Position numbers and translations under genes: made by a program. A stretch of 64,000 bases of DNA. It comes from a virus. This document shows positions 1 to 64,000 of the stretch, one piece after another (within the stretch, counting starts at the first letter, position 1; the number at the start of each line of letters is the position of its first letter). Under the pieces are notes generated by a model, which was not told where the DNA came from, ran no database searches, and saw nothing but the letters and a program-made list of their open reading frames with translations. The stretch is from IMG/VR virus record IMGVR_UViG_3300008255_000002; one strand, given 5' to 3'.

Positions 1-1
1 A

Positions 2-238
2 AAATCACAAACAGCAGACAGCACAATCTCCCTAAGCAAACTTTCACCGAGCTATCAGTTTATCAATCCTAATAATGTTGATAGGGATGTAAATTTACCA
101 ACTGTCGTTTCTGGTGATATTGGTTTATTTTATACAATTCAAAACAGTGCTCCAAGTGGCGTTAACACATTAACAGTTAAGAATGCTGGAGGAACTTCAA
201 CGTGTGCGCTGGTATTTATCATTAAAATGGGAGATTAA
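2..238 (+). CDS. 3' end of a virion protein (tail-fibre/decoration-like beta domain), truncated by window edge
   Basis: Open frame from base 2 to TAA at 236-238 (KSQTADSTISLSKLSPSYQFINPNNVDRDVNLPTVVSGDIGLFYTIQNSAP...MGD*); 'R.V.LP...G..Y.I.N' pattern is typical of phage fibre domains. Confidence 0.55.
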   Translation, partial: KSQTADSTISLSKLSPSYQFINPNNVDRDVNLPTVVSGDIGLFYTIQNSAPSGVNTLTVKNAGGTSTCALVFIIKMGD

Positions 239-244
239 TATCTA

Positions 245-757
245 ATGGGTAGAATTTTTACATTAACAGATGATATTAAACGTATTGCTACGGATGCATT
301 TGATGATTTATTAGATACACTTGGTAGACAGTGCCGTTTATATTATCCTCCTAAATCCATTAGATGCGAAAATTGTTCATTATCATTGGTTGGCGGAAAA
401 CCATCAAACAAGTATTTACATGGTGGACCGCAACCATTCCCGTTAGGATCTTTATGTCCCGCGTGCGGCGGAAATAATATTATTATGACTGAGGTTTATA
501 CAGATATAAATTTACTAATTACAGAAGATATAGCAAAATATAAAAAATTAGAAAATATTAATATCCCAAATGGATCTATTCGTACAAAAGGATATGTAAA
601 CGATATGCAAAAAGTTATGCAATGTGATTATATGATTAAAGATCATGAACAACAAGGCATACTGTATCAAAAATATCGTTTGTATGGAGAAATATTAATG
701 CCCGGAAATATTATTAAAAATAGATATTTTGTTTGTTATTGGGAGAGATTTCAATAA
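245..757 (+). CDS. Putative head-closure/neck protein with CxxC...CxxC zinc finger
   Basis: 170 aa, CENC and CPAC motifs, position ahead of tail genes. Confidence 0.45.
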   Translation: MGRIFTLTDDIKRIATDAFDDLLDTLGRQCRLYYPPKSIRCENCSLSLVGGKPSNKYLHGGPQPFPLGSLCPACGGNNIIMTEVYTDINLLITEDIAKYKKLENINIPNGSIRTKGYVNDMQKVMQCDYMIKDHEQQGILYQKYRLYGEILMPGNIIKNRYFVCYWERFQ

Positions 758-1416
758 TGCAAATTAAAGTAAAATTCAATGAAACAGAAATTACTTTACG
801 GAGGAAGATCATCGATGAGTTCACTAAACAATTCAATAGTAGAGCAATGTCTAGGATACACACTCTTAGGAATTCTATTGCTTTATTATTCAGCGAAACT
901 GTTTGTTCATCTGCAACAGTTCTATCATTATCAAGTGGTTATTTAAAAGGTCACTTTGGTTTGATATCAGGCGAAACAAAAATAACACAATTAAAAGAAG
1001 CATTATATAATTCCGTAAAAGTTGATTTTCAACCATTGAAATCAAATATAAATAATATTAGTGGAGGATTGACTATTACGGCATTACAAGATGGATATCC
1101 AGAATTAACAGAAAATTCAGATTTTTATTATCTTTCTGGAGAAAAACAATATAAAATTGAATGGTTAAAATGGTTGTTGTTAGAGGGTTCTAATGTAATT
1201 ATTTCTGATTATTCAATTCGTTTTAAAGGTTCGTCAAATAAGGCTATTTTTAATGATAGTCGTTCTGGATTTGCAATTATGGTAAAGGGCGGAACATGGA
1301 GAGTTCCAACTACTTATTCAGGTACAGAATCAAATAATTTTATTACAAGGTCTTTAAATTCTTCGTTTTATAGCAAATTAACAAAGATTATAAAAAATGA
1401 GCTATCTAACCTTTAA
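757..1416 (+). CDS. Putative neck/tail-completion protein
   Basis: ATG at 757 overlaps the upstream TAA (TAATG); synteny within morphogenesis block. Confidence 0.4.
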   Translation: MQIKVKFNETEITLRRKIIDEFTKQFNSRAMSRIHTLRNSIALLFSETVCSSATVLSLSSGYLKGHFGLISGETKITQLKEALYNSVKVDFQPLKSNINNISGGLTITALQDGYPELTENSDFYYLSGEKQYKIEWLKWLLLEGSNVIISDYSIRFKGSSNKAIFNDSRSGFAIMVKGGTWRVPTTYSGTESNNFITRSLNSSFYSKLTKIIKNELSNL

Positions 1417-2356
1417 AAATGTAACAGATATTGGTCAATTACAATCAACAAATCAGTTGGTAGTTAATCTATCTTTATGGTTTGATTGGGCGTTTTTATC
1501 TATAGGAAGTTTTTATAATGTAAATAGAAATATTTCTGGTGTCTATGGTGGTAGCCCATCTTATCTAAGAAGTGTATCCGACCCAAATTATATAAATGGA
1601 TGTGTTTGGGAATCCGCTCGATCAAATTGGGTTTACGAAACAGGTATAACATATCAATATAATAATATTAATTATTCTGGAATTTATATAAATAATAATT
1701 TTTATGAATATAGTACAACTGGAGTTTATTCGCACGCAGTAGATTTCCCTAAAGGACGTGTTATTTTTGATAATCCTATCAGTGTAACGGGAAATATTAT
1801 AGAATGCGAATACTCTTTTAAATATATTAATGTATTAGATTCAAATAATCAGGTGGCAAAAACACTTATGTTTGATTCTATGAGATTTGATAGTCCACAA
1901 TTTAATCAAATTGGATCTGGTATATGGAATAAATTATCTCAATCAAGAGTTCAGTTGCCAGCAATTATTATAGACCCAACATCTCGTATTAGGCACACTC
2001 CTTATGAGTTAGGCGGGGGTGTTTGGAGATATCAAGATATTTTACTTCATGTTATAGCAGAAACCCCTTATGAATGTAATAATATTACTGATATACTCCT
2101 TAACCAAAAAGACAAGACAATATTTTTATTTGATGTTGATCGTGTTGATGAATCTGGTTTAATGCCATTGGATTATCGTGGTGATAGGGCGACAAACGGA
2201 TTAATGTATCCAGATTTAGTTAAAGAAGAAAACGGGTATAGATTAAGGAGATGTTTGATAGATAACTCTGTTTCTGATTCTTATCCTGATTTATATAATG
2301 GTTTATATAGGTCTGTTGTACAATGGACGTGTAAAATAAATGTCCCAAGTGTATAA
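1397..2356 (+). CDS. Putative tail terminator-like structural protein
   Basis: 319 aa, immediately before major tail gene; 'QLPAIIID...YELGGG...DILLHVIAET' resembles tail-terminator folds. Confidence 0.5.
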   Translation: MSYLTFKNVTDIGQLQSTNQLVVNLSLWFDWAFLSIGSFYNVNRNISGVYGGSPSYLRSVSDPNYINGCVWESARSNWVYETGITYQYNNINYSGIYINNNFYEYSTTGVYSHAVDFPKGRVIFDNPISVTGNIIECEYSFKYINVLDSNNQVAKTLMFDSMRFDSPQFNQIGSGIWNKLSQSRVQLPAIIIDPTSRIRHTPYELGGGVWRYQDILLHVIAETPYECNNITDILLNQKDKTIFLFDVDRVDESGLMPLDYRGDRATNGLMYPDLVKEENGYRLRRCLIDNSVSDSYPDLYNGLYRSVVQWTCKINVPSV

Positions 2357-2364
2357 ATTATAAA
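2349..2364 (+). promoter_or_regulatory. Candidate phage promoter motif GTGTAT...TATA upstream of major tail gene
   Basis: GTGTATAAATTATAAA followed by GGAG RBS; the same hexamer recurs at 5593 and on the minus strand at 23143, 23456 and 23574. Confidence 0.35.
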
Positions 2365-2389
2365 GGTTTTATTTTTTTGGAGCAAATAA

Positions 2390-3463
2390 ATGAGTACAAA
2401 TGCAAGATTATATTATGCTGTTGTTCAAATGGGTGTTGCTAATCCTGGAAGCAATGTCTTTAGAGAGGTCCACGGTTTACAATCTGTTGGACTAACAACT
2501 AACTTTACACTAGATCAAATTTTTGAAATTGGTCAAATTGAAATTTATGAAAATAAAGAAGGTTCTCCAGAAATTCAGTTAACCGCGCAAAAAGTATTAG
2601 ATGGATATCCCCTAATTTACCACTTAGCTACTCAACAGGCTGGAAACCCATCTTTAGCCGGTCGTTCGCGTGCAACTTGTATTTTGGGTCTATCAACCTT
2701 CGATGATACAAAAGAATCCGCTTCAGGAAATCCATTAGCTGAAGTTATTATGTCTGGTATGTATGTTAACTCGCTTTCTTATACATTTAATGTTGATGGT
2801 TCTTTCACTGAAGATTTAACATTTCAGGGACAAAGTAAGATATGGAAAACTAGTAATTATGTTCTAACTGGTGTTTTCCAAAATAATGATTCTCCATATG
2901 CTATTACTGGTTCTGGCGGTATAAATCAAAGACAAAACTTTGTATGGGCTGATTCTACTAATGGTGGAACAACCCGCGATGCTAATAGTATGGTTGGAAC
3001 AGTTGTAGCTAGTGTTATTCCTCCAGATATTGATGGTATTACCTCTTCTGGAACTAATCCTTTACAGGTTGATGGTTCTCGTAGTGCTCACGTACAATCA
3101 ATTTCTGTATCTACAGATTTAAATCGTAAAGAACTATTTGAATTAGGTCGTAAAACACCATATTTCCGATCACCACAATTCCCCGTTCCTGTAAACTGCT
3201 CGATTACAACTCTTATGAAAGAAATGGATAATGTTGATGCTTTTGAAAATGTTGATAATCTAACAAACAGAACCATTAAAATTAAATCACAAGAAGGTAC
3301 ATTTATTAATCTTGGTACTAAAAATAAACTACAATCTGTTGATGTTGGTGGTGGTGATACAGGTGGTGGAGAATTTACACTGACATATAACTATGTAACT
3401 CAAAACACATTACTTGTTATTCACCCTCAAGATCCTGTTACTGCTTTTAGAACACCACAATAA
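2390..3463 (+). CDS. Major tail (tube) protein
   Basis: 357 aa, beta-rich with a duplicated 'QSV..TT....IFELG' motif, GGAG RBS, position upstream of chaperones and TMP. Confidence 0.7.
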   Translation: MSTNARLYYAVVQMGVANPGSNVFREVHGLQSVGLTTNFTLDQIFEIGQIEIYENKEGSPEIQLTAQKVLDGYPLIYHLATQQAGNPSLAGRSRATCILGLSTFDDTKESASGNPLAEVIMSGMYVNSLSYTFNVDGSFTEDLTFQGQSKIWKTSNYVLTGVFQNNDSPYAITGSGGINQRQNFVWADSTNGGTTRDANSMVGTVVASVIPPDIDGITSSGTNPLQVDGSRSAHVQSISVSTDLNRKELFELGRKTPYFRSPQFPVPVNCSITTLMKEMDNVDAFENVDNLTNRTIKIKSQEGTFINLGTKNKLQSVDVGGGDTGGGEFTLTYNYVTQNTLLVIHPQDPVTAFRTPQ

Positions 3464-3468
3464 TAATT

Positions 3469-4488
3469 ATGAATAATGATGAAATTGAATTAAACGTCTC
3501 TCGTATTATTACGGGGGACGTTATTATTTTATGGAATAATGAAGAACTATTAATTAAAAAACCTGATCGTATCATTAAATATCGTGCCGAGATTTTATAT
3601 CAAAACAAACTTAATGATGCTAAAAATCATGGTTTTTGGGATGAAGAAGAATTATTGGAATTTATGGTTGATTCTGATTTATGGAATAATGAAAATGAAA
3701 AAATATTAAATAAAATAAATAGTGATATACCAGATTTTAAAATCAAATTATATGAAAATTACTATAAAGAAGAATCCAAACAATCAATAAAAAAAATAAT
3801 TTTTTCTGCTGTATCCAAACAAAAAGAGTATTTGATTAAAAGGCATTCATATGATCATTTAACCGATAGAGGTTATGCGCTTACCGCAAAAAACAGATTT
3901 TTAATATCAAATTGCGTGTATGATATATTAGGAAATAAAATTACTCGTGGATTAGATATAGATCAATTATATTATTTATATAGTAAGGTTTTATTAGGGG
4001 ATTCTGATATTAGAACTGTTGCAAAATCTGATATTTGGAAAAATATTTGGAATAATAGAAAGTGTTCTAGTAGTTTGTTTGGCGGTGACGTTGTTGATAT
4101 GACAGATGAACAAAAAATGTTAGCTAGTTGGTCATCTTTTTATGATTCTATACAAGAACACCCTGAAAAACCATCAGATCAAATTATTTATGATGACGAT
4201 GCTTTTGATGGGTGGTTATTAAAACAGCGCAAAGATAAAGAAGTTAATGATTGTAAAAAAGATATTGAAGGATTGATTGATAAAAAAATAGCGAATGCAC
4301 AAGAGGTATTTATTCCTCTAAATAAAGCTGATAAAAAATTTATTAATTCTATGAATTCGGATAGAGCTAAAAAAATTAAAGAAAAACGATTTCAAGCAAT
4401 TAACGATAAAGGAGTCTTAAATCATATAGATTTACCTGATGTTAAACGAGAAGTTCAAATGCAAGCAAATAGGATGAACAATGGATAA
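3469..4488 (+). CDS. Putative tail assembly chaperone-like protein
   Basis: 339 aa, helical and charged, lies between tail tube and TMP. Confidence 0.45.
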   Translation: MNNDEIELNVSRIITGDVIILWNNEELLIKKPDRIIKYRAEILYQNKLNDAKNHGFWDEEELLEFMVDSDLWNNENEKILNKINSDIPDFKIKLYENYYKEESKQSIKKIIFSAVSKQKEYLIKRHSYDHLTDRGYALTAKNRFLISNCVYDILGNKITRGLDIDQLYYLYSKVLLGDSDIRTVAKSDIWKNIWNNRKCSSSLFGGDVVDMTDEQKMLASWSSFYDSIQEHPEKPSDQIIYDDDAFDGWLLKQRKDKEVNDCKKDIEGLIDKKIANAQEVFIPLNKADKKFINSMNSDRAKKIKEKRFQAINDKGVLNHIDLPDVKREVQMQANRMNNG

Positions 4489-4810
4489 AAGTGATCAAAT
4501 CAGAGAAGAACTAAAACAGATGATCAATAAGGCTATTTTAACTGTTGGTGTTGGTGAAATAGCAGAAATAGAATCGTTTGTTGGGTTTTTATGGGGTCAA
4601 AATAAACATATTGATCAATTAAATCAAGAAGAATTTGAATGTAGAAAGGAGTGGGAAATAATTAGGAAAAATTTCTTTGATAAGATGAACGATCTAATAA
4701 AAAGATTGGATAAAAAAATAGATTCTTTAGAATTTGAAGAAAGAAAATATACATATATCTTTTATAACAAGAAAAATAATGGGATCAATAAGGAAAGGAT
4801 CAGAAAATGA
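4481..4810 (+). CDS. Hypothetical protein
   Basis: 109-aa ORF overlapping both neighbours. Confidence 0.6.
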   Translation: MDKSDQIREELKQMINKAILTVGVGEIAEIESFVGFLWGQNKHIDQLNQEEFECRKEWEIIRKNFFDKMNDLIKRLDKKIDSLEFEERKYTYIFYNKKNNGINKERIRK

Positions 4811-5592
4811 AACTTGAAGAAACTTTTAAAACTGTAGACACTGAAAAAAATGAAATCGAACTATTGGTTCGTAGACCGGATGACGAAGCATTAAACGAAA
4901 GTACAAAAGTATTTTTTGATACATTTAATCATGCAAAAAATGTTTTAAAATCTCCCCTACGTCTACAAAACCAAAATCAACTAAAGGAATTGGGGATCTG
5001 GACAGAAGATAAAGATAAACAATTAGATAAGTTAGAGAAAGATATTAAAAAATCATGTATCAAACTTACCAAAGTTAAAAATAAAAAAGAAGGTCGTAAT
5101 TTAGCATTAAAGATTCGTGAGTTGCGTACCGAATATACAAATCTAATTTCAGAACAGAATTATCTAGACGATCTTACATGTGAAAGTCAAGCCAACAACA
5201 AAAAAATGGATTATTGGGTTTCTGCGTGTACTTTTTATTCTGATACCCTGGAACCGTTTTTCTCTAGTCTTGAAGACTTTACAAAACGTAGAAATGAAAA
5301 AGCAGCTAATGATGCTTATACAGCTATGCTTAAACTTATGTTTGATCTAGATGCTAATCCGCAAAAGAAAAATCCAGAAAATCAATTTTTACTAAAACAT
5401 AAGATGTGTAATGATGATTTATATCTAGTTGATTCGGATGGAAATCTTTGTGATAGAGATTATAAAAAAATTAAATTAGTTAATAACCTTCCATATTATG
5501 TTAATGATAAAGATGAAATTGTAGATGATGAAGGAAATCTATTAAACGAAGATGGGTCTTTGAAATTAGACTTCCCAGACCTAGACGAATAA
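4807..5592 (+). CDS. Putative tail assembly chaperone
   Basis: 261 aa, ATGA overlap, directly before TMP; N-terminal half resembles 3469..4488 (LLVRRP/LLIKKP, GIW/GFW). Confidence 0.5.
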   Translation: MKLEETFKTVDTEKNEIELLVRRPDDEALNESTKVFFDTFNHAKNVLKSPLRLQNQNQLKELGIWTEDKDKQLDKLEKDIKKSCIKLTKVKNKKEGRNLALKIRELRTEYTNLISEQNYLDDLTCESQANNKKMDYWVSACTFYSDTLEPFFSSLEDFTKRRNEKAANDAYTAMLKLMFDLDANPQKKNPENQFLLKHKMCNDDLYLVDSDGNLCDRDYKKIKLVNNLPYYVNDKDEIVDDEGNLLNEDGSLKLDFPDLDE

Positions 5593-5621
5593 GTGTATCT
5601 TTAAATAGGAATTATTATAAT

Positions 5622-5663
5622 GGACTCTCAATCTTTGCAAATTGATTGAGGGTTCTTTTTTTT
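5622..5663 (+). terminator. Intrinsic terminator directly upstream of the tape measure gene
   Basis: GGACTCTCAATC-loop-GATTGAGGGTTC stem followed by a T8 run. Confidence 0.7.
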
Positions 5664-5673
5664 GAGGTAGCAT

Positions 5674-8600
5674 ATGTCAATACCATTAAGCGCACAATTA
5701 CAGATTTCGCCACCACAAAATTTAAATCAAGTTAGACAAGCTATTCAGTCATCGTTGAATGGTGTTAGAGCGGATATTAACGTCGCTATTAAACAAGGAT
5801 CTTTAAATAATATAAGTAGTTTAAATAATAATATTAATAATCTACAATCTAATATTAATAAGATTCCATCTTCTATAAATAAAGCGAATCGTTCCTTTGT
5901 ATCGTTTTCTGATAATATAGCTGTTTCTACAAGACGTATGACAGCGTTTATTATTGGTTTAACTGCTGTATCAAAAATTGAAAGTGCATTTTTTGATGCT
6001 GCTAAATCAGCGCTTGAATTTCAACATGAATTAGTTCGTTTAGGGCAAATTGGTAATGATACACGTAATGATATTGCATCTATCTCAAATGAAGTTGGTC
6101 GTTTAAGTAAAGCATTTGGTACATTTTCTGGTGATTTATTAAAAAGCGCATCGACATTAAGACAAGCCGGTTTTAATATAAAAGAAACTGTTGGTTTTTT
6201 AGAAACTCTTGCTAAAACAACTCTTGCACCAACATTTGATAATTTAGAACAAACAACAGAAGGTGCAATTGCTATCATGAATCAATTTGGTAGTACAATT
6301 AATGATAGCTCTGGTAAAATAGCTTTTCTAGAGAAATCTTTAGGCGCAATTAATAAAGTATCTGCTAGATATGCTGTTGAGTCTAGTGATTTAATTGGTG
6401 CCGTTCAACGTACAGGTGGAGCATTTGAGGCGGCTGGTGGAAATTTAAATGAATTAATTGGTATTATGACTTCTATTCGTTCTTCTACTCGTGAATCCGC
6501 CGAAACAATTGCTACTGCATTACGTACTATTTTTGGTAGATTACAGAGAACCGATACAGTTGAAAGGTTATCACAATTAGGTGTTCAATTACGTATTACC
6601 GCACAAGAGGCGGCACGATCAGGAAAAGAAATTGGTGAATTCGTAGGTCCATATAGAGCTATTCAAGAAATTGGAAAAGCATTAGAGAATGTTCCTAGGG
6701 GAAGTGTGGTTTTCGCCCAAATAGCTGAAGAAATTGGCGGTATTCGTCAATTATCAAAAGTTATTCCCCTTCTAAAAGAATATAAACTTGCACGCGAAGC
6801 AACATTAACCGCTGAACGTGGCTCTTTTTCTTTAGATGCTGATGCGGTTCGCGCACAACAATCTTTAGCTGTTCAATTAAGCAAGACTGCCGAAAATTTC
6901 AGGGATTTATTTAGAACATTAGCCGATAACGACCCATTAAAAGAATTTATTTCAACATCTCTTAAAGCTGTAAACGCATTAATTGAAATGGGTAAGGTTC
7001 TTAAACCTCTTGTTCCTTTATTTTTAACTCTTGGTGGTTTTAAGATTGGACAACTTGGAACAGATACAGTAAGAAAATTAATTGGTGGCGCGGGCGGTAT
7101 ACCATCGGCAAGTATAACAGGTGGAAAATATGGTTATGCTTCTGGAGGAACAGTTAAACGATTTAACACTGGTGGTCCGGTTCCCGGTCATATGAATACA
7201 GATAGCATTCCTTCTCTTTTAACTCCTGGCGAATATGTATTTTCAAAAAAAGCCGCACAAAAAATTGGATATGCAAAATTAAATAAAATGAATCGTGCTG
7301 GTTATGCTAGAGGCGGAAAAGTTAAACCCAAAATGTCTGATATTATCAAACAAATGGGTGATTATGAAGATATTGCCCCTACTCTTGATTTAGACAATTA
7401 TCCAAATCCACCAGATTTAATAGATCCAAAAGCTAGAAAAAATATCGACGAAAGAATCAAGGCTCTTTTTGGACCAAAGATGACACGTAATGATCTTAGA
7501 CCGTTTGAGTTAGGGAGTGGAAAGAAATCTACAGACGAATCATCTTATAATTATTTTACTACAAGGTCTCTTAAAGAAACAAGAAAAGAAAAACGTCCAT
7601 TAAAACTACTTGGATATGAATTTAAAAAACGAAATGTTTATGGTAAAGAAATTCCTCAATTTAAAAGAGATCGTAATGATAATTTTGAAGATGGGATTAT
7701 TAATACTTTATATAGTGAATTTAAATCATATCTACCTAAAAAGTACGATACATACGACTTTGACCCACAAAATAAAATAGATCCACAACCAATAGATAAT
7801 TATATCAAATTCGATCAATCTCGCGGTGGACGCTCACAAGAAAGATATTATCAGAACCAAATCGTTAAAAAAGTTTTTGGCGAACAAAATATCAAACTAT
7901 CAGATTTGCTACCTTTTGAACGTCCAGACGTAACAACTAGCGATATTACCAAAAGAATATCAAAAGAAAAAGATATTACACTAAAAGATTTTCGATCTGT
8001 ATTCGGTAAAAAACCACAGTTAGACCAATTATCTAAAAATACATTAATTTCTGGGTTGGGGAATGGTATCACTTCTGATGATTTATATCCTTTTGAAATC
8101 CCAAATAACAAAACCCAAAAATTACCAAAAAGTATATTTGAACAACAAAGATTCTCCCTTAATACACAAAAAGAATTACGACCATTAAAATTGCTTGGAC
8201 ACGAGTTTCAGAAAAGAGATGTTTATGGCAATATAATCCCAAGATATAAAAAAGATATTATTCGTGCGGCAAAAAGATCAAATCAACCAATAGATACTTT
8301 TGAATTTGGATCAAGAGAACCCGTTGCTGAATTTGGTAATATTCTATTTGATAATTCTCCGCAAGGACAAACTCAGCGAAGAAAATATCAAAATCAAATA
8401 GTTAAAAATGTATTTGGTGAAAATTTTAAATTATCAGATTTGCGTCCTGGCGAACGTCCTGATGTTCAGAAACGCGATGTAATTAGTGGAGATAATGAAG
8501 TTTCTCTATCTCAATTTAGACAAGTTTTTGGAAGAAAACCACGTTTAGAATCTGATATGGTTGATCCTATTGATAGCACTATTGCACAAGTGTTCGGTAA

Positions 8601-11600
8601 AGGTGTTACAAAAGAAGATTTACATCCATCTGATATTCCAACAACTTCGCGTACAAGTATTATTCCTCCTAAAAGACAAAATCCATTATATCTTGGTAGA
8701 AGTCCAGAAGCATTTAGATTTAAAATTCTTGGTAGCGTGGCTTATGGTCCCGATCAATATGATATAGATGGGAACAGAGTTATTTCTGATAGACTTCCGA
8801 AAAAATTCTTTGGTAGAAGTGGGCGCACATATGATACTCGTAAGAGATATCAAACTGGCGGATCTGTATTTAGAGGGTTTGTTCCCGGCGTTGGAAATGG
8901 CGATACTTATCCTGCTGAATTAGAAGAAGGATCATTTGTATTAAGGAAGGCTGCTGTTGAAGCGTTCAAACCATCGTTGATGAGCGAACCAGAAAATAAT
9001 TTATTGTCTCATCAATATGAAATAGCAATGAAATTAAAAGCTATGGGCGGGATGGGTGCAACATTAAGGAAATATTCTAAGGGCGGAATTGTTCAAAAAT
9101 TTAAAGAAGGTGGAACGGTCCCCGGTATAGATAACGAAATTAGAAGAATCTTAAAAAACCTCGGATTAAAAGATATTGATATTAGTGGAATTGTTAAATC
9201 TATTGAAGTAAATCCAGAACTATTAAACTCCCTAAGCAAACAAGGGGCTACACCTAAAGGTTATTTTCAACCGTCGCAACAATTAGGCACATCTGGACAA
9301 ATTACACTAAAAGATATTAGTAAAACATCATTACAAGAAACATTACCTCATGAATTAGCCCATGCACTAGATGACGCTGGTAGATTAAATAGTGGATCTT
9401 TAATATCTGGATCATCCTCAACAATTCAATCTATTTCCGAAAGAGCTTTTGATAGATTTGTAAGCCCCAATAAACAAAAAATATACCGTGATAAAATTTA
9501 TGGCAATCGATATGATAAAATGCGTTCTGTTGAAGGTTTCGCCAATCTATTACAAAGATACCAGAAATATCAGTCTAGTGGTTCAATAGGTAAATTTAGA
9601 CAACGTAAAGATAAAGACCTATTTAATGCTTACGAAAGCGTGATTCTTCCACTTTTACAACAAAATACAGAAGAATTTTTTGGTTCTGCTCCATCACGAC
9701 TCCCCTCTAATATCACTAATTTTGTAACAAAACCAATTAATTTTGGAACATCTACATCTTTGCAACCATCGCCACAAAGTCCAACTCCTGATATACTTTC
9801 ATCATTAGGCAGTATATCTAAATCTCCTAATCTATCATCGTTTATTAGTGGCGGATCAACACCAACTAATCCACCACAACCCCCTAATCAACAACCACAA
9901 TTTCCAAATAATCTTAGATTTCTTGATGTGTTTAGACGTGCTGGATTCGCAACTAAAGAAAAAGGCGATTTTAATCCATTAGTTGATTTAATGAAATCTT
10001 TAGGGTTTAATACTTTTAGTGGTCGAGACGGCGCAACCAAAACATTATCACAAAGAATTGATTTTAATGATCCAAAACAATTAGGTTTTGCTCAAGACGT
10101 TCCAAATACATTATCTAATATTGGTAAAACATTTGATATTCGTCCAGATCAAATTAATAATTTAATTAAATATAATAGAATTGGATTACCTACAAACCTA
10201 GATCCAACAAACGAAGCATTTACCGATCCTTCAGAATTATCTAGCCTTATTGGTGTTATTAATCAATTACAAGGATCAACAGGAACATTCCAAGATACTT
10301 TTGGTAAAATTCCATCAAAAGGTAGATCAAAAACAGATATAACTAAAGATAGAATATCTCAAATTAATTATATTAATAAGTTATCTTCTTTTAGTGGTGG
10401 ATCTTTCAACGTACAAAAAGCAAAAACACCACTACAATCATTACAACAAAATGTTCCTTTATCTGGAAAATTAGATTTAGATAGTTTGGGTTTAAAACCT
10501 AATGAAGTTAATACTCTTGGTGGAATTTCCAAAATTACAAAAATCCCACAGAAGGTAATTTCTGGGGTTTTATTAGGGAAAGGAAAAACTAAAAGAAGTG
10601 ATGAGTTAAGAACGGGATTATTATCATCCGGCGTTTTAGGTGTTAATTCTATTAGTCGTGATGATATTTTACAAAAGAAAAATGCCTCAATTCAAGATTT
10701 AGAGATATTAGCTAAAGGCGGACAATCTTCTATAGAAAGAGAATCTCTTAATTTTAATCAACAAATTAATGATCCTGGATTACAAAATCTAATCATCTCT
10801 CAATTATTAGGTTATCGCGGAATTGGTAGAAATAAAGAAAAATTAGACGCAACATCATTAGGAAATTTACCTATAAACCCGTCTAATTTTAGTAGATTTG
10901 ATAGTGGTGTAACTAGACGTGATGCTAGAAAATCTCAATTCCGCAAAGATTTTGATTTTCTAAAAGATAATAAATTAACAAGGTCTATTGGTGCAGATAA
11001 ACTTATAAATAGAGGATCTTCATTATTAAGTGGTTTTGGAGCCGGATTAAAAGATAAATTCTACACAGAAGATGATGTAATTGCCGCTAGAGAGATTGCT
11101 GAAAAAGAAACTTTAGAAAAACGCGCATCTGGTTTAATTGGGGAAGATGATTTTGTTAGACCTAGCGTTTCTAAAACTGGTTATAAACAAAATAAAAAAA
11201 TTGGTTTATCTAGAAGGCTTGGAAGGCTTCCAGGGAAAATTAGCCGTGGTTTAGGGAAGTTTTCTGCTGGTCTTTCTGGAAGTGCTCTAGGTATTGGTAT
11301 CGGAGCACAATTACTTGCCCAACAATTACCAGATAACACATCTTCTGATGCTGGATTTAAAGGATCTTTACAATATGGATCTACTGGTGCGTTAGTTGGC
11401 TCTGCTTTTGGTCCGCAAGGCGTAGCTTTAGGTGCATTAACAGGCGGTATTTACGGGGCAACAAAAGGATTAGAAGATTTTCAAAAGAAACTATTAGAAA
11501 AAGATTTTGGAAAAGCATTAGAAAGTTTAGATTTTCAATTAACTAAGCTTTCTAATAATTTTGAATCTTTTGATTCTTCTAAAATCACAAATAGTTTTAA

Positions 11601-14600
11601 TAAATTACAAAAAAACCTTGAAAAAAAAAGAAACATTGATGTTGGGTTTATTGGAGATGATGATAATAGACGCGGATTTACAGGAAATGCAGTTCGTGAT
11701 TCTGTAGGTAACAGACTTGATTATTTAGTTAGTTATGTTTCTAATGGGTTTAGTGTTGCTGGCGCTGACGAATCTACTAACGCAAAAACACAACAAAAAT
11801 TAGATGAATTTAATGCTGTTCAAGGAACACCTGTTGTTGATCGTATATTCCAAACAATTGAGCGTGCATCCGAAAGAACTAACGCAAAAGATTTTGAATC
11901 ATTTTTAAAGGAAAACGATGGTTTAGTTGTTAGTTTACTTAATCAGGCTGGTCAATTAAGTTCGACTCCAGGAGAATTATTAAGCGAAGAAGCAAAGGTT
12001 ACCTATGAATCTAATAAACGTGAGACAGAAAGAAGTCTTTCTGTTAGAAAGTCTATATTTGAATTTAACTCCCTAAGTAAAGCTATTAATTCTGTAGTTG
12101 TTCAATTTTCTAATCTAAATGATAATTTAGGGTCCACAACATTATTTGAAGGTGTTTCTACAAGACAATCGAATCTATCTTCAACTGTTGATTTCTTTGG
12201 GACTGCAAACGTTAAAGGTTTTGAAAAAGGTATTAATACTCTAACAAGTGTTATTGGTAGTAATGGATTATCTGGTCAATTTACATCTACCGCCCTACAA
12301 TCAAATAAAATTTTACCAAATTTAGTTAGTGTTATTGGATCAACCCTACAAAGAGATCCTAGTGTTGATGCTAGTGTTGCTTTTAGAGAAAATATTGAAA
12401 AATTCACACCTGGATTATCAAAAGAATTTGTTGATCAATTAGTTGCTGTTGCCGGAACACAATTAAATGAGGCTGATTTTGCAAAGCGTTTTAGAAATAA
12501 TCCTGCCGAAATAGCAACCAATTTATTATCAGATTCATTTCCAAATATAAACGAAACATTATCTAATGTATTTAAGAATCTTGATTCTATTAGTAATGAT
12601 TTTCAAAGTAATGTTGTTAGAACTGTGCGTTTTAGCGATGACATACTTTCTAGTAGAAATCGCTCGGAAGAATTAAGAGGTCAATCTGATCGGTTCCGCG
12701 TGGATAATTTAGCTTTTGCATCCGGTAGATCAAATCCTCTTGATTTCCTTTCCCTAAATCAACTAAGACAACCATTTATTAATCAACAAGCTAATTTAAG
12801 TGGGTTGTCCGCTGATCGCGCTACTGATCCATTAGCAATATCTGGAGCACTTTCAAACACATTAGAATTGATTCGTACAAGACAACAGGAATCGAGCCAA
12901 ACAACAGATTTCCGAGAACAATTAAAAATTAATGAAGAATTAATTCGTTTACAATCTACTGCTGGTAGATTACGCCAATCATTAGAAAATCTTACAGATA
13001 CATCTAAAACAACCGCTGCCGCGCAAGAAAAACTTTCTCAGATTCAAAATGACAGGCAATCTCGGTTAGGGTTTGTTGAAAACTTCTTATCTAGCGATCT
13101 ATCTGGTAGACAGGAAATTAATCGTGCTGCAAATCTAACTAGTATTGCCGCACAACAAGGTACGTTAAGAAATATTGATGCTTCTACAGGTGGCGTTGGA
13201 ACAAAAGAAATCCTTTCATTCTTAAATAGTCTTGGATCTTCACAACTCCCCGGTTTGGGTGGTATTCGTGCGAATGATCTTAAAAATCAATTACTTGCTG
13301 AATTTGGCGGCGGAATTGTTGATGCTGGAGGATTAAATGAACAAGAAGTATTCTTAAGACAATTTATACAGGAACAATTAAATATTGCTAATACATCACA
13401 AAATGAATTAACATCTTTGTTATCTGATGAAAACACCAGATTTAATGAACAACTTAAAGCTAATCTTGTTTCTACTCTTGGTGGAATCCACGCAGATTTT
13501 GCAAGTACACTTTCACAAGAATTAAAAAATGCAAATGATGTAGTTGATATTCGACCAAATCAAGGATTTGTCGGACCACCAAAACCAACAGAAGACGATT
13601 TGCGTGCAGCAGAAGCGGCGATTAATGCTCAAAAAACTCAAGAAGCATTAGCCGATCCTAAAATTCAGGCTGAAATTAAAGCTTTGAATGGTATAACATC
13701 AGGAAAAAAACAAATAAGATATAGACCAGTTGATGGTTTAGGTGGTTCTTTTGGTGGTGGTCTTGGTGGCATCCCAATAGAAGAACCAGCATATAAGAAA
13801 TTGTTCGGTTTGGAAAGTGGAGGAAAAATAACAGGCGGAACATATGGTAAAGATAGTATTCCTGCTATGCTTGCCGGGGGCGAATATGTCGTAAATGCTC
13901 AATCCGCATCGCAAAATATGGATATATTAGAAGCTATAAATAGTGGCAAGAAACCTATCAGAATGGCTAATGGAGGTTTGACACCAAGGTCTAAATTTGC
14001 ATTAAGATTAAGAGATATTGATGAAGAAATTAAGGTATCACAACAATTTATGGAGGATTTTCAAAAAACAAAACAAAATATAACAACTAACTCTCTAAGT
14101 CCAATGAGACAACGTAGTGCTGTTGTTCCACAAAGAGAAACAAGCGGTTTTATTCAAAGATATAGAGATCAATTAGCTCAAAGTCAAGCAAATAATCAAC
14201 CCTTACCCAAAGATACAGGTATTGATCCTGTTACCGCTGATCGTTTAGCAAGATCCAAGAGTGTTAGTGTTGGTGGTGACGGATTAAAATCTTTTAGTGA
14301 TGAAAGACGACAACAATTATCAGGTGTAGTGGACCGTAGACGTAAAAAAGAACAAGATAGTATTCGTAGAAATATAGATTTTGTTGCGAATAGAGGAATG
14401 GGATCATTTACACAAAATCAAAATCAACAACAAGAATTCCATATGAATCCTGTACAACCAATGAATGATTCATCATTTAAAAACTCTGTAGGGGTATTAA
14501 ATAATAGCTTCCAAATATTCCAAGAAACAGCTACAGAACTTGCTAAAGTTTTATCTAATTTAAGTATTCAGGTTGAAAGAAATGGAAAAATTGAGGTTGT

Positions 14601-14730
14601 TGTGAATGGCGCGGAGGTTTTAGCTAGAATTAGGGGTGATTTGGAAGTTTATATTAGGGAGAGGATAGCAGAGGCTATTAAACCAATTAAAGATAAACAA
14701 GGTTTAGATGATAGGACACCAACAATATGA
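5674..14730 (+). CDS. Tape measure protein (TP901-like N-terminal core) with inserted repeats and HExxH domain
   Basis: 3018 aa; N-terminal TMP core (RESAETIATALRTIFGRL), Gly/Ala-rich hydrophobic stretch, coiled coils, repeated GG.V.G...D.iPa.L..GEyV motifs; GAGG RBS. Confidence 0.9.
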   Translation: MSIPLSAQLQISPPQNLNQVRQAIQSSLNGVRADINVAIKQGSLNNISSLNNNINNLQSNINKIPSSINKANRSFVSFSDNIAVSTRRMTAFIIGLTAVSKIESAFFDAAKSALEFQHELVRLGQIGNDTRNDIASISNEVGRLSKAFGTFSGDLLKSASTLRQAGFNIKETVGFLETLAKTTLAPTFDNLEQTTEGAIAIMNQFGSTINDSSGKIAFLEKSLGAINKVSARYAVESSDLIGAVQRTGGAFEAAGGNLNELIGIMTSIRSSTRESAETIATALRTIFGRLQRTDTVERLSQLGVQLRITAQEAARSGKEIGEFVGPYRAIQEIGKALENVPRGSVVFAQIAEEIGGIRQLSKVIPLLKEYKLAREATLTAERGSFSLDADAVRAQQSLAVQLSKTAENFRDLFRTLADNDPLKEFISTSLKAVNALIEMGKVLKPLVPLFLTLGGFKIGQLGTDTVRKLIGGAGGIPSASITGGKYGYASGGTVKRFNTGGPVPGHMNTDSIPSLLTPGEYVFSKKAAQKIGYAKLNKMNRAGYARGGKVKPKMSDIIKQMGDYEDIAPTLDLDNYPNPPDLIDPKARKNIDERIKALFGPKMTRNDLRPFELGSGKKSTDESSYNYFTTRSLKETRKEKRPLKLLGYEFKKRNVYGKEIPQFKRDRNDNFEDGIINTLYSEFKSYLPKKYDTYDFDPQNKIDPQPIDNYIKFDQSRGGRSQERYYQNQIVKKVFGEQNIKLSDLLPFERPDVTTSDITKRISKEKDITLKDFRSVFGKKPQLDQLSKNTLISGLGNGITSDDLYPFEIPNNKTQKLPKSIFEQQRFSLNTQKELRPLKLLGHEFQKRDVYGNIIPRYKKDIIRAAKRSNQPIDTFEFGSREPVAEFGNILFDNSPQGQTQRRKYQNQIVKNVFGENFKLSDLRPGERPDVQKRDVISGDNEVSLSQFRQVFGRKPRLESDMVDPIDSTIAQVFGKGVTKEDLHPSDIPTTSRTSIIPPKRQNPLYLGRSPEAFRFKILGSVAYGPDQYDIDGNRVISDRLPKKFFGRSGRTYDTRKRYQTGGSVFRGFVPGVGNGDTYPAELEEGSFVLRKAAVEAFKPSLMSEPENNLLSHQYEIAMKLKAMGGMGATLRKYSKGGIVQKFKEGGTVPGIDNEIRRILKNLGLKDIDISGIVKSIEVNPELLNSLSKQGATPKGYFQPSQQLGTSGQITLKDISKTSLQETLPHELAHALDDAGRLNSGSLISGSSSTIQSISERAFDRFVSPNKQKIYRDKIYGNRYDKMRSVEGFANLLQRYQKYQSSGSIGKFRQRKDKDLFNAYESVILPLLQQNTEEFFGSAPSRLPSNITNFVTKPINFGTSTSLQPSPQSPTPDILSSLGSISKSPNLSSFISGGSTPTNPPQPPNQQPQFPNNLRFLDVFRRAGFATKEKGDFNPLVDLMKSLGFNTFSGRDGATKTLSQRIDFNDPKQLGFAQDVPNTLSNIGKTFDIRPDQINNLIKYNRIGLPTNLDPTNEAFTDPSELSSLIGVINQLQGSTGTFQDTFGKIPSKGRSKTDITKDRISQINYINKLSSFSGGSFNVQKAKTPLQSLQQNVPLSGKLDLDSLGLKPNEVNTLGGISKITKIPQKVISGVLLGKGKTKRSDELRTGLLSSGVLGVNSISRDDILQKKNASIQDLEILAKGGQSSIERESLNFNQQINDPGLQNLIISQLLGYRGIGRNKEKLDATSLGNLPINPSNFSRFDSGVTRRDARKSQFRKDFDFLKDNKLTRSIGADKLINRGSSLLSGFGAGLKDKFYTEDDVIAAREIAEKETLEKRASGLIGEDDFVRPSVSKTGYKQNKKIGLSRRLGRLPGKISRGLGKFSAGLSGSALGIGIGAQLLAQQLPDNTSSDAGFKGSLQYGSTGALVGSAFGPQGVALGALTGGIYGATKGLEDFQKKLLEKDFGKALESLDFQLTKLSNNFESFDSSKITNSFNKLQKNLEKKRNIDVGFIGDDDNRRGFTGNAVRDSVGNRLDYLVSYVSNGFSVAGADESTNAKTQQKLDEFNAVQGTPVVDRIFQTIERASERTNAKDFESFLKENDGLVVSLLNQAGQLSSTPGELLSEEAKVTYESNKRETERSLSVRKSIFEFNSLSKAINSVVVQFSNLNDNLGSTTLFEGVSTRQSNLSSTVDFFGTANVKGFEKGINTLTSVIGSNGLSGQFTSTALQSNKILPNLVSVIGSTLQRDPSVDASVAFRENIEKFTPGLSKEFVDQLVAVAGTQLNEADFAKRFRNNPAEIATNLLSDSFPNINETLSNVFKNLDSISNDFQSNVVRTVRFSDDILSSRNRSEELRGQSDRFRVDNLAFASGRSNPLDFLSLNQLRQPFINQQANLSGLSADRATDPLAISGALSNTLELIRTRQQESSQTTDFREQLKINEELIRLQSTAGRLRQSLENLTDTSKTTAAAQEKLSQIQNDRQSRLGFVENFLSSDLSGRQEINRAANLTSIAAQQGTLRNIDASTGGVGTKEILSFLNSLGSSQLPGLGGIRANDLKNQLLAEFGGGIVDAGGLNEQEVFLRQFIQEQLNIANTSQNELTSLLSDENTRFNEQLKANLVSTLGGIHADFASTLSQELKNANDVVDIRPNQGFVGPPKPTEDDLRAAEAAINAQKTQEALADPKIQAEIKALNGITSGKKQIRYRPVDGLGGSFGGGLGGIPIEEPAYKKLFGLESGGKITGGTYGKDSIPAMLAGGEYVVNAQSASQNMDILEAINSGKKPIRMANGGLTPRSKFALRLRDIDEEIKVSQQFMEDFQKTKQNITTNSLSPMRQRSAVVPQRETSGFIQRYRDQLAQSQANNQPLPKDTGIDPVTADRLARSKSVSVGGDGLKSFSDERRQQLSGVVDRRRKKEQDSIRRNIDFVANRGMGSFTQNQNQQQEFHMNPVQPMNDSSFKNSVGVLNNSFQIFQETATELAKVLSNLSIQVERNGKIEVVVNGAEVLARIRGDLEVYIRERIAEAIKPIKDKQGLDDRTPTI

Positions 14731-16730
14731 GTTTTGTAACATATAGTGGACAGCGTTTAATTCCGGCACCATTTGTTAGTTTTCAAAAAAGATCACAAAC
14801 TAGTAATGATGCTGAAAAAATAGGCGAATTTTATGATATAACAATTAAAGGAACTGTTCTTGCATTTAAAGGTTCTCCTATGTCTGGGGGCACATTTCAT
14901 ACAGGAACAGATTATCCGTCAGATGAAGAAATTCCATCAAATCAACGTTTAGAAGTTTTATTTAATAAACGTGCGGCTGTAGATAAATTATTTTCTGTTG
15001 ATGGTTTAGAATTACGTTGGCAATCCGCTAATTTAGGACAACCAGTATATTGTTATCCGCGAATACGTAATATTGATTGGTCAGAGGGTTTATGGTATAG
15101 TGAGATTGATTATACTATAACATGTGATGCTGATATGATTTATGGATTACCTTCTTTAACCGATAATAGATTTGAACATTATATTGATTCTGCCGATGAA
15201 TCATGGTCTATTGAAGAGGGGCAAATTCCAGGAATATATAATGTAACACACTCTGTTAATGCTGTAGGAAAACGCTTTTATGTATCTGGTGTTTTAGCTC
15301 TTGAACCATATGAAACAGCAAAACAATATGTTTTAAATAAATTAGGTTTTAGTAATACTATTTTTAATAGTTCGATATTGGCTCAGACAGGGGTTAGTGT
15401 TGCGGATTTTGTAAATTTAACTCCTTATAATTTAAATAGAACAGAAACAGTAGATAAGTTAGGTGGCGGATATAGCGCACAAGAAACATGGATTCTATCA
15501 AGCGGATTGGCGAATGAAGAATATACAATTAGAGTTACTAATAATAATGAAGATCCATTAAAATATACATCTATATCTGTCGAAGGGACGATTCGCGGAC
15601 ACTATACATTAATGTATGATTATGATACTGCATATCAAAATGCTTTATCTTACTTTAATATTGTTAAGTCTGGTATGGATTCTCGCGTTATTAATGTTAG
15701 TTCGGGAAATTATATAAGCAGTAATGTTTCTTATGACCCACTAAGAGGCACTATTAATTATTCTTACGAATATGATACTCGTGCATTAAATAGCGGCACA
15801 TATGAAGAATATACTATTTCTCAACAATTTGAATTTACAGATTATCGCACTGTTGTAGGAATTAATGGTCGTGTAATTGGTGTGCTTTCCCCTAACGAAA
15901 CAGATCAATCTTTAAGATATCAAAAAGCAAAAGTTAAATGGAATGTTTTACAATCAGAACTTTATAATCGCGCATCAACATATGTTACTGGTGTTAAAAA
16001 CTTAAGAAGTGTCCCTATTCGCAAAGACGCAACTCATAATCCTATCGGCGGATATATTGATTATTCTTATGAATTTAATAATAGAGATCCTGATGTTGCA
16101 ATAGAAGAATTTACCGTCTCGCAACGATATGCTGTTGATCAAGGATTTCAAACAGTAGGGATTAATGGTAGTGTTCAGGGATATGATATAAGTCAGACAG
16201 GACATATATTAGAGCGTTATAATAATGCTTTGTCCGCGATGCCAAGTGAAATCGAAATTTATAATAAGGCTCAAGAATATGCAAGCGGAATATATTTATA
16301 TAATAATGTTCTCTCTAAAGAAATAGCTCGTTCTCCTAACAATGGAACAATTAGTTATCAATATGAATATAGCACACAATCACCGCCTTTAATTAGTGGG
16401 GCGATTTCCGAAACAATTTCTGTTAGCGATGATTATCAGTCTGATGTTTTTGCCAACATCCCCATTCCAGGAAGAATTGCCGGACCAATTTTACAAGATA
16501 TGAATACTAAAACTGCAAGACGTAGACAAATTTCAATAGAAATAGTAGTTCCACCATATACAGGAATAAGTATTTTAGGGGGTTATAATACTAAACCTAA
16601 TATCACAACATATATAGAAGAAGTAAAACCAACTGGAACTTGGGTATTTTTAAATGATGGGGCGAATGAAACATGGGATTGGAAAATGGGGCGGTACTTT
16701 AGGCAGGCATCCTGGACGTATTCAGACTAA
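14727..16730 (+). CDS. Tail tip/distal tail protein with three internal repeats
   Basis: 667 aa right after TMP; repeated 'EE(Y/F)T(I/V)...G.I.G...Y.NA...G.I.Y.YEY' units. Confidence 0.65.
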   Translation: MSFVTYSGQRLIPAPFVSFQKRSQTSNDAEKIGEFYDITIKGTVLAFKGSPMSGGTFHTGTDYPSDEEIPSNQRLEVLFNKRAAVDKLFSVDGLELRWQSANLGQPVYCYPRIRNIDWSEGLWYSEIDYTITCDADMIYGLPSLTDNRFEHYIDSADESWSIEEGQIPGIYNVTHSVNAVGKRFYVSGVLALEPYETAKQYVLNKLGFSNTIFNSSILAQTGVSVADFVNLTPYNLNRTETVDKLGGGYSAQETWILSSGLANEEYTIRVTNNNEDPLKYTSISVEGTIRGHYTLMYDYDTAYQNALSYFNIVKSGMDSRVINVSSGNYISSNVSYDPLRGTINYSYEYDTRALNSGTYEEYTISQQFEFTDYRTVVGINGRVIGVLSPNETDQSLRYQKAKVKWNVLQSELYNRASTYVTGVKNLRSVPIRKDATHNPIGGYIDYSYEFNNRDPDVAIEEFTVSQRYAVDQGFQTVGINGSVQGYDISQTGHILERYNNALSAMPSEIEIYNKAQEYASGIYLYNNVLSKEIARSPNNGTISYQYEYSTQSPPLISGAISETISVSDDYQSDVFANIPIPGRIAGPILQDMNTKTARRRQISIEIVVPPYTGISILGGYNTKPNITTYIEEVKPTGTWVFLNDGANETWDWKMGRYFRQASWTYSD

Positions 16731-16748
16731 TAGTTTTTTGGTTATATT

Positions 16749-17468
16749 ATGAATAATAACAAATTTGTAAATCACAACTTTTTTGATAATTGGTCGAGAG
16801 ACATGGCTTATTGTTTGGGTTTTATTACTGCTGATGGATGCGGTTCTTATAAAAAACATAAATTAATTACATTTATATCATGTGCTTCTTATGATTTTTT
16901 AAGCGATATGTGTTTAAAAATAGGATTTGGACGTGTCAATAAGGCTAACGAATCAATTATATATAACAACGAACCATTTTCCTTACAACGTAAAAAAAAT
17001 ATTATGTTTTCTGTTAATAGATCGGATATTGAAAAAAGATATTTAACTAAAAAAGAAATTGAATATATTTTACAAAACTTCACCAATTCAGAAAACAGTA
17101 TTTCTAAAGTTTGTAACTTATTATCATTAACAAAATTCCAATTATTAGTTAAAGTAAGAAGACTTGGTATATGTAATAAACCACATAGAAAATGGAGTAA
17201 AGAAGATATATTGTATGTAAAAAATAATTATGCCCCACAAAATCATAAAAAATCTATTAATAATATCAATCAAACCTTAGCGTCAATAGAATATTTTTTA
17301 ACACGAAACAATATTAGATTTATTAGAAAAAAAGTAACAAAACAAGAGAAGGATTTTATATTACAAAATAGAGAGATTGGTATCGATTGGCTATCTTTAA
17401 AATTAGGAAGAACAAAAAGTTCTATATATAATATTATTAATAGAATGGGGATTAATTATGAGTGTTGA
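16749..17468 (+). CDS. Degenerate LAGLIDADG homing endonuclease with C-terminal HTH/Myb-like repeats
   Basis: NHNFFDNWSRDMAYCLGFITADG motif; only one LAGLIDADG helix; Lys-rich, inserted between tail genes. Confidence 0.65.
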   Translation: MNNNKFVNHNFFDNWSRDMAYCLGFITADGCGSYKKHKLITFISCASYDFLSDMCLKIGFGRVNKANESIIYNNEPFSLQRKKNIMFSVNRSDIEKRYLTKKEIEYILQNFTNSENSISKVCNLLSLTKFQLLVKVRRLGICNKPHRKWSKEDILYVKNNYAPQNHKKSINNINQTLASIEYFLTRNNIRFIRKKVTKQEKDFILQNREIGIDWLSLKLGRTKSSIYNIINRMGINYEC

Positions 17469-20400
17469 TTTGATCAAATTTATGGGAGCTACTGTTAAAT
17501 CTTTTTCATGTGTTGCTGGATGGCAAGAGCAATCTTCGCAAATTCGTATTGAATTAGTTGAAGATATTGATGATTCTTTTCAAAATTCTGATATAGGAAC
17601 GCCACAACATTTCGTGTGTAGTGGTTTCGTATTTGATGGTATTGTTAAAAGTATTGAGTATAGTGAATCTACTGGTGGAAAAATACATTCGGTTTTGTTA
17701 ACCGCTCCAACAGAACTTTTAGATGGCACTCAGGTTATCCTCGGCTCATATAATGGTGCGATATCTGGTGTAAAAAATGTTTTTAATGTGTTTGGTTATT
17801 GGGAAAATCAATTAGGTTTCGGCGGATCATCAATTAACGATCAGGGTATGGTTTGGGAAGGTACAGAGGTTTATGTAAGTGGGAATCCATTAGATACAAC
17901 ATTAACTATTATTAGTGGTGGTAAATATGGTATTAAACCAGCTATTGAAGTTATGCAATTGCCTTCATATACTGGATCATACGGAGAAGGTATTAAATAT
18001 AAAAATAATCATTATATAGTTAATCTTAGTGGTTTACCTGTTCCTTTAGAGGATTATCGTATTGGTAATGGATCATCAATGTCTTTAAGAGAATTAATAG
18101 ATATTGAGTGTCATGATGGAGGAAATGATTATTTAGTTAAATTAAATTATAATCCTGTTAGTGGCGAACCACACACAATTGATATCGTAACTGTTGATCG
18201 AACAATTGAACCAGATCCAAATAAAATTCAAGAATTTTTATTAGAGAAAAGTGGATTAGTTAATTCTTGGAGTTCTGGTAAAGAAATGAGATTTGATGAA
18301 ACCAACCTATTTTTAATAGGCGGTGATGTACATCAATTAATGTTACAAGAAAACTCCTCTAATATAATTCCTTATTGGGGATATGATGTTAATAATCAAA
18401 TTATTTTGGGCGCTGGATCTGGTAGCGGTTATAATGTTAACTTGAATTCTGTTCCTATTTTTGATATTATTGGTCAAAACTCTTATAATATTGATCATAT
18501 AGAAATGCGTTTAGCACTTCACTCGTATGATTTGTGGGCTGGATATGTTCAATTAACCAAACCCACACTTGCTGTTAATATAGGTTTGCCTTCGGCGTTT
18601 TCTATAAGCGATGGAATTTTTAATAGAAGACTTAATCATGATTTTGTGCAACAAAATGCGATTGCTGCTACTGCTTTTGGAGCGAGGAATGCCGATGGCG
18701 AATTTGTTCAAAAATCTCAAATACTTTATCAATTTGTAAGAAATTATATTCAGGAAAATTATGGAAGGAAGTTTTTAGTTGCAACCCCTACAGCAATTAA
18801 TTTTAAAATAGAAAATGGTACAAATAGAGTTGTTTATAGCTGGGAACCAACAGATTCAGCTTATACGAATGATGGAGCGTCACCATTAGGCATTAATATA
18901 TATAATGAGGATTATATTAAAGGGGAAGATGGAAGAATATCAGCTTTTGTTAAATATAGTAATACGTCCAATATAGATCCAACATCAATTATAAATGCAA
19001 ACTTTCTAATTCAAGGAACTGATATATATGTTCCATGTAGGATTTTACATGAATATGGAATTATTTATGTTAATGGTGTTTCTTCTGTTGTTATATCTAT
19101 TGACACGCCATTGTTTTATAAGGCTGACGACTCTTTAGGTGGCGTGGAACATATTAATGCTGCGTTCGGTATAAATATTAATAATGCTGCAAATATTAGA
19201 GCAGGATATATTCCAGGAAGATTGCATCCCGAAACCGCTATTCCTGTTGGTGTTGCTATCCCAATGAAGAGTAATGAATACAGTTATGGACCTTGGTATA
19301 CGAATAATGGACCGGAAGGAAGAGTAGAATTTAGAAAAGAAGATGGATTAGTTCCGTGGCAATATGGTGGATATGAGTTAATGAATGCTGCCGCACAATC
19401 ATACCTTGATAATTTTGTAACACAAACACAATCAGTTGAAAATGCGCGTATTGCAATCGCTGGATATCCAGAAAGAAGTTTAGGAGAAGTTTTGGTTAGT
19501 GGTGGTCCAATTATAACAAGTGTTAATACTGAATTTAGTGATAATGGAATTATAACAAATTATGAATTAAGAACATACACCCCTCTTAAAGGACAGTTTT
19601 CTAGGGATTTAGCTGAAAGAATTCGTAGATATGGAATGGGTTTGCAACATGTTTCAAAAATTATGAAGCATGCCGGTAAACAAAATATTACATCTAATAT
19701 TCAACGGTCAAATAGAATGTATGCTTTTATGGGAAATACATCTATGGCTGTTGATTATGGATATCCGCATTGTGCTTTAGTTGGTCATTTAATTCAAAAT
19801 CCAGATAATACAGGTCAATATATTCCATTAGTTTCCGTACAAACACACGAAGAAACAGTTGGCAATATCCGTGTTGACAATACAGATATTTATTCGAGAA
19901 CATCTTGTGTTGGATTAGAAGGGATTTTTAGAAGTTTTATAGCTGGATATAATATAGATAATAATAAATTGCCATTTTTTGATAATCCACGCGGAGGGTT
20001 AGTTTCTGGAGTTCAAACATCAGAAAATATGAATCCTTTTCAACCCGGAAATGATATGGAGTGGCTTTTAAACGGAATTAATACATATAGCGGATTACAC
20101 AATAGAAAAGTTGATGATTCATTACCATATCAACAAAAACCATTAGGTGTACGTGGTCCTATAGTTTTAAATGGATGGGGATGGGATTTAGTAGGAAATC
20201 CAACGCCAAACGCGAGTGGTGAAAGTTCAACAGCGTATACAAATTTATCAGAAAATTCTTTTACTGATAATTATTTAAAGAAAAGTAATGAATGGAAAAC
20301 TGGTCCAGTTGAATTAAGATGGGACGATATTAGAAAATTATGGTGTTCGCCATATCCAATTTGGGGAAAGTTTTCGTCTACAGTTAATTCTAAAACATAT

Positions 20401-20559
20401 GGAGATATGAGAATTTATATAAATGATGTTCAATCAAGTTATTATATGAAGGTTTATAATCCGTGGAGTTCTAGTGTTGAATCTAATATGTTAGTGAAAG
20501 CAGATCCAGATTTATTAAATAACAGATATTCAATCGGTTCGGTGGATTGCGTGAGTTGA
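17458..20559 (+). CDS. Large tail tip/baseplate hub-like protein
   Basis: 1033 aa, beta-rich, last gene of the tail module. Confidence 0.6.
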   Translation: MSVDLIKFMGATVKSFSCVAGWQEQSSQIRIELVEDIDDSFQNSDIGTPQHFVCSGFVFDGIVKSIEYSESTGGKIHSVLLTAPTELLDGTQVILGSYNGAISGVKNVFNVFGYWENQLGFGGSSINDQGMVWEGTEVYVSGNPLDTTLTIISGGKYGIKPAIEVMQLPSYTGSYGEGIKYKNNHYIVNLSGLPVPLEDYRIGNGSSMSLRELIDIECHDGGNDYLVKLNYNPVSGEPHTIDIVTVDRTIEPDPNKIQEFLLEKSGLVNSWSSGKEMRFDETNLFLIGGDVHQLMLQENSSNIIPYWGYDVNNQIILGAGSGSGYNVNLNSVPIFDIIGQNSYNIDHIEMRLALHSYDLWAGYVQLTKPTLAVNIGLPSAFSISDGIFNRRLNHDFVQQNAIAATAFGARNADGEFVQKSQILYQFVRNYIQENYGRKFLVATPTAINFKIENGTNRVVYSWEPTDSAYTNDGASPLGINIYNEDYIKGEDGRISAFVKYSNTSNIDPTSIINANFLIQGTDIYVPCRILHEYGIIYVNGVSSVVISIDTPLFYKADDSLGGVEHINAAFGININNAANIRAGYIPGRLHPETAIPVGVAIPMKSNEYSYGPWYTNNGPEGRVEFRKEDGLVPWQYGGYELMNAAAQSYLDNFVTQTQSVENARIAIAGYPERSLGEVLVSGGPIITSVNTEFSDNGIITNYELRTYTPLKGQFSRDLAERIRRYGMGLQHVSKIMKHAGKQNITSNIQRSNRMYAFMGNTSMAVDYGYPHCALVGHLIQNPDNTGQYIPLVSVQTHEETVGNIRVDNTDIYSRTSCVGLEGIFRSFIAGYNIDNNKLPFFDNPRGGLVSGVQTSENMNPFQPGNDMEWLLNGINTYSGLHNRKVDDSLPYQQKPLGVRGPIVLNGWGWDLVGNPTPNASGESSTAYTNLSENSFTDNYLKKSNEWKTGPVELRWDDIRKLWCSPYPIWGKFSSTVNSKTYGDMRIYINDVQSSYYMKVYNPWSSSVESNMLVKADPDLLNNRYSIGSVDCVS

Positions 20560-20561
20560 TC

Positions 20562-20600
20562 ATAAAATAAAAAAAATCCCGCCATAAGGCGGGATAATTA
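20562..20600. terminator. Terminator between convergent gene blocks
   Basis: Perfect stem ATCCCGCC-ATAA-GGCGGGAT (20576-20595) with A-run on the left (U-tract for minus-strand transcripts). Confidence 0.85.
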
Positions 20601-20601
20601 T

Positions 20602-21060
20602 TTACCAGTCAAATTTACGTTTAATAAATTCTACAAGTAATGTTCTTAGTACAATAGATTCTCCATAACTAATGCTATGCCCAACCTTTGTATTAACACC
20701 ATCTCTTTGTACAGATACTTCTAAAAAGAAGTTTTGTTTTTCTGTATTTTTTGTTAATTTAATAACTGTGTTTCCTTTTGGATTTTGGTGATATAATCCT
20801 TTTCCAAGATTCTCACGATATCCATCTAAAACTGTTAGTAGGGCACCAACATCATTTTCGTTAAGAAGTGCGGTAACATTATTATCCCAATCAAATTTGG
20901 CATTATCGTTATCGCTTGGAACTTCGTTTGCCATTACTAAAAATAACATTACTTTGTTAAATTTTTTGTCGTCCTTTTGAACTTCTTTTGTGCGGATCTG
21001 AAATTGCGATGCAGACCCTTTACCTTTAAACGGTTTATAAATTCTAAAATCTTGTGACAT
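20602..21060 (-). CDS. Whirly-like single-stranded nucleic-acid-binding protein
   Basis: IYKPFKGKGSA, FDWDNNVTALLNENDVGALL, LYHQ, FFLEVSVQ, ISYGESIVLRTLL...FDW match, in order, the plant Whirly motifs IYKGKAAL, YDWS.KQ.FSLS.TEIG.L, FFHD, FFNLSVQ, VTKAEFAVL...LGW as I recall them. Confidence 0.7.
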   Translation of the reverse strand: MSQDFRIYKPFKGKGSASQFQIRTKEVQKDDKKFNKVMLFLVMANEVPSDNDNAKFDWDNNVTALLNENDVGALLTVLDGYRENLGKGLYHQNPKGNTVIKLTKNTEKQNFFLEVSVQRDGVNTKVGHSISYGESIVLRTLLVEFIKRKFDW

Positions 21061-21857
21061 TATTTATTTCTCCAATTGCTATCGTAACCCTTAATATCCT
21101 CTGTAACTTCTTTATCGTTGCAATATTTTTGAATTTCATTAAGGATAACCTTAGCTTCTCTTTCGAGAATATTGCTGATACGGTCAAACTTCATTTTATA
21201 TTCTTTTTTAACTTTATTGATAAATTTACCAATATTAATATTTGTTTCTAATGCAATTTTTTCAAGAATTGATAGTTGGATTTCATTGATTACTTCAGAA
21301 GTAATATCATCTGAGGCGACACCATTAACCATTTCTTCGCTTGCATTACATTGAATTGCTAAAGCATTGATAAAACATCGGCTTTTTGCGCGAGTTTCTG
21401 CCATTGCCGTAACAAATTTACCAAACCTAGGATCTTGAATATTATATTGAACTTCTTCAAATCCAGGAAGTTTTTTCAGAATAACATATGCATCAGCAGA
21501 ACCAACAGAAGTTCTTTCAACTCCATCTTTACCTAAAATACGAATAGAATAAGTATTAGATGACATAATAACATCTGAATTGATAGTTGTTTGTCTATCT
21601 TCATCCTGATCAATAATATCACCTTCTAATAGATAAATTAATCTCCTTAATCCAAACATTCTAGGATTACCATAGCATAATTCGTCTGATGTTAAATGAC
21701 TTAATACATATTGTGTCCATTCAGGATCAGCTTTTGTTGACGTTCTTTTCTTTATTTCTAAATCTGAAGATGGTTCATCATCAACAACAATAACATCTGT
21801 TTCTTGTGAATCTTCTAGTTCAACCATATCTTCTATTTCTTGTTTTTTTCTTGCCAT
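21060..21857 (-). CDS. Rad52/ERF-like single-strand annealing protein
   Basis: GSADA...TAMAETRAKSRCFINALAI...SEEM core typical of SSAPs, plus helical C-terminal domain; TAATG coupling to Whirly-like gene. Confidence 0.6.
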   Translation of the reverse strand: MARKKQEIEDMVELEDSQETDVIVVDDEPSSDLEIKKRTSTKADPEWTQYVLSHLTSDELCYGNPRMFGLRRLIYLLEGDIIDQDEDRQTTINSDVIMSSNTYSIRILGKDGVERTSVGSADAYVILKKLPGFEEVQYNIQDPRFGKFVTAMAETRAKSRCFINALAIQCNASEEMVNGVASDDITSEVINEIQLSILEKIALETNINIGKFINKVKKEYKMKFDRISNILEREAKVILNEIQKYCNDKEVTEDIKGYDSNWRNK

Positions 21858-21862
21858 ATAAA

Positions 21863-22669
21863 TTATAACTCCAATATAATAATTTTTTCTTCTATTTTAT
21901 TTTCTTTAATATCTTCAATTTTTTGCAATATTCTTTCAAAGGCAAGTAGCATTTTTGTTTTACTCATTTTTTGAATATGTCTAACTCGCATAACACGATA
22001 GCCAAATTGAGTTAATAAACCATTTTTTTCTCTATCTCTTTCTTGTCTTTTTTTAAATTTTTCCGGTTCATTATATACATCGATCATGTGCGCGGGACCA
22101 TCAATCTCAATACATAATAATAATTCACGAATATAAATATCTACTCTTAAATCTTCATTTGGGATAAGTGCTGTTTTTTGTGTCTCAGAAAATATATTAT
22201 TTTTTCCTAATTCGTCCACAACAAACTTTTCAAATTTAGATCCGCTACGTGAAGTTGCATTAATAGCTTTCATTCCCCTTAATACAAACTCCTTCTTTTC
22301 ATCTTCCGTCAAACTATTATAGTATTTTTTGCCCCGATCAGAGCGTTCCTTTTTTTGGGATTCATCGAGTTCGTCATACTTTTTACTTAATGTTTTCCCA
22401 ATTTTTTCTTTTGTTTCTTCTGATCTTTTAGTTCCTTTAGTGGGTGATTCTCTTTTTCCTTGATCGTATAAAAGTTGACACGCTTCTTTTTTTGAACGCA
22501 TCTGAAATCCATAATACAAGAGAGCGTTTCTAATTCTCCATTGATCAGTATTTAATTCTACAGCAATTTCATATGTAGACATTTTTTTAACTTCAAAAAA
22601 CTCATTTAGTAATTCTTTACTCCATGTAGGAGCGATTGCTTTACGTCCCATAATCCACCCCGAATTCAA
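21863..22669 (-). CDS. Homing endonuclease-like protein: HTH + NUMOD3 + Vsr/DUF559 PD-(D/E)xK nuclease
   Basis: KGTKRSEETKEKIG (NUMOD3); SKFE...RVDI...IEIDGPAH...DREKN..L...GYRVMRV. Confidence 0.75.
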   Translation of the reverse strand: MNSGWIMGRKAIAPTWSKELLNEFFEVKKMSTYEIAVELNTDQWRIRNALLYYGFQMRSKKEACQLLYDQGKRESPTKGTKRSEETKEKIGKTLSKKYDELDESQKKERSDRGKKYYNSLTEDEKKEFVLRGMKAINATSRSGSKFEKFVVDELGKNNIFSETQKTALIPNEDLRVDIYIRELLLCIEIDGPAHMIDVYNEPEKFKKRQERDREKNGLLTQFGYRVMRVRHIQKMSKTKMLLAFERILQKIEDIKENKIEEKIIILEL

Positions 22670-23102
22670 AATCTGAAACTACATCTTTTACCTCTCTATT
22701 CCAAGCATTTTCAATGATTTTTTTATGTGAATATGATCTTACAACAAGTTCTAAAGATGGATGTTGGTAAATTGATGCTAAAAATTCATATGGCAATTTT
22801 GGGTTATATCGTAGCCATTCGAGATCCCAAATATAATAAATTTTTCTTTTTGGTCCAGGGCACTTAATTAATTTTTGGGCGGTACTCAAATTTGTAGCGA
22901 TTGCAGTCCCATTCCAGCTATAACCATATACGATGTTCATTAGAGAGAATGAATGTTGTATAGGTGTGTGTGATAAGTTCTCAAAAAAGATAGCGTAATC
23001 AATATTTTGTTTAGATATTTTATTTCCTAAACACATTGAATAGAACGATAATTGAGAAGCAAAAAGATCACTTACAAAAATTCCTAATTTCTTTCTTTTC
23101 AT
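22641..23102 (-). CDS. Glycosyltransferase-like single-domain protein
   Basis: 153 aa; IAT...TA...KIYYIWDLEW pattern resembles GT-B N-terminal lobes. Confidence 0.4.
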   Translation of the reverse strand: MKRKKLGIFVSDLFASQLSFYSMCLGNKISKQNIDYAIFFENLSHTPIQHSFSLMNIVYGYSWNGTAIATNLSTAQKLIKCPGPKRKIYYIWDLEWLRYNPKLPYEFLASIYQHPSLELVVRSYSHKKIIENAWNREVKDVVSDFEFGVDYGT

Positions 23103-23109
23103 ATATCCC

Positions 23110-23530
23110 TCTGTATATTAGTGAATGTTATCCTACATACTAATACACATCGGGATAGTTCTAAAGAAGTTATTTTTTAGAAAATTGCGCACCATCCCCT
23201 TTATGGGTGAGATAGGCTTTATTTTGGTGTTGTTGTGTTTGTTATATTAGTAATAATATTTCGTGTTTTTGCCTATCTCTTTACTATTACTATTCCCGAT
23301 TTTTAGGATTTTTATTATCTCACCACTAGGTTGTTAGGTTTAGAACATTGCCTAGTTTTGTCTTTGTGATACTTACCTAAAACATACATTAGCGCGAGGA
23401 TGGTTATCGCGTTGGGTCGGTAGGATTTTGCGTACCTACTCGTTTTCTACGGGAAATACACATTGGAAAACAAAAAAAACTGCAAAAAAAAGACCGTTTC
23501 GATGACGGGTTATTACCCGGTTTTTATTTC
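23110..23530 (+). ncRNA. Candidate structured non-coding RNA (family unknown)
   Basis: About 500-bp ORF-free gap with many nested inverted repeats; G-U wobbles fit the + strand; ends in hairpin CGGGT-TATT-ACCCG plus T-tract. Confidence 0.45.
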
Positions 23531-23599
23531 CACTGTATCAAGTGGCAATTTTGTTTGTTTGTGTTATATATCAATACACTATTGTATTTTTTTTATGAG

Positions 23600-24328
23600 T
23601 TAGTTGCTCAAAAACATTCCAGATTTGTCCAAACAGAGATATAATTTTTCTTCTCTCCATATCTCGTTAACTGTCGCCCCAACATGCAAACCTAATTCTG
23701 ATGGCATAGGTGTTTTAAGGGGAAATGGTTGATTATATCCGTGTCGCATCCAACTAAAAACAATTGGTTCTATAAATTTTTGATAGAAAAACCAAATATC
23801 AAAAAATACCATTGGTTGATTTAGTTTTGGGTATTCGTGAATCCGATATTTCTTATATATTTCTTGTATATTAGAATATATTCCCCCAACTAAACCGCAT
23901 ATACCGGGCATTATAATACAATTCGTATGTGCCGCGCAATCATATATAGAATGTGCAAGCATACCAGATTCTACCCATTCCGAAACCGCATCAGCTTCGC
24001 GTGGATTAACTCGCGAATCACAATCACGAAAGATAGCGCGTTCACAATCTTTTTCATCTAAAACATTATATCGCCACGACATCGCAGCATTACGAAAATC
24101 ATCTTTCCAGTTTTTATCATTAATTCTATCAACTCCCTTGATTGGTGGGGCAATGACCAATTTTATATTCATTTCCTCTAATACACTTAGAGCCGGGCAA
24201 TCCTCGGATATGTAAACTATAGGGGTCCACCCCGGATAGTATTTTTCTATTAGGGGAAGATTTTGCAACATCCCCTCACAATACAATTTTATATTTCCAT
24301 ATAATGAAAAACTTACATATTTAGCCAT
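23600..24328 (-). CDS. Putative GT-A-type glycosyltransferase
   Basis: SFSLYG...YYPGW...MSWRY...IFRDCDSR (DxD); start taken at MAKYV. Confidence 0.55.
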   Translation of the reverse strand: MAKYVSFSLYGNIKLYCEGMLQNLPLIEKYYPGWTPIVYISEDCPALSVLEEMNIKLVIAPPIKGVDRINDKNWKDDFRNAAMSWRYNVLDEKDCERAIFRDCDSRVNPREADAVSEWVESGMLAHSIYDCAAHTNCIIMPGICGLVGGIYSNIQEIYKKYRIHEYPKLNQPMVFFDIWFFYQKFIEPIVFSWMRHGYNQPFPLKTPMPSELGLHVGATVNEIWREEKLYLCLDKSGMFLSN

Positions 24329-25139
24329 ATATATAATCCTTTCCAAACTTTCTCTCCATCTTATACCCACATTCTAAATAATATAGAATGTCCACAATTT
24401 CAAACGCTTTACATCCTGTAATAGACCACGCTGGATAATTATTAGGATAATGAATTTTAGGTATTTTTGAATTTGATAAAGATATTTGTTTAAATATTCC
24501 TATAACCCAATTTAAAAATATTTCTGTTCCAACTATAGACAATTTAAGACTTTTAGTTCCAGATTTGTTTCGTATCCATTTTATACTTCCGTCTCCTTCT
24601 ATATAACCAACTATATAAGATAAAGATTGTTCTAAAGTTAGTTTATCGGGCGGCTTTAGCGTTAAACTTTTATTTTTTGTTATATTAAAATGATTTAAAA
24701 GATCTTCTCTCCATTGTTTTGCCGACCAAAAATTAACTCGGCACATTTTACTAATATTTCCACTTGGATTAATAACTTCATAGTCTTTGATAGGACCATT
24801 AAAATTTGTTGCAATTACAAATTCTTTTAATAAAATTTTATCTGTTCTTTTTATAGATATTCCAATTCCATTACCTTTACAAAAATAACCATCAGAAGCT
24901 ATTAAACCAGCCCATTTACAACTTTCTAAGTTTTTTATATTTGAAAAGAACCATTTATCAATATTATATTTGGAATGAGCCTGACTAAGATCAGTTTTTA
25001 ATCCAAGAAAACTAGCCATTCTTTGTATTGCTTGTTTTGTTCTGGTTGGAAGTAATTTTTCTATATCATATATAGTTATGTTGCTATAATAATTTTTTAA
25101 GATTTCAACTTCTTCTTTCGTCCATCTTTGTCTTTGCAT
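24321..25139 (-). CDS. LAGLIDADG homing endonuclease with N-terminal Myb/HTH
   Basis: WAGLIASDG and YIVGYIEGDG motifs; RWTKEEVEIL N-terminus. Confidence 0.85.
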   Translation of the reverse strand: MQRQRWTKEEVEILKNYYSNITIYDIEKLLPTRTKQAIQRMASFLGLKTDLSQAHSKYNIDKWFFSNIKNLESCKWAGLIASDGYFCKGNGIGISIKRTDKILLKEFVIATNFNGPIKDYEVINPSGNISKMCRVNFWSAKQWREDLLNHFNITKNKSLTLKPPDKLTLEQSLSYIVGYIEGDGSIKWIRNKSGTKSLKLSIVGTEIFLNWVIGIFKQISLSNSKIPKIHYPNNYPAWSITGCKAFEIVDILYYLECGYKMERKFGKDYIYG

Positions 25140-25288
25140 TTTTCATTTTTATCCTTGTCTATTTTTTTATAATATTCTTTATCTGTTGGAATTGGATCTG
25201 GAATGATTTTATGTGACGGATAATCCGTTCTTTCTTCTGGTTTTTGATTTATCATTTTATCTATATCTCCAAAACTATTTTTTTTCAT
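25097..25288 (-). CDS. Hypothetical protein
   Basis: 63-aa ORF tiling the minus-strand operon. Confidence 0.5.
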   Translation of the reverse strand: MKKNSFGDIDKMINQKPEERTDYPSHKIIPDPIPTDKEYYKKIDKDKNEKCKDKDGRKKKLKS

Positions 25289-25530
25289 AGATTATTAATT
25301 ATCTCCTCTAACCCAACTCTTAATTTTGATTCACACTTGTTGCATAAATCTTTGGTTAGTAATCGAGGATGTGGTTCATCATTTGGTTTAAAAACAATAC
25401 CATCACAATATACATTAAAAAGTTGTTGTGGTGGTGGTGTTTTATCAATATGTGGATAATAAGAATTTATATCCACAGTCACAATTTTAGCATTTTCATT
25501 TCCGCAAGCATCACATGTGCAATTTTTCAT
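25285..25530 (-). CDS. Small zinc-finger protein
   Basis: CDACG...DLCNKC. Confidence 0.6.
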   Translation of the reverse strand: MKNCTCDACGNENAKIVTVDINSYYPHIDKTPPPQQLFNVYCDGIVFKPNDEPHPRLLTKDLCNKCESKLRVGLEEIINNL

Positions 25531-25531
25531 T

Positions 25532-25798
25532 TTATTTTCTCCAACATTGATTTATTATATTGATAATTTCTGAAAGTTCATTAAGATCAAAATTGCTATT
25601 TTCTACAGATAATATATATGACATATTGTTATTAATATTAAATGATATCATTGCTAATAAATCTGTTGTTCCATTAACATTATATAAATCACCATAATTT
25701 CCAAAAATCTCAAATTCATATTTTTCGTTATTTCTAGAATAACCAATATCTTTCACTACTAATCTACCATAACACAAATGGTTAATTTTATTATACAT
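25532..25798 (-). CDS. Hypothetical protein
   Basis: 88-aa ORF with upstream AGGTG. Confidence 0.55.
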   Translation of the reverse strand: MYNKINHLCYGRLVVKDIGYSRNNEKYEFEIFGNYGDLYNVNGTTDLLAMISFNINNNMSYILSVENSNFDLNELSEIINIINQCWRK

Positions 25799-25883
25799 TT
25801 ATTTTATCAACACCTTTCACAAATCCTCTAATATAACTTTTTTTATTTTATCATGTACCCTTTTTGCACAATCATAACATAAA

Positions 25884-26369
25884 TCATGATGTTAAAACAC
25901 ACCCCCAAAAACGAGAAATTCCATCAAAATATGCATATTTTCCACCATTAATATAAGATGCTGAAATTGCTAACTTATTAGCTTTTCTGTTTAAAATTAT
26001 ATCGCGGTGCCCAATGCTTGAACCCATCCACATATTAAATGGATTTTTAACTGAATACTCACCCCCTAAAGCAAGAACTTCTGATGACCACGATCTATTA
26101 ATTCCAAAATCTTGCATTCTTTTGTGAAATGGTCGTCGCAAAGAATCTGTATGGCTGATCTCACCTGTTTTTGCGTTATCCTTTGTTATATAATTCACTA
26201 CATCTAATAAATTAGAATCAAACTCAACTAAACCTAGATTTCTACGTTTTCGTTCTTCGTTTAATATATTCACAAAATCGTTATTCAAATTTAAAATTTC
26301 GTCAGCGGTATATTCAAATACTTCGCTTTCTTTTATTTTTCTTCTAAAGAAACACATCGTAATCCACAC
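25884..26369 (-). CDS. CAP/SCP (cysteine-rich secretory protein-like) domain protein
   Basis: ILNEERKRRNL...ISHTDS...SEVLALG...WMGSSIGHRDIIL. Confidence 0.8.
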   Translation of the reverse strand: MWITMCFFRRKIKESEVFEYTADEILNLNNDFVNILNEERKRRNLGLVEFDSNLLDVVNYITKDNAKTGEISHTDSLRRPFHKRMQDFGINRSWSSEVLALGGEYSVKNPFNMWMGSSIGHRDIILNRKANKLAISASYINGGKYAYFDGISRFWGCVLTS

Positions 26370-26463
26370 CTTTCATAAAAACTTTTTAATTCTGGTTTTG
26401 CGACCAAAATTTATTTATATTATTAAATGATTTTTTCCATATATCTTGGATTTCTCTATTATC

Positions 26464-26497
26464 AAAAACGAGATTGGCGTCATAAACGCCAACCTCA
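26464..26497 (-). terminator. Intrinsic terminator downstream of rIIB
   Basis: GAGATTGGCGT-CATAA-ACGCCAACCTC stem with A5 on the left. Confidence 0.7.
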
Positions 26498-26543
26498 TTT
26501 GAAATAGTTTTAAATTCAAATTCATTATTTTCAATTAAAAATA

Positions 26544-27560
26544 TCATATTATCACCGTAAAGGTTTTTGTTGGATCATTATCTTGATAATCCGCGATATC
26601 TTTTTTAACAGGATTATTTATAATAATACCTAAATATGATATGTCTTCTTGTTCATCGTCACATTCATCATCTTCCTCATCTATATCAGATACACAATCA
26701 CAATTATCGATTAATTCATCACAACCTTCACAATATTCATCATAAAAGTATCTGTCATCTTCATCATCAATCATAAATAGATTATCAAATTCTTTTACTT
26801 TATGTTTATCTGTATATTTTGTTAAATCTTCTAATGATTTAAATTTACACGTTCTCATTTTTTGTCTATTATAATCTGTTGGAATTGCCACAACATCAGT
26901 GGGATCTACTTCAACAGATAAAATACGATTCCCAATACCTCTAGCATAATCTAATGTTGCAATATGTAAACCATTAGAACATGTTTTTTCTGGGTCTGGA
27001 TTACATTCACTTCTAGGCATTTCAACAGTTAATCCAGGAGATTGATCTATTGATTTTGTTTGATTATCTAGATATTTCTCTCCATTAAAATAAACACCTT
27101 TATATCCAATAAAATTACCATCATCAGTAATCGGAAAACCATTGTGGTCCAGGAATAAAAATAAATCGCTTTGCGCACGTGGATCTGGATTAGCTTTACA
27201 TTTTTCCCAAAATTTCAATAGTGCTCTAGCTTTTACCAAAGTATTTGTAACTTCAGAATACTCGACTAATCTTCCCCCTAAGCAATGAGGTAATTTTTCC
27301 CCGTTGATATACACATTATTATCTTGATCAACATTAAAAAGGTTTGATGTATGTTTTTTTAGGTACATTTTGATATCTGCTAAACATTCAGCACGATCCT
27401 CAATAGCATTTAAAATTTGTTGTTTAATCGACTCTGGATATTGATTGGCTTTTTCTGCTAATTTTTCAATTTTTTCTGCATTAGGGTGATTAATTGGTAA
27501 AACATAAGATTTCCCTTTGATTTTAGCGATAATACTTTTTGCGGCTTTGATTAGTTTCAT
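26544..27560 (-). CDS. rIIB: rIIB-like protein with acidic Cys-containing tail
   Basis: LFLFLDHNGFPITDDGNFIGYKGV...VEMPRSECNPDPEKTCSNGLH...VEVDPTDVVAIPTDYN..KMRTC; ATGA-coupled to rIIA. Confidence 0.85.
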   Translation of the reverse strand: MKLIKAAKSIIAKIKGKSYVLPINHPNAEKIEKLAEKANQYPESIKQQILNAIEDRAECLADIKMYLKKHTSNLFNVDQDNNVYINGEKLPHCLGGRLVEYSEVTNTLVKARALLKFWEKCKANPDPRAQSDLFLFLDHNGFPITDDGNFIGYKGVYFNGEKYLDNQTKSIDQSPGLTVEMPRSECNPDPEKTCSNGLHIATLDYARGIGNRILSVEVDPTDVVAIPTDYNRQKMRTCKFKSLEDLTKYTDKHKVKEFDNLFMIDDEDDRYFYDEYCEGCDELIDNCDCVSDIDEEDDECDDEQEDISYLGIIINNPVKKDIADYQDNDPTKTFTVII

Positions 27561-29680
27561 GATAGCACTCCATTCATAATACATTTTATTTTCTTTATTT
27601 CGTTGATTGTTTTCTTTTCTATTTTAACTTCTTTTTGTTTAGCATATTCAAGGAAATCGTTTTTCATTACATCGGTAACATCATTGTAATAAACATCTAA
27701 TGTTAGTAATGGGGCGATTTTTCTAATATCCTGATATACATTATCTATTATACCATTAATTTTATCTATCTTTTCTCTATATTCTTTATTTAGGTTATTA
27801 TCAAAGAATAATAAAGATTTAAATAAATTATATTCTAAAATTTCTGAATCCGGTATTGATATTTTGCTGTTAATTTTTATATATTCTAAAAAATAACTAT
27901 CTTTTGTTAATTCTTGTTTGAGCAAATCTAATAAATTTAATTTCTTGATTGATATATTGTGGATAATATAATTTGTTTTTGTTTTCTTGGAAATTGTTTT
28001 GTATAATGTTTTACATAAATCATCAAACCTTTGGGCTTTTTTTAGTTTTTGGTAGTAGGTTTTTGCAGCGCTATAAATTTTGACATGTCCCATAAACTCA
28101 GATATATACTTTATATGCATTAATTTTTGATTATGATTACATTCTATTTCTTCTGCATTAATACAAATCTCAGTAAAATCATCAGGGTCTACATATATAT
28201 ATTTATGATATGGTTTAGAATAACTATAATATTGTCCTAAACTTAATTTATAAACTCCTATTTTTTTGTTTTTATTACTTGGTCTGCCTGGGATTTTAAC
28301 ATCAGATAATTTACAATAGATATAATCGTCTAGTTTAGTAATATCTACCGAATTATCTTTAATAGATAAATAATAGATACTTTTAATAGATTGATTTTGG
28401 TTAAAGATTTCTCTCATTCTTTCTGTAATGCGATCTTTGGTGTCTTGTAAAACTAAGATAGATGATTCTGATGGGATAATCGTATTTTTATTTTGTTTAT
28501 ATCTACATCTCTTATCTGTTTTGTGGAATTGTTTAACGCTATATAATAAGTATTTTTTATCTAGTATTTTTTCGATATCCACTGTATACGAATCAATAAT
28601 TTTGTTTTTATATGTAAATAAATTTGCTGATAAACCCTCAAATTTATATTTAATTTTATATAATAAGCACTGTGCCTCCCACAAATTCTTACAATTATCT
28701 ATCTCTTTTTGTGTTTTTTGAATTAGAGAGGTCATTGTGTCTTTTATTTTTTTATTGATTAATTTTTTAGTTTTATTATCATACTGTATCTGTTCGCGAG
28801 AAATAGCTAAACTAATATCTCCTGTTTTAAATTTTAACACAATATCCAAGGATTTATTTAGAATATATCTTTTTATATCATCACTAATATTGCAAGATTC
28901 ATAATGAATAGGATATGGGATTTCATCCACCAAACAAAATGTATCTAGGATTAATTCTTTTGAATACAATCTATTTTTCATTACAATAAAATCATTTTCT
29001 TCTGATTCAATATAATGATCTTTAGAGTTTTTATATTCTTTTCCTTTAATAATTGGAGAAAGTTTCCAAAATAAAGAAACTTCTCGTGTATATTTTTCAA
29101 AACTAGTAAAATCTTTTGGTTCAACATTAACAATAATAATTGTGCCTGTTTGTTGATCTTCAATAGGATCGTCTTGTGTAATTTCTCTTCCATCATCAAA
29201 TTCTACTAATCTACAACTACGATCCTCCATTAACACACAAGTATATTCTCTTTTAATTAATTTTCCATTTTCATTAGCGATTGTACTAACAATAAATGTA
29301 TCAGTATATGCCCAAGGAGTTTTTGAGCCGATTCCAAAACCGCCAGTTTGGCTATTATCACTTGTTTTTGTTGATGCCCCAAATCCCTTGAAAACAAGAT
29401 TCATTCTTTCAGGATCAATGCCGGGTCCAAAATCTCTACATTCCCATGTTGATTCAAATGCGTTTGGTAATTTTATTTGAATTGGAATATCTTCTCTTCC
29501 AACTTCGCGATGAGCGTCGCGTGCATTAGACATAATTTCTTGACATAAAACTTTAATTGGATTGCTATATATACTTTTTCGCATATATTCCAATAAGAGA
29601 TTTATATCAGCTATATAGAAATCTGTTTCCTTAATTTCTCCATATCTTTTTACGGCGATATTACAATCTTCTAATTTCAT
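27557..29680 (-). CDS. rIIA: rIIA-like protein (GHKL/HSP90-type ATPase N-terminus)
   Basis: IYSNPI...QEIMSNARDAH, RDFGPGI, STK...GGFGIGSK, SREQIQY. Confidence 0.85.
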   Translation of the reverse strand: MKLEDCNIAVKRYGEIKETDFYIADINLLLEYMRKSIYSNPIKVLCQEIMSNARDAHREVGREDIPIQIKLPNAFESTWECRDFGPGIDPERMNLVFKGFGASTKTSDNSQTGGFGIGSKTPWAYTDTFIVSTIANENGKLIKREYTCVLMEDRSCRLVEFDDGREITQDDPIEDQQTGTIIIVNVEPKDFTSFEKYTREVSLFWKLSPIIKGKEYKNSKDHYIESEENDFIVMKNRLYSKELILDTFCLVDEIPYPIHYESCNISDDIKRYILNKSLDIVLKFKTGDISLAISREQIQYDNKTKKLINKKIKDTMTSLIQKTQKEIDNCKNLWEAQCLLYKIKYKFEGLSANLFTYKNKIIDSYTVDIEKILDKKYLLYSVKQFHKTDKRCRYKQNKNTIIPSESSILVLQDTKDRITERMREIFNQNQSIKSIYYLSIKDNSVDITKLDDYIYCKLSDVKIPGRPSNKNKKIGVYKLSLGQYYSYSKPYHKYIYVDPDDFTEICINAEEIECNHNQKLMHIKYISEFMGHVKIYSAAKTYYQKLKKAQRFDDLCKTLYKTISKKTKTNYIIHNISIKKLNLLDLLKQELTKDSYFLEYIKINSKISIPDSEILEYNLFKSLLFFDNNLNKEYREKIDKINGIIDNVYQDIRKIAPLLTLDVYYNDVTDVMKNDFLEYAKQKEVKIEKKTINEIKKIKCIMNGVLS

Positions 29681-30057
29681 CTATTAATAATCCTATATTG
29701 ACTAGGAAGACCTAAATAAATCCCGTTATACGTTTCTTTGTATTTAATGACTTCTATACATTCGTTGGGCTGAATTACAACCCCTAACTCTTTATTTATA
29801 TTTATTTCTTCTCCATCATCATAAATAACCTGGGAATTTCCCGCCCATTCGATATTTGTTCTAACATTTGAATGCAACTCAAATTCAACAAAAAACAAAG
29901 ACGTTATCCATACAAATAAACAAAAAGATACAAACAAACAAAAAAAAGATAATTTTGCATTACCTCTTTCAATTAACAAAAAACCAGATATTGATAATAT
30001 AAAACCTAAAAGTATAATAAGTAATATATCCATTTTCCATTCCTCTCCTCTAAACAA
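29677..30057 (-). CDS. Membrane protein with two N-terminal TM segments
   Basis: Two hydrophobic stretches followed by a soluble domain. Confidence 0.6.
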   Translation of the reverse strand: MFRGEEWKMDILLIILLGFILSISGFLLIERGNAKLSFFCLFVSFCLFVWITSLFFVEFELHSNVRTNIEWAGNSQVIYDDGEEININKELGVVIQPNECIEVIKYKETYNGIYLGLPSQYRIINR

Positions 30058-30058
30058 A

Positions 30059-30763
30059 CTATAGTATTGCGTCTCTCATCGTTAGAACCTTTTTCTTAAG
30101 TGTTCTTACCGCACTAAACTTATTCATTTTGTATATTGGATTTTTACAACGAATCCTAAGCGAGAATTCTACGTCTTCCCCGTCACAATGACACAAATCT
30201 TCTCTAATGTAATGTTTGGTCATCCAGGATTGTTTTGCTGCCCAATAGTATCCAGGAATTAAAAAATATGGATTTGGACTGTCGTAATTTTCTAATGCTG
30301 GCGTATATGGTCTTTCGATACCTTTTGGGCACCATTTTTCTTTTTGGAACCACGGACGATTACTAAATTTACACATAGGATTATCAAATGAAACCCAATC
30401 TTGAAATCTTTCACCGTCTAAATTTAAAATAACATTCATACATAAATCCCAATCATATCCAAATTTTTGATATCCTTCGTACCATCCATCATTTAAAATA
30501 ATATAATCATGCATATAGACGCATTTGTCATATCGTGTAAATTCGGTTCCAATATTTTTTTTAGCACTAATATGAACAGGAAATTTATGATCCTCAAAAG
30601 GAACGCAAATATAATCTGTTGTTTTTTTATATTTTCCACCAACAACAATAATTTCGTGTTGATTAGAGGGGATATTCTGTGTGCGAATCGAATCTATAAT
30701 TTGCGGAATAAATTCAAAATCACGACTTATAATTATAAAACTAAATCCTTCTTTTGTTTTCAT
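30059..30763 (-). CDS. Family 2-like glycosyltransferase (paralog of 32554..33237)
   Basis: FSFIII, EIIVVGG, HISAKKN, MHDY, GEDVEFS. Confidence 0.75.
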   Translation of the reverse strand: MKTKEGFSFIIISRDFEFIPQIIDSIRTQNIPSNQHEIIVVGGKYKKTTDYICVPFEDHKFPVHISAKKNIGTEFTRYDKCVYMHDYIILNDGWYEGYQKFGYDWDLCMNVILNLDGERFQDWVSFDNPMCKFSNRPWFQKEKWCPKGIERPYTPALENYDSPNPYFLIPGYYWAAKQSWMTKHYIREDLCHCDGEDVEFSLRIRCKNPIYKMNKFSAVRTLKKKVLTMRDAIL

Positions 30764-31246
30764 TTATATACTATATTTAAAATATACTGCATAATCTGTA
30801 CATATCCCCGCACATCCTAATTTATTAAAATAATAATTAAAATGACCATTTTTTATATTATCAAAATTGTTATTTTCCGGCATAACCGCAATAGAATCTT
30901 TTCCTAAATGACCACCCGGATATGTCCAAATATAATTTTGACTTGTTAATACAGCTATATCGTTATTATGCATAAAACAATGTATACCGATTTTACCAAT
31001 ATCAAGTAATTTTCTTAATGCAAGAATGTTTTTGGCATGACACACTAAATTATATTCTCTTTCTTTAAAAAATGTTTCTTCAACCAAATATGTTGGTTTG
31101 TCGTGTCCCAAGTAAAAATCTTTTCCTAAACACCAAACATCTACTTCTACATCATATCCTGTAATAATAGCATAATCTATATAACACGGTTTATTTTCTT
31201 TATCTGGATTTGGACCGAAAATATTTCCTCTATGAGCTATAATCAT
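30764..31246 (-). CDS. Glycerophosphodiester phosphodiesterase-like protein
   Basis: IIAHRGN...EN...DVEVDVW...LGHD...HAKN...GICTDY. Confidence 0.8.
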   Translation of the reverse strand: MIIAHRGNIFGPNPDKENKPCYIDYAIITGYDVEVDVWCLGKDFYLGHDKPTYLVEETFFKEREYNLVCHAKNILALRKLLDIGKIGIHCFMHNNDIAVLTSQNYIWTYPGGHLGKDSIAVMPENNNFDNIKNGHFNYYFNKLGCAGICTDYAVYFKYSI

Positions 31247-31958
31247 TTAAATATCTTTCAAGTGATTCTGGATCGCCCAATCCAATCATTTTATCAACAT
31301 AAAAAGCACTTATACAATAACCACGTTTAATCGCTTCATTATATGAAGGAGCAAAATACCATTCATTATTTACTTTATTTTGATAGTTATTCATCATATT
31401 TCTTATAGAATTAAACATTAGATATGTCGTCTTGTAAAAATAAATACCACAAGTCGAATGATCACTTACAACTTGTTTTTCAACAACCTCACAAACCGCT
31501 TTTTCATATTGTAGTTTAACATAACTCCATTTTGGATCATTAGAATTGAACGTAAATATAATTCCATCCCAATAACGAAACACTTCATCTATAAATTTTT
31601 CTTTATTATATTCAATTAATTGATCTGAATTTACAACCATAACTGGTTTATATGGATCACAAAACTTTTCAGCTAACAAAATTGTTTCGGCGGCACCACC
31701 AGTTAAACCGTTAGTTCTAACAATCGTACATTTTTTAACAAGATTAGATAATATCCCCTCTAACCCAAATTCTTTATCGTGTTGATCCTGAACAATAAAA
31801 ATATAATTTGCATCTGGAAATTGAAGGGAATTAACAACTTCTTCAATCATTGGTTTTCCGCTTTTTAACGGAATAAGAGGTTTTATTGTTTTATATCCTG
31901 CTTCACGAAAACGAGATCCATTTCCAGCCATCGGTATAATTAGATTTAAATTATCCAT
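31230..31958 (-). CDS. Sugar-phosphate nucleotidyltransferase (GT-A)
   Basis: LIIPMAGNGSRF...KPLI...TGGAAET...NSDQ...EK. Confidence 0.85.
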   Translation of the reverse strand: MDNLNLIIPMAGNGSRFREAGYKTIKPLIPLKSGKPMIEEVVNSLQFPDANYIFIVQDQHDKEFGLEGILSNLVKKCTIVRTNGLTGGAAETILLAEKFCDPYKPVMVVNSDQLIEYNKEKFIDEVFRYWDGIIFTFNSNDPKWSYVKLQYEKAVCEVVEKQVVSDHSTCGIYFYKTTYLMFNSIRNMMNNYQNKVNNEWYFAPSYNEAIKRGYCISAFYVDKMIGLGDPESLERYLNDYSS

Positions 31959-32557
31959 TTAGTTTTTTCCTCAAAAAAATCAAATGTTAATTCTGAGGCA
32001 TCTTTTACTTTAATAACATGAGCACTTGAATCCCAAGCGCTACGCAAACCGATTGAAGAATCCTCGAAAATTATTGTATCTTTTGGACCGATATTTGCAG
32101 AAAACATAGCATAAAGATATGGTTGTGGATGTGGTTTTTGAAATTCTGTTGATTTATTATGAATTAAAAAATCTACATATTCATATAATTCCATTTTTTT
32201 AAGAACTATTTCTACGGTATGTTTGATTGCATTACTAACGATTGCTATTTTTATTTTGTTAAAATTACAATACTGAAAGATTTTTGTTTTTTCTTTGTCT
32301 TCTCTTACAACATCATGAATTTTATCTATTGTTAGTATCTGTTTTAATCTACTAATAAAGTTAATTTCTTCTTGTTTAAAATTCATCATTTCTAATTTTT
32401 TAGTTGTTGGAAGTCCATTATATTTATATTTATGATCTTCTTCGCTAATTATATATTTTTCCCCAACAATTTCTTTTATAGCACTGTTTAAAGTATCTTT
32501 ATGTATATCTGATAAATTAACAATAGTATTATCTAAATCAAACGCAACTAATTTCAT
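31946..32557 (-). CDS. HAD-family phosphatase
   Basis: FDLDNT, VSNA, KPHPQPY, FEDS..G. Confidence 0.85.
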   Translation of the reverse strand: MKLVAFDLDNTIVNLSDIHKDTLNSAIKEIVGEKYIISEEDHKYKYNGLPTTKKLEMMNFKQEEINFISRLKQILTIDKIHDVVREDKEKTKIFQYCNFNKIKIAIVSNAIKHTVEIVLKKMELYEYVDFLIHNKSTEFQKPHPQPYLYAMFSANIGPKDTIIFEDSSIGLRSAWDSSAHVIKVKDASELTFDFFEEKTKWII

Positions 32558-33237
32558 AGTTCTTTTCTCTTTAGAAATTTAACAGATGTTTTATCATTCA
32601 TCTGATATTTTGCCTTATCTCTAATACGAAGTGACCATTCAATGTCTTCCCCGTCTCTATGGGAAAGATTTTCGTTAAGAGGGTTTTCTAACATGAATTC
32701 TTTTTTTGCGATCCAAAAATATCCAGGTATTGCGAAATAAGGATTTGGTTGATTGTAATCGATGTTATTCCATGCATTATAGAATTCTATTCCTTTGGGG
32801 CACCATTTTTCAGTACATATCCATTTATGTATTGGTTTTGTTGGGTCTGACCATGACACCCAATCTCTAAATCTTGTACCATTATTATTTAAAACTTGGC
32901 ACATAGCAACATCCCAATCGTCGCCAAATGACTTCATTGAATTATAGAAATTCTTCCCTAATACAATGTAATCATGCATAATCACGCAAACGTCATATTG
33001 CGCATTTTCCACGCCTAAATTTTTCTTTTTTGTAATGTGGTGGGGAACTTCTGTTTCATCGAACGCAACCTGTTTATAATGTTCGCCAATATAATTATAT
33101 ATGTCCCAATTAAAATTTCCACCAACAACAACTAATTCTGTTTCGTGATATGGACACGTATCATATATTGATTTTGCAATTTCTACAATTCTTTCGGGGT
33201 TCTTACCATCTGTCGTTAATATATAAGATATTTTCAT
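32554..33237 (-). CDS. Family 2-like glycosyltransferase (paralog of 30059..30763)
   Basis: ELVVVGG, HITKKKN, MHDY, RFRDWVSW, GEDIEWS. Confidence 0.75.
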   Translation of the reverse strand: MKISYILTTDGKNPERIVEIAKSIYDTCPYHETELVVVGGNFNWDIYNYIGEHYKQVAFDETEVPHHITKKKNLGVENAQYDVCVIMHDYIVLGKNFYNSMKSFGDDWDVAMCQVLNNNGTRFRDWVSWSDPTKPIHKWICTEKWCPKGIEFYNAWNNIDYNQPNPYFAIPGYFWIAKKEFMLENPLNENLSHRDGEDIEWSLRIRDKAKYQMNDKTSVKFLKRKEL

Positions 33238-33333
33238 TTTATCACCCCTCTATTTTATTTAATTTAGCATATATACCATGTAGTTCTTTTGCTTTTTCAT
33301 TTTTTTTAACAAGATTGTGGTCGTATTTTACAT

Positions 33334-34227
33334 TCATTTTAATATCTCGTTTAATGATTCTTCTAAATCTATAGATGGTTCCCAATCCAATAATGTTACT
33401 GCTCGATTAATATCTAAAACATATTTTGGTTTACCATTTGGTTTTGTTGCATCAAAATTAATAGATCCAGTATATTTCATTTTTAAACAAATTAATTTAA
33501 CAAGGTCTTTAATATTTATACCCTGTCCTGAACCGATATTTATTGGTAATTTTAAATCTTCTTTAGATTCTAAAGATAAATGAATCGCTCTACATAAATC
33601 TTCAACATCAACAAAATCCCTAATAGCTGTTCCGTCACCCCAAACTTCTAAAGGAGGCAAAGCATAAGTAGAAGCTATTTTTTTAATTTTATTAATAATA
33701 CTGACTACAACACCACTTCTATTACGCAAACCAATTACGTTAGAGGGGATTAAATATACCCAATTTAAATTGCTAGACTTTAACATATCTAAAATAGCTA
33801 AACGACTTGATCCGTATGGTGCCATATTACCAGTAATTTCACCACTATATAAAGATGTTTCGTATAATGGTTGTGGTGCGGAATCTGGATAACTAGCACT
33901 TGTCCCTAATTGAATGAATTTATCGACATTGTTTGATTGAGATTGTTCAATAAGATTCCCGGCAATTAACATATTTTCCCAAAACATATTTAAAGAAGCT
34001 TGTGTATGTTGATCAACCCCACCCGCGTGACCCGCACAATTAATAACAACATTTGGTTTAATATCTTTAAAAAGTTTTTCTGTGCATTCTCTATTTAATA
34101 GATTATATCTTGTTGATGTTGCCGGATAAACATTTCTATATCTTTTTTTTCTTAAATAATCAACAACATTAGATCCAATAAATCCGTTTTTTCCACCAGC
34201 CACTAAAATATTTCCAAATTCATACAT
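33334..34227 (-). CDS. GDP-L-fucose synthase-like NDP-sugar epimerase/reductase
   Basis: GGKNGFIGS, CAGHAGG, WGDGTAIRDF, NIGSG, KPNG; catalytic motif YGSSR. Confidence 0.8.
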   Translation of the reverse strand: MYEFGNILVAGGKNGFIGSNVVDYLRKKRYRNVYPATSTRYNLLNRECTEKLFKDIKPNVVINCAGHAGGVDQHTQASLNMFWENMLIAGNLIEQSQSNNVDKFIQLGTSASYPDSAPQPLYETSLYSGEITGNMAPYGSSRLAILDMLKSSNLNWVYLIPSNVIGLRNRSGVVVSIINKIKKIASTYALPPLEVWGDGTAIRDFVDVEDLCRAIHLSLESKEDLKLPINIGSGQGINIKDLVKLICLKMKYTGSINFDATKPNGKPKYVLDINRAVTLLDWEPSIDLEESLNEILK

Positions 34228-34228
34228 A

Positions 34229-34957
34229 TTATTTTACTCCGTAATAAACATTGTTGCCGACATACGGCATAGATTCGACATGGAAACCATTTTTCTTAAA
34301 ATATTCTAAATTATCCATATTTTCCCATTGTTTTGCAAAACTAACAAAATAGTGCTTCGCATTCATATTATGTATAAATATAGCTCTAGTTTCTTTATCT
34401 GTTTCAGATAAACTTTGGTGTGCTATAAACAAATCTACATTACTGTAATCAAAAAAAAGATCACCCATATTACTGTAAAACTCAACATTCTCAAGCAGAT
34501 TACATTCCCCTAAGTAAAACTTTTGTATTTCAATAATTTCTGGAAAATCGTATATGATATATTTCCCCTTAAAACCAAGTTGTTTAATGAGACGGCACAT
34601 CGAACCGATTCCGCCACCAAATTCAAATATGCTATCAAGGTGATTTACACCACATCCATTAGCGATAATAATCTTATCCTGAACATATTCCAAGTAATTT
34701 AAATGGAATAGTTGAACTATTGAGTTAGGTAGCCATGTTGTCCCCGGATAAAAATATTTTTTAGTTATAAAATCTGGTTCTTTAAGTAAATTATCAACTT
34801 TATAATTAAAAATAGTCTCATCTATCATATTTGCTATATAACCAGCATTTCCAACAATCATTGTTTGTTGTAATGGTGCCCATTCCATAAAATTTTTAAT
34901 ATCATCGGCTACAAGCAACCATTTAATTTGAGCAAGTTTTTGTTCCCAGAATGTCAT
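34229..34957 (-). CDS. Putative sugar O-methyltransferase
   Basis: IFEFGGGIG SAM-binding motif, YIIYDFPE...QKFYL, SLSE. Confidence 0.7.
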   Translation of the reverse strand: MTFWEQKLAQIKWLLVADDIKNFMEWAPLQQTMIVGNAGYIANMIDETIFNYKVDNLLKEPDFITKKYFYPGTTWLPNSIVQLFHLNYLEYVQDKIIIANGCGVNHLDSIFEFGGGIGSMCRLIKQLGFKGKYIIYDFPEIIEIQKFYLGECNLLENVEFYSNMGDLFFDYSNVDLFIAHQSLSETDKETRAIFIHNMNAKHYFVSFAKQWENMDNLEYFKKNGFHVESMPYVGNNVYYGVK

Positions 34958-34994
34958 TTTATAACCTAAAATTATAGGATTTGGTTCTTTCGTT

Positions 34995-35942
34995 TTATTT
35001 TCCTAAAATATTACTATAATACCAATCAACCGTTTGTTTAATTCCATCTTCCAATAATATTTCTGGTTCCCAATTTAGAACAAGTTTCATTTTTGTATTA
35101 TCCATTAATTTTTTAATAGCCCCGTCTGCTTTAGTTGTATCAAAAATAATTTCACCTTTATATCCAATAATTTCAGAGATTAAAAATGCTAAATCTTTAA
35201 TTGTTATATCTGTACCAGTACCAACATTTAATACTTCTGTAGGATCGTTATAACTTTCAAAAGTTCTTACTAATGCATTTCCAACATCCATGCAATATAT
35301 AAATTCTCGCATAGGACGACCAGATCCCCATACAACTACTTGTGGAGTATTTTTTAATTTAGCATCTATAAATCTTTTAATAAGACCTCCAATAACTTTG
35401 GTTTTACCTTCATCAAATGAATCTTCTATACCAAACGAATTGTTTATTACAACACAAACAGAATTAAAGTTATATTGTTTGTGTAGATATTTAGAATATT
35501 CAAAAAAAACACGTCTTGCATGACCGTGCGAATCAACAGATGGATGAGAAGGACCGTTTAAAAAATCTTTTTCTTTAAGTAAATTATTGCTATCTGGATA
35601 AGAACAACTAGGAATAATAGATACGGTTTTTGGAACTTCTAGTTGTCTGGCGATTTCTAATGTATTTAATCCAATTTTAATATTATTGTAATAGAAATCT
35701 GCCGGTTGTGCAATATTCATATGAACATTACCATTAAATGCCGCTAAATGAAATAGTCCGGCTATTTTACCATAATACGGAGCTAATTTATTTAATGAAT
35801 CTCCAAACATTGTAAGATCAAATCCGGTTGTACGACAAACTTCAACTATCTCATAATCTTGGTAAAATTTCTTTATTGCAGCAATAGTTGCTTTACCCAT
35901 CATACTACTTGACCCAGTAACAATAAATATATTTTTATTCAT
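34995..35942 (-). CDS. GDP-L-fucose synthase-like NDP-sugar epimerase/reductase
   Basis: HLAA..G...N..QPADF..NN, SCSYP, WGSGRPMREF, NVGTG, KADG. Confidence 0.8.
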   Translation of the reverse strand: MNKNIFIVTGSSSMMGKATIAAIKKFYQDYEIVEVCRTTGFDLTMFGDSLNKLAPYYGKIAGLFHLAAFNGNVHMNIAQPADFYYNNIKIGLNTLEIARQLEVPKTVSIIPSCSYPDSNNLLKEKDFLNGPSHPSVDSHGHARRVFFEYSKYLHKQYNFNSVCVVINNSFGIEDSFDEGKTKVIGGLIKRFIDAKLKNTPQVVVWGSGRPMREFIYCMDVGNALVRTFESYNDPTEVLNVGTGTDITIKDLAFLISEIIGYKGEIIFDTTKADGAIKKLMDNTKMKLVLNWEPEILLEDGIKQTVDWYYSNILGK

Positions 35943-36015
35943 TATTATCCTTTATTATATTTTGGTATGTGTTATCTCCATAAATTTTAATTATTGATTT
36001 TAATAATAATTAATA

Positions 36016-36423
36016 TTATTTCTCTGTAACTGAAATGTTTAAGTTATATTTTGACTCAATCCACTCTTTAATATATTTATGTATGTGATCATGGATTGCT
36101 TGTTGTAAATTGTTGTTTCCAGCCGCATAATATCTCTTAAGTCCCCCATTCATTTCATATTCTACTCTTTCCATAATAACCTTACGAAACGAACTATACG
36201 AATCATTAAATAAGTTATCTATGTATTTATCGACCCTTTGTTCTATAATCTCTCTAATAAAATCCTTGTCTGCACCCAACTCATTAATAATAATGTTACG
36301 AATATGGTTGTGGAGTTTCTTATCAGAAACATTAAGCTTCAAAATACTATCACAAAAAGTACATTTAGGATCTTCTGAATTAAAATATCCAACTACTGCA
36401 CGACCACAGTTTTCACAATTCAT
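36016..36423 (-). CDS. Hypothetical protein with N-terminal zinc ribbon
   Basis: CENC...CTFC. Confidence 0.55.
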   Translation of the reverse strand: MNCENCGRAVVGYFNSEDPKCTFCDSILKLNVSDKKLHNHIRNIIINELGADKDFIREIIEQRVDKYIDNLFNDSYSSFRKVIMERVEYEMNGGLKRYYAAGNNNLQQAIHDHIHKYIKEWIESKYNLNISVTEK

Positions 36424-36691
36424 TATTTAAAGCCTCTTTTGCAATTTCTGTAGCATAAAAACCGATATCATCCCAAAAATATCGTCCCTGTAATTCAATG
36501 ATTTTTTCTAAAGCTTCACGATATCGTTTCTTTTCTTCGACTTCTGGTAGTTTTACAAAAAAGTCCCTTTTTTCTTCTGTTGGTATACAACGAAACCTGT
36601 AATCGCATTCCAAACAATTACCGTATCCACACGCACAACAGGTTGTATCAACTTCCTTCTGACATCGTGGACAATTCATTTTCCATCCCAT
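36413..36691 (-). CDS. Cys-rich hypothetical protein
   Basis: CPRC...CCACGYGNCLEC. Confidence 0.55.
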   Translation of the reverse strand: MGWKMNCPRCQKEVDTTCCACGYGNCLECDYRFRCIPTEEKRDFFVKLPEVEEKKRYREALEKIIELQGRYFWDDIGFYATEIAKEALNNEL

Positions 36692-37403
36692 AATCTTCCT
36701 CTATAATATTCTGATAAGCTTTGTCGCCAAATAGCTCTTTAGCTTTTCGATTGTAGGCTAAAGCCGCTTCCTTTTCTGATTCAAAAGTTCCGACTCTAAT
36801 CTGTTTTTTATTATATTGTATTCTAGCCATCCATTTATTTAATCTTTTGTCTCGTAAAACCCCCATATATCTAGAGCTAAAGTTCTTCCTGCTAATATTT
36901 CTAATCTGCTCTAATTGAGTAACACATCGGCAATTTGATGATTCGTAATTACCATTAGAATCTTTTCTGTCAATAGTTAATTGATCATTATATCCATTAT
37001 TTAATGCCCAATCTCTAAAAGATTCATAAGATTTGTTCCATTCGTCACAAACACGAACACCTTTTTTCCCATAGTATTTGTATACAGAATCATTTGGATT
37101 ATTACATCTCTTTTTCATCTGTTTCCAAATACCATAAAGTCTTGTTTCGCTTTCTCCGTGAGTTTTTTCGCCAAAAGAATGACCATATCTCTCTCTTGGA
37201 TAGCATCCACAACTAAAAACCCTATTTTTTAATAAATCGTATATACTGTTCGCTTTGGCTTTTGTTATATCTCCATTAGCACATTCGCACAACACCATAA
37301 CGGATGGATTTTTCCCTCTAATAAAAACTTCTGATACTACTTTTACCCTATTAAATTCCCTGCCTATATAAAACTCATTTTTATATTTGCCATTATAACT
37401 CAT
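36648..37403 (-). CDS. HNH homing endonuclease with C-terminal AP2 domain
   Basis: SCGC, RLYGIWKQMKKRC, TIDRKDSNGNYESSNCR, SRYMGV...WMARI...GTFESEKEAALAYN. Confidence 0.9.
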   Translation of the reverse strand: MSYNGKYKNEFYIGREFNRVKVVSEVFIRGKNPSVMVLCECANGDITKAKANSIYDLLKNRVFSCGCYPRERYGHSFGEKTHGESETRLYGIWKQMKKRCNNPNDSVYKYYGKKGVRVCDEWNKSYESFRDWALNNGYNDQLTIDRKDSNGNYESSNCRCVTQLEQIRNISRKNFSSRYMGVLRDKRLNKWMARIQYNKKQIRVGTFESEKEAALAYNRKAKELFGDKAYQNIIEEDYGMENELSTMSEGS

Positions 37404-38347
37404 AAATATTTATCCTTTGAATTATATAACGGCATTGAGTTGATTAGCATATCAACACTTTCTTCAAGTGTGATGGTCGCCTCAAACCCTTTTTCGTTAA
37501 TTTTTCGGTGCGAAATAATATAATCTCGCTGATCTAAATCTTTACCAATCTCTGCTTTACACGAAATAAAATCTAGTTTTGTGTGTAAGAAATTAATAAT
37601 ATCTTGTTTGCTATAGTTGTTTTTATCAGATCCAATATTATAAATTTTATTTTCATCATCTATTAATTTATCAAAATTCTCTAAACCAAATACTAAACTG
37701 CGTCCGATATCATAAACATCAATAAATGAACGTCTTGCATGTGATTCAAAAACAGTAATATATTTCTCATAATATGCCTTCCACACAAAATCATTTACCA
37801 TTAAACTAAGACGCATTGCAGGAGCAATCCCCATAGCTGTAGAAAAACGGTAAACCGCTCCGTTTGGAGTATTAAGGGTATGTTGTTCAGCTTCTAATTT
37901 ATGTCTTCCATAGGTTGATTGTGGGTTCACAGGGCTTTTTTCCGTACAAATCTCATCAAGTCTACCATAACAACTACCCGTTGACATTAATATCATAGGA
38001 GTTTCTGATTTTTTATATCTAGCTACATTAGATGTTCCAATAGCAGTATATAATTTACTAAGCTCTTTATGTCTCTCGCTTAACGGTGCGCCAACAATTG
38101 CCGCCCCATGTAAAATTGCATCACAACCATCTAACATTTTTTCAACATCATTAACATCAGACACATCTCCAACCATAAATTCAAAACCAGGATAACGAGC
38201 TAATGATAATAGACCATCGCAATGTTGGCTCTTCCAAAAGTTATCAACAACTCTAACTTTATAATTTTTTTCAAGAAGTTGTTTTGTTACTGTTGTTCCA
38301 ATAAAACCGCCACCAGTTACCAATACCTTATTTATTTCTTTACTCAT
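37400..38347 (-). CDS. NAD-dependent epimerase/dehydratase
   Basis: VTGGGFIG, HGAAIVG, YGRHK (YxxxK). Confidence 0.85.
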   Translation of the reverse strand: MSKEINKVLVTGGGFIGTTVTKQLLEKNYKVRVVDNFWKSQHCDGLLSLARYPGFEFMVGDVSDVNDVEKMLDGCDAILHGAAIVGAPLSERHKELSKLYTAIGTSNVARYKKSETPMILMSTGSCYGRLDEICTEKSPVNPQSTYGRHKLEAEQHTLNTPNGAVYRFSTAMGIAPAMRLSLMVNDFVWKAYYEKYITVFESHARRSFIDVYDIGRSLVFGLENFDKLIDDENKIYNIGSDKNNYSKQDIINFLHTKLDFISCKAEIGKDLDQRDYIISHRKINEKGFEATITLEESVDMLINSMPLYNSKDKYL

Positions 38348-38362
38348 TATATTATTTGTCCT

Positions 38363-38554
38363 TTATCTTAATGTAGAAATTATACCTTCTGATATATTAA
38401 TGTCTCTTGAGATAACATCGTGAACGTACCATCTTTCTCTTTCATAGTTATATTCTAGTATTGTACCGAGCCAAAAAAACCAATCATCATCTTTTTGATA
38501 TTTTGCCTTAACTAGAAAAATTTTATATAAAGGTATCATGGAGTTATAATCCAA
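38363..38554 (-). CDS. Hypothetical protein
   Basis: 63-aa ORF in operon tiling. Confidence 0.45.
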   Translation of the reverse strand: MDYNSMIPLYKIFLVKAKYQKDDDWFFWLGTILEYNYERERWYVHDVISRDINISEGIISTLR

Positions 38555-38955
38555 AATGGTTTATTTAGTTTCGCGCAATGTTCAACAGTATTTAGTGTTC
38601 CGCTATTTCTATATCCTAATCCATCATAAAAAGCAACAACACAATCAGCAAATTCGGCGATCTGTTTATTTCTTTCAAGATAGGCTAATTTATCTGATGG
38701 ATATCGTTTTTTAGGGAGGAATTCAGTTAGTTGTAAATTATAAAATTTTGCGACTGTTGCCGCTGTTTTATCTACAATGCCGCCCCCACCACTAACTATA
38801 TGTGGACATTTATATTCTAAGCAATATTTGATAAAAACATCAACTTCATTTGGAGATGGAAATCTTCTTGATCCAACAATACCTATTTTATTTAAATCTA
38901 AACTATATTTTGTTATAATTTCCGCCACATCATATACGATTTGTCTATTCATCAA
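38536..38955 (-). CDS. SLOG-superfamily (DprA/YspA-like) protein
   Basis: IGIVGSRRF, IVSGGG..VD, ERNKQIA..AD.VVAFYDG...SGT. Confidence 0.75.
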   Translation of the reverse strand: MMNRQIVYDVAEIITKYSLDLNKIGIVGSRRFPSPNEVDVFIKYCLEYKCPHIVSGGGGIVDKTAATVAKFYNLQLTEFLPKKRYPSDKLAYLERNKQIAEFADCVVAFYDGLGYRNSGTLNTVEHCAKLNKPFWIITP

Positions 38956-39167
38956 TTTCTCGATTTATTATAAATAGATATTGGGTAATAGATTGTATAA
39001 AAAACAATTGCTGTAAACATTGTTATTGGTGACACTAACCAAAAAAGAAGATAATCCATAATTGGTTCTTCGTCAAATAATTTTTCTCTTTTTGATTTGA
39101 TATATTGGGAAATTGTTATGTAACCAAAAACAATATAAGATGTTATTAGATATATAGTTATAATCAT
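38952..39167 (-). CDS. Small membrane protein
   Basis: Two hydrophobic segments in 71 aa. Confidence 0.55.
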   Translation of the reverse strand: MIITIYLITSYIVFGYITISQYIKSKREKLFDEEPIMDYLLFWLVSPITMFTAIVFYTIYYPISIYNKSRN

Positions 39168-39412
39168 TGTTCACAAACCACAAAAGGACAGTTTTCAAAA
39201 GTCCACAAACTATATATATTTGATCTTGGTGGCTTACACTCTAAAATATTAATAATCCAATACTCTCCAAAATTTAACGACCCTGCACTAGAGCATTGTT
39301 TATAATCGTCTTGTAACATCATTTTGCGCGACTTATAAACGATTATATCTCCCTTAACTAAATCTTTTGCGAGTTTAATTTTATACATTATTTCCCCTAA
39401 CCAAATCAACAA
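39164..39412 (-). CDS. Hypothetical protein
   Basis: Short ORF in operon tiling. Confidence 0.5.
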   Translation of the reverse strand: MLIWLGEIMYKIKLAKDLVKGDIIVYKSRKMMLQDDYKQCSSAGSLNFGEYWIINILECKPPRSNIYSLWTFENCPFVVCEQ

Positions 39413-40060
39413 TTTTCTTAAGTTCTTTTATTTTACAAATCTTATAAGGGTCTTTGTCTTTATAATCATGTTTCATATAATTACTAATAATACAGAGTAA
39501 TGAATTAACTCTATTAGGTGTAAGATCGAAAACTTCTGCAACATCTTTTTTAAATAATTCTTGTTTTTCATACATCTCTGTCATATATTTTCTATATGGA
39601 GTAGTGTCTTTATCAAGGTTTACATTATAATAACCATCATTAATTCTACAAACCAATCCTGCATAATCTATTTTTTTTTTGGTGGAAGCCCAAAGTTTGT
39701 TGTGCATCCTTGGAAAAACATATTATATGGATCTTTTGATGTTAAATCTAATAACCAATTAAATACACAATTATTTATATTTAATTGTGCTACTCTATAA
39801 TTCATATCTTTATCGAGCACAACTATATTATCTTTAATTCGTGATTGACCGATTTATATACATTCTTAGCTAGACGTATAACCAATACCGTTTTGTTTCC
39901 ATAGACAAGTAATTTTGTCGCCATATTCCATATAGGAGATAATAAAAAAAGTACAACACGAAGTATCATTTCTCTATTTTCTTTATGTGGTTGTAAAAAA
40001 AGAGGATGTATTCTTATTATAAGTAATAATATATCTGAATTTATCATTTTTTTGTTTCAC
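39381..40060 (-). pseudogene. Fragmented hypothetical gene(s)
   Basis: Overlapping open stretches switch frame, one at a T10 run (39671-39680). Confidence 0.35.
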
Positions 40061-40177
40061 CAAAAAGGATCGCTAACTTTGTTTGATTTTACTCTGATTT
40101 TATAAATTAATATGTTTATTAAAAACCATATCAGAATATATCCACAAATCGGAACATTTTGTAAATATGATATAAAA

Positions 40178-41194
40178 TCATTCATAAAATTCATCTCTTA
40201 ATTGAATAATGTTCCTATCTTGTAGATAACTTCTATCCCGTTCCTTTAGAAACCCATAAAATTTATTTTCTAGTGGCGTCTGGAATGATCCGGTTCTTAT
40301 CATATGTGGTTGTCCCTTTTGTAATCGTTCTAACGCGCCACGCATACGTTTCCATGTGTTATAATATGGGGTTTTTAGTTTGAATTGGAATCCTTCGTAA
40401 TCTTCAACAACAAATCCTTCATGGGGGAAATTTGGATTTTCTGAATTATCATTTTGAACATCATTGAGAAATTTTTCAAAATAATCCCAAGACGCAAAAC
40501 TATATGGTTGTTGTTTACATTCAAATTTTAAATGCGATGATATTGTTTTTAATTCTTTATATTCTACTTTTTCAAATTTTTCTGTTCTGCAAATTGCATC
40601 AAGTAATACTAATTTTGGTTCATCATGTTTAATAATATGTGGATCATTTTTAGGATCAATTACCTCAAAGACCAAACTTAAATTTCTATCTTTAAGTATA
40701 TGTTTAATTTGTGATGTGTGAGTCTTATATAATTGATCTTCAAACCACTCAACATAATCACTTTCATTAGTAGCTTTTGTACAAACAAAAAGATCGTTCT
40801 TTTCCCTATTATATCCAACAATCCCCAGATACCCATTATACTTTTCGTATACAGATACAGGGAATTTAATATTTTGCTTTAGGGAAGATAATTGTGTTTC
40901 GGGACGCTCACCATAATTGAAAAATTTCTCATATGACCGCGCAACAATTTCACCAGTCACCACATTAACGAATAATCCGCGAGCACGAATTGTATTTTCA
41001 TCCCAATTCTTTTTTGTGAATGCTTCGCGCGTAAAGTTGAATGATGATATATTTCCCCCTAATTGACGCTCTTTTATATATTTACTACTGTGTAGTTGTT
41101 CGATTAGAGGAATATTAGAATTAATGATTTGTTTCTTTTCTGGCAATGGTCTATATGTAGTGTTTGGTATCTCGATACAATTAAACTTGAGCAT
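40178..41194 (-). CDS. RNA ligase, T4 Rnl1-like nucleotidyltransferase domain
   Basis: RARGLF, YEKFFN, motif I EKYNG, VFEVI, EGFVV, FKLK. Confidence 0.9.
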   Translation of the reverse strand: MLKFNCIEIPNTTYRPLPEKKQIINSNIPLIEQLHSSKYIKERQLGGNISSFNFTREAFTKKNWDENTIRARGLFVNVVTGEIVARSYEKFFNYGERPETQLSSLKQNIKFPVSVYEKYNGYLGIVGYNREKNDLFVCTKATNESDYVEWFEDQLYKTHTSQIKHILKDRNLSLVFEVIDPKNDPHIIKHDEPKLVLLDAICRTEKFEKVEYKELKTISSHLKFECKQQPYSFASWDYFEKFLNDVQNDNSENPNFPHEGFVVEDYEGFQFKLKTPYYNTWKRMRGALERLQKGQPHMIRTGSFQTPLENKFYGFLKERDRSYLQDRNIIQLRDEFYE

Positions 41195-41444
41195 TTTTAT
41201 CTCTATAAATGAATATTACAGTTGCGTTTTCATCTGTTATTTTTTCTTTATTATTCCCTATTTTAACGCTACCTTGTTTAATAAGGGTTTTAGCTTGTGT
41301 TTTACTTTGAGCAAAATCTATATGTACCATAACGTCATATAGTTTCATCTCTACACCAATAATTTTACCATTTAAAACTTCATTTTCAAATTCTGGGTCG
41401 GATGGATCTACATCATCACTATGAATTGTTGCAACATGATTCAT
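41181..41444 (-). CDS. Stand-alone S4 RNA-binding domain protein
   Basis: LYDVMVHIDFAQSKTQAKTLIKQGSVKIGNNKEKITD matches the S4 pattern L...L...G.A.S..EAR.LI..G.V.ING..I.D. Confidence 0.75.
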   Translation of the reverse strand: MNHVATIHSDDVDPSDPEFENEVLNGKIIGVEMKLYDVMVHIDFAQSKTQAKTLIKQGSVKIGNNKEKITDENATVIFIYRDKNAQV

Positions 41445-42591
41445 TATAAATCTCTAATATCCTTAAATTTCCACCAAATTCTACTTGACCATCAAGATTA
41501 AAGAACCCCGAATTCACCTGTAGTGGTAGATGGTTAGGGTTTCTATGTCCTACTACACTATAGTGGTTTTTCGGCATTGTTTCGTGCCAAATTTTCGCGC
41601 ACTGGTCAACTTCTTCATAGGAACCAACCCCCTTAACTAACTGTTCTGTTGCGATAGCTAATAAATTTTCGGGAAGTGTTGGTAATCCTCCATGAGTCGC
41701 CAAAAAATAATTTTCGTGAAATTTAAAATAGCAAAGTTGCGCAAATCTTCTGGTCCATTCGCGAAGATCGCTTTTATTAAATTTTTTCAGTTTCTCGGTG
41801 GTATTTTTTTTAAATTCACCACTAAAGATTTCTTTTTCTTGGTTGTTCGCGTATAAATATGTCCACTGGTCATGATTGCCTAAAACCATACATACGTTAG
41901 ATTTATTATAAATTGATAGTGCGAATTCAACACATTGTTCTTCTTGTAATCCACGATCTACCCAATCACCCAAAAAGATATAGAAGTAATTTTCATTAAA
42001 TGGATTTTGTGTGAAATATTCATTAAGAGGTTCCCAACAACCATGAATATCTCCAATTAGAACAACCTTTTCATATTTAGATAAATCTCTTGGTTCATAT
42101 TTAAATGTTTCGTAAAACTCAGATGGTTTAATCGTTTTACACCAATTGGGCGGTTTTTGAGTCGCGAAGCGACTATACATATTATCAATTACATTTTCCG
42201 GCACAACCTTATATGATGGTGTACGATTTTTATTGCGACTTTTAGTGACTTCTATCGACACATCAGAAAAATCAATGCAATATGCACGATAACGATATTT
42301 TTCAACAAGAGTTTTATATTTACTGAAATCTTTGGTTTTTGAGTGGGTTGCATCTACAAAAATTAATTCGCCCCGCTTCATCCTTTCCTCTAACACACTA
42401 AATAATGTTTTCCATACAGAATTATCATTTTTTTGAGATATACCAAATTTTCCATCAACTTGCATAATTGGGGGTTGTGTAAGTAATCGGATATCATCAG
42501 CACATATTGTATATTCAGACAGGTTGTTATCTTTAATCCAGGTTGATTTTCCGCAACCCGGACTTCCGCGAAGTATATATATAACTCTCAT
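41419..42591 (-). CDS. Polynucleotide kinase-phosphatase (P-loop kinase + metallophosphoesterase)
   Basis: GSPGCGKS, VDATH; GDIHG, GDWVDRG, GNHD, THGG, VGH. Confidence 0.9.
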   Translation of the reverse strand: MRVIYILRGSPGCGKSTWIKDNNLSEYTICADDIRLLTQPPIMQVDGKFGISQKNDNSVWKTLFSVLEERMKRGELIFVDATHSKTKDFSKYKTLVEKYRYRAYCIDFSDVSIEVTKSRNKNRTPSYKVVPENVIDNMYSRFATQKPPNWCKTIKPSEFYETFKYEPRDLSKYEKVVLIGDIHGCWEPLNEYFTQNPFNENYFYIFLGDWVDRGLQEEQCVEFALSIYNKSNVCMVLGNHDQWTYLYANNQEKEIFSGEFKKNTTEKLKKFNKSDLREWTRRFAQLCYFKFHENYFLATHGGLPTLPENLLAIATEQLVKGVGSYEEVDQCAKIWHETMPKNHYSVVGHRNPNHLPLQVNSGFFNLDGQVEFGGNLRILEIYNESCCNNS

Positions 42592-42731
42592 TTTCTAGCC
42601 CATTCAATAACAGAGATTATTAGTGCTCCAAACGCAAATCCAACCATCATCATATAGATTATAATATTAAGTTTGATAAAGATACCAGTAATTAAACCAA
42701 TGATAATAGCCAAAAGTATTATATCAAGCAT
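42588..42731 (-). CDS. Small two-TM membrane protein (47 aa, below ORF-track cut-off)
   Basis: MLDIILLAIIIGLITGIFIKLNIIIYMMMVGFAFGALIISVIEWARK*; ATGA overlap with the kinase gene. Confidence 0.55.
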   Translation of the reverse strand: MLDIILLAIIIGLITGIFIKLNIIIYMMMVGFAFGALIISVIEWARK

Positions 42732-43173
42732 CGCCAAATTCCTTTTTTAATCGTTTATATTCTGCGAGCTTGTTCTTTTTTTGAAGTTCTAATTGTTTTT
42801 TCTCATATTCTAACTCTTCTTCTGTGTGTTCTCGATATCCGAAAATCGCAAGTTCTTTTCCATCTCCATATTGTTCATCTACAGATTCTAATACAAATTT
42901 ATGAAATATCAATTCTTTTGTGTGTGGTTTTCCTATCGAATGACTTTCCCAAAAACCTCCAGGTGGTATAGGACGCCATATAACTTTAATTGGTTTACCG
43001 ATATTAGTTTGGTATTTATTATATATATCTTGAATCTTTTTAAGAACCTCGGATAATTCCCCCTCAAAATCATATATCTGAAATCTTTCAATTTCTTGTC
43101 TACAAAGTCGCAGTTTATCCATTTTTTCTCCTAAGAAAATCAAATTTGTCATCAGATTTCCAGCTTTCAGCAT
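42724..43173 (-). CDS. Hypothetical protein
   Basis: ORF in operon tiling; true start likely MDKLRL. Confidence 0.55.
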   Translation of the reverse strand: MLKAGNLMTNLIFLGEKMDKLRLCRQEIERFQIYDFEGELSEVLKKIQDIYNKYQTNIGKPIKVIWRPIPPGGFWESHSIGKPHTKELIFHKFVLESVDEQYGDGKELAIFGYREHTEEELEYEKKQLELQKKNKLAEYKRLKKEFGDA

Positions 43174-43594
43174 AATACGGTAAATCGCTATTTGGCATTA
43201 CAAGCAAACGAATTTTTGCACCATCTTTATCGCCAACATATCCGATAAAATCATCTATTAGAATATCAATATCTAGTTGTTTACACAACTCTGCTTTACA
43301 GGCTTCGCTATATTTTTCGTAATCCGCACTATAAACATTATCAGGATCTACTAGTATTGGACATAAATAGTTGCTTCGCAACATTTCTACAATTTTATCT
43401 TTTGGGTGCATATCACTAATTACATATATTGAAACTAATCCGCTATGTTCTAATGCTCTGATAAGTGTGTAAAATTCTTTAGGATATTTAGATAAAACTC
43501 CACCAACATCAATAGCCGTATTACAATTACAAAGAACTAAATCTAATTCAAAAATACAATGATGTTTCACATCTAATATTTCATAAATATCCAT
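43115..43594 (-). CDS. HAD-superfamily hydrolase (nucleotidase-like)
   Basis: IDVGGVL, YVIS, K...C...DILIDD. Confidence 0.6.
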   Translation of the reverse strand: MDIYEILDVKHHCIFELDLVLCNCNTAIDVGGVLSKYPKEFYTLIRALEHSGLVSIYVISDMHPKDKIVEMLRSNYLCPILVDPDNVYSADYEKYSEACKAELCKQLDIDILIDDFIGYVGDKDGAKIRLLVMPNSDLPYYAESWKSDDKFDFLRRKNG

Positions 43595-44835
43595 TAACTT
43601 ATTTCCTCTGTATCAACATATTGATCGTCTGCTTTAGCCAAATCTTCCATAACAAGAAAATTAAAATTCTTATGTTTGTATGTTTCAAATTTTGATGTGT
43701 GATTTCTTCTAACACAACATCCCTCTAAATAATGGTTTCCCATAGGATCTGGACCATCACCCAAAACCCTCACTTTTTCTAAAAGTTCTTCTGGATCACC
43801 ATTATATATAAAACGATCAAGTTCAACAGGTGTTTTAACTCCTAATTCATCAGCACGTTTTACAACATCATCCCAAGGTAAATCTATTTGTATTCCTTCT
43901 GGATTAACATACACAACCCTATATAATAGAACCTTAAATTCACCCTCGCGACAACCATAATTATAAATCATTTTAGATCCATATTTGGTTGTAAATTCTT
44001 TATCTTTGAGTTTGGTTGTGTCGTGCGATGGCATTATTGGGACTGGTCCGTCAAAACCCACAATCTCATAATACAAAATTTCGTTTTTATTCAGCTTCCC
44101 ATCAAAATATTCGTTGATTTTTTTTCTTAGATCATTATTAACTACCTTATTATCTTCTGTTAAAATAACATTACGACTACCACTAATAGTTTGATATGTT
44201 TGGTTAGGAAAGATATTATATAAACGATTAACGAGTTGTTTCCATTTTGGTAATTCAATATTGTGTAATACGTGTGCTGTGCGTCCTGAACTTCCGTGAG
44301 ATTTTTGAGTTATGACAAGAAAATCGCCATTTTTAAATTTATGAGGAAAGTATTTGATATTTTCCGTATCTATATGTTTTCTAAAGTAAATTGTTTCTCT
44401 GCGAACTTTTATTTTTTTGGAGTTTTCTGTCATGTTTTGACGTGTTGCTTTAGCGTAATATTTTTCACAAATACGAATATTGTTAACAACATCTCCGCGA
44501 AATCCCACATCAAGACTATCTGTTGTTTCTTTTCCTACTATTTTTTCCAAATATGATATAGGACAAACCAAACCCTCCGATATCGCTCCACGGAATTTTT
44601 GTGCCCTAATTCTTAGATTTTGTTCCAAATATCCGCCAAGTGGTCGCGTTAGTTTATTGGTTTCGGCAAACTCTTTTGAAACACAACCGTCTACAGGAAA
44701 AAATAAAACTTTATCCCCTTCTTTCGCATCCAACCCAACCACACATTGAGATCCAAGAACCTCACATAGTTGAATTCTGTCGGCGTTTGGATGAGCGTAT
44801 ACTTTTTTGATCGTTGTAAGATAGAAATAATACAT
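43594..44835 (-). CDS. RNA ligase, DRB0094/Rnl2-like, with N-terminal tRNA-binding OB fold
   Basis: HPNADRIQL, RGAISEGL, motif I QKSHGS, YYEIVG, EGCCVR, YKHKN. Confidence 0.85.
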   Translation of the reverse strand: MYYFYLTTIKKVYAHPNADRIQLCEVLGSQCVVGLDAKEGDKVLFFPVDGCVSKEFAETNKLTRPLGGYLEQNLRIRAQKFRGAISEGLVCPISYLEKIVGKETTDSLDVGFRGDVVNNIRICEKYYAKATRQNMTENSKKIKVRRETIYFRKHIDTENIKYFPHKFKNGDFLVITQKSHGSSGRTAHVLHNIELPKWKQLVNRLYNIFPNQTYQTISGSRNVILTEDNKVVNNDLRKKINEYFDGKLNKNEILYYEIVGFDGPVPIMPSHDTTKLKDKEFTTKYGSKMIYNYGCREGEFKVLLYRVVYVNPEGIQIDLPWDDVVKRADELGVKTPVELDRFIYNGDPEELLEKVRVLGDGPDPMGNHYLEGCCVRRNHTSKFETYKHKNFNFLVMEDLAKADDQYVDTEEIS

Positions 44836-44836
44836 A

Positions 44837-45122
44837 TTAATCCTCTATAATATTAATATATGCGTACTCACCAAATAATTCTTTTGTTTTTTCTTTATTA
44901 TCATCAAAAAGAATTTCTTCTTTATTTGTAAATCTAAATAAATAATAATTACCAAGGTTGAGAAGTCTTCCATCTCCAACTTTTACAGAAGTTTTTCGGT
45001 ATGATATATCGTGCCAACCTAATTGTTTTAGTTTTTCCTTAACGTCTAATATTGCTAATTTTAGAATTTCTTCATTTGTTATAATAGCATCTATATAAAA
45101 AAAAATCTATTCCTTTTTTCAT
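44837..45122 (-). pseudogene. ~94-aa hypothetical gene broken by one extra base in a 9-nt homopolymer
   Basis: Removing one base from the A9 run at 45097-45105 gives MKKGIDFFYIDAIITNEEILKL...KELFGEYAYINIIED*. Confidence 0.6.
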
Positions 45123-45198
45123 CGCATGGTTTATATTAAATTCAATAACGTTAATTATTTTTTCTTTTTCTATTTTAATTAATTGTAATTTTTTCTGA

Positions 45199-45444
45199 TT
45201 AAATTGTTCTGGAGTCATCATTTTTAAATTCCAATTTACGAAGTATTTCAAGTTCTTTCTTTAAATCTTCCAACCAATGAGATAGATCACATGTCATTCT
45301 ATTACAACTTTCTCTACCAACCAATTTAAGATGTTCATGAATAATACTATCCGCCTCATCTCGTTGTTCTTCTAACCAAAAATAATAAGTCTTTCCTTTA
45401 GAAACTTGTCTGCGCAATTCTTTACAATTTTCACAAGGTTTCAT
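45199..45444 (-). CDS. Hypothetical protein
   Basis: 81 aa, CENC. Confidence 0.55.
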   Translation of the reverse strand: MKPCENCKELRRQVSKGKTYYFWLEEQRDEADSIIHEHLKLVGRESCNRMTCDLSHWLEDLKKELEILRKLEFKNDDSRTI

Positions 45445-45898
45445 TACACTTCCTTATATATGAAACTGTTTCTAATACTGTGTTTACCGCCACACACAAT
45501 TTATTTTCCCTAACAAACCTTATTGCAATTCCCATAGCTTTATTGTGAACTTCACAATTTTGTATCTGTTCATATTCTGATCCGTCAGAATTTAATAATC
45601 TTCCTAAAAACTCTTCGTCAGTTAGTTCATTAGGGAGGAATCCTTGTAAGAATTCATTTTCTTGTTTTATATCTCCGCGAATCTCATGTCTCATTTTACA
45701 CAATTTATATGTTTCGTTATTTGATTTAACAAGCTTTTTAATTACTTTGATAATCCATTCGTCGTTTACCTTTTTGCCGCGACCTTCCTCTAACTGAACC
45801 TGTCCTATAATATATCTTAATATATCTCGTTGATATACTGGTAATAATCCCTTATTCGCCTCACTTAATAAATTAGTCAGTTGTGTTTTTAGATTCAT
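45431..45898 (-). CDS. GatB/YqeY-domain protein
   Basis: RDILRYIIGQVQLEE...DEWIIKVIKKLVKS..ET...ENEFLQGFLPNELTDEE...AMG. Confidence 0.7.
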   Translation of the reverse strand: MNLKTQLTNLLSEANKGLLPVYQRDILRYIIGQVQLEEGRGKKVNDEWIIKVIKKLVKSNNETYKLCKMRHEIRGDIKQENEFLQGFLPNELTDEEFLGRLLNSDGSEYEQIQNCEVHNKAMGIAIRFVRENKLCVAVNTVLETVSYIRKCNETL

Positions 45899-46760
45899 TT
45901 TCAAATTCCAATGGGGTTTCAAGGTGCGTGCAATTTACATTTCTTGTTAAATAATTAATAACGGGGTATAGACCTATTATATTACCAGAAAGATATTTTT
46001 GATTTAATTCTTCTACTGTATATGAATGATATAATCCGTGTTTGTTTCCCCAACCAGCGACATCATTAAGAGGGCACGCTACTAAACATTGTTTTTTTGG
46101 CGCAAAAACATTTGGTGGTAATTCTTTAACACGATTACTTAGCGATGCCTCTAAACTGTTTGGATTTTCCCACCATGTAGTTTCATAAAAATCTCTAATT
46201 AGATCGCTTCTAAATATATGTCCATCCACACTAAATATATATCCATAAGTTGAATGCTGAGGATATGGATAGTGGTTCCATTTAATAAATCCTCCACAAT
46301 CGACATATTCTAATGATGGAAGTTTATCATTTAAGTAATATGTCTGTATTGTTGTATTTAACCCAACTCGTAATGACACACAACAACTATCATCGTAATT
46401 TAATAAATCGTATATTTGATCTAACGTAAAATGTCTATATATAGGATTAAAGAAAACACAATCATCAGTCATAAAGCATGTTAATTGGTGCGAGTTTTTT
46501 TCTTCTGAGATTTCGTCTAATAAAGTTTCTCTAAAATTAAATCCATATTGGCTCTCATATCTAATTTTAAAGTTAGGGTATCCATAATCTTCTTTTCCAC
46601 TTTTGTATTGCAACCTCTTATAAGATTCAGTAAAAAAGAAATTACTCGCCTTAGTTATAATAGATATATCAAAATAATTTTTTGCATTTGTATGTATGGA
46701 TCTCAATAAGAGGTCTAATTGTGACGCTCTATCTTTTGAAAAGATTACTAGTTTGATCAT
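45873..46760 (-). CDS. GT-A-type glycosyltransferase
   Basis: IFSKDRASQLDLLLRSI, FMTDD, SVDGHIF, PNSLE. Confidence 0.7.
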   Translation of the reverse strand: MIKLVIFSKDRASQLDLLLRSIHTNAKNYFDISIITKASNFFFTESYKRLQYKSGKEDYGYPNFKIRYESQYGFNFRETLLDEISEEKNSHQLTCFMTDDCVFFNPIYRHFTLDQIYDLLNYDDSCCVSLRVGLNTTIQTYYLNDKLPSLEYVDCGGFIKWNHYPYPQHSTYGYIFSVDGHIFRSDLIRDFYETTWWENPNSLEASLSNRVKELPPNVFAPKKQCLVACPLNDVAGWGNKHGLYHSYTVEELNQKYLSGNIIGLYPVINYLTRNVNCTHLETPLEFENESKNTTD

Positions 46761-47850
46761 TCTTTATCCTTGATTGCATGTCGGGAATTATGTTAGAGTT
46801 TTGTTTGATAATATTATTTAGATTTATCGTATCGTCAATCTTCCCTAAATAACTCATGATATCCCTTATTCTCGAAAAATAGTTTCCATTGCTATAGGCG
46901 TACTCAATTCCTCTTAATCTATAGCGCATAGTTTCTTCGGGATTATCCAAAAAATTTCTAACTTGCTCGAAAAACTCTTCTTGATCACAACTTACAACAA
47001 TTTCATCGTTAATAAAAATTTCTTCCAAAGATTCGCAATATTGAGAAATACAAAACCCGCCACTAGATAAAATTTTGTAAATTCTTTCCGAGACATCAAA
47101 CCCATATTTTACAAGAGGTTCAAATACACTAGGGCATATTTTTGCTGAATAATATAAATTCTTAACGTGTTGTGTATCTATTGGTCCTAAATGTTGGGCT
47201 ACAGGATAATTTCCATAACCAAATAATTTTACATTTAAATCTTGATTACATAGAGGTAATAGATATTTCTTCATATTAACTGCTTTATAATCCCACCACC
47301 CACCAACCCAAGCGATATCAGATTTTAATTTTTCATCATATTCCCCTAAAGCATAATCATATAAATCTGCCGCAAGAGGAATACCAATTGGTTCTAGTCC
47401 AATTTCTCTCCATCCTCCATTTGTTCTGTTTGCCCATTTTTGAGTATAGGCAACAAAACAATATTTAATGTTATGTAATTTAACTAGTTCCTCAACCCAT
47501 CTTTTTTCTTGTTCATTTGCGATTAAAACACCATCATTAACAGTATCTATTTCTTGTATATCGTTATTTTCAAAATAAATTTTGTTATCCCAATTAGGAC
47601 ACCAAAGAATAATTTCTATATTTTCGCAAGCTTTCAATGCTTTCATTAGGGGGCGGTCAATCTGATAAGAACCTAACATAATTGTTGTTGGTTTAAATTT
47701 ATTAAACACATCAATAATAGATTCTTTAGATTCTTGATCGTAAAAATATAACTTATATCCAATAGCCTGAAAAACTTTTGCTTGTCCTAGCCTAATAAAA
47801 TGATTGGCACTCAATCCATTAAATACTATTAATCTTTTATTTTGTATCAT
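46729..47850 (-). CDS. GT-B glycosyltransferase (CgeB/YkvP-like)
   Basis: PLAAD, DIAWVGG, LYYSAKIC, SERIYKILSSGGFCIS. Confidence 0.8.
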   Translation of the reverse strand: MIQNKRLIVFNGLSANHFIRLGQAKVFQAIGYKLYFYDQESKESIIDVFNKFKPTTIMLGSYQIDRPLMKALKACENIEIILWCPNWDNKIYFENNDIQEIDTVNDGVLIANEQEKRWVEELVKLHNIKYCFVAYTQKWANRTNGGWREIGLEPIGIPLAADLYDYALGEYDEKLKSDIAWVGGWWDYKAVNMKKYLLPLCNQDLNVKLFGYGNYPVAQHLGPIDTQHVKNLYYSAKICPSVFEPLVKYGFDVSERIYKILSSGGFCISQYCESLEEIFINDEIVVSCDQEEFFEQVRNFLDNPEETMRYRLRGIEYAYSNGNYFSRIRDIMSYLGKIDDTINLNNIIKQNSNIIPDMQSRIKNDQTSNLFKR

Positions 47851-47920
47851 AATACCACTCTTTTATTTTTGTAAATTTTTTCTGTATATCCAAACCACTT
47901 AATGATCACTTTATATTTTT

Positions 47921-48538
47921 TTATGATCTATAACTTACCTCTTTAATATTGCTATCTCTTGCTATAAATTTTCCGCCATTATCGATAACTTCTTTTAATA
48001 GTTCGTGAGAACACCAAAAATCTTTAATTTTAACAGATTTTGCTAGAGCTAATTCTTTGCCGGTTAAAAAAGATAGTTGTGCCCATTTATCATGATTTGT
48101 ATAATTAAATCCAATAACAAAATTATTTAATATATTCAACCCTATCTTTATTTTATCTATTTGTTGGGTTTTAGTTATGAAAGATTTTAAATCTGTCGCA
48201 TACAAATCAAAAATATCTAAAACAACATCTCCATGTATAATCATGGCGGATTTTTTTGTTGATAACTCTAAACATTTCTTAGCTGTATAAGCTGCTCCTT
48301 TTTTTTTATATTTTTTGTTTTCATAATATTTTACTTTATAATCTTTTAATGTTTTTTTAATTAGTTCGTTTTTATATCCAACCCCTACAATAATCTCGTA
48401 GAAATTATCGTTTTGGTATATATAATTTATAGCATTAATAGATTTGATAATATTATTATTAACTAAACACTTGGGAATTTTTCTTTCTCCAACGTCTGCG
48501 CCCGCGCATAAAAAAATAAAACTTATTCCTTTATCCAT
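47921..48538 (-). CDS. Nucleotidyltransferase (LicC/MobA-like)
   Basis: IFLCAG...PKCL...VGVGYK...IHGD. Confidence 0.7.
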   Translation of the reverse strand: MDKGISFIFLCAGADVGERKIPKCLVNNNIIKSINAINYIYQNDNFYEIIVGVGYKNELIKKTLKDYKVKYYENKKYKKKGAAYTAKKCLELSTKKSAMIIHGDVVLDIFDLYATDLKSFITKTQQIDKIKIGLNILNNFVIGFNYTNHDKWAQLSFLTGKELALAKSVKIKDFWCSHELLKEVIDNGGKFIARDSNIKEVSYRS

Positions 48539-49308
48539 TTTTTATATTTCTCCCACATTAGTTGGTATTGTTTTGTATGGAACTCATTAGAATATCCAAC
48601 TGTTGTATTTTTGGGTGTAACCCTAACCCTTACTAAAGGTTCTGGAATATGAACACATATAAAAAATCTTGAAATTTTAAGCCACATTAAATAATCTTCT
48701 TTTGGGTATACATCCTCATCAAATAATCCAACTTTTTCTAATGCTACTTTTGATATAACTCCACCGCTATGCAAGTGGCAATCTCTCATAAGTAATTCTT
48801 GAGAATATGGAGGTTTAAATTCTAGTGTTTTGGTTCCTTCTTCTGGACACTCAATATAATAATCTGTATGAACAGATCCTATTAATTCTGGATGTTCTTG
48901 GATTTTAGCAACACACTTTTCTATTTTAGTTGGTAGCATAATATCATCGGCATCAAGTATAGCAAAATATTCGCATCCATCTTTTAACGCTTGTTCTATA
49001 GCGATATTTCTTGCGTGCCCTTGTTTAACATTAACTCTTGTTGACCAAAATTTAATAGTTCTATTATTAAATTGTCCGCCACTATCTTCTTTGAAAAAGA
49101 TACCTCCTGTATGTTCCCAATAATTTTCCCCTAATAAACTCTTAATTTTTTCTACTGAATCGTCTGTGCTACAATCATCAACAACATATATATTGATATT
49201 GTCGTATGTTTGATTTGCGGCACTTTCGATTGCCTCACAAACAAATTCTCCGTAGTTATAATTAGTTAATATTATACATGCTTTTGGAAATTCTTTGTCT
49301 GATTTCAT
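48523..49308 (-). CDS. Family 2 glycosyltransferase
   Basis: NYNYG, VVDDCSTDDS, ARN, LDADD, EDY. Confidence 0.9.
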   Translation of the reverse strand: MKSDKEFPKACIILTNYNYGEFVCEAIESAANQTYDNINIYVVDDCSTDDSVEKIKSLLGENYWEHTGGIFFKEDSGGQFNNRTIKFWSTRVNVKQGHARNIAIEQALKDGCEYFAILDADDIMLPTKIEKCVAKIQEHPELIGSVHTDYYIECPEEGTKTLEFKPPYSQELLMRDCHLHSGGVISKVALEKVGLFDEDVYPKEDYLMWLKISRFFICVHIPEPLVRVRVTPKNTTVGYSNEFHTKQYQLMWEKYKKWIKE

Positions 49309-50111
49309 TCATCTTATCCTTTTTTCTAGTAAGCGAGAATTCGTTATGTTTATAAAGATTTTCACAAAGAAATAAAATCTGATTTTGATTGGTTATCATC
49401 CACTGATAACAATTAGTTTTTCCGAGCTTGTACACATTCCCAAAACTATTACCAAGATTTTTCATTATATTTTGTAAAAATAATTCCGATCCCGAACATA
49501 TGGAAAAGGTTGCTCTTGTTTGTTTTTTAGTTGAGTATATACCACAAGTCCCATCTCCGTCAAATAATCCCAATAGGTATGAATATTTATATTTTATTGG
49601 TATATCACATAACCATTCTTTTCCTGTTTTATTTGGTATTATTCCATATTTTGATAAAGTTTCATGAAATTCTGTAGCTCTTATATTTATTCCAACTTGT
49701 TTGTTTTGTTTTTCTGCACCTTTATATTTGTATTTTATAGACCGTAAATATATAGGTTTTGTAGGACATAATTCGTTTTTTATAAAATTTATTATCTCTA
49801 TATCATCAGCCTTACACTTATATACTAGAGTGTAATTATTTTTATTTTTTGATAAACTGCCATCAGCCATAGTATATCCTAATATATAAGCCATTTTAAA
49901 AGACCATTTATTAAAGTAATTACTATTTACTAAATATTTTTTCTCTTTACATAAAAAGGCATCGCTGTAAGACCTTCTTTTAATTCCAAATTTCTTAAGT
50001 TTTTTTTCTAATTGTCTCAACACAAAATCCTAATCCTCTAGATATTTCTAATGTTGATAATTTTTGATTTACATATTTTTCATATAATTCTTTTTTATCT
50101 ATATTTAACAT
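49262..50111 (-). CDS. LAGLIDADG homing endonuclease with N-terminal HTH (apparent frameshift at T8, 50000-50007)
   Basis: AYILGYTMADG and YLLGLFDGDG; upstream frame MLNIDKKELYEKYVNQKLSTLEISRGLG joins if one base is removed. Confidence 0.85.
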
Positions 50112-50123
50112 TTCTTTCTCTAC

Positions 50124-50369
50124 TCATAAAATATAATCCTCTCTAATCAAATCCTCATCAATATTATGAAGTCTATCTTCTAATTTTTTATAAATTTCAA
50201 TTTTGTCAAATTTCGCACATTCTATATCTGACATTACTATTTTTTTATTAAATAAACAATCTTTACAATAACATTCAAAGATATATTTCTTATTTATAAT
50301 TCTGTTATCAATACTATGTCTAATTTTGAAATTATGTTTGCATGTGGACGCATACATTAACGACTCCAA
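50124..50369 (-). CDS. Hypothetical protein
   Basis: 81 aa, CKH...CKDC. Confidence 0.5.
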   Translation of the reverse strand: MESLMYASTCKHNFKIRHSIDNRIINKKYIFECYCKDCLFNKKIVMSDIECAKFDKIEIYKKLEDRLHNIDEDLIREDYIL

Positions 50370-51142
50370 TATTTAATGTGATATTGTTTGCTTTCTTTTT
50401 TCGCCATATATTGAATTTTATTGATGATATCTCCCTCTAATTCACCTTCTGGATCTTTTCCAGTATTTCCTCCAAGCGCAAGATAAAGTTTGCGATTCAC
50501 TAACATATCGTTTGAATTATCGCTATACATGACCAAAGAAATATATTCTAATTCATCGTTATACGATTTATCAAGTCTTTCCGAAAAATCTTCTGGTATG
50601 GTATAACCACTAACAATAAAATAAACAAACATAGAATCAAATCGTTTAATATTAATATCATATAGATATTCTTTGGATTGATTCTTTTCAATTACAAAAT
50701 TGATTTTATAAAGCATTTTCACTTTATGTTTTGTAAAGATTGATGTGATTTCTTTACTAAATGAATAATTGTGATTATTAAGAAGAAAAACTATATTTGT
50801 TGGATGGATTTTTTGTTGGTTGATCGATAAAATTGTGTCTTCTAATTCTTTAATAGAGGTAGATTCGTTAACATATACCATAACCCCATAGTTTACTTTT
50901 GTTTCTTCAATAACAATAGACTTGGTTTGTTCTACAGAATTATAAAGAGTTGTTGTGTGCCGATTACATTTTCGATCAAAGAAAAAAGACCCTTCATCTT
51001 CATCACGAAAAACATCAACTGTGTTTCGTAATTTTTCAGGACGCCCAAACTCACATCCAATTTGCATATTTTGATTATCTCTAATTTGAAATACGCATTC
51101 TTTACAAGACTGTTTCATTTCTTCAATGTTATACCCGCTCAT
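50357..51142 (-). CDS. Degenerate GT2-like protein with Cys-containing N-terminus
   Basis: SCKECVF...GC...C; LEDTILSINQQ...P..IVF; no DxD. Confidence 0.45.
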   Translation of the reverse strand: MSGYNIEEMKQSCKECVFQIRDNQNMQIGCEFGRPEKLRNTVDVFRDEDEGSFFFDRKCNRHTTTLYNSVEQTKSIVIEETKVNYGVMVYVNESTSIKELEDTILSINQQKIHPTNIVFLLNNHNYSFSKEITSIFTKHKVKMLYKINFVIEKNQSKEYLYDINIKRFDSMFVYFIVSGYTIPEDFSERLDKSYNDELEYISLVMYSDNSNDMLVNRKLYLALGGNTGKDPEGELEGDIINKIQYMAKKESKQYHIKYWSR

Positions 51143-51143
51143 A

Positions 51144-51605
51144 TTAACCCTCTCTAACCAAAGTTAAATAATATCTATTGTTTTCAACTGATTTTTTTAC
51201 AATTTTAAAATTTTTAGTAACTAACGATAATAACTGTTGTATTGATGTTATGGAATTTATATAAGATAAAATTTTATTAAAATCCTGTAATGATGTCGTT
51301 TTATTTCTAATGTTATATAGTAATAAATCTAACTCATAACCAACGATAGTTAACGTGCCGCCAATTGCCGTTTTCTTAAATAAATCCGTTAGGTGTAATA
51401 CAGAACTTTCATAATCCATACTGTCTAATGTATGATATGAATAAAGATTATTTACTTCTCCATCATCGATATCGCTCCAAAAATCATTTGCATCGGCAAC
51501 ATAGCTAGCTCTAGCTTCTGGTTTATGAATCATATCTATATGTATATAATCAACTAATTCTGGAATATCAACCTCTAATTTATTTGTTAATAATATATTG
51601 ATCAT
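51144..51605 (-). CDS. Methyltransferase-fold-like hypothetical protein
   Basis: HTLD...L..L......GGTLTI pattern; SAM motif not evident. Confidence 0.35.
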   Translation of the reverse strand: MINILLTNKLEVDIPELVDYIHIDMIHKPEARASYVADANDFWSDIDDGEVNNLYSYHTLDSMDYESSVLHLTDLFKKTAIGGTLTIVGYELDLLLYNIRNKTTSLQDFNKILSYINSITSIQQLLSLVTKNFKIVKKSVENNRYYLTLVREG

Positions 51606-52618
51606 TTATTTCCTCTATATGGTAAATCTGCCACTGTTCTTATAACATTATTCCAATTATTAATATAATCATTTAGATTGAATTTATTTAATATGAGTTG
51701 TCGGGCGGCTTCCCCAAGACGTTTGATCTCTGTTGGATTATTTAATAGTGTTATTGTTTTTTGTTTTAATTCCTCTGGGTTATTAGACGCAACACAATTA
51801 ACACCATCAACAAAGAAATCTGGAATTGCACAAGTTAATGTTGTGGAGATTGCACAACCACATGCAGCAGATTCGAGTAACGAATGAGGAATTGGTGAAA
51901 AAGTGCTTGTATTAAGGAATATTGTTGATGATTGATAATGATTTAATAGTTCATATTGATCTTTTGCGGGAAGTGATAATCCTGGAGTATTTCCAATAAT
52001 TTTAAATGGTATATCTTTAACAATATGTTTCCAAATTGGAAATCCTAGTAGTGGTCCGCGATTAACAAAATCATTTGCCACACTTAATACATGGTTTTCT
52101 TTTAATACATTTGGGTCTGGTTTAAAAAAATCTGTATCAATTCCATGATAAATTACAATCGCTTCATCGTCTTTATATCCCCAAGATTTTTTACTATAAT
52201 CCGTAATAAAAATTTTCACATCTACAGGGATACTTCTATAGAAATCATATGTATTTTGATCTCTAAGGACCATATCACAATGTTCAAGAGATATTACAGG
52301 AATATGTAAATATTGAGAAATTTGTATTGCTTTTTGACTGTGAGCTAATGTATTTTGTATAAGAATTAAATCATAATCAAGCTTTGGGATATTTTTTATA
52401 TCCCCTTTAATATCAAATCTATGATAGTTATCGGGAACCTCTCGATATTTTGTGTCCCATTTTTTTAAGCCGTCCCACCATAAACTATACCATTCTGTAT
52501 TTGGAATTCTGCATTGTTCTGTTTGAACAGCTTCGTGTGTATCCCATGTTAATATTCGTAATGGATTATCTTTTCTTATCGCTTGTCTAATCACACTTCT
52601 AATAGCTCTATCACTCAT
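51602..52618 (-). CDS. Family 4 (GT-B) glycosyltransferase
   Basis: VIYHGIDTDFFKP, FLNTSTFSPIPHSLLESAACG. Confidence 0.9.
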   Translation of the reverse strand: MSDRAIRSVIRQAIRKDNPLRILTWDTHEAVQTEQCRIPNTEWYSLWWDGLKKWDTKYREVPDNYHRFDIKGDIKNIPKLDYDLILIQNTLAHSQKAIQISQYLHIPVISLEHCDMVLRDQNTYDFYRSIPVDVKIFITDYSKKSWGYKDDEAIVIYHGIDTDFFKPDPNVLKENHVLSVANDFVNRGPLLGFPIWKHIVKDIPFKIIGNTPGLSLPAKDQYELLNHYQSSTIFLNTSTFSPIPHSLLESAACGCAISTTLTCAIPDFFVDGVNCVASNNPEELKQKTITLLNNPTEIKRLGEAARQLILNKFNLNDYINNWNNVIRTVADLPYRGNK

Positions 52619-52781
52619 AATTTTCCTCAAATTCATTAAAATTACAAACTTGTAGTTCTACTTCTCCGTTTTTATATCCTAGAAATAAACCAGTTCCATT
52701 TCCAAAATCTTCTTTCAATATACATATTGTATTTTCATCAAAGTATGATGTTTTTTTTGTAATATAGATTTTTGTTATCAT

Positions 52782-52985
52782 TTATAATTGTATCCTTGGT
52801 TCATACAATTCAACTTCTTTAGAAATCTCTTTAACGATTTGTTTCCAATAACCCTGATCTGATAAGCTTTCCTCTAAATCAAAGTATACTTTATCTGCAT
52901 TTTTTAAACAACTATAAGTATAAAATACATTTTCAAGATTCTTCCACATAATATATACTTTCATATAGTTCAAAGTTGTGCTCAT
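52782..52985 (-). CDS. Hypothetical protein
   Basis: Short ORF in operon tiling. Confidence 0.45.
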   Translation of the reverse strand: MSTTLNYMKVYIMWKNLENVFYTYSCLKNADKVYFDLEESLSDQGYWKQIVKEISKEVELYEPRIQL

Positions 52986-53118
52986 TCAAACCATCTCTAC
53001 AACGATATATTTTATATTGCTTTGGATTTTCTCTAATAAAGTGTTCTGCCCAATATTTTTTGGTATAGGCTTTAATTGGAGTGTTATCTAATTTTGTTAT
53101 TAAATATATATATTTCAT
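52933..53118 (-). CDS. Hypothetical protein
   Basis: Short ORF in operon tiling. Confidence 0.45.
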   Translation of the reverse strand: MKYIYLITKLDNTPIKAYTKKYWAEHFIRENPKQYKIYRCRDGLNEHNFELYESIYYVEES

Positions 53119-53215
53119 TTTTTGTTATGTATTACAACGAGTTCTTGATAACGATTAGTGAATCTTTTTTCTTTAGAAAAAAATAAATTATCATATTCGA
53201 TTTTAATTTCTAAAC

Positions 53216-53836
53216 TCATAATAAATCATCTCTAACAAAAAAATCGTCAATCTCAAAGAATTTTTCGTGTATGTAGCCTAATTCTTTCATAAATTGTCGT
53301 AATTCACTTTGTTGTGGTTCCTCTTTATTCTCAACTGTCAGCACTCTGATATTGTACTTTTCCCAAGGAAAAGCTTTCAGAATACTTAATTCACTTCCTT
53401 CCGTATCAAGAGAAAAATAATCTATGGTTTTGGGCGCATTATATTTTTCTAGTAGCTCTAGCGGCGTAATACATTCTTTTTCTACTGTTGTGAAACCATC
53501 CCAGTAACTAATCGAAGTTGCCCATAACTTATGTTCGTCACTACATTCATCTTCAATCCCCCCTAATAAACTACCTTCAATAAAACTAATTTTTTGGTTA
53601 GAGGAATATAATACTTTATTTTCGGCGTAAGCCTTGCGATTATTAACTAAATCTAAATATAGTGAAGTATTTGGTTCTACAAGAATTCCATTCCACCTAT
53701 AAAAATTTTCTAATAGATACGTGTTACTAAATTGAATTCCGTCTGCCGCGCCACAATCAAGAAAGAAACCATTTCGTTTATTATTCAGTTTCTCTAAAAC
53801 CCATTGTTCTTGTCCGATTTGTGAAAAACTTTTCAT
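53216..53836 (-). CDS. FkbM-family methyltransferase
   Basis: SQIGQE, FLDCGAADG..SNT, LVEPN, IDYFSLDTEGSE. Confidence 0.9.
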   Translation of the reverse strand: MKSFSQIGQEQWVLEKLNNKRNGFFLDCGAADGIQFSNTYLLENFYRWNGILVEPNTSLYLDLVNNRKAYAENKVLYSSNQKISFIEGSLLGGIEDECSDEHKLWATSISYWDGFTTVEKECITPLELLEKYNAPKTIDYFSLDTEGSELSILKAFPWEKYNIRVLTVENKEEPQQSELRQFMKELGYIHEKFFEIDDFFVRDDLL

Positions 53837-53990
53837 TCAAATACCTCTATTTCATCAATGAATAAATATTTTCTATCATTACCTCTTTCAACAAGATTAT
53901 TTCTGATACGCTCAAGTATTAATTTATTTTTTGAAACGCCAGCAACCCAAAAATTTTCTTTATCCTCATCTAAATAATATAATAAATACA

Positions 53991-54618
53991 TTATAATTTT
54001 AAATCCTTATGGTAATAGAATTCGTCTGGTGGCACATACTTATCTAAAATATATCCTAAATCTGTTAATAGATTTCTGATTTTTGTTTTGTTTGGTTCGT
54101 GATTATTTTCAACCGTGATTAATCTAACTGAATATTTATCCCAAGGGAAACATTCTAAGATTTTGAATTCACTACCCTCGCAATCTAATGATAAATAATC
54201 AATAGTTTTTGGACAATTAAAATGATCTAGGATTTTTAATGGAGTTAAACATCTTTTTGTTTTTAGTGTTGTTTCGTCCCATGATGTTTCTTTTTTTAAT
54301 CCACTCTTTATGAAAATCAGCACATTCCTCTAATACACCCCCGATTTGCCCGCCTTGTTCGATGAAGTCAACTAAACCATTTTTATTATAAACGACTACA
54401 TTTTCACAATAACACATTAGACGATTTATAATTAATTGGTTAAACACTTCTGTATTTGGTTCTACGTAAATACCAACCCAATCATAATCCTTCTCTAATA
54501 AATATGTATTGTTGATGTGTACTCCATCCCACGCGCCCCAATCAAGAAAGTATCCATTAGTTTTATATCTAAGTTTTTCTAAAACCCATAAGTCTTGGGC
54601 GACTTGACTATAACTCAT
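53991..54618 (-). CDS. FkbM-family methyltransferase, frameshifted at T7 run 54291-54297
   Basis: N-half (54217..54618) plus C-half (53991..54323) align end to end with the 53216 paralog when one base is removed. Confidence 0.85.
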
Positions 54619-54691
54619 GTTTTCTTCCTTTTAACATAATCGAGAAGTGTTAGTTTCTGTAAAAATAAGATTGTCATCTTTGATTTCTAAT

Positions 54692-55810
54692 TCAATCATT
54701 TAAAATCTTCAAAAAATCTACCCCAACATTTTCATAAGAATAATGATCCATACCTTTTCTTAAAAAATCTTTAGTTATACTTGATTGATTTTTTTTATCA
54801 TTATATACTCTTTGCATTATTTTAACTAATTCTATTATATCTAATTGCCACCATGTATTACGAGAATTATATATGCCATTTGGGGAATTTGGATCATTCG
54901 CCGGAACTAGATTAGTAGAAACGCCACAAAAGTCTGTATTAAGCATCCAATCATTAAAAGCTGTATGCATTCCTGCAATTAAGTTATTACCATGTGCGAT
55001 TTGTGCTTCCCATGCCGGAATACACCATGCTTCTCCATGACTAGTTGTTACAAAACAATCGCAATCATTGTGGATTGCTTGAATTGCATCTTCTGGCAAT
55101 CTATGAACAATTAAAATCTCTTTCTTGTAATCTTCTAACGATGGATATAATCCCATACTTAATTTAATAGCATTGCAAAATTCACTGATAATTTTAAGTG
55201 ATTCTTCGGGTGATTTTCCAGGAACATTTGATTTAATAATTAATTGAACAAGATCACTTGGATGGAACGCTAGATGAAACGCCCTAATTAAAGTTTCGTA
55301 ATCCTTACGCGTAACAAATTCACCGATTGTATAAAAAAGAAAATCGTTTTGATAATTTTTACGTAATTCAGTTGGTTTATATTCTTTTCTATATTTATTA
55401 ATATCAAATGTATGCGGCAACACGTAAATAGGAACATTGACCCCACTATTTTTAAGTGCTGATTTTCCAGAATTTGTAAATGTAATAATAGTATCCATCA
55501 TATTGCATTTGTACACCCACTCTAAAGGAACACTATTAGTTTCGATAGCTACCATCCCAATATTTTTACGAAAATTTCCATCGTATTCATAAAAAGTTGG
55601 TAGTGTATGTTGAATACAAACATCACATCCATCAGAAATTTTATCTTCTAAATTTTCAATTGTTTTTGGTATTGGTTCCTTGTTGTTGTTTAATCTAAAT
55701 GGTCGAGCAACCACATCAATACCAATATGATTAAGTGCAAGGATGTAGTTTTCTGCCGCTTCTCCATATCCTGTTTTGTCTCTATAATGACCTATATAAA
55801 GTATTTTCAT
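54692..55810 (-). CDS. Family 4 (GT-B) glycosyltransferase
   Basis: TGYGEAA, RKDYETL, CDCFVTTSHGEAWCIPAWEA. Confidence 0.9.
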   Translation of the reverse strand: MKILYIGHYRDKTGYGEAAENYILALNHIGIDVVARPFRLNNNKEPIPKTIENLEDKISDGCDVCIQHTLPTFYEYDGNFRKNIGMVAIETNSVPLEWVYKCNMMDTIITFTNSGKSALKNSGVNVPIYVLPHTFDINKYRKEYKPTELRKNYQNDFLFYTIGEFVTRKDYETLIRAFHLAFHPSDLVQLIIKSNVPGKSPEESLKIISEFCNAIKLSMGLYPSLEDYKKEILIVHRLPEDAIQAIHNDCDCFVTTSHGEAWCIPAWEAQIAHGNNLIAGMHTAFNDWMLNTDFCGVSTNLVPANDPNSPNGIYNSRNTWWQLDIIELVKIMQRVYNDKKNQSSITKDFLRKGMDHYSYENVGVDFLKILND

Positions 55811-56547
55811 TTTGTTTTTTTAACTCCTGCCCTTTTTAATATTTCTACCACACTATCTTTTGGTATTTGTAGTTTTTTTGCAATTTCTTTAATTTGTATT
55901 CCATCTCTACGTAATTGAATTATTTTATTGATCTCATCTTCTTTATATTTTCTTTTATCATAATCTGGATTTCTTGGAGTATAATTATTATCAATCCATG
56001 TTAAATTTAGACAAATGTTTCTAGAGTTAGATTTTGAAATATTGTATATTTTTCCTATACTTGTCATGTCCATTCCGTCAAGATACAATCTTCTTATTTC
56101 CTTAACTTGAAACCATTTTAATTTATTTGAAGGTGCATCCTCTCCCTTACTTCCATACTTTCTTCCTCTTCCCTTTCTTGACATATCTTTCATATTATCT
56201 GAATTTGTACCTAAGAAAATATGATCTGGTCTTACACATTTCACATTATCACATGTATGACAACAAAGCATCCCATTAGGAATTTCTTTATAGTATAGGA
56301 CAGCAGAAAATTTATGAGCTACAAGACATTTAGATATTCTTCTAAAACTAAATGTTCCATATCCCGAATCGCCCAAACAACCCCTCCACTCCCAACAATC
56401 GCCATTTGGACCCAACCCAGGTTTAAAGCTAACCTTACTCCAAAATCTACAAATGTCTTTATCGGTTACATTTGCTGTTTTATTATTTATGGTTATTTCC
56501 ATTATTTTTTTACCAAGAATTCTCCACCACTCAATTTTATTATTCAC
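55807..56547 (-). CDS. HNH homing endonuclease with HTH tail
   Basis: RFWSKV, CWEW, GYG, AHK, CHTCDNVKCVRPDHIFLGTNSDN. Confidence 0.9.
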   Translation of the reverse strand: MNNKIEWWRILGKKIMEITINNKTANVTDKDICRFWSKVSFKPGLGPNGDCWEWRGCLGDSGYGTFSFRRISKCLVAHKFSAVLYYKEIPNGMLCCHTCDNVKCVRPDHIFLGTNSDNMKDMSRKGRGRKYGSKGEDAPSNKLKWFQVKEIRRLYLDGMDMTSIGKIYNISKSNSRNICLNLTWIDNNYTPRNPDYDKRKYKEDEINKIIQLRRDGIQIKEIAKKLQIPKDSVVEILKRAGVKKTK

Positions 56548-57034
56548 TCCAACTAATACCTCTACATATTCTTGATACTTGAGATTTTCCCAAATTGAAA
56601 AAATCTGCTAGTTGAGTATAATTCATCCCTTTTTTATTTAATTTTCGCATATCATCGACCTTTTCTTGCGTAAGTTTTGCTCTACCATTTTTATCTCCTA
56701 ATAAGATTGCGCTACGTTTTTTGTTAACCATATCTTTCATATTTTGTTCATGTGTCCCCATCCATATATGATACGGGTTTACACAACTTTTTTGATCGCA
56801 CATATGACAACCAAACAATTCTTTAGGTATAGACCCAAATGTAAGAGCGTAATTGAAACGATGTGCCGTATAATACTTTCCATTAAAATAGAAACGTCCA
56901 TATCCATTATCTTTTTGTTGACATTTCCAAATCCAACAACCAGTTTCGTAATCTATATTAATTTTTGAATAAAATCTAATAATATCTTTTTGTTGAATTT
57001 TTAATTCTTCTTCATTATATAATATTGTTTTCAA
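56540..57034 (-). CDS. HNH homing endonuclease with HTH tail
   Basis: CWIW, GYG, AHR, CHMCDQKSCVNPYHIWMGTHEQN. Confidence 0.9.
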   Translation of the reverse strand: MKTILYNEEELKIQQKDIIRFYSKINIDYETGCWIWKCQQKDNGYGRFYFNGKYYTAHRFNYALTFGSIPKELFGCHMCDQKSCVNPYHIWMGTHEQNMKDMVNKKRSAILLGDKNGRAKLTQEKVDDMRKLNKKGMNYTQLADFFNLGKSQVSRICRGISWSE

Positions 57035-57236
57035 TTAAAAAAATCCTAATTGTTAAAATGATACCCAAAATAATAGTTGAAAATATAAAAAAACTACAAA
57101 ATAGATTAAAAAGCATTAATTTGGTAATAAAACTAGTTAATTTATCACTTTTGTCTGAAAAAATATCATATAAAATAAAAGTTGTTATGCATAATATATT
57201 GATACATATATAACTTCTTAGTATTAATAACTCCAT
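57015..57236 (-). CDS. Small membrane protein
   Basis: Two hydrophobic segments, TAATG coupling to guaC. Confidence 0.5.
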   Translation of the reverse strand: MELLILRSYICINILCITTFILYDIFSDKSDKLTSFITKLMLFNLFCSFFIFSTIILGIILTIRIFLIENNII

Positions 57237-58738
57237 TATCTTACCCTTATAAAATTAGCATTATTACGTAATTCTATTAAATTTTTAGAATTTGTATATG
57301 TGCATGTAGACCTTAGCCCTCCAAGAAAATCTTGAACAACATCATTAATAGATCCTTTATAATCTACTAAACTAACCTTCCCTTCAGATGCTCTATAAAA
57401 CTGTTGATTATTATACTTTTTCATAGCTTCTGAACTTGCCATTCCGTAAATTTGATGATATTTTTTATGACCATTCTCATCATATATCCATTCTCCATCA
57501 CATTCTTCGCACCCTCCAAACATAGATCCAATCATTATAAAATCTACCCCAGCCGCAAAGGCTTTAGCGGCATCTCCAGAAGTTTTAATCCCACCATCTC
57601 CACACACATATATATTATGTTCGTGTGCTAATTGAACACAATCAATAATTGTTGATAATTGTGGAACACCTACCCCTGTAACTTTTCTGGTTTGACATTG
57701 AGAACCTGGACCAATACCAACCTTAATAATTTTAATACCTAATTTTATTAAGTCTGAAAAACCGCTTGGGGTACAAACATTACCAACCATTAAATGTGTA
57801 TTTGGTAGTTTTTTTCTAAGTATTTTAACAACATCTCGAAGTTTTCGTATGTATCCATTAGCCACATCAACACATAATAATCTAATAGGGATTTGTTTAT
57901 TTATTTCGTATATTTTTTCTAAATCTAAATCATTTATACCGCAACTAAGAAATATATTATTTGTTATATCTTTTTTTTCTTTCATAAATTTTACTACTTT
58001 ATCTATATCATAATATTTATGCAGACATGTCATCATATTATGATTTTTTGCTAATACTTCTCCTATCTTAAGAGTGCCGCAGAAATCCATATTTGACGCT
58101 ATAATAGGAATAGCATTTATCTCTAAATCATCAAATTTTCTATCTAATACAACTTGAGACCTACTGTCTATATTGCTTAAAATAGGTTCTATTAATACAT
58201 CATCAAAATCAATTTTTTTATTCATAATTCTGTTTTGGTAAAATGAAATTTTTGAGATATGTTCCAAAAATTCTGATTGATTACTAGACCATTTAAATTT
58301 ATTACATTTTCCACAACATGTTACAATATTACTTTTTATATATCCAATATCATTCTTAACTCTATCTATTCCATTATGAATAAAAGAAGATATTTTTTGT
58401 GATGGCAAATTCCCACAATAATAACAATGCTGTTGTGTTAACTCGTAAAATTCTTCTTTTGTTAAATCGAATTCTCTATTACGTTTTAATGCATTTTTTT
58501 TATATGTATTATACATACAATAAAAACCGCCAGGATATTCATCGACAATTCTTCTAATACATCCACAACTTTTCTTGGTTTTTATTTTATGAACTGGAAG
58601 TGGTTTTGTTAAATTATCATAATATCCACATTTACATATCCATAAATGTCTTCCTTTTTCTTTTTTACCTACATATTCTACAACCTTAGGTTTGCCGAAT
58701 TTTTTTTCTAATAAACCTTTTTTATACTTTATCGGCAT
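57236..58738 (-). CDS. guaC: GMP reductase with in-frame N-terminal HNH endonuclease-like domain
   Basis: From Met at 58225: DFDDVLI, ASNMD, DVANGY, KVGIGPGSQCQTR, DGG, YGMAS, YRASEGK; upstream 171 aa has SCGC, CYYCG, GIDR..N..GY...N.V.CC..CN. Confidence 0.85.
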   Translation of the reverse strand: MPIKYKKGLLEKKFGKPKVVEYVGKKEKGRHLWICKCGYYDNLTKPLPVHKIKTKKSCGCIRRIVDEYPGGFYCMYNTYKKNALKRNREFDLTKEEFYELTQQHCYYCGNLPSQKISSFIHNGIDRVKNDIGYIKSNIVTCCGKCNKFKWSSNQSEFLEHISKISFYQNRIMNKKIDFDDVLIEPILSNIDSRSQVVLDRKFDDLEINAIPIIASNMDFCGTLKIGEVLAKNHNMMTCLHKYYDIDKVVKFMKEKKDITNNIFLSCGINDLDLEKIYEINKQIPIRLLCVDVANGYIRKLRDVVKILRKKLPNTHLMVGNVCTPSGFSDLIKLGIKIIKVGIGPGSQCQTRKVTGVGVPQLSTIIDCVQLAHEHNIYVCGDGGIKTSGDAAKAFAAGVDFIMIGSMFGGCEECDGEWIYDENGHKKYHQIYGMASSEAMKKYNNQQFYRASEGKVSLVDYKGSINDVVQDFLGGLRSTCTYTNSKNLIELRNNANFIRVR

Positions 58739-60398
58739 TTTGCATCCTTTGGATATATTGTATCCTAGTTATTTCTAACTGATTATATTCCATCCTACGA
58801 TTATATAGTTCTTGTAATAATATATTTCTATCGAAATTTCTTGGGCGATTTTGAGATACAACACTCATATCAGCAAAAATTGTTGTCACGCCACCAGTTA
58901 AATTAACACCGAGATTTAAATATCTGGTAAGTTTCATAGCAAAATAACTATTACATAATTCAGGAAGACCTAAAACATTAGCAATTGCCCAATTTACAAA
59001 TTCATCATTTTTTAAATTATTTGGAATTTGTTTTTTAGGTTCGTGGATTCTTGGCGGGGAAAACCATGTATATCTAATGTCTTTTAGGGGAAGTTGATCG
59101 AATATTTCCATCCACTTATTTGCAGTTGTGTCCCAATTATAATTTTTTCTACATGAAGATGCAACTTCAAATTTACGTTTATTGCGCGGCAACTTAGGTA
59201 AACTTAAATAAGTAATTAACTTATCAACCAAATCTTGTTTGTCTGGAAGTGCGAATAATCTATTTGTTTCAACTTCTCTATAGTAATTTAAAACCTTAAT
59301 AGGATATGCTTTAATTGTTTCTGGGAAATCTTCAAGTGCGGAATAGTTTAAAACAAATCCAGGAATACCAGCAGCAGCAGATTCGACACAAGGAACCTCA
59401 AATCCAGACGCACAACTTAAATGTACATAACAATCGAATAAATTGTAAATTTGATTTAGTTCATCTTCCTCTAACCCAAATTCAACGCCGGGAATAATTA
59501 ACGATGGACTTCCGCACTTTTTACAAACAGCTAATCCATCCTGAAAGAAAGATGGCATATGAGTTTGGCATTTTTTACATTTGTATGAAAATAATACCTT
59601 ATTTGTTAATCCATATTCTTTAAGTAATGTTGGAAGTTCCCATCCCATATCAGGATATGATGTATGTAGATACAGATATGTTTTATTAACTATTTCTTGT
59701 GGTGCCTGCCCACAAAACATTTCAAATGCTTCTAGTAAATCTGGAATTAGTTTTCTTTTTTGATTACGTCCAATAAATCCAAGAATATTAATATCTTCCT
59801 CTAATCCATAGAATTTTCTTAGATTTTTAAGATCCTGGATTGGTTTATAGATATTATAGTCTGGACACGGAGGAACCCAACCTAAATAATTAATATTTGA
59901 ATATTCTTTAAGTAATTCTCCAGCCCACTTAGAATAAGTTAAGATTCCATCAGCTTCAGTAAATGCAGCAATCCATTCATCTGCTTGTGGTTTTGCATCG
60001 ACTGTTGCTTGATGGAATAAATAATAAAATGGGCGAAATGGAGAATCAAACTCAAATCCGCACATAAAAATATCTCTTACGTCAACAACAATATCTGGCA
60101 TCCATTCTATACATACATTATCAAATGAAAATTTACCTAATTGATTAATAGTTGATGAATTAAATCTTTCTTCTTCGCCAGGATTTGGTAAATTAAAAAA
60201 TACTTTCCAGTGGCAATTTGTTTTGCTGTTTTGTGGATCTCCATAAATAGCTAATTCAGCAATTTCATATTTATTTGTTTTATGCCACCTTTCTAATAAA
60301 TTTTTTGTGATACGTGCATATCCTGTATTTAGGTGGTGACTCTCCCCAACAAATAAAATCTTTGGTTTTCTATTATTCATTATCGTAAATTGCTCCAT
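58722..60398 (-). CDS. Family 4 (GT-B) glycosyltransferase with zinc-ribbon insertion
   Basis: TGYA, RNQKRK, CKKC...CKKC, YNLFDCYVHLSCASGFEVPCVESAAAG. Confidence 0.85.
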   Translation of the reverse strand: MEQFTIMNNRKPKILFVGESHHLNTGYARITKNLLERWHKTNKYEIAELAIYGDPQNSKTNCHWKVFFNLPNPGEEERFNSSTINQLGKFSFDNVCIEWMPDIVVDVRDIFMCGFEFDSPFRPFYYLFHQATVDAKPQADEWIAAFTEADGILTYSKWAGELLKEYSNINYLGWVPPCPDYNIYKPIQDLKNLRKFYGLEEDINILGFIGRNQKRKLIPDLLEAFEMFCGQAPQEIVNKTYLYLHTSYPDMGWELPTLLKEYGLTNKVLFSYKCKKCQTHMPSFFQDGLAVCKKCGSPSLIIPGVEFGLEEDELNQIYNLFDCYVHLSCASGFEVPCVESAAAGIPGFVLNYSALEDFPETIKAYPIKVLNYYREVETNRLFALPDKQDLVDKLITYLSLPKLPRNKRKFEVASSCRKNYNWDTTANKWMEIFDQLPLKDIRYTWFSPPRIHEPKKQIPNNLKNDEFVNWAIANVLGLPELCNSYFAMKLTRYLNLGVNLTGGVTTIFADMSVVSQNRPRNFDRNILLQELYNRRMEYNQLEITRIQYIQRMQNADKV

Positions 60399-60441
60399 AT
60401 TCTATCTTAGTTTTCATAAGTCTTTTCGCTGTAACATGTTA

Positions 60442-60840
60442 CTAAAATGGTACTTCTTCTGTATCCTCTACTTCTTCTTCTGTTTCCACTTCTAATTCCG
60501 GTTCTTCATCTTCCACTTGTGTTTGAGTTTCATTTCTATCTTTTTTAGGAGCACTAGCATTTTGATCAAATTGTAAGAATGAAGCTAAAATATATTCATA
60601 TTTCTTATCATTATAATCTTCTTGAACCAACAATCCCATAATTTTGATGCGATTTCCAGGTTTAAGTTTTTGGGCGAATTTTGCTGTATAATCCCAACAT
60701 TTTACTACCTTAAATGTTTTTTGTGTTTTTCCGTTGCTATAGAAATTACTTACAACATTAAATTGTGCCCATTCATTGCCATTTTTAGCTTTGCCGCTTT
60801 TTACTTCACGAACAACCGTAACATTATCTGATACTTGCAT
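60442..60840 (-). CDS. ssb: Single-stranded DNA-binding protein (OB fold)
   Basis: OB core plus acidic tail ending EEVPF. Confidence 0.85.
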   Translation of the reverse strand: MQVSDNVTVVREVKSGKAKNGNEWAQFNVVSNFYSNGKTQKTFKVVKCWDYTAKFAQKLKPGNRIKIMGLLVQEDYNDKKYEYILASFLQFDQNASAPKKDRNETQTQVEDEEPELEVETEEEVEDTEEVPF

Positions 60841-60870
60841 TATTTATTCCTTTTTAAAATATTAAATTAT

Positions 60871-63654
60871 TCAAATTCGTTTAGCTCCATTAATAATTAA
60901 TGATTTTTTATACTTTTCATCTTTGCTTGTGCTACGCGCACATTCAACTAAAACGCAAGCTCCTTCATAGACAGTTTTATCTTTTGTTAATTCTTTTAGC
61001 GTATCGGGAAAAATAACCGCGTTTACTTCTCCGGTTTTATCTTTCAATGTAACAAATGCCATATTCTGTCCGGCACTTGCTCCACCTTTACAAGTATGGT
61101 ATCTTAGCGAAGCAATTTCGACCAAAAAGTTTAGAGAATGATTGTCTAGTCGATCTTCTAGGAAGTCTTCTATTGTCGATGCTGTATTATTTTTATATTT
61201 ATCTAGGTTATTATAGGTTAAGCTAATTCCAAGTAATTCAGTTTCTTTTTCAATAATTTCGTGTTCAAAATCACTTAAATCCATTGGTGGTTTTTTTAGA
61301 ACATTAATAACGTCGTTGATAATAGAGACTCTGTTTTTATTGTGACACGCACCCCCTTCTTTTTTAGTTTTCGCGGCACTTGTTAATAAATCAATTATGT
61401 TATCGTGATTATGATAATTTTCCCTAACCCAAAGCTTTTCTTTTTCGTTGACTATAGAGAATTGAGCAACTTCAAAAGCCATTTTTTTTCTATCAGAACT
61501 AATTTTCCTTAACGCACCGCACTCAATTAATATTTTTAAAACTGATGGAGATAAATCATTTAAAACTAAAAATTCGTACCAGCTACAACCGTTTAATTTT
61601 AATTTTGATAATTGTTCTTTGGTGTGAATTGTGGTCGTTTCACCTATACCTGATATATCTGATAAACCAAATATAATTGTGTTTTTATCTAAAATTTTAA
61701 ATTGAATATCACTATTTATAATACATGGAGGAATCACATTAATATCAAACTGTTTCGCATCAACAACTAATTCAACTATAGATTCCTTTTCACCGTTACA
61801 ACCTTTGAGCCATGCGACGAACCAAGGCAAGACATGATTAGCTTTTAAATATGCTGTTGTGTAAGTTCTTATCCCATAACCATATGCGTGCGATGCATTA
61901 AAAATATAGCGCGCAGATGCTTTAATATTATTTGCAATGTTTTCAGCTTCCTCTTTAGTAACAATGCCTTTTTCTGTAGCTTTTTCAACAAATAATTTTA
62001 GAATATTTGTCATTTCTTCTGCGTTTTTCTTTCCGGCGGAATTATGTATAACCATTCCGTTTGCGATAATATATGGTGAATCTTCATCAGCAATTGTAAA
62101 ATCATATACGGGAATAGTTTTTACTTCTTGTCGTTCTGTTTCCAATATTTCATATGTGTGCTTTCCATTAGAAAGATTGATCCAATATGGATCGTTGGTG
62201 TTTATAGCTAATCTTTTAAATTTAGTTATTGATAAATCTTGAGAATAAACAGATCCTCCATCATTATTACAAATACATTGTGGGTATTGATCTATCATTT
62301 TTATAACAATATGATGTGGCACTGTATCTGTTGTAAATTGGGAAATTCTATTAATATTATTGATTAGGTCTTGTTTTTTATAATCTGCCCAAAACTCATG
62401 TAGATTTTCATTAATTAATTTCTTTTGATCTTCTACGTCATTAATGTATAATCTATAATATGTATCATTATATCCATCAACCTTCCTTTCTCTAATATAA
62501 CTTCTAATACCAAATCTTAACAAAAGTAGTTTTACCTGATTTATTAATTTGTTTGATTTGGATGAAAATTCTAATTGTCCGCCATCTTTATTTACTCCAG
62601 CCTCATGACCTAATAAATGAGATAAAAACACTCGTGTAGTTTCTTTTGTCATTCCCATCATAATATCTGGTAGTTTCTTTCTGTCTGAGCGACCAAAATC
62701 CATATATTTTAAAAGAAAATCTATATGTTGTTTGTGTAATCTTGCAACTCTACCACACGAATTCATTGGAGGATAATGACCAAAAACATTTTTAAATGAT
62801 TCTTTGTAAGAATTCATTACATTTTCATCAAAGTTTGTAAAATGACCATATCCGCCTTCTTTATTCTTATTATTAAATAATCCTTCGGCAACTATTCCGA
62901 CAATCACAATAGCTAAATCTTTACTTATTAAATCATCTCCATCATATTCGATTTCTCTTGTACAAACCATTACATCTTTTTGTGGTTTTAATCTAGATCT
63001 AGCTTTCCACCCCTGACTTGTTAGAAGTTGATGAAATTTTGTTGCTTTAACATTGAATCCGCTGTTTGTTTTAACAACCCCTGTATTACAAATTTTTGTT
63101 TGCCAAATTCTTTCTATTTTCTTCCATTGCTGCTTCCCATTCTCATCCATTACTAAAAAAAGATCATTTTTATATCCTTCTTTTAATAATCTATCTATAG
63201 TAATCCATCCCCGCGTTTTAGAAACAAACATTGTATCGCCAGATACACACTTCCTTAATTTATCAACCTCTAATAAACTAAAATCTGCCAATTCTCTAGC
63301 AATAGCCATCATCGCTTCTTGATAAATCATCAATTGTTCTGTATCACTTAACATTTTATCTAATGATGGATGCCACGAAATAGCTTCTTCTTCTTTGTTT
63401 TTTCTAAGTATATAGTGGTCTGTAATAGATATATTTTTTTCGTCGCGGGCATTGAGACAGCCGGGGCGAAGTAGGCTTAATAAGGCGGCTATATGATGTA
63501 TATTTTCAGGTTTTAACCTAGCACACATCTTACCCGCCCACTTCTTTTCTAATTGAAATACTCCGGCTGTTCTACCAGTCCAAAATATTTCTTCATATGT
63601 TTTTCTATCATCTAGTGGAATTGTTTCGTAGATGTTATTTGTTGTAAATTTCAT
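60871..63654 (-). CDS. dnaE: DNA polymerase III alpha, C-terminal part only, intein-containing
   Basis: IPLDD, GVFQLE, LLRPG, IYQE, FNASHAYGY, FGLSDISGIG, MAFVTLKDKTG; PHP and palm absent. Confidence 0.9.
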   Translation of the reverse strand: MKFTTNNIYETIPLDDRKTYEEIFWTGRTAGVFQLEKKWAGKMCARLKPENIHHIAALLSLLRPGCLNARDEKNISITDHYILRKNKEEEAISWHPSLDKMLSDTEQLMIYQEAMMAIARELADFSLLEVDKLRKCVSGDTMFVSKTRGWITIDRLLKEGYKNDLFLVMDENGKQQWKKIERIWQTKICNTGVVKTNSGFNVKATKFHQLLTSQGWKARSRLKPQKDVMVCTREIEYDGDDLISKDLAIVIVGIVAEGLFNNKNKEGGYGHFTNFDENVMNSYKESFKNVFGHYPPMNSCGRVARLHKQHIDFLLKYMDFGRSDRKKLPDIMMGMTKETTRVFLSHLLGHEAGVNKDGGQLEFSSKSNKLINQVKLLLLRFGIRSYIRERKVDGYNDTYYRLYINDVEDQKKLINENLHEFWADYKKQDLINNINRISQFTTDTVPHHIVIKMIDQYPQCICNNDGGSVYSQDLSITKFKRLAINTNDPYWINLSNGKHTYEILETERQEVKTIPVYDFTIADEDSPYIIANGMVIHNSAGKKNAEEMTNILKLFVEKATEKGIVTKEEAENIANNIKASARYIFNASHAYGYGIRTYTTAYLKANHVLPWFVAWLKGCNGEKESIVELVVDAKQFDINVIPPCIINSDIQFKILDKNTIIFGLSDISGIGETTTIHTKEQLSKLKLNGCSWYEFLVLNDLSPSVLKILIECGALRKISSDRKKMAFEVAQFSIVNEKEKLWVRENYHNHDNIIDLLTSAAKTKKEGGACHNKNRVSIINDVINVLKKPPMDLSDFEHEIIEKETELLGISLTYNNLDKYKNNTASTIEDFLEDRLDNHSLNFLVEIASLRYHTCKGGASAGQNMAFVTLKDKTGEVNAVIFPDTLKELTKDKTVYEGACVLVECARSTSKDEKYKKSLIINGAKRI
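62041..63249 (-). mobile_element. Intein (403 aa) with LAGLIDADG endonuclease in DnaE
   Basis: LRK|CVSGDT...TKFHQLL...VYDFTI...ANGMVIHN|SAGKK; removal restores DKLRKSAGKK. Confidence 0.92.
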
Positions 63655-63661
63655 AATTCGG

Positions 63662-63910
63662 CTATTCCTCTATCTCTGGTTTTTCAATCGGTCCATAAAA
63701 CCAACCAAATTCTTCGGCTACATATTCAGAATCTACCCCACATTGATAAATTTCTATATTGTCTGTTGCGAACTCAAATACATATTGTATGATAATTATT
63801 TGATAGGCTTTTCCTAAATCATCAAACCAATATTCCGCCCAATAAAAACCTTCATCTTTTGGAAGTGTATCTTTTGTCCAGCCGCGATGCGGTTTTTTAT
63901 ATAATTTCAT
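63662..63910 (-). CDS. Hypothetical protein
   Basis: 82 aa, W...LP...GFYW...FYGPI.KP. Confidence 0.6.
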   Translation of the reverse strand: MKLYKKPHRGWTKDTLPKDEGFYWAEYWFDDLGKAYQIIIIQYVFEFATDNIEIYQCGVDSEYVAEEFGWFYGPIEKPEIEE

Positions 63911-63999
63911 TTTGGACCCAAGCTCCCACTACGTATAGCGGGTTTCCAATAATTAGCAGTACTTCTAATATATTGCTCGTTTCGTTTCACAAAACTGAC
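63907..63999 (-). CDS. 3' end of a gene truncated by window edge
   Basis: VSFVKRNEQYIRSTANYWKPAIRSGSLGPK* with ATGA overlap. Confidence 0.45.
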   Translation of the reverse strand, partial: VSFVKRNEQYIRSTANYWKPAIRSGSLGPK

Positions 64000-64000
64000 A

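Follow-up and report, generated by a model that had tools for sequence, protein, structure and literature searches.

A phage operon encodes a Whirly-domain protein directly behind a putative Rad52/Red-beta-type annealase

In a stretch of viral DNA of 64,000 nucleotides (IMG/VR record IMGVR_UViG_3300008255_000002, hereafter the window), a four-gene operon ends with the gene for a Whirly-domain protein, and this gene is translationally coupled to that of a two-domain protein with the fold of a single-strand annealing protein (SSAP). The operon is probably a module for single-strand annealing or recombination-dependent replication; this function is inferred, and there are no biochemical data for it. 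Whirly proteins have been called plant-specific in recent plant papers (PMC9070903, PMC11359715), and our full-text literature searches found no paper on phage Whirly homologs or on the pairing of a Whirly with an annealase.

The Whirly-like gene lies at 20602..21060 on the minus strand and encodes 152 aa (P0001). The SSAP gene lies directly upstream on the same strand, at 21060..21857, and encodes 265 aa (P0006). Both open reading frames are as an earlier sequence-only reading of this DNA had placed them. That reading had also proposed that the 152-aa protein reproduces the plant Whirly motifs, and all of them are found in the translation: RIYKPFKGKGSAS, KFDWDNN...NENDVGALL, GLYH, NFFLEVSVQ and, at the C-terminus, GESIVL...FDW. 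The sole Pfam match of P0001 is the Whirly family PF08536 (E 8e-4), at 19.7 bits, which is under the gathering score of 23, with an alignment that covers positions 2-135 of the 136 in the profile. PF08536 is also matched by 32 of 146 relatives of P0001 at E<=0.01 (best E 1.6e-8), and a profile search returned 905 cluster representatives of the family at E<=1e-3. Single-sequence searches of the PDB gave no useful match for P0001 or for its partner P0006. With the profile of the 146-sequence family, the top PDB chains were StWhy2 (E 0.002), AtWHY2 and MRP2 (E 0.096). As far as sequence can tell, the resemblance of P0001 to Whirly goes beyond chance. The KGKAAL motif of higher-plant Whirlies is represented in P0001 only by KGKGSA at residues 12-17, though the register of these residues against the plant proteins was not seen. 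This motif is not conserved in the phage family, whose consensus at this place reads K-x-x-x-G-A-A-S; G15 never varies and A17 hardly does. KGKAAL is missing from algal Whirly-like proteins too (PMC9070903).

Is P0001 then a genuine Whirly by its fold? Its AF2 model (pLDDT 96.7) is laid out as beta4-alpha-beta4-alpha, a tandem beta4-alpha repeat, with a long C-terminal helix at 132-149. All of the top 10 Foldseek matches of the model are plant Whirlies (TM 0.72-0.78). The model superposes on the plant structures, which were represented by PDB entries 1l3a, 3n1h, 4koo, 4kop and 4koq, with an rmsd of 2.4 A over 140 residues, and VIA scores it at Z 17.6 for StWhy2, 17.2 for PBF-2 and 16.9 for MRP. 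P0001 thus has the whole-chain two-repeat fold in common with the plant organellar Whirlies (StWhy1/PBF-2 p24, StWhy2 and AtWHY1-3; PF08536), as well as the (F/Y)DW motif and a C-terminal helix ending in W, at an identity of 16-21%. It differs from them in being phage-encoded, in lacking a transit peptide or any other N-terminal targeting peptide, and in having its gene in an operon with that of an annealase; an acidic C-terminal tail is also absent.

The sequence-only reading would have been refuted if the best structural match had been an unrelated fold or an ordinary PC4-type SSB of phages. This did not happen, as plant Whirly is the best match and PC4 is far weaker. PC4-type proteins are single-repeat dimers. 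They score Z 5.0-5.5 on VIA (Pur-alpha scores 7.9) and match only half of the model; the T5 PC4 homolog (4bg7), for example, aligns to residues 2-66 only, with Z 5.5. The single beta4-alpha repeat per chain that defines the PC4 type is not met, because both repeats lie in one P0001 chain, while the criterion of two tandem beta-beta-beta-beta-alpha repeats per chain (type I PC4-like fold) is. P0001 is a true Whirly-domain protein, and within the PC4-like fold it belongs to the branch of plant Whirly and MRP.

Most likely it is a tetrameric, sequence-nonspecific binder of ssDNA, with both the binding and the tetramer inferred. The homotetramer of known Whirlies is shaped like a whirligig and built on their C-terminal helices, and the P0001 model has a long helix at this place (132-149). 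Another possibility is that the protein binds mainly RNA, acting on mRNA as a chaperone or regulator in the way of ChmC, or as a matchmaker like MRP1/2, and that its place beside the SSAP is just inherited gene order. MRP1/MRP2 of Trypanosoma brucei form a mitochondrial, RNA-binding heterotetramer that serves as guide-RNA matchmaker. Like P0001 they have the Whirly fold, with a Z of 16.9 that is level with the plant Whirlies, they aid the annealing of complementary strands, and the Pfam MRP family is matched by two relatives of P0001. However, these two stand against the 32 relatives that match Pfam Whirly, MRP2 is weaker than StWhy2 in the profile search given above, and the Foldseek TM is 0.64-0.67 for MRP against 0.72-0.78 for plant Whirly. 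ChmC of Chimalliviridae, which are nucleus-forming jumbo phages, is likewise a phage-encoded nucleic-acid binder with a Whirly fold (binding being inferred for P0001), and this tetramer prefers RNA; its repeats are three-stranded, its N/G-rich tail is disordered, and by sequence it resembles no known protein (PMC11077065). In contrast, the P0001 model has four strands per repeat, the chain ends at the second helix (FDW) without the disordered C-terminal tail, and there is direct sequence similarity to plant Whirly. We consider a mainly RNA-binding role unlikely, and the part of it that concerns gene order is taken up below with the related loci.

What is the partner of this protein? The sequence-only reading had called it a Rad52-like annealase, and a fold of the Rad52/Red-beta type is indeed what Foldseek, VIA and BFVD found. 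Searches of Pfam, PHROG and NCBIfam with P0006 gave no match, RecT appeared in its relatives only at E 0.1 or weaker and in 3 of 96 members, and the 96-sequence profile had no match in the PDB. Because no profile of the RecT, Rad52_Rad22 or ERF type is matched, P0006 stands outside every named sequence family, and its assignment rests on the AF2 model (pLDDT 83.9). The N-terminal annealing domain, delimited by secondary structure, VIA, Foldseek and conserved columns, comprises residues about 40-171 (21345..21740, minus strand). It runs in the order helix, three long strands, long helix, with DGLRR and AETRAxGRxxxxAL as conserved motifs. The core criterion of the SSAP fold, a helix, a three-stranded sheet or hairpin and a long helix, is met with middling scores. 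In the PDB search by Foldseek the top match was RAD52 (E 4e-4, probability 1.0), followed by 80alpha Sak and Mgm101, with low TM values (0.22-0.26 normalised by query). On VIA the domain reached Z 6.0-6.9 over 105-114 residues with RAD52, 5.8-6.0 with Sak and 5.7 with the Red-beta N-terminal domain.

It could be argued that P0006 is no annealase, only a nucleic-acid binder built on a general alpha-beta3-alpha (dsRBD-like) domain, in an operon with some other DNA or RNA function. Domains of the dsRBD type tie with RAD52 on VIA (Z 5-6.3, within 1 of RAD52), and the lack of a sequence family is in keeping with this view. However, their alignments extend over only 65-82 residues as against the 105-114 of RAD52, and the top of the Foldseek search holds RAD52, Sak and Mgm101 only, with no dsRBD. 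Among the 51 BFVD matches of the model at E<=1e-3, the functional names are RecT, ERF, Rad52, Bet or SSAP, with 'DNA repair protein' as the sole exception. The C-terminal helical domain (residues about 186-252; 21102..21302, minus strand) independently matches the Red-beta C-terminal domain (6m9k, 8tfu and 8tg7) with VIA Z 8.0-8.1 and rmsd 1.9-2.5 A, over 62-68 of the 63-70 residues of this docking domain, which gives P0006 the two-domain layout of Red-beta. We hold the non-annealase view to be quite unlikely. On its predicted fold alone, P0006 is a two-domain SSAP like lambda Red-beta, with a Rad52-fold annealing domain and a three-helix docking domain, its annealing activity being inferred.

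The two genes were said to meet in a TAATG junction, and this can be read directly: the SSAP stop codon TAA (21062-21060) and the Whirly-like start codon ATG (21060-21058) have one base in common. The whole junction (21058..21073, minus strand) consists of GGAG at 21073-21070, a 9-nt spacer and TAATG, and translation of the Whirly-like gene is coupled to that of the SSAP. The pair had been proposed as a two-gene module. The pairing stands but the size does not, for the operon here has four genes, in the order 153-aa ORF, DUF559-type nuclease, SSAP and Whirly-like gene. The first gene (22641..23102, minus strand), conserved upstream of the nuclease, has no family match in Pfam, PHROG or NCBIfam and gave 85 BLASTP matches in the fetched loci, those listed being at 30-43% identity. 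The second (21863..22669, minus strand) encodes 268 aa with a C-terminal domain of the DUF559/Vsr-like PD-(D/E)XK type, recognised by Pfam, PHROG and conservation (DUF559 E 5e-4, MTES_1575 E 8e-4, phrog_559 E 5e-9). The gap from its end to the SSAP start is 5 nt, and its real start codon may be the ATG at 22651. A profile of this nuclease gave only noise against the PDB. We also considered that this gene might be a sporadic homing endonuclease. This reading was rejected because there are 82 BLASTP matches in the fetched loci, those listed lie in the same position, directly upstream of the SSAP, at 31-37% identity, and the catalytic residues are invariant (E147, D177, E188, D190, H194 and K215). 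Downstream, a bidirectional intrinsic terminator at 20576..20595, with a T-run on either strand and 6 GC pairs in its 8-bp stem, separates the Whirly-like gene from a convergent gene for a 1033-aa structural protein.

How might these proteins work together? In the scheme that we propose, the operon would serve single-strand annealing or recombination-dependent replication. The nuclease, whose role is inferred, would make or process DNA ends, the Whirly-like protein would coat the ssDNA and keep it unfolded, and the SSAP would anneal the coated strand to its complement. The Red-beta C-terminal domain is known to bind lambda Exo and the tail of SSB (PMC6393309), and the similar domain of the phage SSAP may dock on an acidic tail of the SSB type. 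In the window the OB-fold SSB encoded by the phage would offer such a tail, EEVPF. In some relatives the Whirly protein may itself carry the tail; P0005, one of the Whirly relatives, has DLPF at its end. A separate canonical SSB had been noted at 60442, and this identification holds, PF00436 being matched with 26.8 bits where the cut-off is 26. The protein (P0272, 132 aa; 60442..60840, minus strand) meets the criterion of an OB-fold with an acidic tip, and its acidic tail, as read from the translation, ends in EEVEDTEEVPF. This tail is a candidate for what the C-terminal domain of the SSAP binds, but all contacts between these proteins are inferred.

The pairing itself is conserved, which was another point on which the proposal could have failed. 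Of 32 further distinct loci, 30 have the SSAP gene directly upstream of the Whirly-like gene and in the same orientation; the count takes in loci with a Whirly-like gene and enough flank and excludes the locus of the window. The gap between the two genes in relatives is usually <40 nt, and the adjacency persists where the proteins have only 30-45% identity. A Whirly-like gene without an SSAP was seen on two short contigs. Since the loci are all from large phages that are related and have neighbouring genes in common, the adjacency might be in part inherited synteny and not selection for coupling. This is also what the RNA-binding explanation would draw on, as its loci are syntenic relatives; against it, the overlap of stop and start codons with the annealase gene has been kept at 30-45% identity.

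From the side of the SSAP, Whirly is the minority partner among the relatives sampled. In 73 loci, which are most of the SSAP relatives sampled, the Whirly slot is occupied by an unrelated zinc-ribbon protein, for which family searches gave generic zinc-ribbon matches only. The SSAP is thus not dependent on the Whirly protein. At least two swaps between Whirly and zinc ribbon are seen on the SSAP tree. A zinc-ribbon match in locus L003 was discounted, for the DUF4406 protein of this locus had entered the zinc-ribbon HMM. Scans of the loci with alignment A7 returned nothing, and those with alignment A6 returned one locus. P0006 belongs to a large new family of annealases (annealing again inferred), with at least 512 SSAP loci, whose docking domain is Red-beta-like and whose accessory partner, Whirly or zinc ribbon, can be exchanged. 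Accessory genes and conflict genes typically exchange in this way. The Whirly-like protein might not help the SSAP but oppose recombination or host defence, as a brake on microhomology annealing or as a shield or decoy of ssDNA against host nucleases and ssDNA-sensing defence. The exchangeable slot after the SSAP is compatible with such a role, and plant Whirlies suppress microhomology-mediated rearrangement (PMC6981420). No match to a defence or anti-defence family was found, with the searches limited to Pfam, PHROGs and NCBIfam, and nothing in the present data separates a brake from a helper. We regard the brake or shield as very unlikely and keep the helper of the SSAP as the preferred reading.

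Several known systems resemble the phage operon in part. In plant mitochondria, WHY2 and the RAD52-like ODB1 are recovered together on purification, and each shifts repair towards the homologous and away from the microhomology route (PMC9070903, PMC6981420). There too the same ssDNA is acted on by a Whirly and by an annealing protein of the Rad52 fold, but the plant genes are unlinked and nuclear while the phage genes overlap in one operon. The interaction of WHY2 and ODB1 is reported to be through DNA, and no homology between ODB1 and the phage SSAP has been shown beyond the common fold class. By analogy, the phage pair can be regarded as a simple viral version of the plant-mitochondrial pairing of Whirly and a Rad52-like protein. 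With lambda Red (Red-beta, lambda Exo and the SSB of the host) the operon has in common an SSAP made of a Rad52-fold N-terminal domain and a Red-beta-type three-helix C-terminal domain, next to a nuclease of the PD-(D/E)XK superfamily. It differs in that the sequences are not similar, that its nuclease is of the DUF559/Vsr-like and not the YqaJ/lambda-Exo-like kind, and that it encodes an extra Whirly-fold protein for which ssDNA binding is inferred. A search of the genome gave no exonuclease gene of the YqaJ/lambda-Exo type; genes for a PDDEXK_1 nuclease and a RecA-family protein are present, each >50 kb away. Pairs of a phage SSAP and a cognate SSB also exist, such as HK620 Sak4 with its SSB (PMC5928155), and the present case is similar in that a phage recombination protein is encoded with a dedicated ssDNA binder of the wider PC4-like superfamily, both functions being inferred here. 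MRP1/MRP2 remain further away, as by sequence they resemble the phage family less than plant Whirly does.

The phage has no cultured relative, as judged from failed searches of deposited genomes. P0001 and P0006 gave no tblastn match in 50,697 deposited phage genomes, neither did a 357-aa structural gene, and a DnaE fragment found only matches of at most 27% identity.

Where do the organellar Whirlies come from? A phage origin is assumed for the T7-like RNA polymerase of organelles, for Twinkle and for the PolI-like polymerases. One could imagine that Whirly-fold ssDNA binders are an old and widespread viral partner of a large, as yet unnamed family of Rad52-superfamily annealases, and that the plant organellar Whirly, perhaps with its ODB1 partnership, descended from such a phage module, though at present this must be called improbable. 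The large viral family extends the Whirly family outside eukaryotes, and in the loci examined its genes are hard-wired to a Rad52-fold annealase. The phage pair offers a minimal two-protein system for how a Whirly and a Rad52-like annealase cooperate, as with WHY2 and ODB1. The exchangeable partners bear on how an SSAP chooses its ssDNA-binding partner, and possibly on recombineering tools. With a viral family at hand, the origin of the organellar Whirly becomes addressable by phylogeny.

The 152-aa protein encoded on the minus strand at 20602-21060 is, judged from profile matches and a predicted structure, a Whirly-domain protein. Pfam Whirly is its only match, scoring 19.7 bits, just below the threshold of 23 (E 8e-4), and the alignment spans profile positions 2-135 of 136. 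All the Whirly motifs quoted in the sequence-only reading are present in the translation. Its family is large: of the 905 cluster representatives that an exhaustive profile search found at E<=1e-3, 447 reach E<=1e-10, and the best 150 of the 905 have lengths of 118-210 aa. Pfam Whirly is matched at E<=0.01 by 32 of 146 relatives (best 1.6e-8), and the related MRP family by 2 of the 146. When the 146-sequence profile was compared with the PDB, the only meaningful matches were StWhy2 (E 0.002), AtWHY2 (0.036) and trypanosome MRP2 (0.096), the viral FDW lying opposite the plant YDW and the C-terminal helix ending in W being matched as well. In sequence comparison, though not on the basis of a tree, the plant Whirly proteins are the closest relatives with a solved structure.

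AlphaFold2 models the protein with very high confidence (pLDDT 96.7, pTM 0.89) as a beta4-alpha-beta4-alpha chain. The ten best Foldseek matches of the model are plant Whirly structures throughout (TM 0.72-0.78), followed by MRP1/2 (0.64-0.67) and then PURA (about 0.39). The independent structural aligner VIA gave Z scores of 17.6 for StWhy2, 17.2 for PBF-2 and 16.9 for MRP, against 7.9 for Pur-alpha and 5.5, over only half the chain, for the T5 PC4 homolog. The best match in these comparisons was neither some other fold nor a plain PC4-type SSB, either of which would have overturned the Whirly identity. There remains the alternative that the protein is directed to RNA, like MRP1/2 or like ChmC, a Whirly-fold RNA binder already known in jumbo phages (PMC11077065). 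In the ESM Atlas, neighbouring clusters that include viral and Verrucomicrobiota proteins already carry the automatic name "Whirly transcription factor domain-containing protein"; the phage Whirly family is therefore partly detected by automated annotation. Full-text literature searches found no paper describing phage Whirly homologs or a Whirly-annealase pairing.

What is the partner of this protein? The 265-aa product of the adjoining gene (21060-21857, minus strand), proposed from the sequence to be a Rad52-like single-strand annealing protein (SSAP), has no family match in Pfam, PHROG, NCBIfam or the PDB, even with a 96-sequence profile. A profile built from genes neighbouring Whirly homologs retrieved at least 125 proteins and 512 confirmed IMG/VR loci. 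In the model (pLDDT 83.9) an acidic, disordered N-terminus is followed by a core (residues ~40-171), in which three long strands lie between a first helix and a long second one, and then by a small domain of helices at 186-252. Its top Foldseek matches in the PDB are human RAD52, 80alpha Sak and Mgm101. Among the predicted viral structures of BFVD there are 51 matches at E<=1e-3, whose functional names are RecT, ERF, Rad52, Bet and "single-strand annealing protein", with "DNA repair protein" as the sole exception. In VIA the N-domain scores Z 6.0-6.9 with RAD52 over 105-114 residues, 5.8-6.0 with Sak and 5.7 with the Red-beta N-terminal domain. These values are middling and dsRBDs tie with them, so that a partner which is not an annealase remains possible. 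The C-terminal domain matches that of Red-beta at Z 8.0-8.1, with an rmsd of 1.9-2.5 A over 62-68 of 63-70 residues. Because both domains indicate the same kind of protein, the assignment as an annealase is convincing, by predicted fold and not by sequence.

The SSAP stop codon TAA and the Whirly-like ATG overlap by one base in the TAATG junction that had been read from the sequence, and GGAG lies 9 nt ahead of this ATG. The proposal of a two-gene module holds for the pair but not for its extent, since the operon comprises a 153-aa ORF of no known function (85 BLASTP matches among the fetched loci), a 268-aa nuclease gene ending 5 nt ahead of the SSAP gene, the SSAP gene and the Whirly-like gene. 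It is followed by a bidirectional terminator (20576-20595), which lies between the Whirly-like gene and a convergent 1033-aa structural gene. A 497-nt ORF-free gap directly upstream (23103-23599), with terminator-like plus-strand hairpins at 23506-23519 and 23530-23545, should hold the operon promoter. The C-terminal half of the 268-aa protein matches DUF559, MTES_1575 (Vsr-like PD-(D/E)XK nucleases) and phrog_559. A sporadic homing endonuclease can be ruled out here by 82 BLASTP matches among the fetched loci, which among the matches listed share 31-37% identity and the same position, and by the invariant residues E147, D177, E188, D190, H194 and K215.

Is the pairing conserved? A survey anchored on Whirly-like genes in assemblies, IMG/VR, JGI metagenomes and GTDB genomes yielded 32 distinct loci besides the present one. 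An SSAP gene precedes the Whirly-like gene on its strand in 30 of the 32, as the pairing hypothesis required, and the two usually overlap or are separated by less than 40 nt. All these loci belong to large phages that are related and have nearby tail and glycosyltransferase genes in common, and part of the adjacency is therefore inherited synteny. Protein identity across the paired loci is only 30-45%, and persistence of the stop/start coupling at such identity argues for more than that. The complete four-gene order occurs in eight Whirly-type loci including the present one, and a further one has the nuclease but lacks the 153-aa ORF; the other paired loci have no adjacent nuclease. What stays constant is therefore the pair of SSAP and Whirly-like genes. 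The two loci of the 32 with no SSAP upstream (L111:1437-1964 and L112) are 1.9-kb, GC-richer contigs (48% GC) in which the Whirly-like gene follows an HTH-like gene of 152 aa; they may represent a non-phage, bacterial setting of the family. One paired locus (SHMW01000005.1, 104 kb), binned as a Promethearchaeota (Asgard) MAG, carries glycosyltransferases 31-37% identical to those of the window. It is most likely a mis-binned relative of this phage, though an archaeal virus is not excluded.

The survey anchored on the SSAP gives a different picture. Among the best 80 of the 512 IMG/VR loci, only 5 have a Whirly-like gene, while 72 have in the same overlapping downstream slot a conserved protein of ~106-145 aa (mostly ~110-130) with a CxxC...CxxC zinc ribbon and a G-rich, W-containing tail (e.g. 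L013:8765-9091; loci L013-L091). It matched no known family and may be an alternative partner that binds ssDNA or has an accessory role. The complete gene order is near-universal in loci of this type. No Whirly-like gene was found in five such phage records searched whole (only 42-74% complete), and no clear zinc-ribbon homolog in the genome of the window phage. In a quick maximum-likelihood tree of 85 SSAPs, those with the same type of partner group strongly together (4-5 changes versus about 25 with shuffled labels), well-supported branches force at least two partner changes, and Whirly-type SSAPs sit on long, deep branches. Since the tree is unrooted and the sampling biased, no inference is drawn on which partner came first. 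An exchangeable last gene also leaves room for a braking or anti-defence role.

How might the annealase reach coated ssDNA? The canonical SSB noticed at 60442 is indeed encoded separately (PF00436, 26.8 bits), and its C-terminus EEVEDTEEVPF is a classic acidic SSB tip. The Whirly protein here stops at its last helix without a tail, while a relative (P0005, L001:6001-6576) is extended at its C-terminus by an acidic stretch of 42 residues that ends in DLPF, resembling a bacterial SSB tip. In Red-beta, it is through the C-terminal domain that lambda exonuclease and the C-terminal tail of SSB are bound (PMC6393309). Together with the Red-beta-like domain predicted in the SSAP, these features suggest, by inference, recruitment via an SSB-type tail, carried by the OB-fold SSB in this phage and by the Whirly protein in some relatives.

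The virus record is 138 kb long (CheckV completeness 90%), has 31% GC and has no close relatives among 50,697 deposited phage genomes. It encodes an intein-bearing DnaE-type polymerase, numerous glycosyltransferases and RNA-repair enzymes. The DNA polymerase III alpha fragment (60871-63654, minus), split by an intein with a LAGLIDADG domain, starts within the finger domain; either a split polymerase or a continuation upstream of the window could explain this. In a 500-aa protein (57236-58738, minus) an N-terminal segment resembling endonuclease VII/HNH (~72-165) precedes an IMP dehydrogenase/GMP reductase domain (177-499). A homing endonuclease may have been fused to a metabolic gene here, or the two may have been miscalled as one. 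The RNA repair set (40178-44835, minus) contains an Rnl1-like RNA ligase (40178-41194), a PNK-like kinase-phosphatase (41419-42591) and a second RNA-ligase-like gene with an OB domain (43594-44835). Two further genes, one LAGLIDADG-like and free-standing (24321-25139, minus) and one of the CAP/cysteine-rich secretory family (25884-26369, minus), lie upstream of the recombination operon.

Phage modules of an SSAP with an ssDNA binder are already known. What is new is a Whirly homolog recognisable at the sequence level in phages, its hard-wiring to a new family of predicted Rad52-superfamily annealases, and a slot exchangeable between Whirly and zinc-ribbon proteins. In function, the nearest precedent comes from plant mitochondria, where WHY2 and the RAD52-like ODB1 co-purify and each favour homologous over microhomology repair (PMC9070903, PMC6981420). 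The operon is proposed to be a module for single-strand annealing or recombination-dependent replication, in which the nuclease would process ends, the Whirly protein, as a presumed tetramer, would coat and unfold ssDNA, and the SSAP would anneal strands. Far from the operon and outside the window, the phage also has a RecA-family gene (PF00154, 37 bits; G000:C1:34690-35370 of the full record) and a PDDEXK_1 (Cas4/RecB-like) nuclease (40537-41331 of the same contig); no YqaJ gene was found in the genome. With the RecA-family protein and this nuclease, the phage may therefore run both RecA-type and annealing-type recombination pathways.

Follow-up and report, generated by a model that had tools for sequence, protein, structure and literature searches.

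A strongly folded intergenic spacer with a predicted T4-like ribosome-site hairpin at the head of a recombination module in an uncultured phage

Several genes of phage T4, among them e, soc, 49, and I-TevI, have long early transcripts in which a hairpin closes off the ribosome-binding site, whereas the transcripts started by a late promoter in the 5′ arm of this hairpin are translated (PMC3014915, PMC2988022). Other described systems with which a structured phage spacer can be compared are the noncoding RNAs GOLLD and ROOL, the translational riboswitches, and the hok/sok type of toxin-antitoxin locus. The locus set against these systems here belongs to an uncultured phage represented by a 138,177-bp IMG/VR virus record (∼90% complete, ∼30% GC), whose genes include a 3018-aa tape-measure-like gene, rIIA/rIIB, a DNA polymerase, RNA-repair genes, and many glycosyltransferases. 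Throughout, the window is the whole 64,000-nt stretch of this DNA that was analyzed.

At positions 23103 to 23599, a 497-nt spacer free of open reading frames separates two minus-strand genes, P0002 and P0001. The genes that define and flank this gap are the following.

24321-25139: LAGLIDADG free-standing homing-endonuclease-like gene, flanking the gap on the P0002 side
23600-24370, minus strand: upstream gene P0002, 256 aa, glycosyltransferase-like, which sets the 5′ boundary of the gap
22641-23102, minus strand: downstream gene P0001, 153 aa, no assigned function, with its ATG at 23102, at the head of a conserved module
21863-22669: HNH/DUF559-like free-standing homing-endonuclease-like gene, flanking the gap on the P0001 side

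Downstream of the gap, the module continues from P0001 to a 268-aa nuclease-like protein, a Rad52-like annealase, and a Whirly protein. A listing of frames bore out the initial observation that the gap lacks ORFs and is the longest such gap in the window. Read from stop to stop, the longest frame lying wholly inside the gap was 49 aa, two others of 59 and 83 aa extended a few bases into P0002, and no remnant reading frame was seen among them. At 33.6% GC, the gap exceeds most of the window (local values, 26 to 33%), and it is not AT-richer than the genome.

The gap folds far better than chance. When the whole gap was folded, the MFE was −111.3 kcal/mol on the minus strand (z −5.78) and −121.7 kcal/mol on the plus strand (z −2.84), and in each case 0 of 100 dinucleotide shuffles was as good. 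In line with the structured element that had been proposed from inspection of the letters, the gap therefore lies outside the shuffled distribution on either strand. Among the eight ORF-free gaps of at least 330 nt in the genome, only 23103-23599 was strongly structured; the next best had a z score of −2.8, and the others ranged from −1.7 to +1.4. A 200-nt sliding fold scan gave z scores of ∼0 in the flanking coding sequence, with the signal concentrated in 23000-23400.

Further analysis showed no match to a known RNA family. At gathering thresholds, Rfam 15 gave 0 matches across the whole window (including group I and group II introns, riboswitches, GOLLD, ROOL, HEARO, 6S, tmRNA, and RNase P), and when E values up to 10 were allowed over 22900-23800, only two matches appeared, at 12 to 13 bits versus thresholds of 62 to 90 bits. 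ARAGORN found 0 tRNA or tmRNA genes in the window. The Rfam and ARAGORN results agree with the sequence-only reading, in which no tRNA, tmRNA, RNase P, or group I core was recognized, and together with the fold z scores they uphold its central claim of a real, unusually structured noncoding element without a known RNA family. A group I intron splitting a gene was also considered and was rejected, as both flanking proteins are complete and no model matched; P0001 aligns over its full length, from residue 2 to 5 onward, with stand-alone homologues, and P0002 ends in its own stop codon.

The individual stems that had been named were also present, every arm being located where it had been placed. 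A sequence of 497 nt with the gap's composition should, by our estimate, contain about one perfect 9-bp stem by chance. The pairings are as follows.

ATCCTA (23130) with TAGGAT (23304): nested stem, confirmed in place
ATCGGGATAGT (23149) with ACTATTCCCGAT (23289): nested stem, confirmed, with one bulge
GAGATAGGC (23209) with GCCTATCTC (23271): nested stem, confirmed in place
GGTGAGATA (23206) with TATCTCACC (23316): alternative pairing, confirmed in place
TAGTAATA (23248) with TATTACTA (23285): crossing pair, confirmed in place
CTAGG/CCTAG, AGCGCGA/TCGCGTT, GGTAGG/CCTACT, CCACT/AGTGG, and CGGGT/ACCCG plus a T-tract: further hairpins, confirmed in place

The strand to which the structure had been assigned was not supported. 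The element had been read as a plus-strand RNA antisense to the operon, whereas the minus strand has the stronger z score, the tighter ensemble, a hairpin that buries a Shine-Dalgarno sequence, and three copies of the motif GTGTATT. For instance, the 349-nt stretch 23100-23448 had a z score of −4.6 on the minus strand versus −3.5 on the plus strand, and for the core at 23187-23410 the values were −4.51 on the minus strand (0 of 200 shuffles as good) and −2.04 on the plus strand (5 of 200). The ensemble diversity of 23100-23448 was 20.8 on the minus strand (0.06 per nt; shuffles, 70 ± 14.5) and 56 on the plus strand (0.16 per nt). On the minus strand the centroid structure is nearly equal to the MFE structure, while for the whole gap on the plus strand the two are 22 kcal/mol apart (centroid −99 versus MFE −122 kcal/mol) and the ensemble is poorly defined. 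Part of the minus-strand advantage in z arises because the A/C-rich composition of this strand makes its shuffles fold poorly, and most helices form on either strand because they consist of perfect Watson-Crick pairs. It had also been argued that mismatches resolve as G-U pairs on the plus strand. This is half right, but about as many helices are extended through G-U pairs on the minus strand, examples being the 11-bp stems 23139-23149/23112-23122 and 23282-23292/23248-23258 and the outer helix 23396-23404/23191-23199. Because such extensions are balanced between the strands, G-U asymmetry has no value as a strand guide. Judged by these models, the structured RNA would most likely be on the operon's own (minus) strand, the same as the surrounding genes, and an antisense RNA is less favored.

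Read on the minus strand, from P0002 toward P0001, the predicted anatomy of the gap is as follows.

23573-23579, minus strand: GTGTATT copy 1, 21 nt past the P0002 stop
23466-23566, minus strand: candidate terminator or insulator after P0002, three small hairpins closed by an A-rich/U-rich helix, z −2.8
23455-23461, minus strand: GTGTATT copy 2, directly after the U-tracts, candidate start of a long leader
23420-23439, minus strand: hairpin GUAGG/CCUAC
23187-23410, minus strand: closed, well-defined 224-nt multi-helix core, z −4.51, 0 of 200 shuffles as good
23396-23410/23187-23199, minus strand: outer helix of the core
23359-23384, 23325-23356, and 23294-23308 (4 bp), minus strand: hairpins of the core
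23316-23324/23206-23214, minus strand: inner 9-bp helix of the core, GGUGAGAUA/UAUCUCACC
23282-23292/23248-23258, minus strand: 11-bp helix of the core
∼23215-23247, minus strand: A/C-rich single strand of the core
23159-23182, minus strand: hairpin UUCUAAA/UUUAGAA
23104-23157, minus strand: 21-bp hairpin, −24.2 kcal/mol, ending one base short of the P0001 start codon

The three small hairpins of the segment next to P0002 lie at 23530-23545, 23506-23519, and 23493-23503, and on the minus strand they are trailed by two U8 tracts (23484-23491 and 23472-23479). No canonical terminator with a stem of at least 5 bp was found on the minus strand of the gap; only a 4-bp stem precedes the U8 tracts. 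Within the gap, the 224-nt core stands out as a clear candidate orphan structured RNA, and our guess is that it may serve as an mRNA-stabilizing or protein-binding leader domain.

The hairpin next to P0001 contains the Shine-Dalgarno sequence of that gene, GAGGG (23107-23111), in its 3′ arm, and the third copy of GTGTATT (23142-23148), 46 nt before the ATG at 23102, in its 5′ arm. Its pairs have predicted probabilities of 0.92 to 0.99, and thus P0001 is predicted to have the feature that marks the T4 type, namely a stable helix immediately 5′ of the gene that takes up the Shine-Dalgarno sequence. When the leaders of all 171 phage genes (−70 to +3) were folded, the mean was −7.4 ± 4.3 kcal/mol, and the two most stable were those of a gene at genome position 21780 (−24.8 kcal/mol) and of P0001 (−24.2 kcal/mol). 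A third look-alike leader (−17.5 kcal/mol) precedes the gene at genome position 22643, a neighbor of the gene at 21780. Each of the three leaders forms a long hairpin whose 5′ arm carries GTGTATT, 43 to 46 nt before the start, and whose 3′ arm contains the Shine-Dalgarno sequence. The genes at 21780 and 22643 had no Pfam or PHROG match. The three hairpins are analogous and cannot be aligned with one another, so an alignment of them would not be meaningful. A pattern scan of IMG/VR for this hairpin family gave 68 matches, a chance level, and 0 of these lay before a gene start.

The motif itself came to light independently of the hairpins, as one of the most intergenic-enriched strand-specific words of the genome. 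Of its 29 genome copies, 12 are intergenic compared to ∼1.9 expected (intergenic sequence, 6.5%), an enrichment of ∼6-fold, and 10 of these 12 are on the main coding strand. All 10 of the copies that were checked face the next gene, 6 of them at 37 to 61 nt before the start codon, and some copies lie upstream of genes without any hairpin. The gap contains three copies, all on the minus strand, and the plus orientation is absent from it. The 21-nt distance of copy 1 from the preceding stop is shared by two other intergenic copies. No conserved −35 or other upstream element was found beside GTGTATT, and no enrichment of the word was found in relatives. GTGTATT behaves like a short promoter element because it is intergenic enriched, faces genes, lies near their starts, and in some cases occurs where there is no hairpin. 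From this distribution of a 7-mer, we infer that it may be a promoter.

Taken together, these features suggest, as the best though tentative interpretation, that the gap is a sense-strand terminator, promoter, and structured-leader region. The hairpin cluster and the two U8 tracts would terminate or insulate transcription arriving from P0002, and the promoter-like GTGTATT elements at 23579, 23461, and 23148 would start minus-strand transcripts. Long transcripts would carry P0001 in a form translationally closed by the hairpin 23157-23104; they should be closed because the 21-bp hairpin pairs the P0001 Shine-Dalgarno sequence. Transcripts starting from the GTGTATT inside the 5′ arm would not have that arm and hence would be translatable. 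An alternative route of opening would be cleavage of the 21-bp stem by RNase III. We infer both the production of these RNAs and the gating of P0001 translation from the predicted fold and the motif, and each should be read as a prediction of that model.

In the collections searched, the element was confined to this lineage. A blastn search of 22600-24400 against 50,697 phage records gave no match, and no close relatives of P0001, P0002, or the DNA polymerase were found in IMG/VR; the nearest protein relatives are ∼43% identical for P0001 and 35% for P0002 (residues 11 to 222 of P0002 covered). About 85 relatives of P0001 do not have the element, and nhmmer and blastn searches of the gap against 84 related loci gave chance matches only. 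In 69 of 80 IMG/VR relatives and in 5 of 5 further contigs, the P0001 homologue overlaps or abuts its upstream gene. In 10 relatives a gap does precede the P0001 homologue; these gaps neither resemble the present one in sequence nor fold beyond expectation. There was no paralogous copy of the element in the phage genome, and a gapped pattern of the core gave 9 chance matches without extended similarity in metagenome and genome collections. Overall, neither the ∼85 related loci nor the viral, metagenome, and genome collections yielded a diverged homologue. Other contigs and assemblies with the locus, from samples of several studies, were 99.9 to 100% identical, and contigs from four further runs across 21500-25500 had no differences within the gap. 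The sites with this phage are aquifer, groundwater, or hot-spring sites, and none of the sequencing runs found to contain the stretch was an RNA run. This identity reflects a near-clonal phage and therefore is not proven constraint.

On the P0001 side of the gap, the module (P0001, the 268-aa protein, the annealase, and the Whirly protein) is syntenic with relatives; on the P0002 side, synteny is lost. A counterpart of P0002 is absent from the relatives' loci that were compared, and P0002 shows deletion variants in the population. Since only the downstream side is syntenic, the gap marks the junction of a conserved recombination module with foreign genes, and a new control region would be needed there. 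The gap is most likely a lineage-specific regulatory spacer at a synteny breakpoint.

The mutually exclusive pairings had raised the idea of a switch. On the minus strand, the segment 23289-23309 is complementary, through 6 + 6 + 5 = 17 Watson-Crick pairs, to the 5′ arm and loop of the P0001 hairpin (23130-23159), and by pairing with that arm it would release the P0001 Shine-Dalgarno sequence, as a possible anti-sequestor. In the alternative fold, a 9-bp helix, GAGAUAGGC/GCCUAUCUC, would take the place of GGUGAGAUA/UAUCUCACC. The geometry is plausible and the nested stems do form a coherent alternative fold, but the idea gained no statistical support: 57 of 1,000 shuffled upstream sequences paired with the 5′ arm at least as well (p ∼0.06). 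The nested (open) fold is less stable than the MFE (closed) fold by 19 kcal/mol on the minus strand and by 9 kcal/mol on the plus strand. A switch is thus possible but unsupported, because of this energy cost, the 57 of 1,000 shuffles, and a 9-bp stem of a kind expected by chance. A broader proposal would be that the core and the P0001 hairpin together make up a new riboregulator, acting as a leader that senses a ligand or a protein or as a stand-alone RNA released by processing, that gates translation of the Whirly/annealase cassette. We regard this as unlikely; judged from the searches described above, such a riboregulator would be without counterparts in Rfam and in present sequence collections.

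Other explanations lead away from a sense-strand leader. One, unlikely in our view though not negligibly so, is that the gap is a scar of a junction with only generic function, left by recombination or by a decayed mobile gene, which supplies a terminator and a promoter while most of its helices have no specific role. The position of the gap exactly at the synteny breakpoint, adjoining homing-endonuclease-like genes, fits such an origin, as do its absence from all relatives, the failure to find a homologue, and the deletion variants of P0002. However, a single well-defined structure 4.5 to 5.8 standard deviations beyond its shuffles is not what a random spacer or the remains of a gene should give, none of the other seven large gaps is so structured, and no remnant reading frame was seen; the sequence is also essentially identical across several studies, though in a phage that is near clonal. 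For the less structured part, 23400-23599, the scar explanation may still apply. Rather unlikely is the RNA originally proposed, a stand-alone plus-strand ncRNA of ∼400 nt, antisense to the operon and running from ∼23110-23130 to 23506-23554, which would act in trans or in cis on the P0001 translation start, with which its 5′ end would overlap. The plus strand does beat its shuffles (z −2.84 for the whole gap and −3.5 for 23100-23448), its nested fold is only 9 kcal/mol above its MFE compared to 19 on the minus strand, and the element is insertion-like, as expected of a self-contained transcription unit. The hairpin with a T-tract noted at its right end is present, and a second site adjoins it, giving two such sites where ∼0.04 to 0.1 would be expected from the antisense coding rate, by our estimate.

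23506-23529, plus strand: terminator-like hairpin with a T-rich tail, weak 5-bp stem
23530-23554, plus strand: terminator-like hairpin with a T-rich tail, weak 5-bp stem

The stems of both, however, are 5 bp compared to 8 to 12 bp in the clear terminators of this phage. Moreover, no promoter-like element was found on the plus strand, where GTGTATT does not occur in the gap, the plus-strand ensemble is poorly defined with a core z score of only −2.0, and an antisense RNA leaves the P0001 Shine-Dalgarno hairpin and its two look-alikes unexplained.

A function at the level of DNA, as a replication origin or as protein-binding inverted repeats upstream of the recombination genes, seems improbable. 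The sequence G(A/G)GATA does recur about five times within 220 nt on both strands, and most of the helices are perfect inverted repeats and hence symmetric between the strands. Placement ahead of the annealase and single-strand-binding genes also recalls T4 ori(uvsY). On the other hand, tandem repeats and iterons are absent from the gap, its direct repeats are weak, and it has no AT-rich unwinding region because its GC content, as given above, exceeds the local values. Its arms lie 50 to 220 nt apart and are nested as in an RNA fold, unlike the closely spaced palindromes of operators. A better candidate for an origin is an iteron array (38 nt × 2.6) at genome position 131275-131372, among divergent small genes. 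The replication origin that had been offered as the alternative to an RNA is therefore weak. Least probable is a locus like a type I toxin-antitoxin system, in which a structured plus-strand mRNA for a 41-aa peptide would be held closed by long-range pairings, as hok mRNA is. A hydrophobic plus-strand ORF of 41 aa is present at 23125-23250, and the ∼400-nt length, the alternative pairings, and the terminator-like hairpins at the 3′ end resemble those of hok-type mRNAs. An ORF of this length is nevertheless within chance on a strand that is 40% T (our estimate), it has no recognizable Shine-Dalgarno sequence, it would be placed at the very 5′ end of the RNA and followed by a 3′ tail of 260 nt, which differs from known loci, and there was no Rfam match to a toxin or antitoxin RNA.

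These results do not suffice to claim a new large RNA. If the interpretation as a sense-strand terminator, promoter, and leader is true, then an uncultured groundwater phage unrelated to T4 times translation by T4's trick. The design would be present at three or more of its genes, including the head of a recombination cassette with a Whirly protein, which is rare in phages; it would be a convergent, general solution in large phages; and GTGTATT would be a candidate promoter motif for this phage.

Set beside the systems named at the outset, the gap shares something with each. Like GOLLD and ROOL, it is a noncoding phage region of several hundred nucleotides with many predicted stems, but there is no covariance-model match and there are no nearby tRNA genes. 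With hok/sok it shares its size (∼400 nt), long-range pairings with alternative partners, and, on the plus strand, an ORF for a small hydrophobic peptide, whereas here the Shine-Dalgarno sequence is absent, the ORF is at the wrong end and within chance length, and no family matched. As in a translational riboswitch, the anti-Shine-Dalgarno arm has a potential 17-bp pairing with an upstream segment, and the hairpin is preceded by a compact multi-helix domain; differences are that no Rfam riboswitch matched, that the open fold costs 19 kcal/mol, and that there are no homologues to define an aptamer. The comparison with the T4 type (e, soc, 49, I-TevI, and segB, and mobE of phage Aeh1) goes further. 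In both, a very stable hairpin pairing the Shine-Dalgarno sequence is located directly upstream of the start, a promoter or promoter-like element lies in its 5′ arm, and the design recurs at several genes of one phage. The present phage is unrelated, however, its motif is GTGTATT compared to TATAAATA in T4, its start sites are predicted only, and its hairpin forms the end of a structured spacer of 497 nt rather than lying in a short intergenic region. The best-understood part of the gap is the predicted T4-like hairpin that would gate the ribosome-binding site, one of a small class in this phage.

GTGTATT, the 7-mer found in three copies in the gap, was enriched about 6-fold in intergenic DNA across the whole genome. 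The copies that were checked were oriented toward the next gene, mostly at 37 to 61 nt upstream of its start codon, and no conserved -35 partner was found among them. There was no enrichment of GTGTATT in the loci of the relatives. We list this heptamer as a candidate phage-specific promoter element. An example copy and two further hairpins that carry the motif are as follows.

Window 39768, minus strand: GTGTATT copy.
Genome 21717-21782 (L094:418-483), outside the window: long hairpin burying a Shine-Dalgarno sequence, with GTGTATT in its 5′ arm, -24.8 kcal/mol.
Genome 22581-22645 (L094:1282-1346), outside the window: long hairpin burying a Shine-Dalgarno sequence, with GTGTATT in its 5′ arm, -17.5 kcal/mol.

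These two hairpins precede two genes that adjoin each other, neither of which had a Pfam or PHROG match.

The second most structured large gap of the genome, a 580-nt stretch outside the window (G000:C1:8254-8833, whole-genome coordinates), separates divergent genes and had a folding z score of -2.8 (genome plus strand). One GTGTATT copy and an 11/21-nt tandem repeat lie within it. Elsewhere in the genome, a different repeat may mark an origin or a region of early control.

Genome G000:C1:131275-131372, outside the window: iteron-like array, 38 nt × 2.6 copies, 96% match.

The array is surrounded by divergent small genes, with gaps at 127.6 to 132.6 kb, and the motifs TATGTAGAT and TAGGCAA recur in this region.

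Within the window, the tail genes on the plus strand converge with the minus-strand genes at a short gap, which is occupied by a terminator.

Window about 20575-20600: strong terminator, 8-bp stem ATCCCGCC/GGCGGGAT with six G-C pairs, followed by a T-tract.

P0002, the glycosyltransferase-like gene upstream of the gap, was present in other assemblies as deletion variants (window 24171-24290; loci L003, L005, L007, and L008). One variant lacked 42 amino acids (residues 28 to 69), a loss flanked by two NIKL repeats, and another had 10 nt in place of 37 nt. Two contigs also shared an end point inside P0002, at about 24171-24176. The variants and coinciding contig ends suggest heterogeneity in the population or decay of P0002.

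On the other side of the gap, the gene order P0001/268-aa nuclease-like protein/annealase/Whirly (window 20602-23102) was kept in distant relatives (L002 and L013), most of which had genes for sugar-nucleotide biosynthesis (FdtA, DegT, and epimerases) immediately before the four-gene module. Three relatives had no long ORF in the 670 to 880 nt upstream of the P0001 homologue (L018/L019:2059-2937 and L044:2269-2940). These stretches showed no excess structure (z scores of -0.65 and +0.99) and could represent coding sequence that has been disrupted or frameshifted.

Follow-up and report, generated by a model that had tools for sequence, protein, structure and literature searches.

The locus analysed here originates from an IMG/VR record of an uncultured, large, low-GC phage (138 kb, ~30% GC), of which a stretch of 64,000 nucleotides, hereafter referred to as the window, was studied. 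Three overlapping minus-strand genes spanning positions 40178-42591 code for a kinase-phosphatase, a protein with an S4 domain and an RNA ligase, respectively (Table 1). An initial annotation had described these as a PNKP, an 87-aa S4 gene and an Rnl1-like ligase which overlap one another, and the ORFs occur at exactly the coordinates it gave. The same three-ORF arrangement is present in contigs from three other samples, including a 154-kb assembly, with 0, 0 and 1 base differences over 2.0-2.8 kb. As three further assemblies reproduce the three ORFs, the arrangement is not an assembly accident, and sequencing slips are unlikely.

Table 1. Genes and gene junctions of the RNA repair cluster of the window phage (positions in the window)
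Feature	Position	Strand	Basis
Rnl1/Trl1-type ATP-dependent RNA ligase, 338 aa	40178-41194	minus	Pfam RNA_lig_T4_1 (PF09511), E 9e-39
S4 stop / ligase start overlap, 14 nt	41181-41194	minus	sequence read
Stand-alone S4 protein, TyrRS C-terminal-domain-like, 87 aa	41181-41444	minus	Pfam S4 and SYY_C-terminal
Kinase-phosphatase stop / S4 start overlap, 26 nt	41419-41444	minus	sequence read
Kinase-phosphatase, 390 aa	41419-42591	minus	Pfam AAA_33 (E 3e-13) and Metallophos (E 8e-19)
Second RNA ligase, Rnl5/DRB0094 type, N-terminal OB domain	43594-44835	minus	Pfam PHA02142 OB, phrog_968
YqeY-like protein	45431-45922	minus	Pfam YqeY, 29.1 bits (cut-off 27); phrog_1460, E 2e-15

The kinase-phosphatase comprises an N-terminal P-loop domain resembling polynucleotide kinases and a binuclear metallophosphoesterase domain of the lambda-phosphatase type (calcineurin-like), the nearest solved phosphatase to the latter being lambda PPase (1g5b). 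It matches positions 1-381 of the 737 positions of phrog_8238 (E 5e-116) and retains all the residues that are invariant among 20 homologs, those of the P-loop and of the GDxHG, GDxxDRG and GNH motifs among them. Its score against the NCBIfam model of the bacterial Pnkp (TIGR04075) is 48.3 bits, below the equivalog cut-off of 750. The ligase scores 134 bits against PF09511 (cut-off 28.3) and matches positions 420-730 of phrog_8238 (E 4e-89). Its motif I (Lys118-x-Asn-Gly, comprising Lys118, Asn120 and Gly121), motif IV (Glu259/Gly260) and motif V (Lys272/Lys274) fall in columns that are invariant among 20 homologs, and among solved chains the ligase comes closest to fungal-type tRNA ligases of the Trl1 type (9qw7, E 1e-7; 6n0v). 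As the kinase-phosphatase and the ligase each keep every invariant residue of 20 homologs, both are predicted to be active. The Pfam and phrog_8238 matches and the retained motifs bear out the earlier view of the flanking genes as a heal-and-seal RNA repair pair, in which the Pnkp-like kinase-phosphatase would restore 5'-phosphate and 3'-OH RNA ends and the Rnl1/Trl1-type ligase would seal the healed ends.

The repair operon with its S4 gene forms part of a 5.7-kb cluster, which also holds the genes for an Rnl5-type ligase and a YqeY-like protein. This second ligase matches TIGR02306 (E 9e-13) and the RNA ligase of Naegleria (5cot, E 2e-5). No tRNA genes were found in the window phage and, lacking tRNA genes of its own, the phage may depend on keeping the host tRNAs intact.

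The 87-aa protein encoded between the two enzymes passes the Pfam S4 model (PF01479) marginally, with 23.7 bits over residues 35-69 (cut-off 22.8), and that of the tyrosyl-tRNA synthetase (TyrRS) C-terminal domain (SYY_C-terminal, PF22421) narrowly, with 28.3 bits (cut-off 27). Five homologs of the protein reach 27.5-37.9 bits with the former model. The best NCBIfam match is to positions 337-378 of tyrS, and a profile of the family aligns with residues 334-387 of TyrRS 6byq (E 2e-6), with ribosomal uS4 and Imp3 ranking lower. When genome contigs were scanned with the conserved motif of the family, only genuine TyrRS genes of Izimaplasma were returned (41% identity over 32 residues). The AF2 model of the protein (pLDDT 85.7) has the S4 fold, consisting of the alpha-L motif and a small beta-sheet. 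In a VIA structure comparison with this model, the 19 best rows (Z 3.6-6.4) consist entirely of S4-domain proteins or ribosome entries, with an rmsd of 1.3-2.8 A over 45-52 residues for the best, and include uS4, TlyA, TyrRS, Imp3, RluF, RqcP, Hsp15 and YlmH. RqcP (7aqc, Z 3.8) and Hsp15 (1dm9, Z 3.7) rank under uS4, TlyA and TyrRS, rows within ~1 Z of each other being ties, and a Foldseek search of the PDB with the model gave weak S4 matches only (E of at least 0.05). The description of the middle ORF as S4-like is hence upheld by HMM, profile and fold alike.

The class I catalytic domain of TyrRS is missing from the 87-aa protein, only the C-terminal domain being present, and the protein is predicted to be an intact stand-alone copy of that domain. 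Its best sequence and profile matches are to the bacterial TyrRS C-terminal S4-like domain (PF22421; PDB 6byq, 6hb5 and 1jh3), with which it shares its fold, but it differs from the bacterial TyrRS in being phage-encoded, only 87 aa long and devoid of the catalytic or anticodon-binding body. Structured RNA is the most likely ligand of the S4 protein and, in view of the TyrRS ancestry, tRNA is the best guess. The modelled S4 fold by itself does not distinguish binders of tRNA, rRNA and mRNA, since uS4, TlyA, TyrRS, RluF, RqcP and Hsp15 all match it.

The kinase-phosphatase, S4 and ligase genes are read in frames 0, +1 and +2, respectively, with a 32-nt window open in both frames at each junction, and the frames are closed within 3-7 codons upstream of each ATG. 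A TAGAGA-type ribosome-binding motif, close to the TAGAGG which is the usual motif ahead of many genes of this phage, occurs upstream of the S4 start, and the ligase ATG is preceded, at a distance of 7-12 nt, by a TAGAGA motif. The last nine residues of the kinase-phosphatase form a non-conserved tail, for which the reading frame runs on past the start of the S4 gene. The kinase-phosphatase, S4 protein and ligase are encoded in three separate cistrons with a ribosome-binding motif each, the S4 gene being a real gene of its own, and the overlaps suggest that the three genes are co-transcribed and probably translationally coupled.

Homologs of the kinase-phosphatase were detected by tblastn in 144 of 50,697 GenBank phage records. 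Among the phages inspected, SPbetaL2, phiKSUM and Fnu1/FNU3 carry single fused genes of 721-738 aa, and these genes, together with phrog_8238, confirm the earlier statement that kinase-phosphatase-ligase homologs exist as one polypeptide. In the alignment with these fused homologs, the end of the window kinase-phosphatase and the start of the window ligase abut across a short variable linker, in agreement with the initial annotation, which describes the two terminal peptides as contiguous there. What found no support is the accompanying suggestion that the pair was split by the S4 gene. Stand-alone homologs are common, both for the kinase-phosphatase (380-400 aa) and for the ligase (340-360 aa), and the window kinase-phosphatase agrees with the consensus C-terminus of 20 stand-alone kinase-phosphatases, as the N-terminus of the window ligase does with the consensus N-terminus of 20 stand-alone ligases. 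The best match of the kinase-phosphatase (P0008, 50% identity) is encoded at locus L016, which also shares an AP2-domain protein (54% identity) with the window phage. There, the kinase-phosphatase gene stops two codons past the conserved LRILEI, and the ligase gene follows directly through an ATGA overlap, without any insert. The S4 gene begins (ATGAAT) at the position of the L016 ligase start (ATGAAC), precisely at the junction between what are already two genes in this nearest relative. The window junction is one A shorter than the ATGA-type junction of L016, a difference which, taken from a relative of 50% identity, would explain the nine-residue tail of the kinase-phosphatase. Elsewhere, the kinase-ligase gene of a gut phage contig (L012) has a frameshift-like break, a bacterial contig (L013) encodes the ligase and then the kinase as separate genes, and some kinase-phosphatase genes have no adjacent ligase. 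The S4 gene probably did not split a fused gene.

When 1.84 billion representatives were searched exhaustively by phmmer with the S4 protein, only five relatives were returned (85-111 aa, 39-43% identity), and these five small homologs align with it from residue 1 to the end. The closest (P0002) is encoded by a free-standing 85-aa gene with intergenic spacers on its own contig, and its alignment with the 87-aa protein begins at Met1 and stops at most two residues short of the C-terminus. The genes of the four relatives with readable DNA are surrounded by unrelated, mutually non-homologous small phage genes, unlike anything in the window phage, and the surroundings of the fifth (P0006) were read from gene calls only. 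These matches place the S4 protein in a rare family of small proteins encoded by phages. Among viral contigs, searches with the S4 alignments turned up no more than two distant loci (L014, L015), among metagenome contigs they turned up none, and a search for related loci with single proteins as queries gave no matches. The longer ORF on the viral contig L014 looks like a larger C-terminal piece of TyrRS. In the ESM Atlas, several clusters of 52-158 members each consist of 90-123-aa SYY_C-terminal/S4 proteins which are mostly viral, suggesting that stand-alone TyrRS C-terminal domains are a recurrent, uncharacterised class of phage proteins.

The initial annotation had proposed a three-part repair complex, to be checked by the co-occurrence of the S4 and repair genes and refuted if S4 were absent from related loci. 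Among the loci examined it is indeed absent: the related kinase-ligase loci L012, L013, L016 and L017 have no S4 gene, and tblastn with the window S4 protein and two of its relatives gave no match in the 50,697 GenBank phage records, including the 144 with a kinase-phosphatase. Profiles of the kinase-phosphatase and the ligase matched the positive controls (the window and L016), and had no match in the ~48 kb around seven S4-family loci. Rnl1 was likewise not found in two IMG/VR records with distant S4 relatives, both records being possibly fragments. The co-occurrence sample consists of about six S4-family contexts, mostly short contigs as opposed to whole phage genomes, and within it the proposed complex finds no co-occurrence support. 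In an overview of jumbo phages, S4 domains receive no mention in connection with repair (PMC7824862). The placement of an S4 gene between the repair genes is genuine and, among the loci examined, confined to the window phage.

The explanation favoured here, with moderate confidence, is that a wandering small S4 gene derived from TyrRS settled at the junction of a heal-and-seal operon which already consisted of two genes, and with which it is co-expressed. The phage would have acquired one intact small S4 gene at the start/stop junction of the two repair genes, and the S4 protein, made together with the repair enzymes, would be a trans-acting accessory factor without being a conserved subunit of the repair machine. 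A search for a target-site duplication around the insert found only short, chance-level repeats flanking the S4 gene, and no mobility mechanism can accordingly be named. Against this reading, there are no spare nucleotides around the S4 gene between the two repair genes, and its tight fit within an RNA repair cluster is what a functional link would look like, which counts against a chance landing. Binding of RNA or tRNA by the S4 protein, its co-expression with the enzymes and any role in repair are inferences, the possible link to repair being one of guilt by association in a single genome.

The S4 protein might instead serve as a dedicated substrate-targeting adaptor in a three-part complex, bringing damaged tRNA, rRNA or stalled ribosomes to the repair enzymes, as the initial annotation envisaged. 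The tight overlap of its gene with both enzyme genes would fit such a role, as would the tRNA binding suggested by its TyrRS C-terminal ancestry and the RNA repair and tRNA flavour of the surrounding cluster, and a precedent for multi-protein repair complexes exists in Pnkp1-Rnl-Hen1 (PMC4411300). This role is nonetheless considered unlikely, given that the S4 gene is missing from all the related kinase-ligase loci examined, that S4 homologs occur without repair genes nearby, and that the fused and two-gene relatives evidently work without it. When complex prediction was applied to the S4 protein as partner of the two repair enzymes, the score was 0.00, which speaks neither for nor against binding.

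More speculatively, the free-standing TyrRS C-terminal-domain proteins could represent an unrecognised class of phage counter-defence proteins acting on tRNA. In the window phage, such a protein would have been recruited into a repair operon, where it would hand cleaved tRNAs with a long variable arm (e.g. tRNA-Tyr) to the enzymes or shield them from host nucleases. This proposal is doubtful. A further alternative, also considered unlikely, is that the S4 protein has tRNA or the translation apparatus as its target and works separately from the repair enzymes, and that its operon position reflects early co-expression only; it might protect tRNA-Tyr or other tRNAs with long variable arms against a host nuclease, serve as a decoy, or modulate the TyrRS or ribosomes of the host. 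Independent action would be consistent with the TyrRS derivation of the S4 domain and with the finding of family members, in other phages, in early-gene-like small-ORF arrays that hold no repair genes. Two reports describe host defences which destroy tRNA-Tyr and which phages counter with tRNAs (PMC11555353, PMC12673091). The fold of the S4 protein, however, matches uS4, TlyA, TyrRS, RluF, RqcP and Hsp15 alike and does not tell the target apart.

That the locus codes for one polypeptide, with the S4 domain placed in the linker by two +1 frameshifts (sequencing errors or programmed) or with the 87 codons removed as an intron or bypassed element, is suggested by the stepping of the frames and the doubly open junction windows, but is very improbable: the three further assemblies repeat the arrangement almost base for base, the only homopolymer runs at the junctions are T3 and A5, a free-standing homolog aligns with the S4 protein along its whole length, the S4 module was found in no long protein by the exhaustive phmmer search, an Rfam scan of positions 39000-45500 gave no intron or other match at E <= 1, and the RNA folds no more stably than shuffled sequences (z = -0.77).

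Heal-and-seal RNA repair is a known answer of phages to host nucleases that cut tRNAs, and it is the variant with an S4 gene at the junction that is new here. The fused phage kinase-phosphatase-ligases (phrog_8238), which occur in Twort-like, SPbeta-like, Brochothrix A9 and Fusobacterium phages, carry the three catalytic modules of the window enzymes in an identical order and share 35-45% identity with these enzymes. The window phage differs in having two polypeptides with an unrelated third gene between them, whereas the fused loci have no S4 gene. In phage T4, Pnkp and Rnl1 follow the same heal-and-seal logic against anticodon nucleases, and the T4 ligase belongs to the same Pfam family (PF09511), but the T4 phosphatase is a HAD/DxDxT enzyme and that of the window a metallophosphoesterase. 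The T4 Pnkp and Rnl1 genes are not adjacent, and we know of no RNA-binding accessory gene with such a repair role in T4. To our knowledge, no S4 partner has been described for the bacterial Pnkp/Hen1 and Pnkp1-Rnl-Hen1 systems either. The Pnkp of Clostridium thermocellum and the Capnocytophaga Pnkp1-Rnl-Hen1 (PMC4411300) also have a P-loop kinase followed by a lambda-phosphatase-like metallophosphoesterase, and in Pnkp1-Rnl, as at the window locus, a separate ligase polypeptide is encoded alongside. The window kinase-phosphatase differs from these bacterial systems in its low TIGR04075 score, and the window ligase is of the Rnl1/Trl1 type. No match to Hen1_L (PF12623) was obtained in the 138-kb phage record, in a search run without a positive control.

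An RNA-binding module derived from a tRNA synthetase and expressed within a repair operon would readily suggest itself as a candidate targeting or protecting factor. The locus further indicates that small phage proteins of the TyrRS C-terminal-domain type form a wider, uncharacterised class. In Aeromonas phage Aeh1, nrdA is split by mobE, so that a free-standing mobile gene has left genes in pieces. The window locus is similar in that a small foreign gene lies between two halves that form one gene in other phages, but, unlike mobE, the window insert has no nuclease domain, and it is not necessarily the cause of the split, the nearest relative (L016) having two genes already. If the S4 gene landed at the junction by chance, the locus would provide a clean example of a new gene slotted into a translationally coupled junction with both neighbours left undisturbed. 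Among GenBank phages, the best identity to the DnaE-type polymerase of the window phage is only ~25%.

A second RNA ligase of the Rnl5/DRB0094 type and a YqeY-like gene are both encoded no more than 4.5 kb upstream of the kinase-phosphatase, together making up an RNA-repair-flavoured cluster. No tRNA or tmRNA genes were found by ARAGORN across the whole 138-kb genome, which contrasts with the presence of two RNA ligases and a kinase-phosphatase in this phage. The 338-aa ligase is absent from the protein-collection search matches, where both of its neighbours are present. The same gene is called in other assemblies, and its absence from these matches is probably an indexing matter.

Coordinates of the RNA-repair, junction and possible mobile-gene features
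Feature	Location	Strand	Remarks
RNA ligase, 338 aa	window 40178-41194	-	
Second RNA ligase	window 43594-44835	-	N-terminal OB, resembling the Naegleria ligase
YqeY-like gene	window 45431-45922	-	
500-aa ORF	window 57236-58738	-	HNH/endonuclease VII-like segment, aa 72-165; dehydrogenase (phrog_9582), aa 169-499
AP2-domain protein	window 36648-37403	-	
AP2-domain paralog	genome C1:2392-3087		
AP2-domain paralog	genome C1:48740-49426		
Kinase-phosphatase/ligase junction	L012:4330-4450		
Longer ORF with S4-like end	L014:4216-4767		

In L012, a phage contig from a gut metagenome, there is a 29-nt overlap between the frames for kinase-phosphatase and ligase, and TTG is the called start of the ligase; this junction looks more like a frameshifted fused gene than a clean two-gene form. 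A longer ORF with an S4-like end is encoded in the high-GC viral contig L014. The part preceding this end looks like the helical region that leads up to the C-terminal domain in TyrRS, and the ORF may represent an intermediate in the capture of that domain by phages.

The 500-aa ORF, in which an endonuclease-like segment precedes a dehydrogenase, is a possible homing-endonuclease fusion; alternatively, it could reflect an insertion within a metabolic gene. The three AP2-domain paralogs may constitute a family of mobile endonuclease-like genes. A homolog of the AP2-domain proteins (54% identical) adjoins the repair genes in L016, the locus carrying the closest relative of the kinase-phosphatase.
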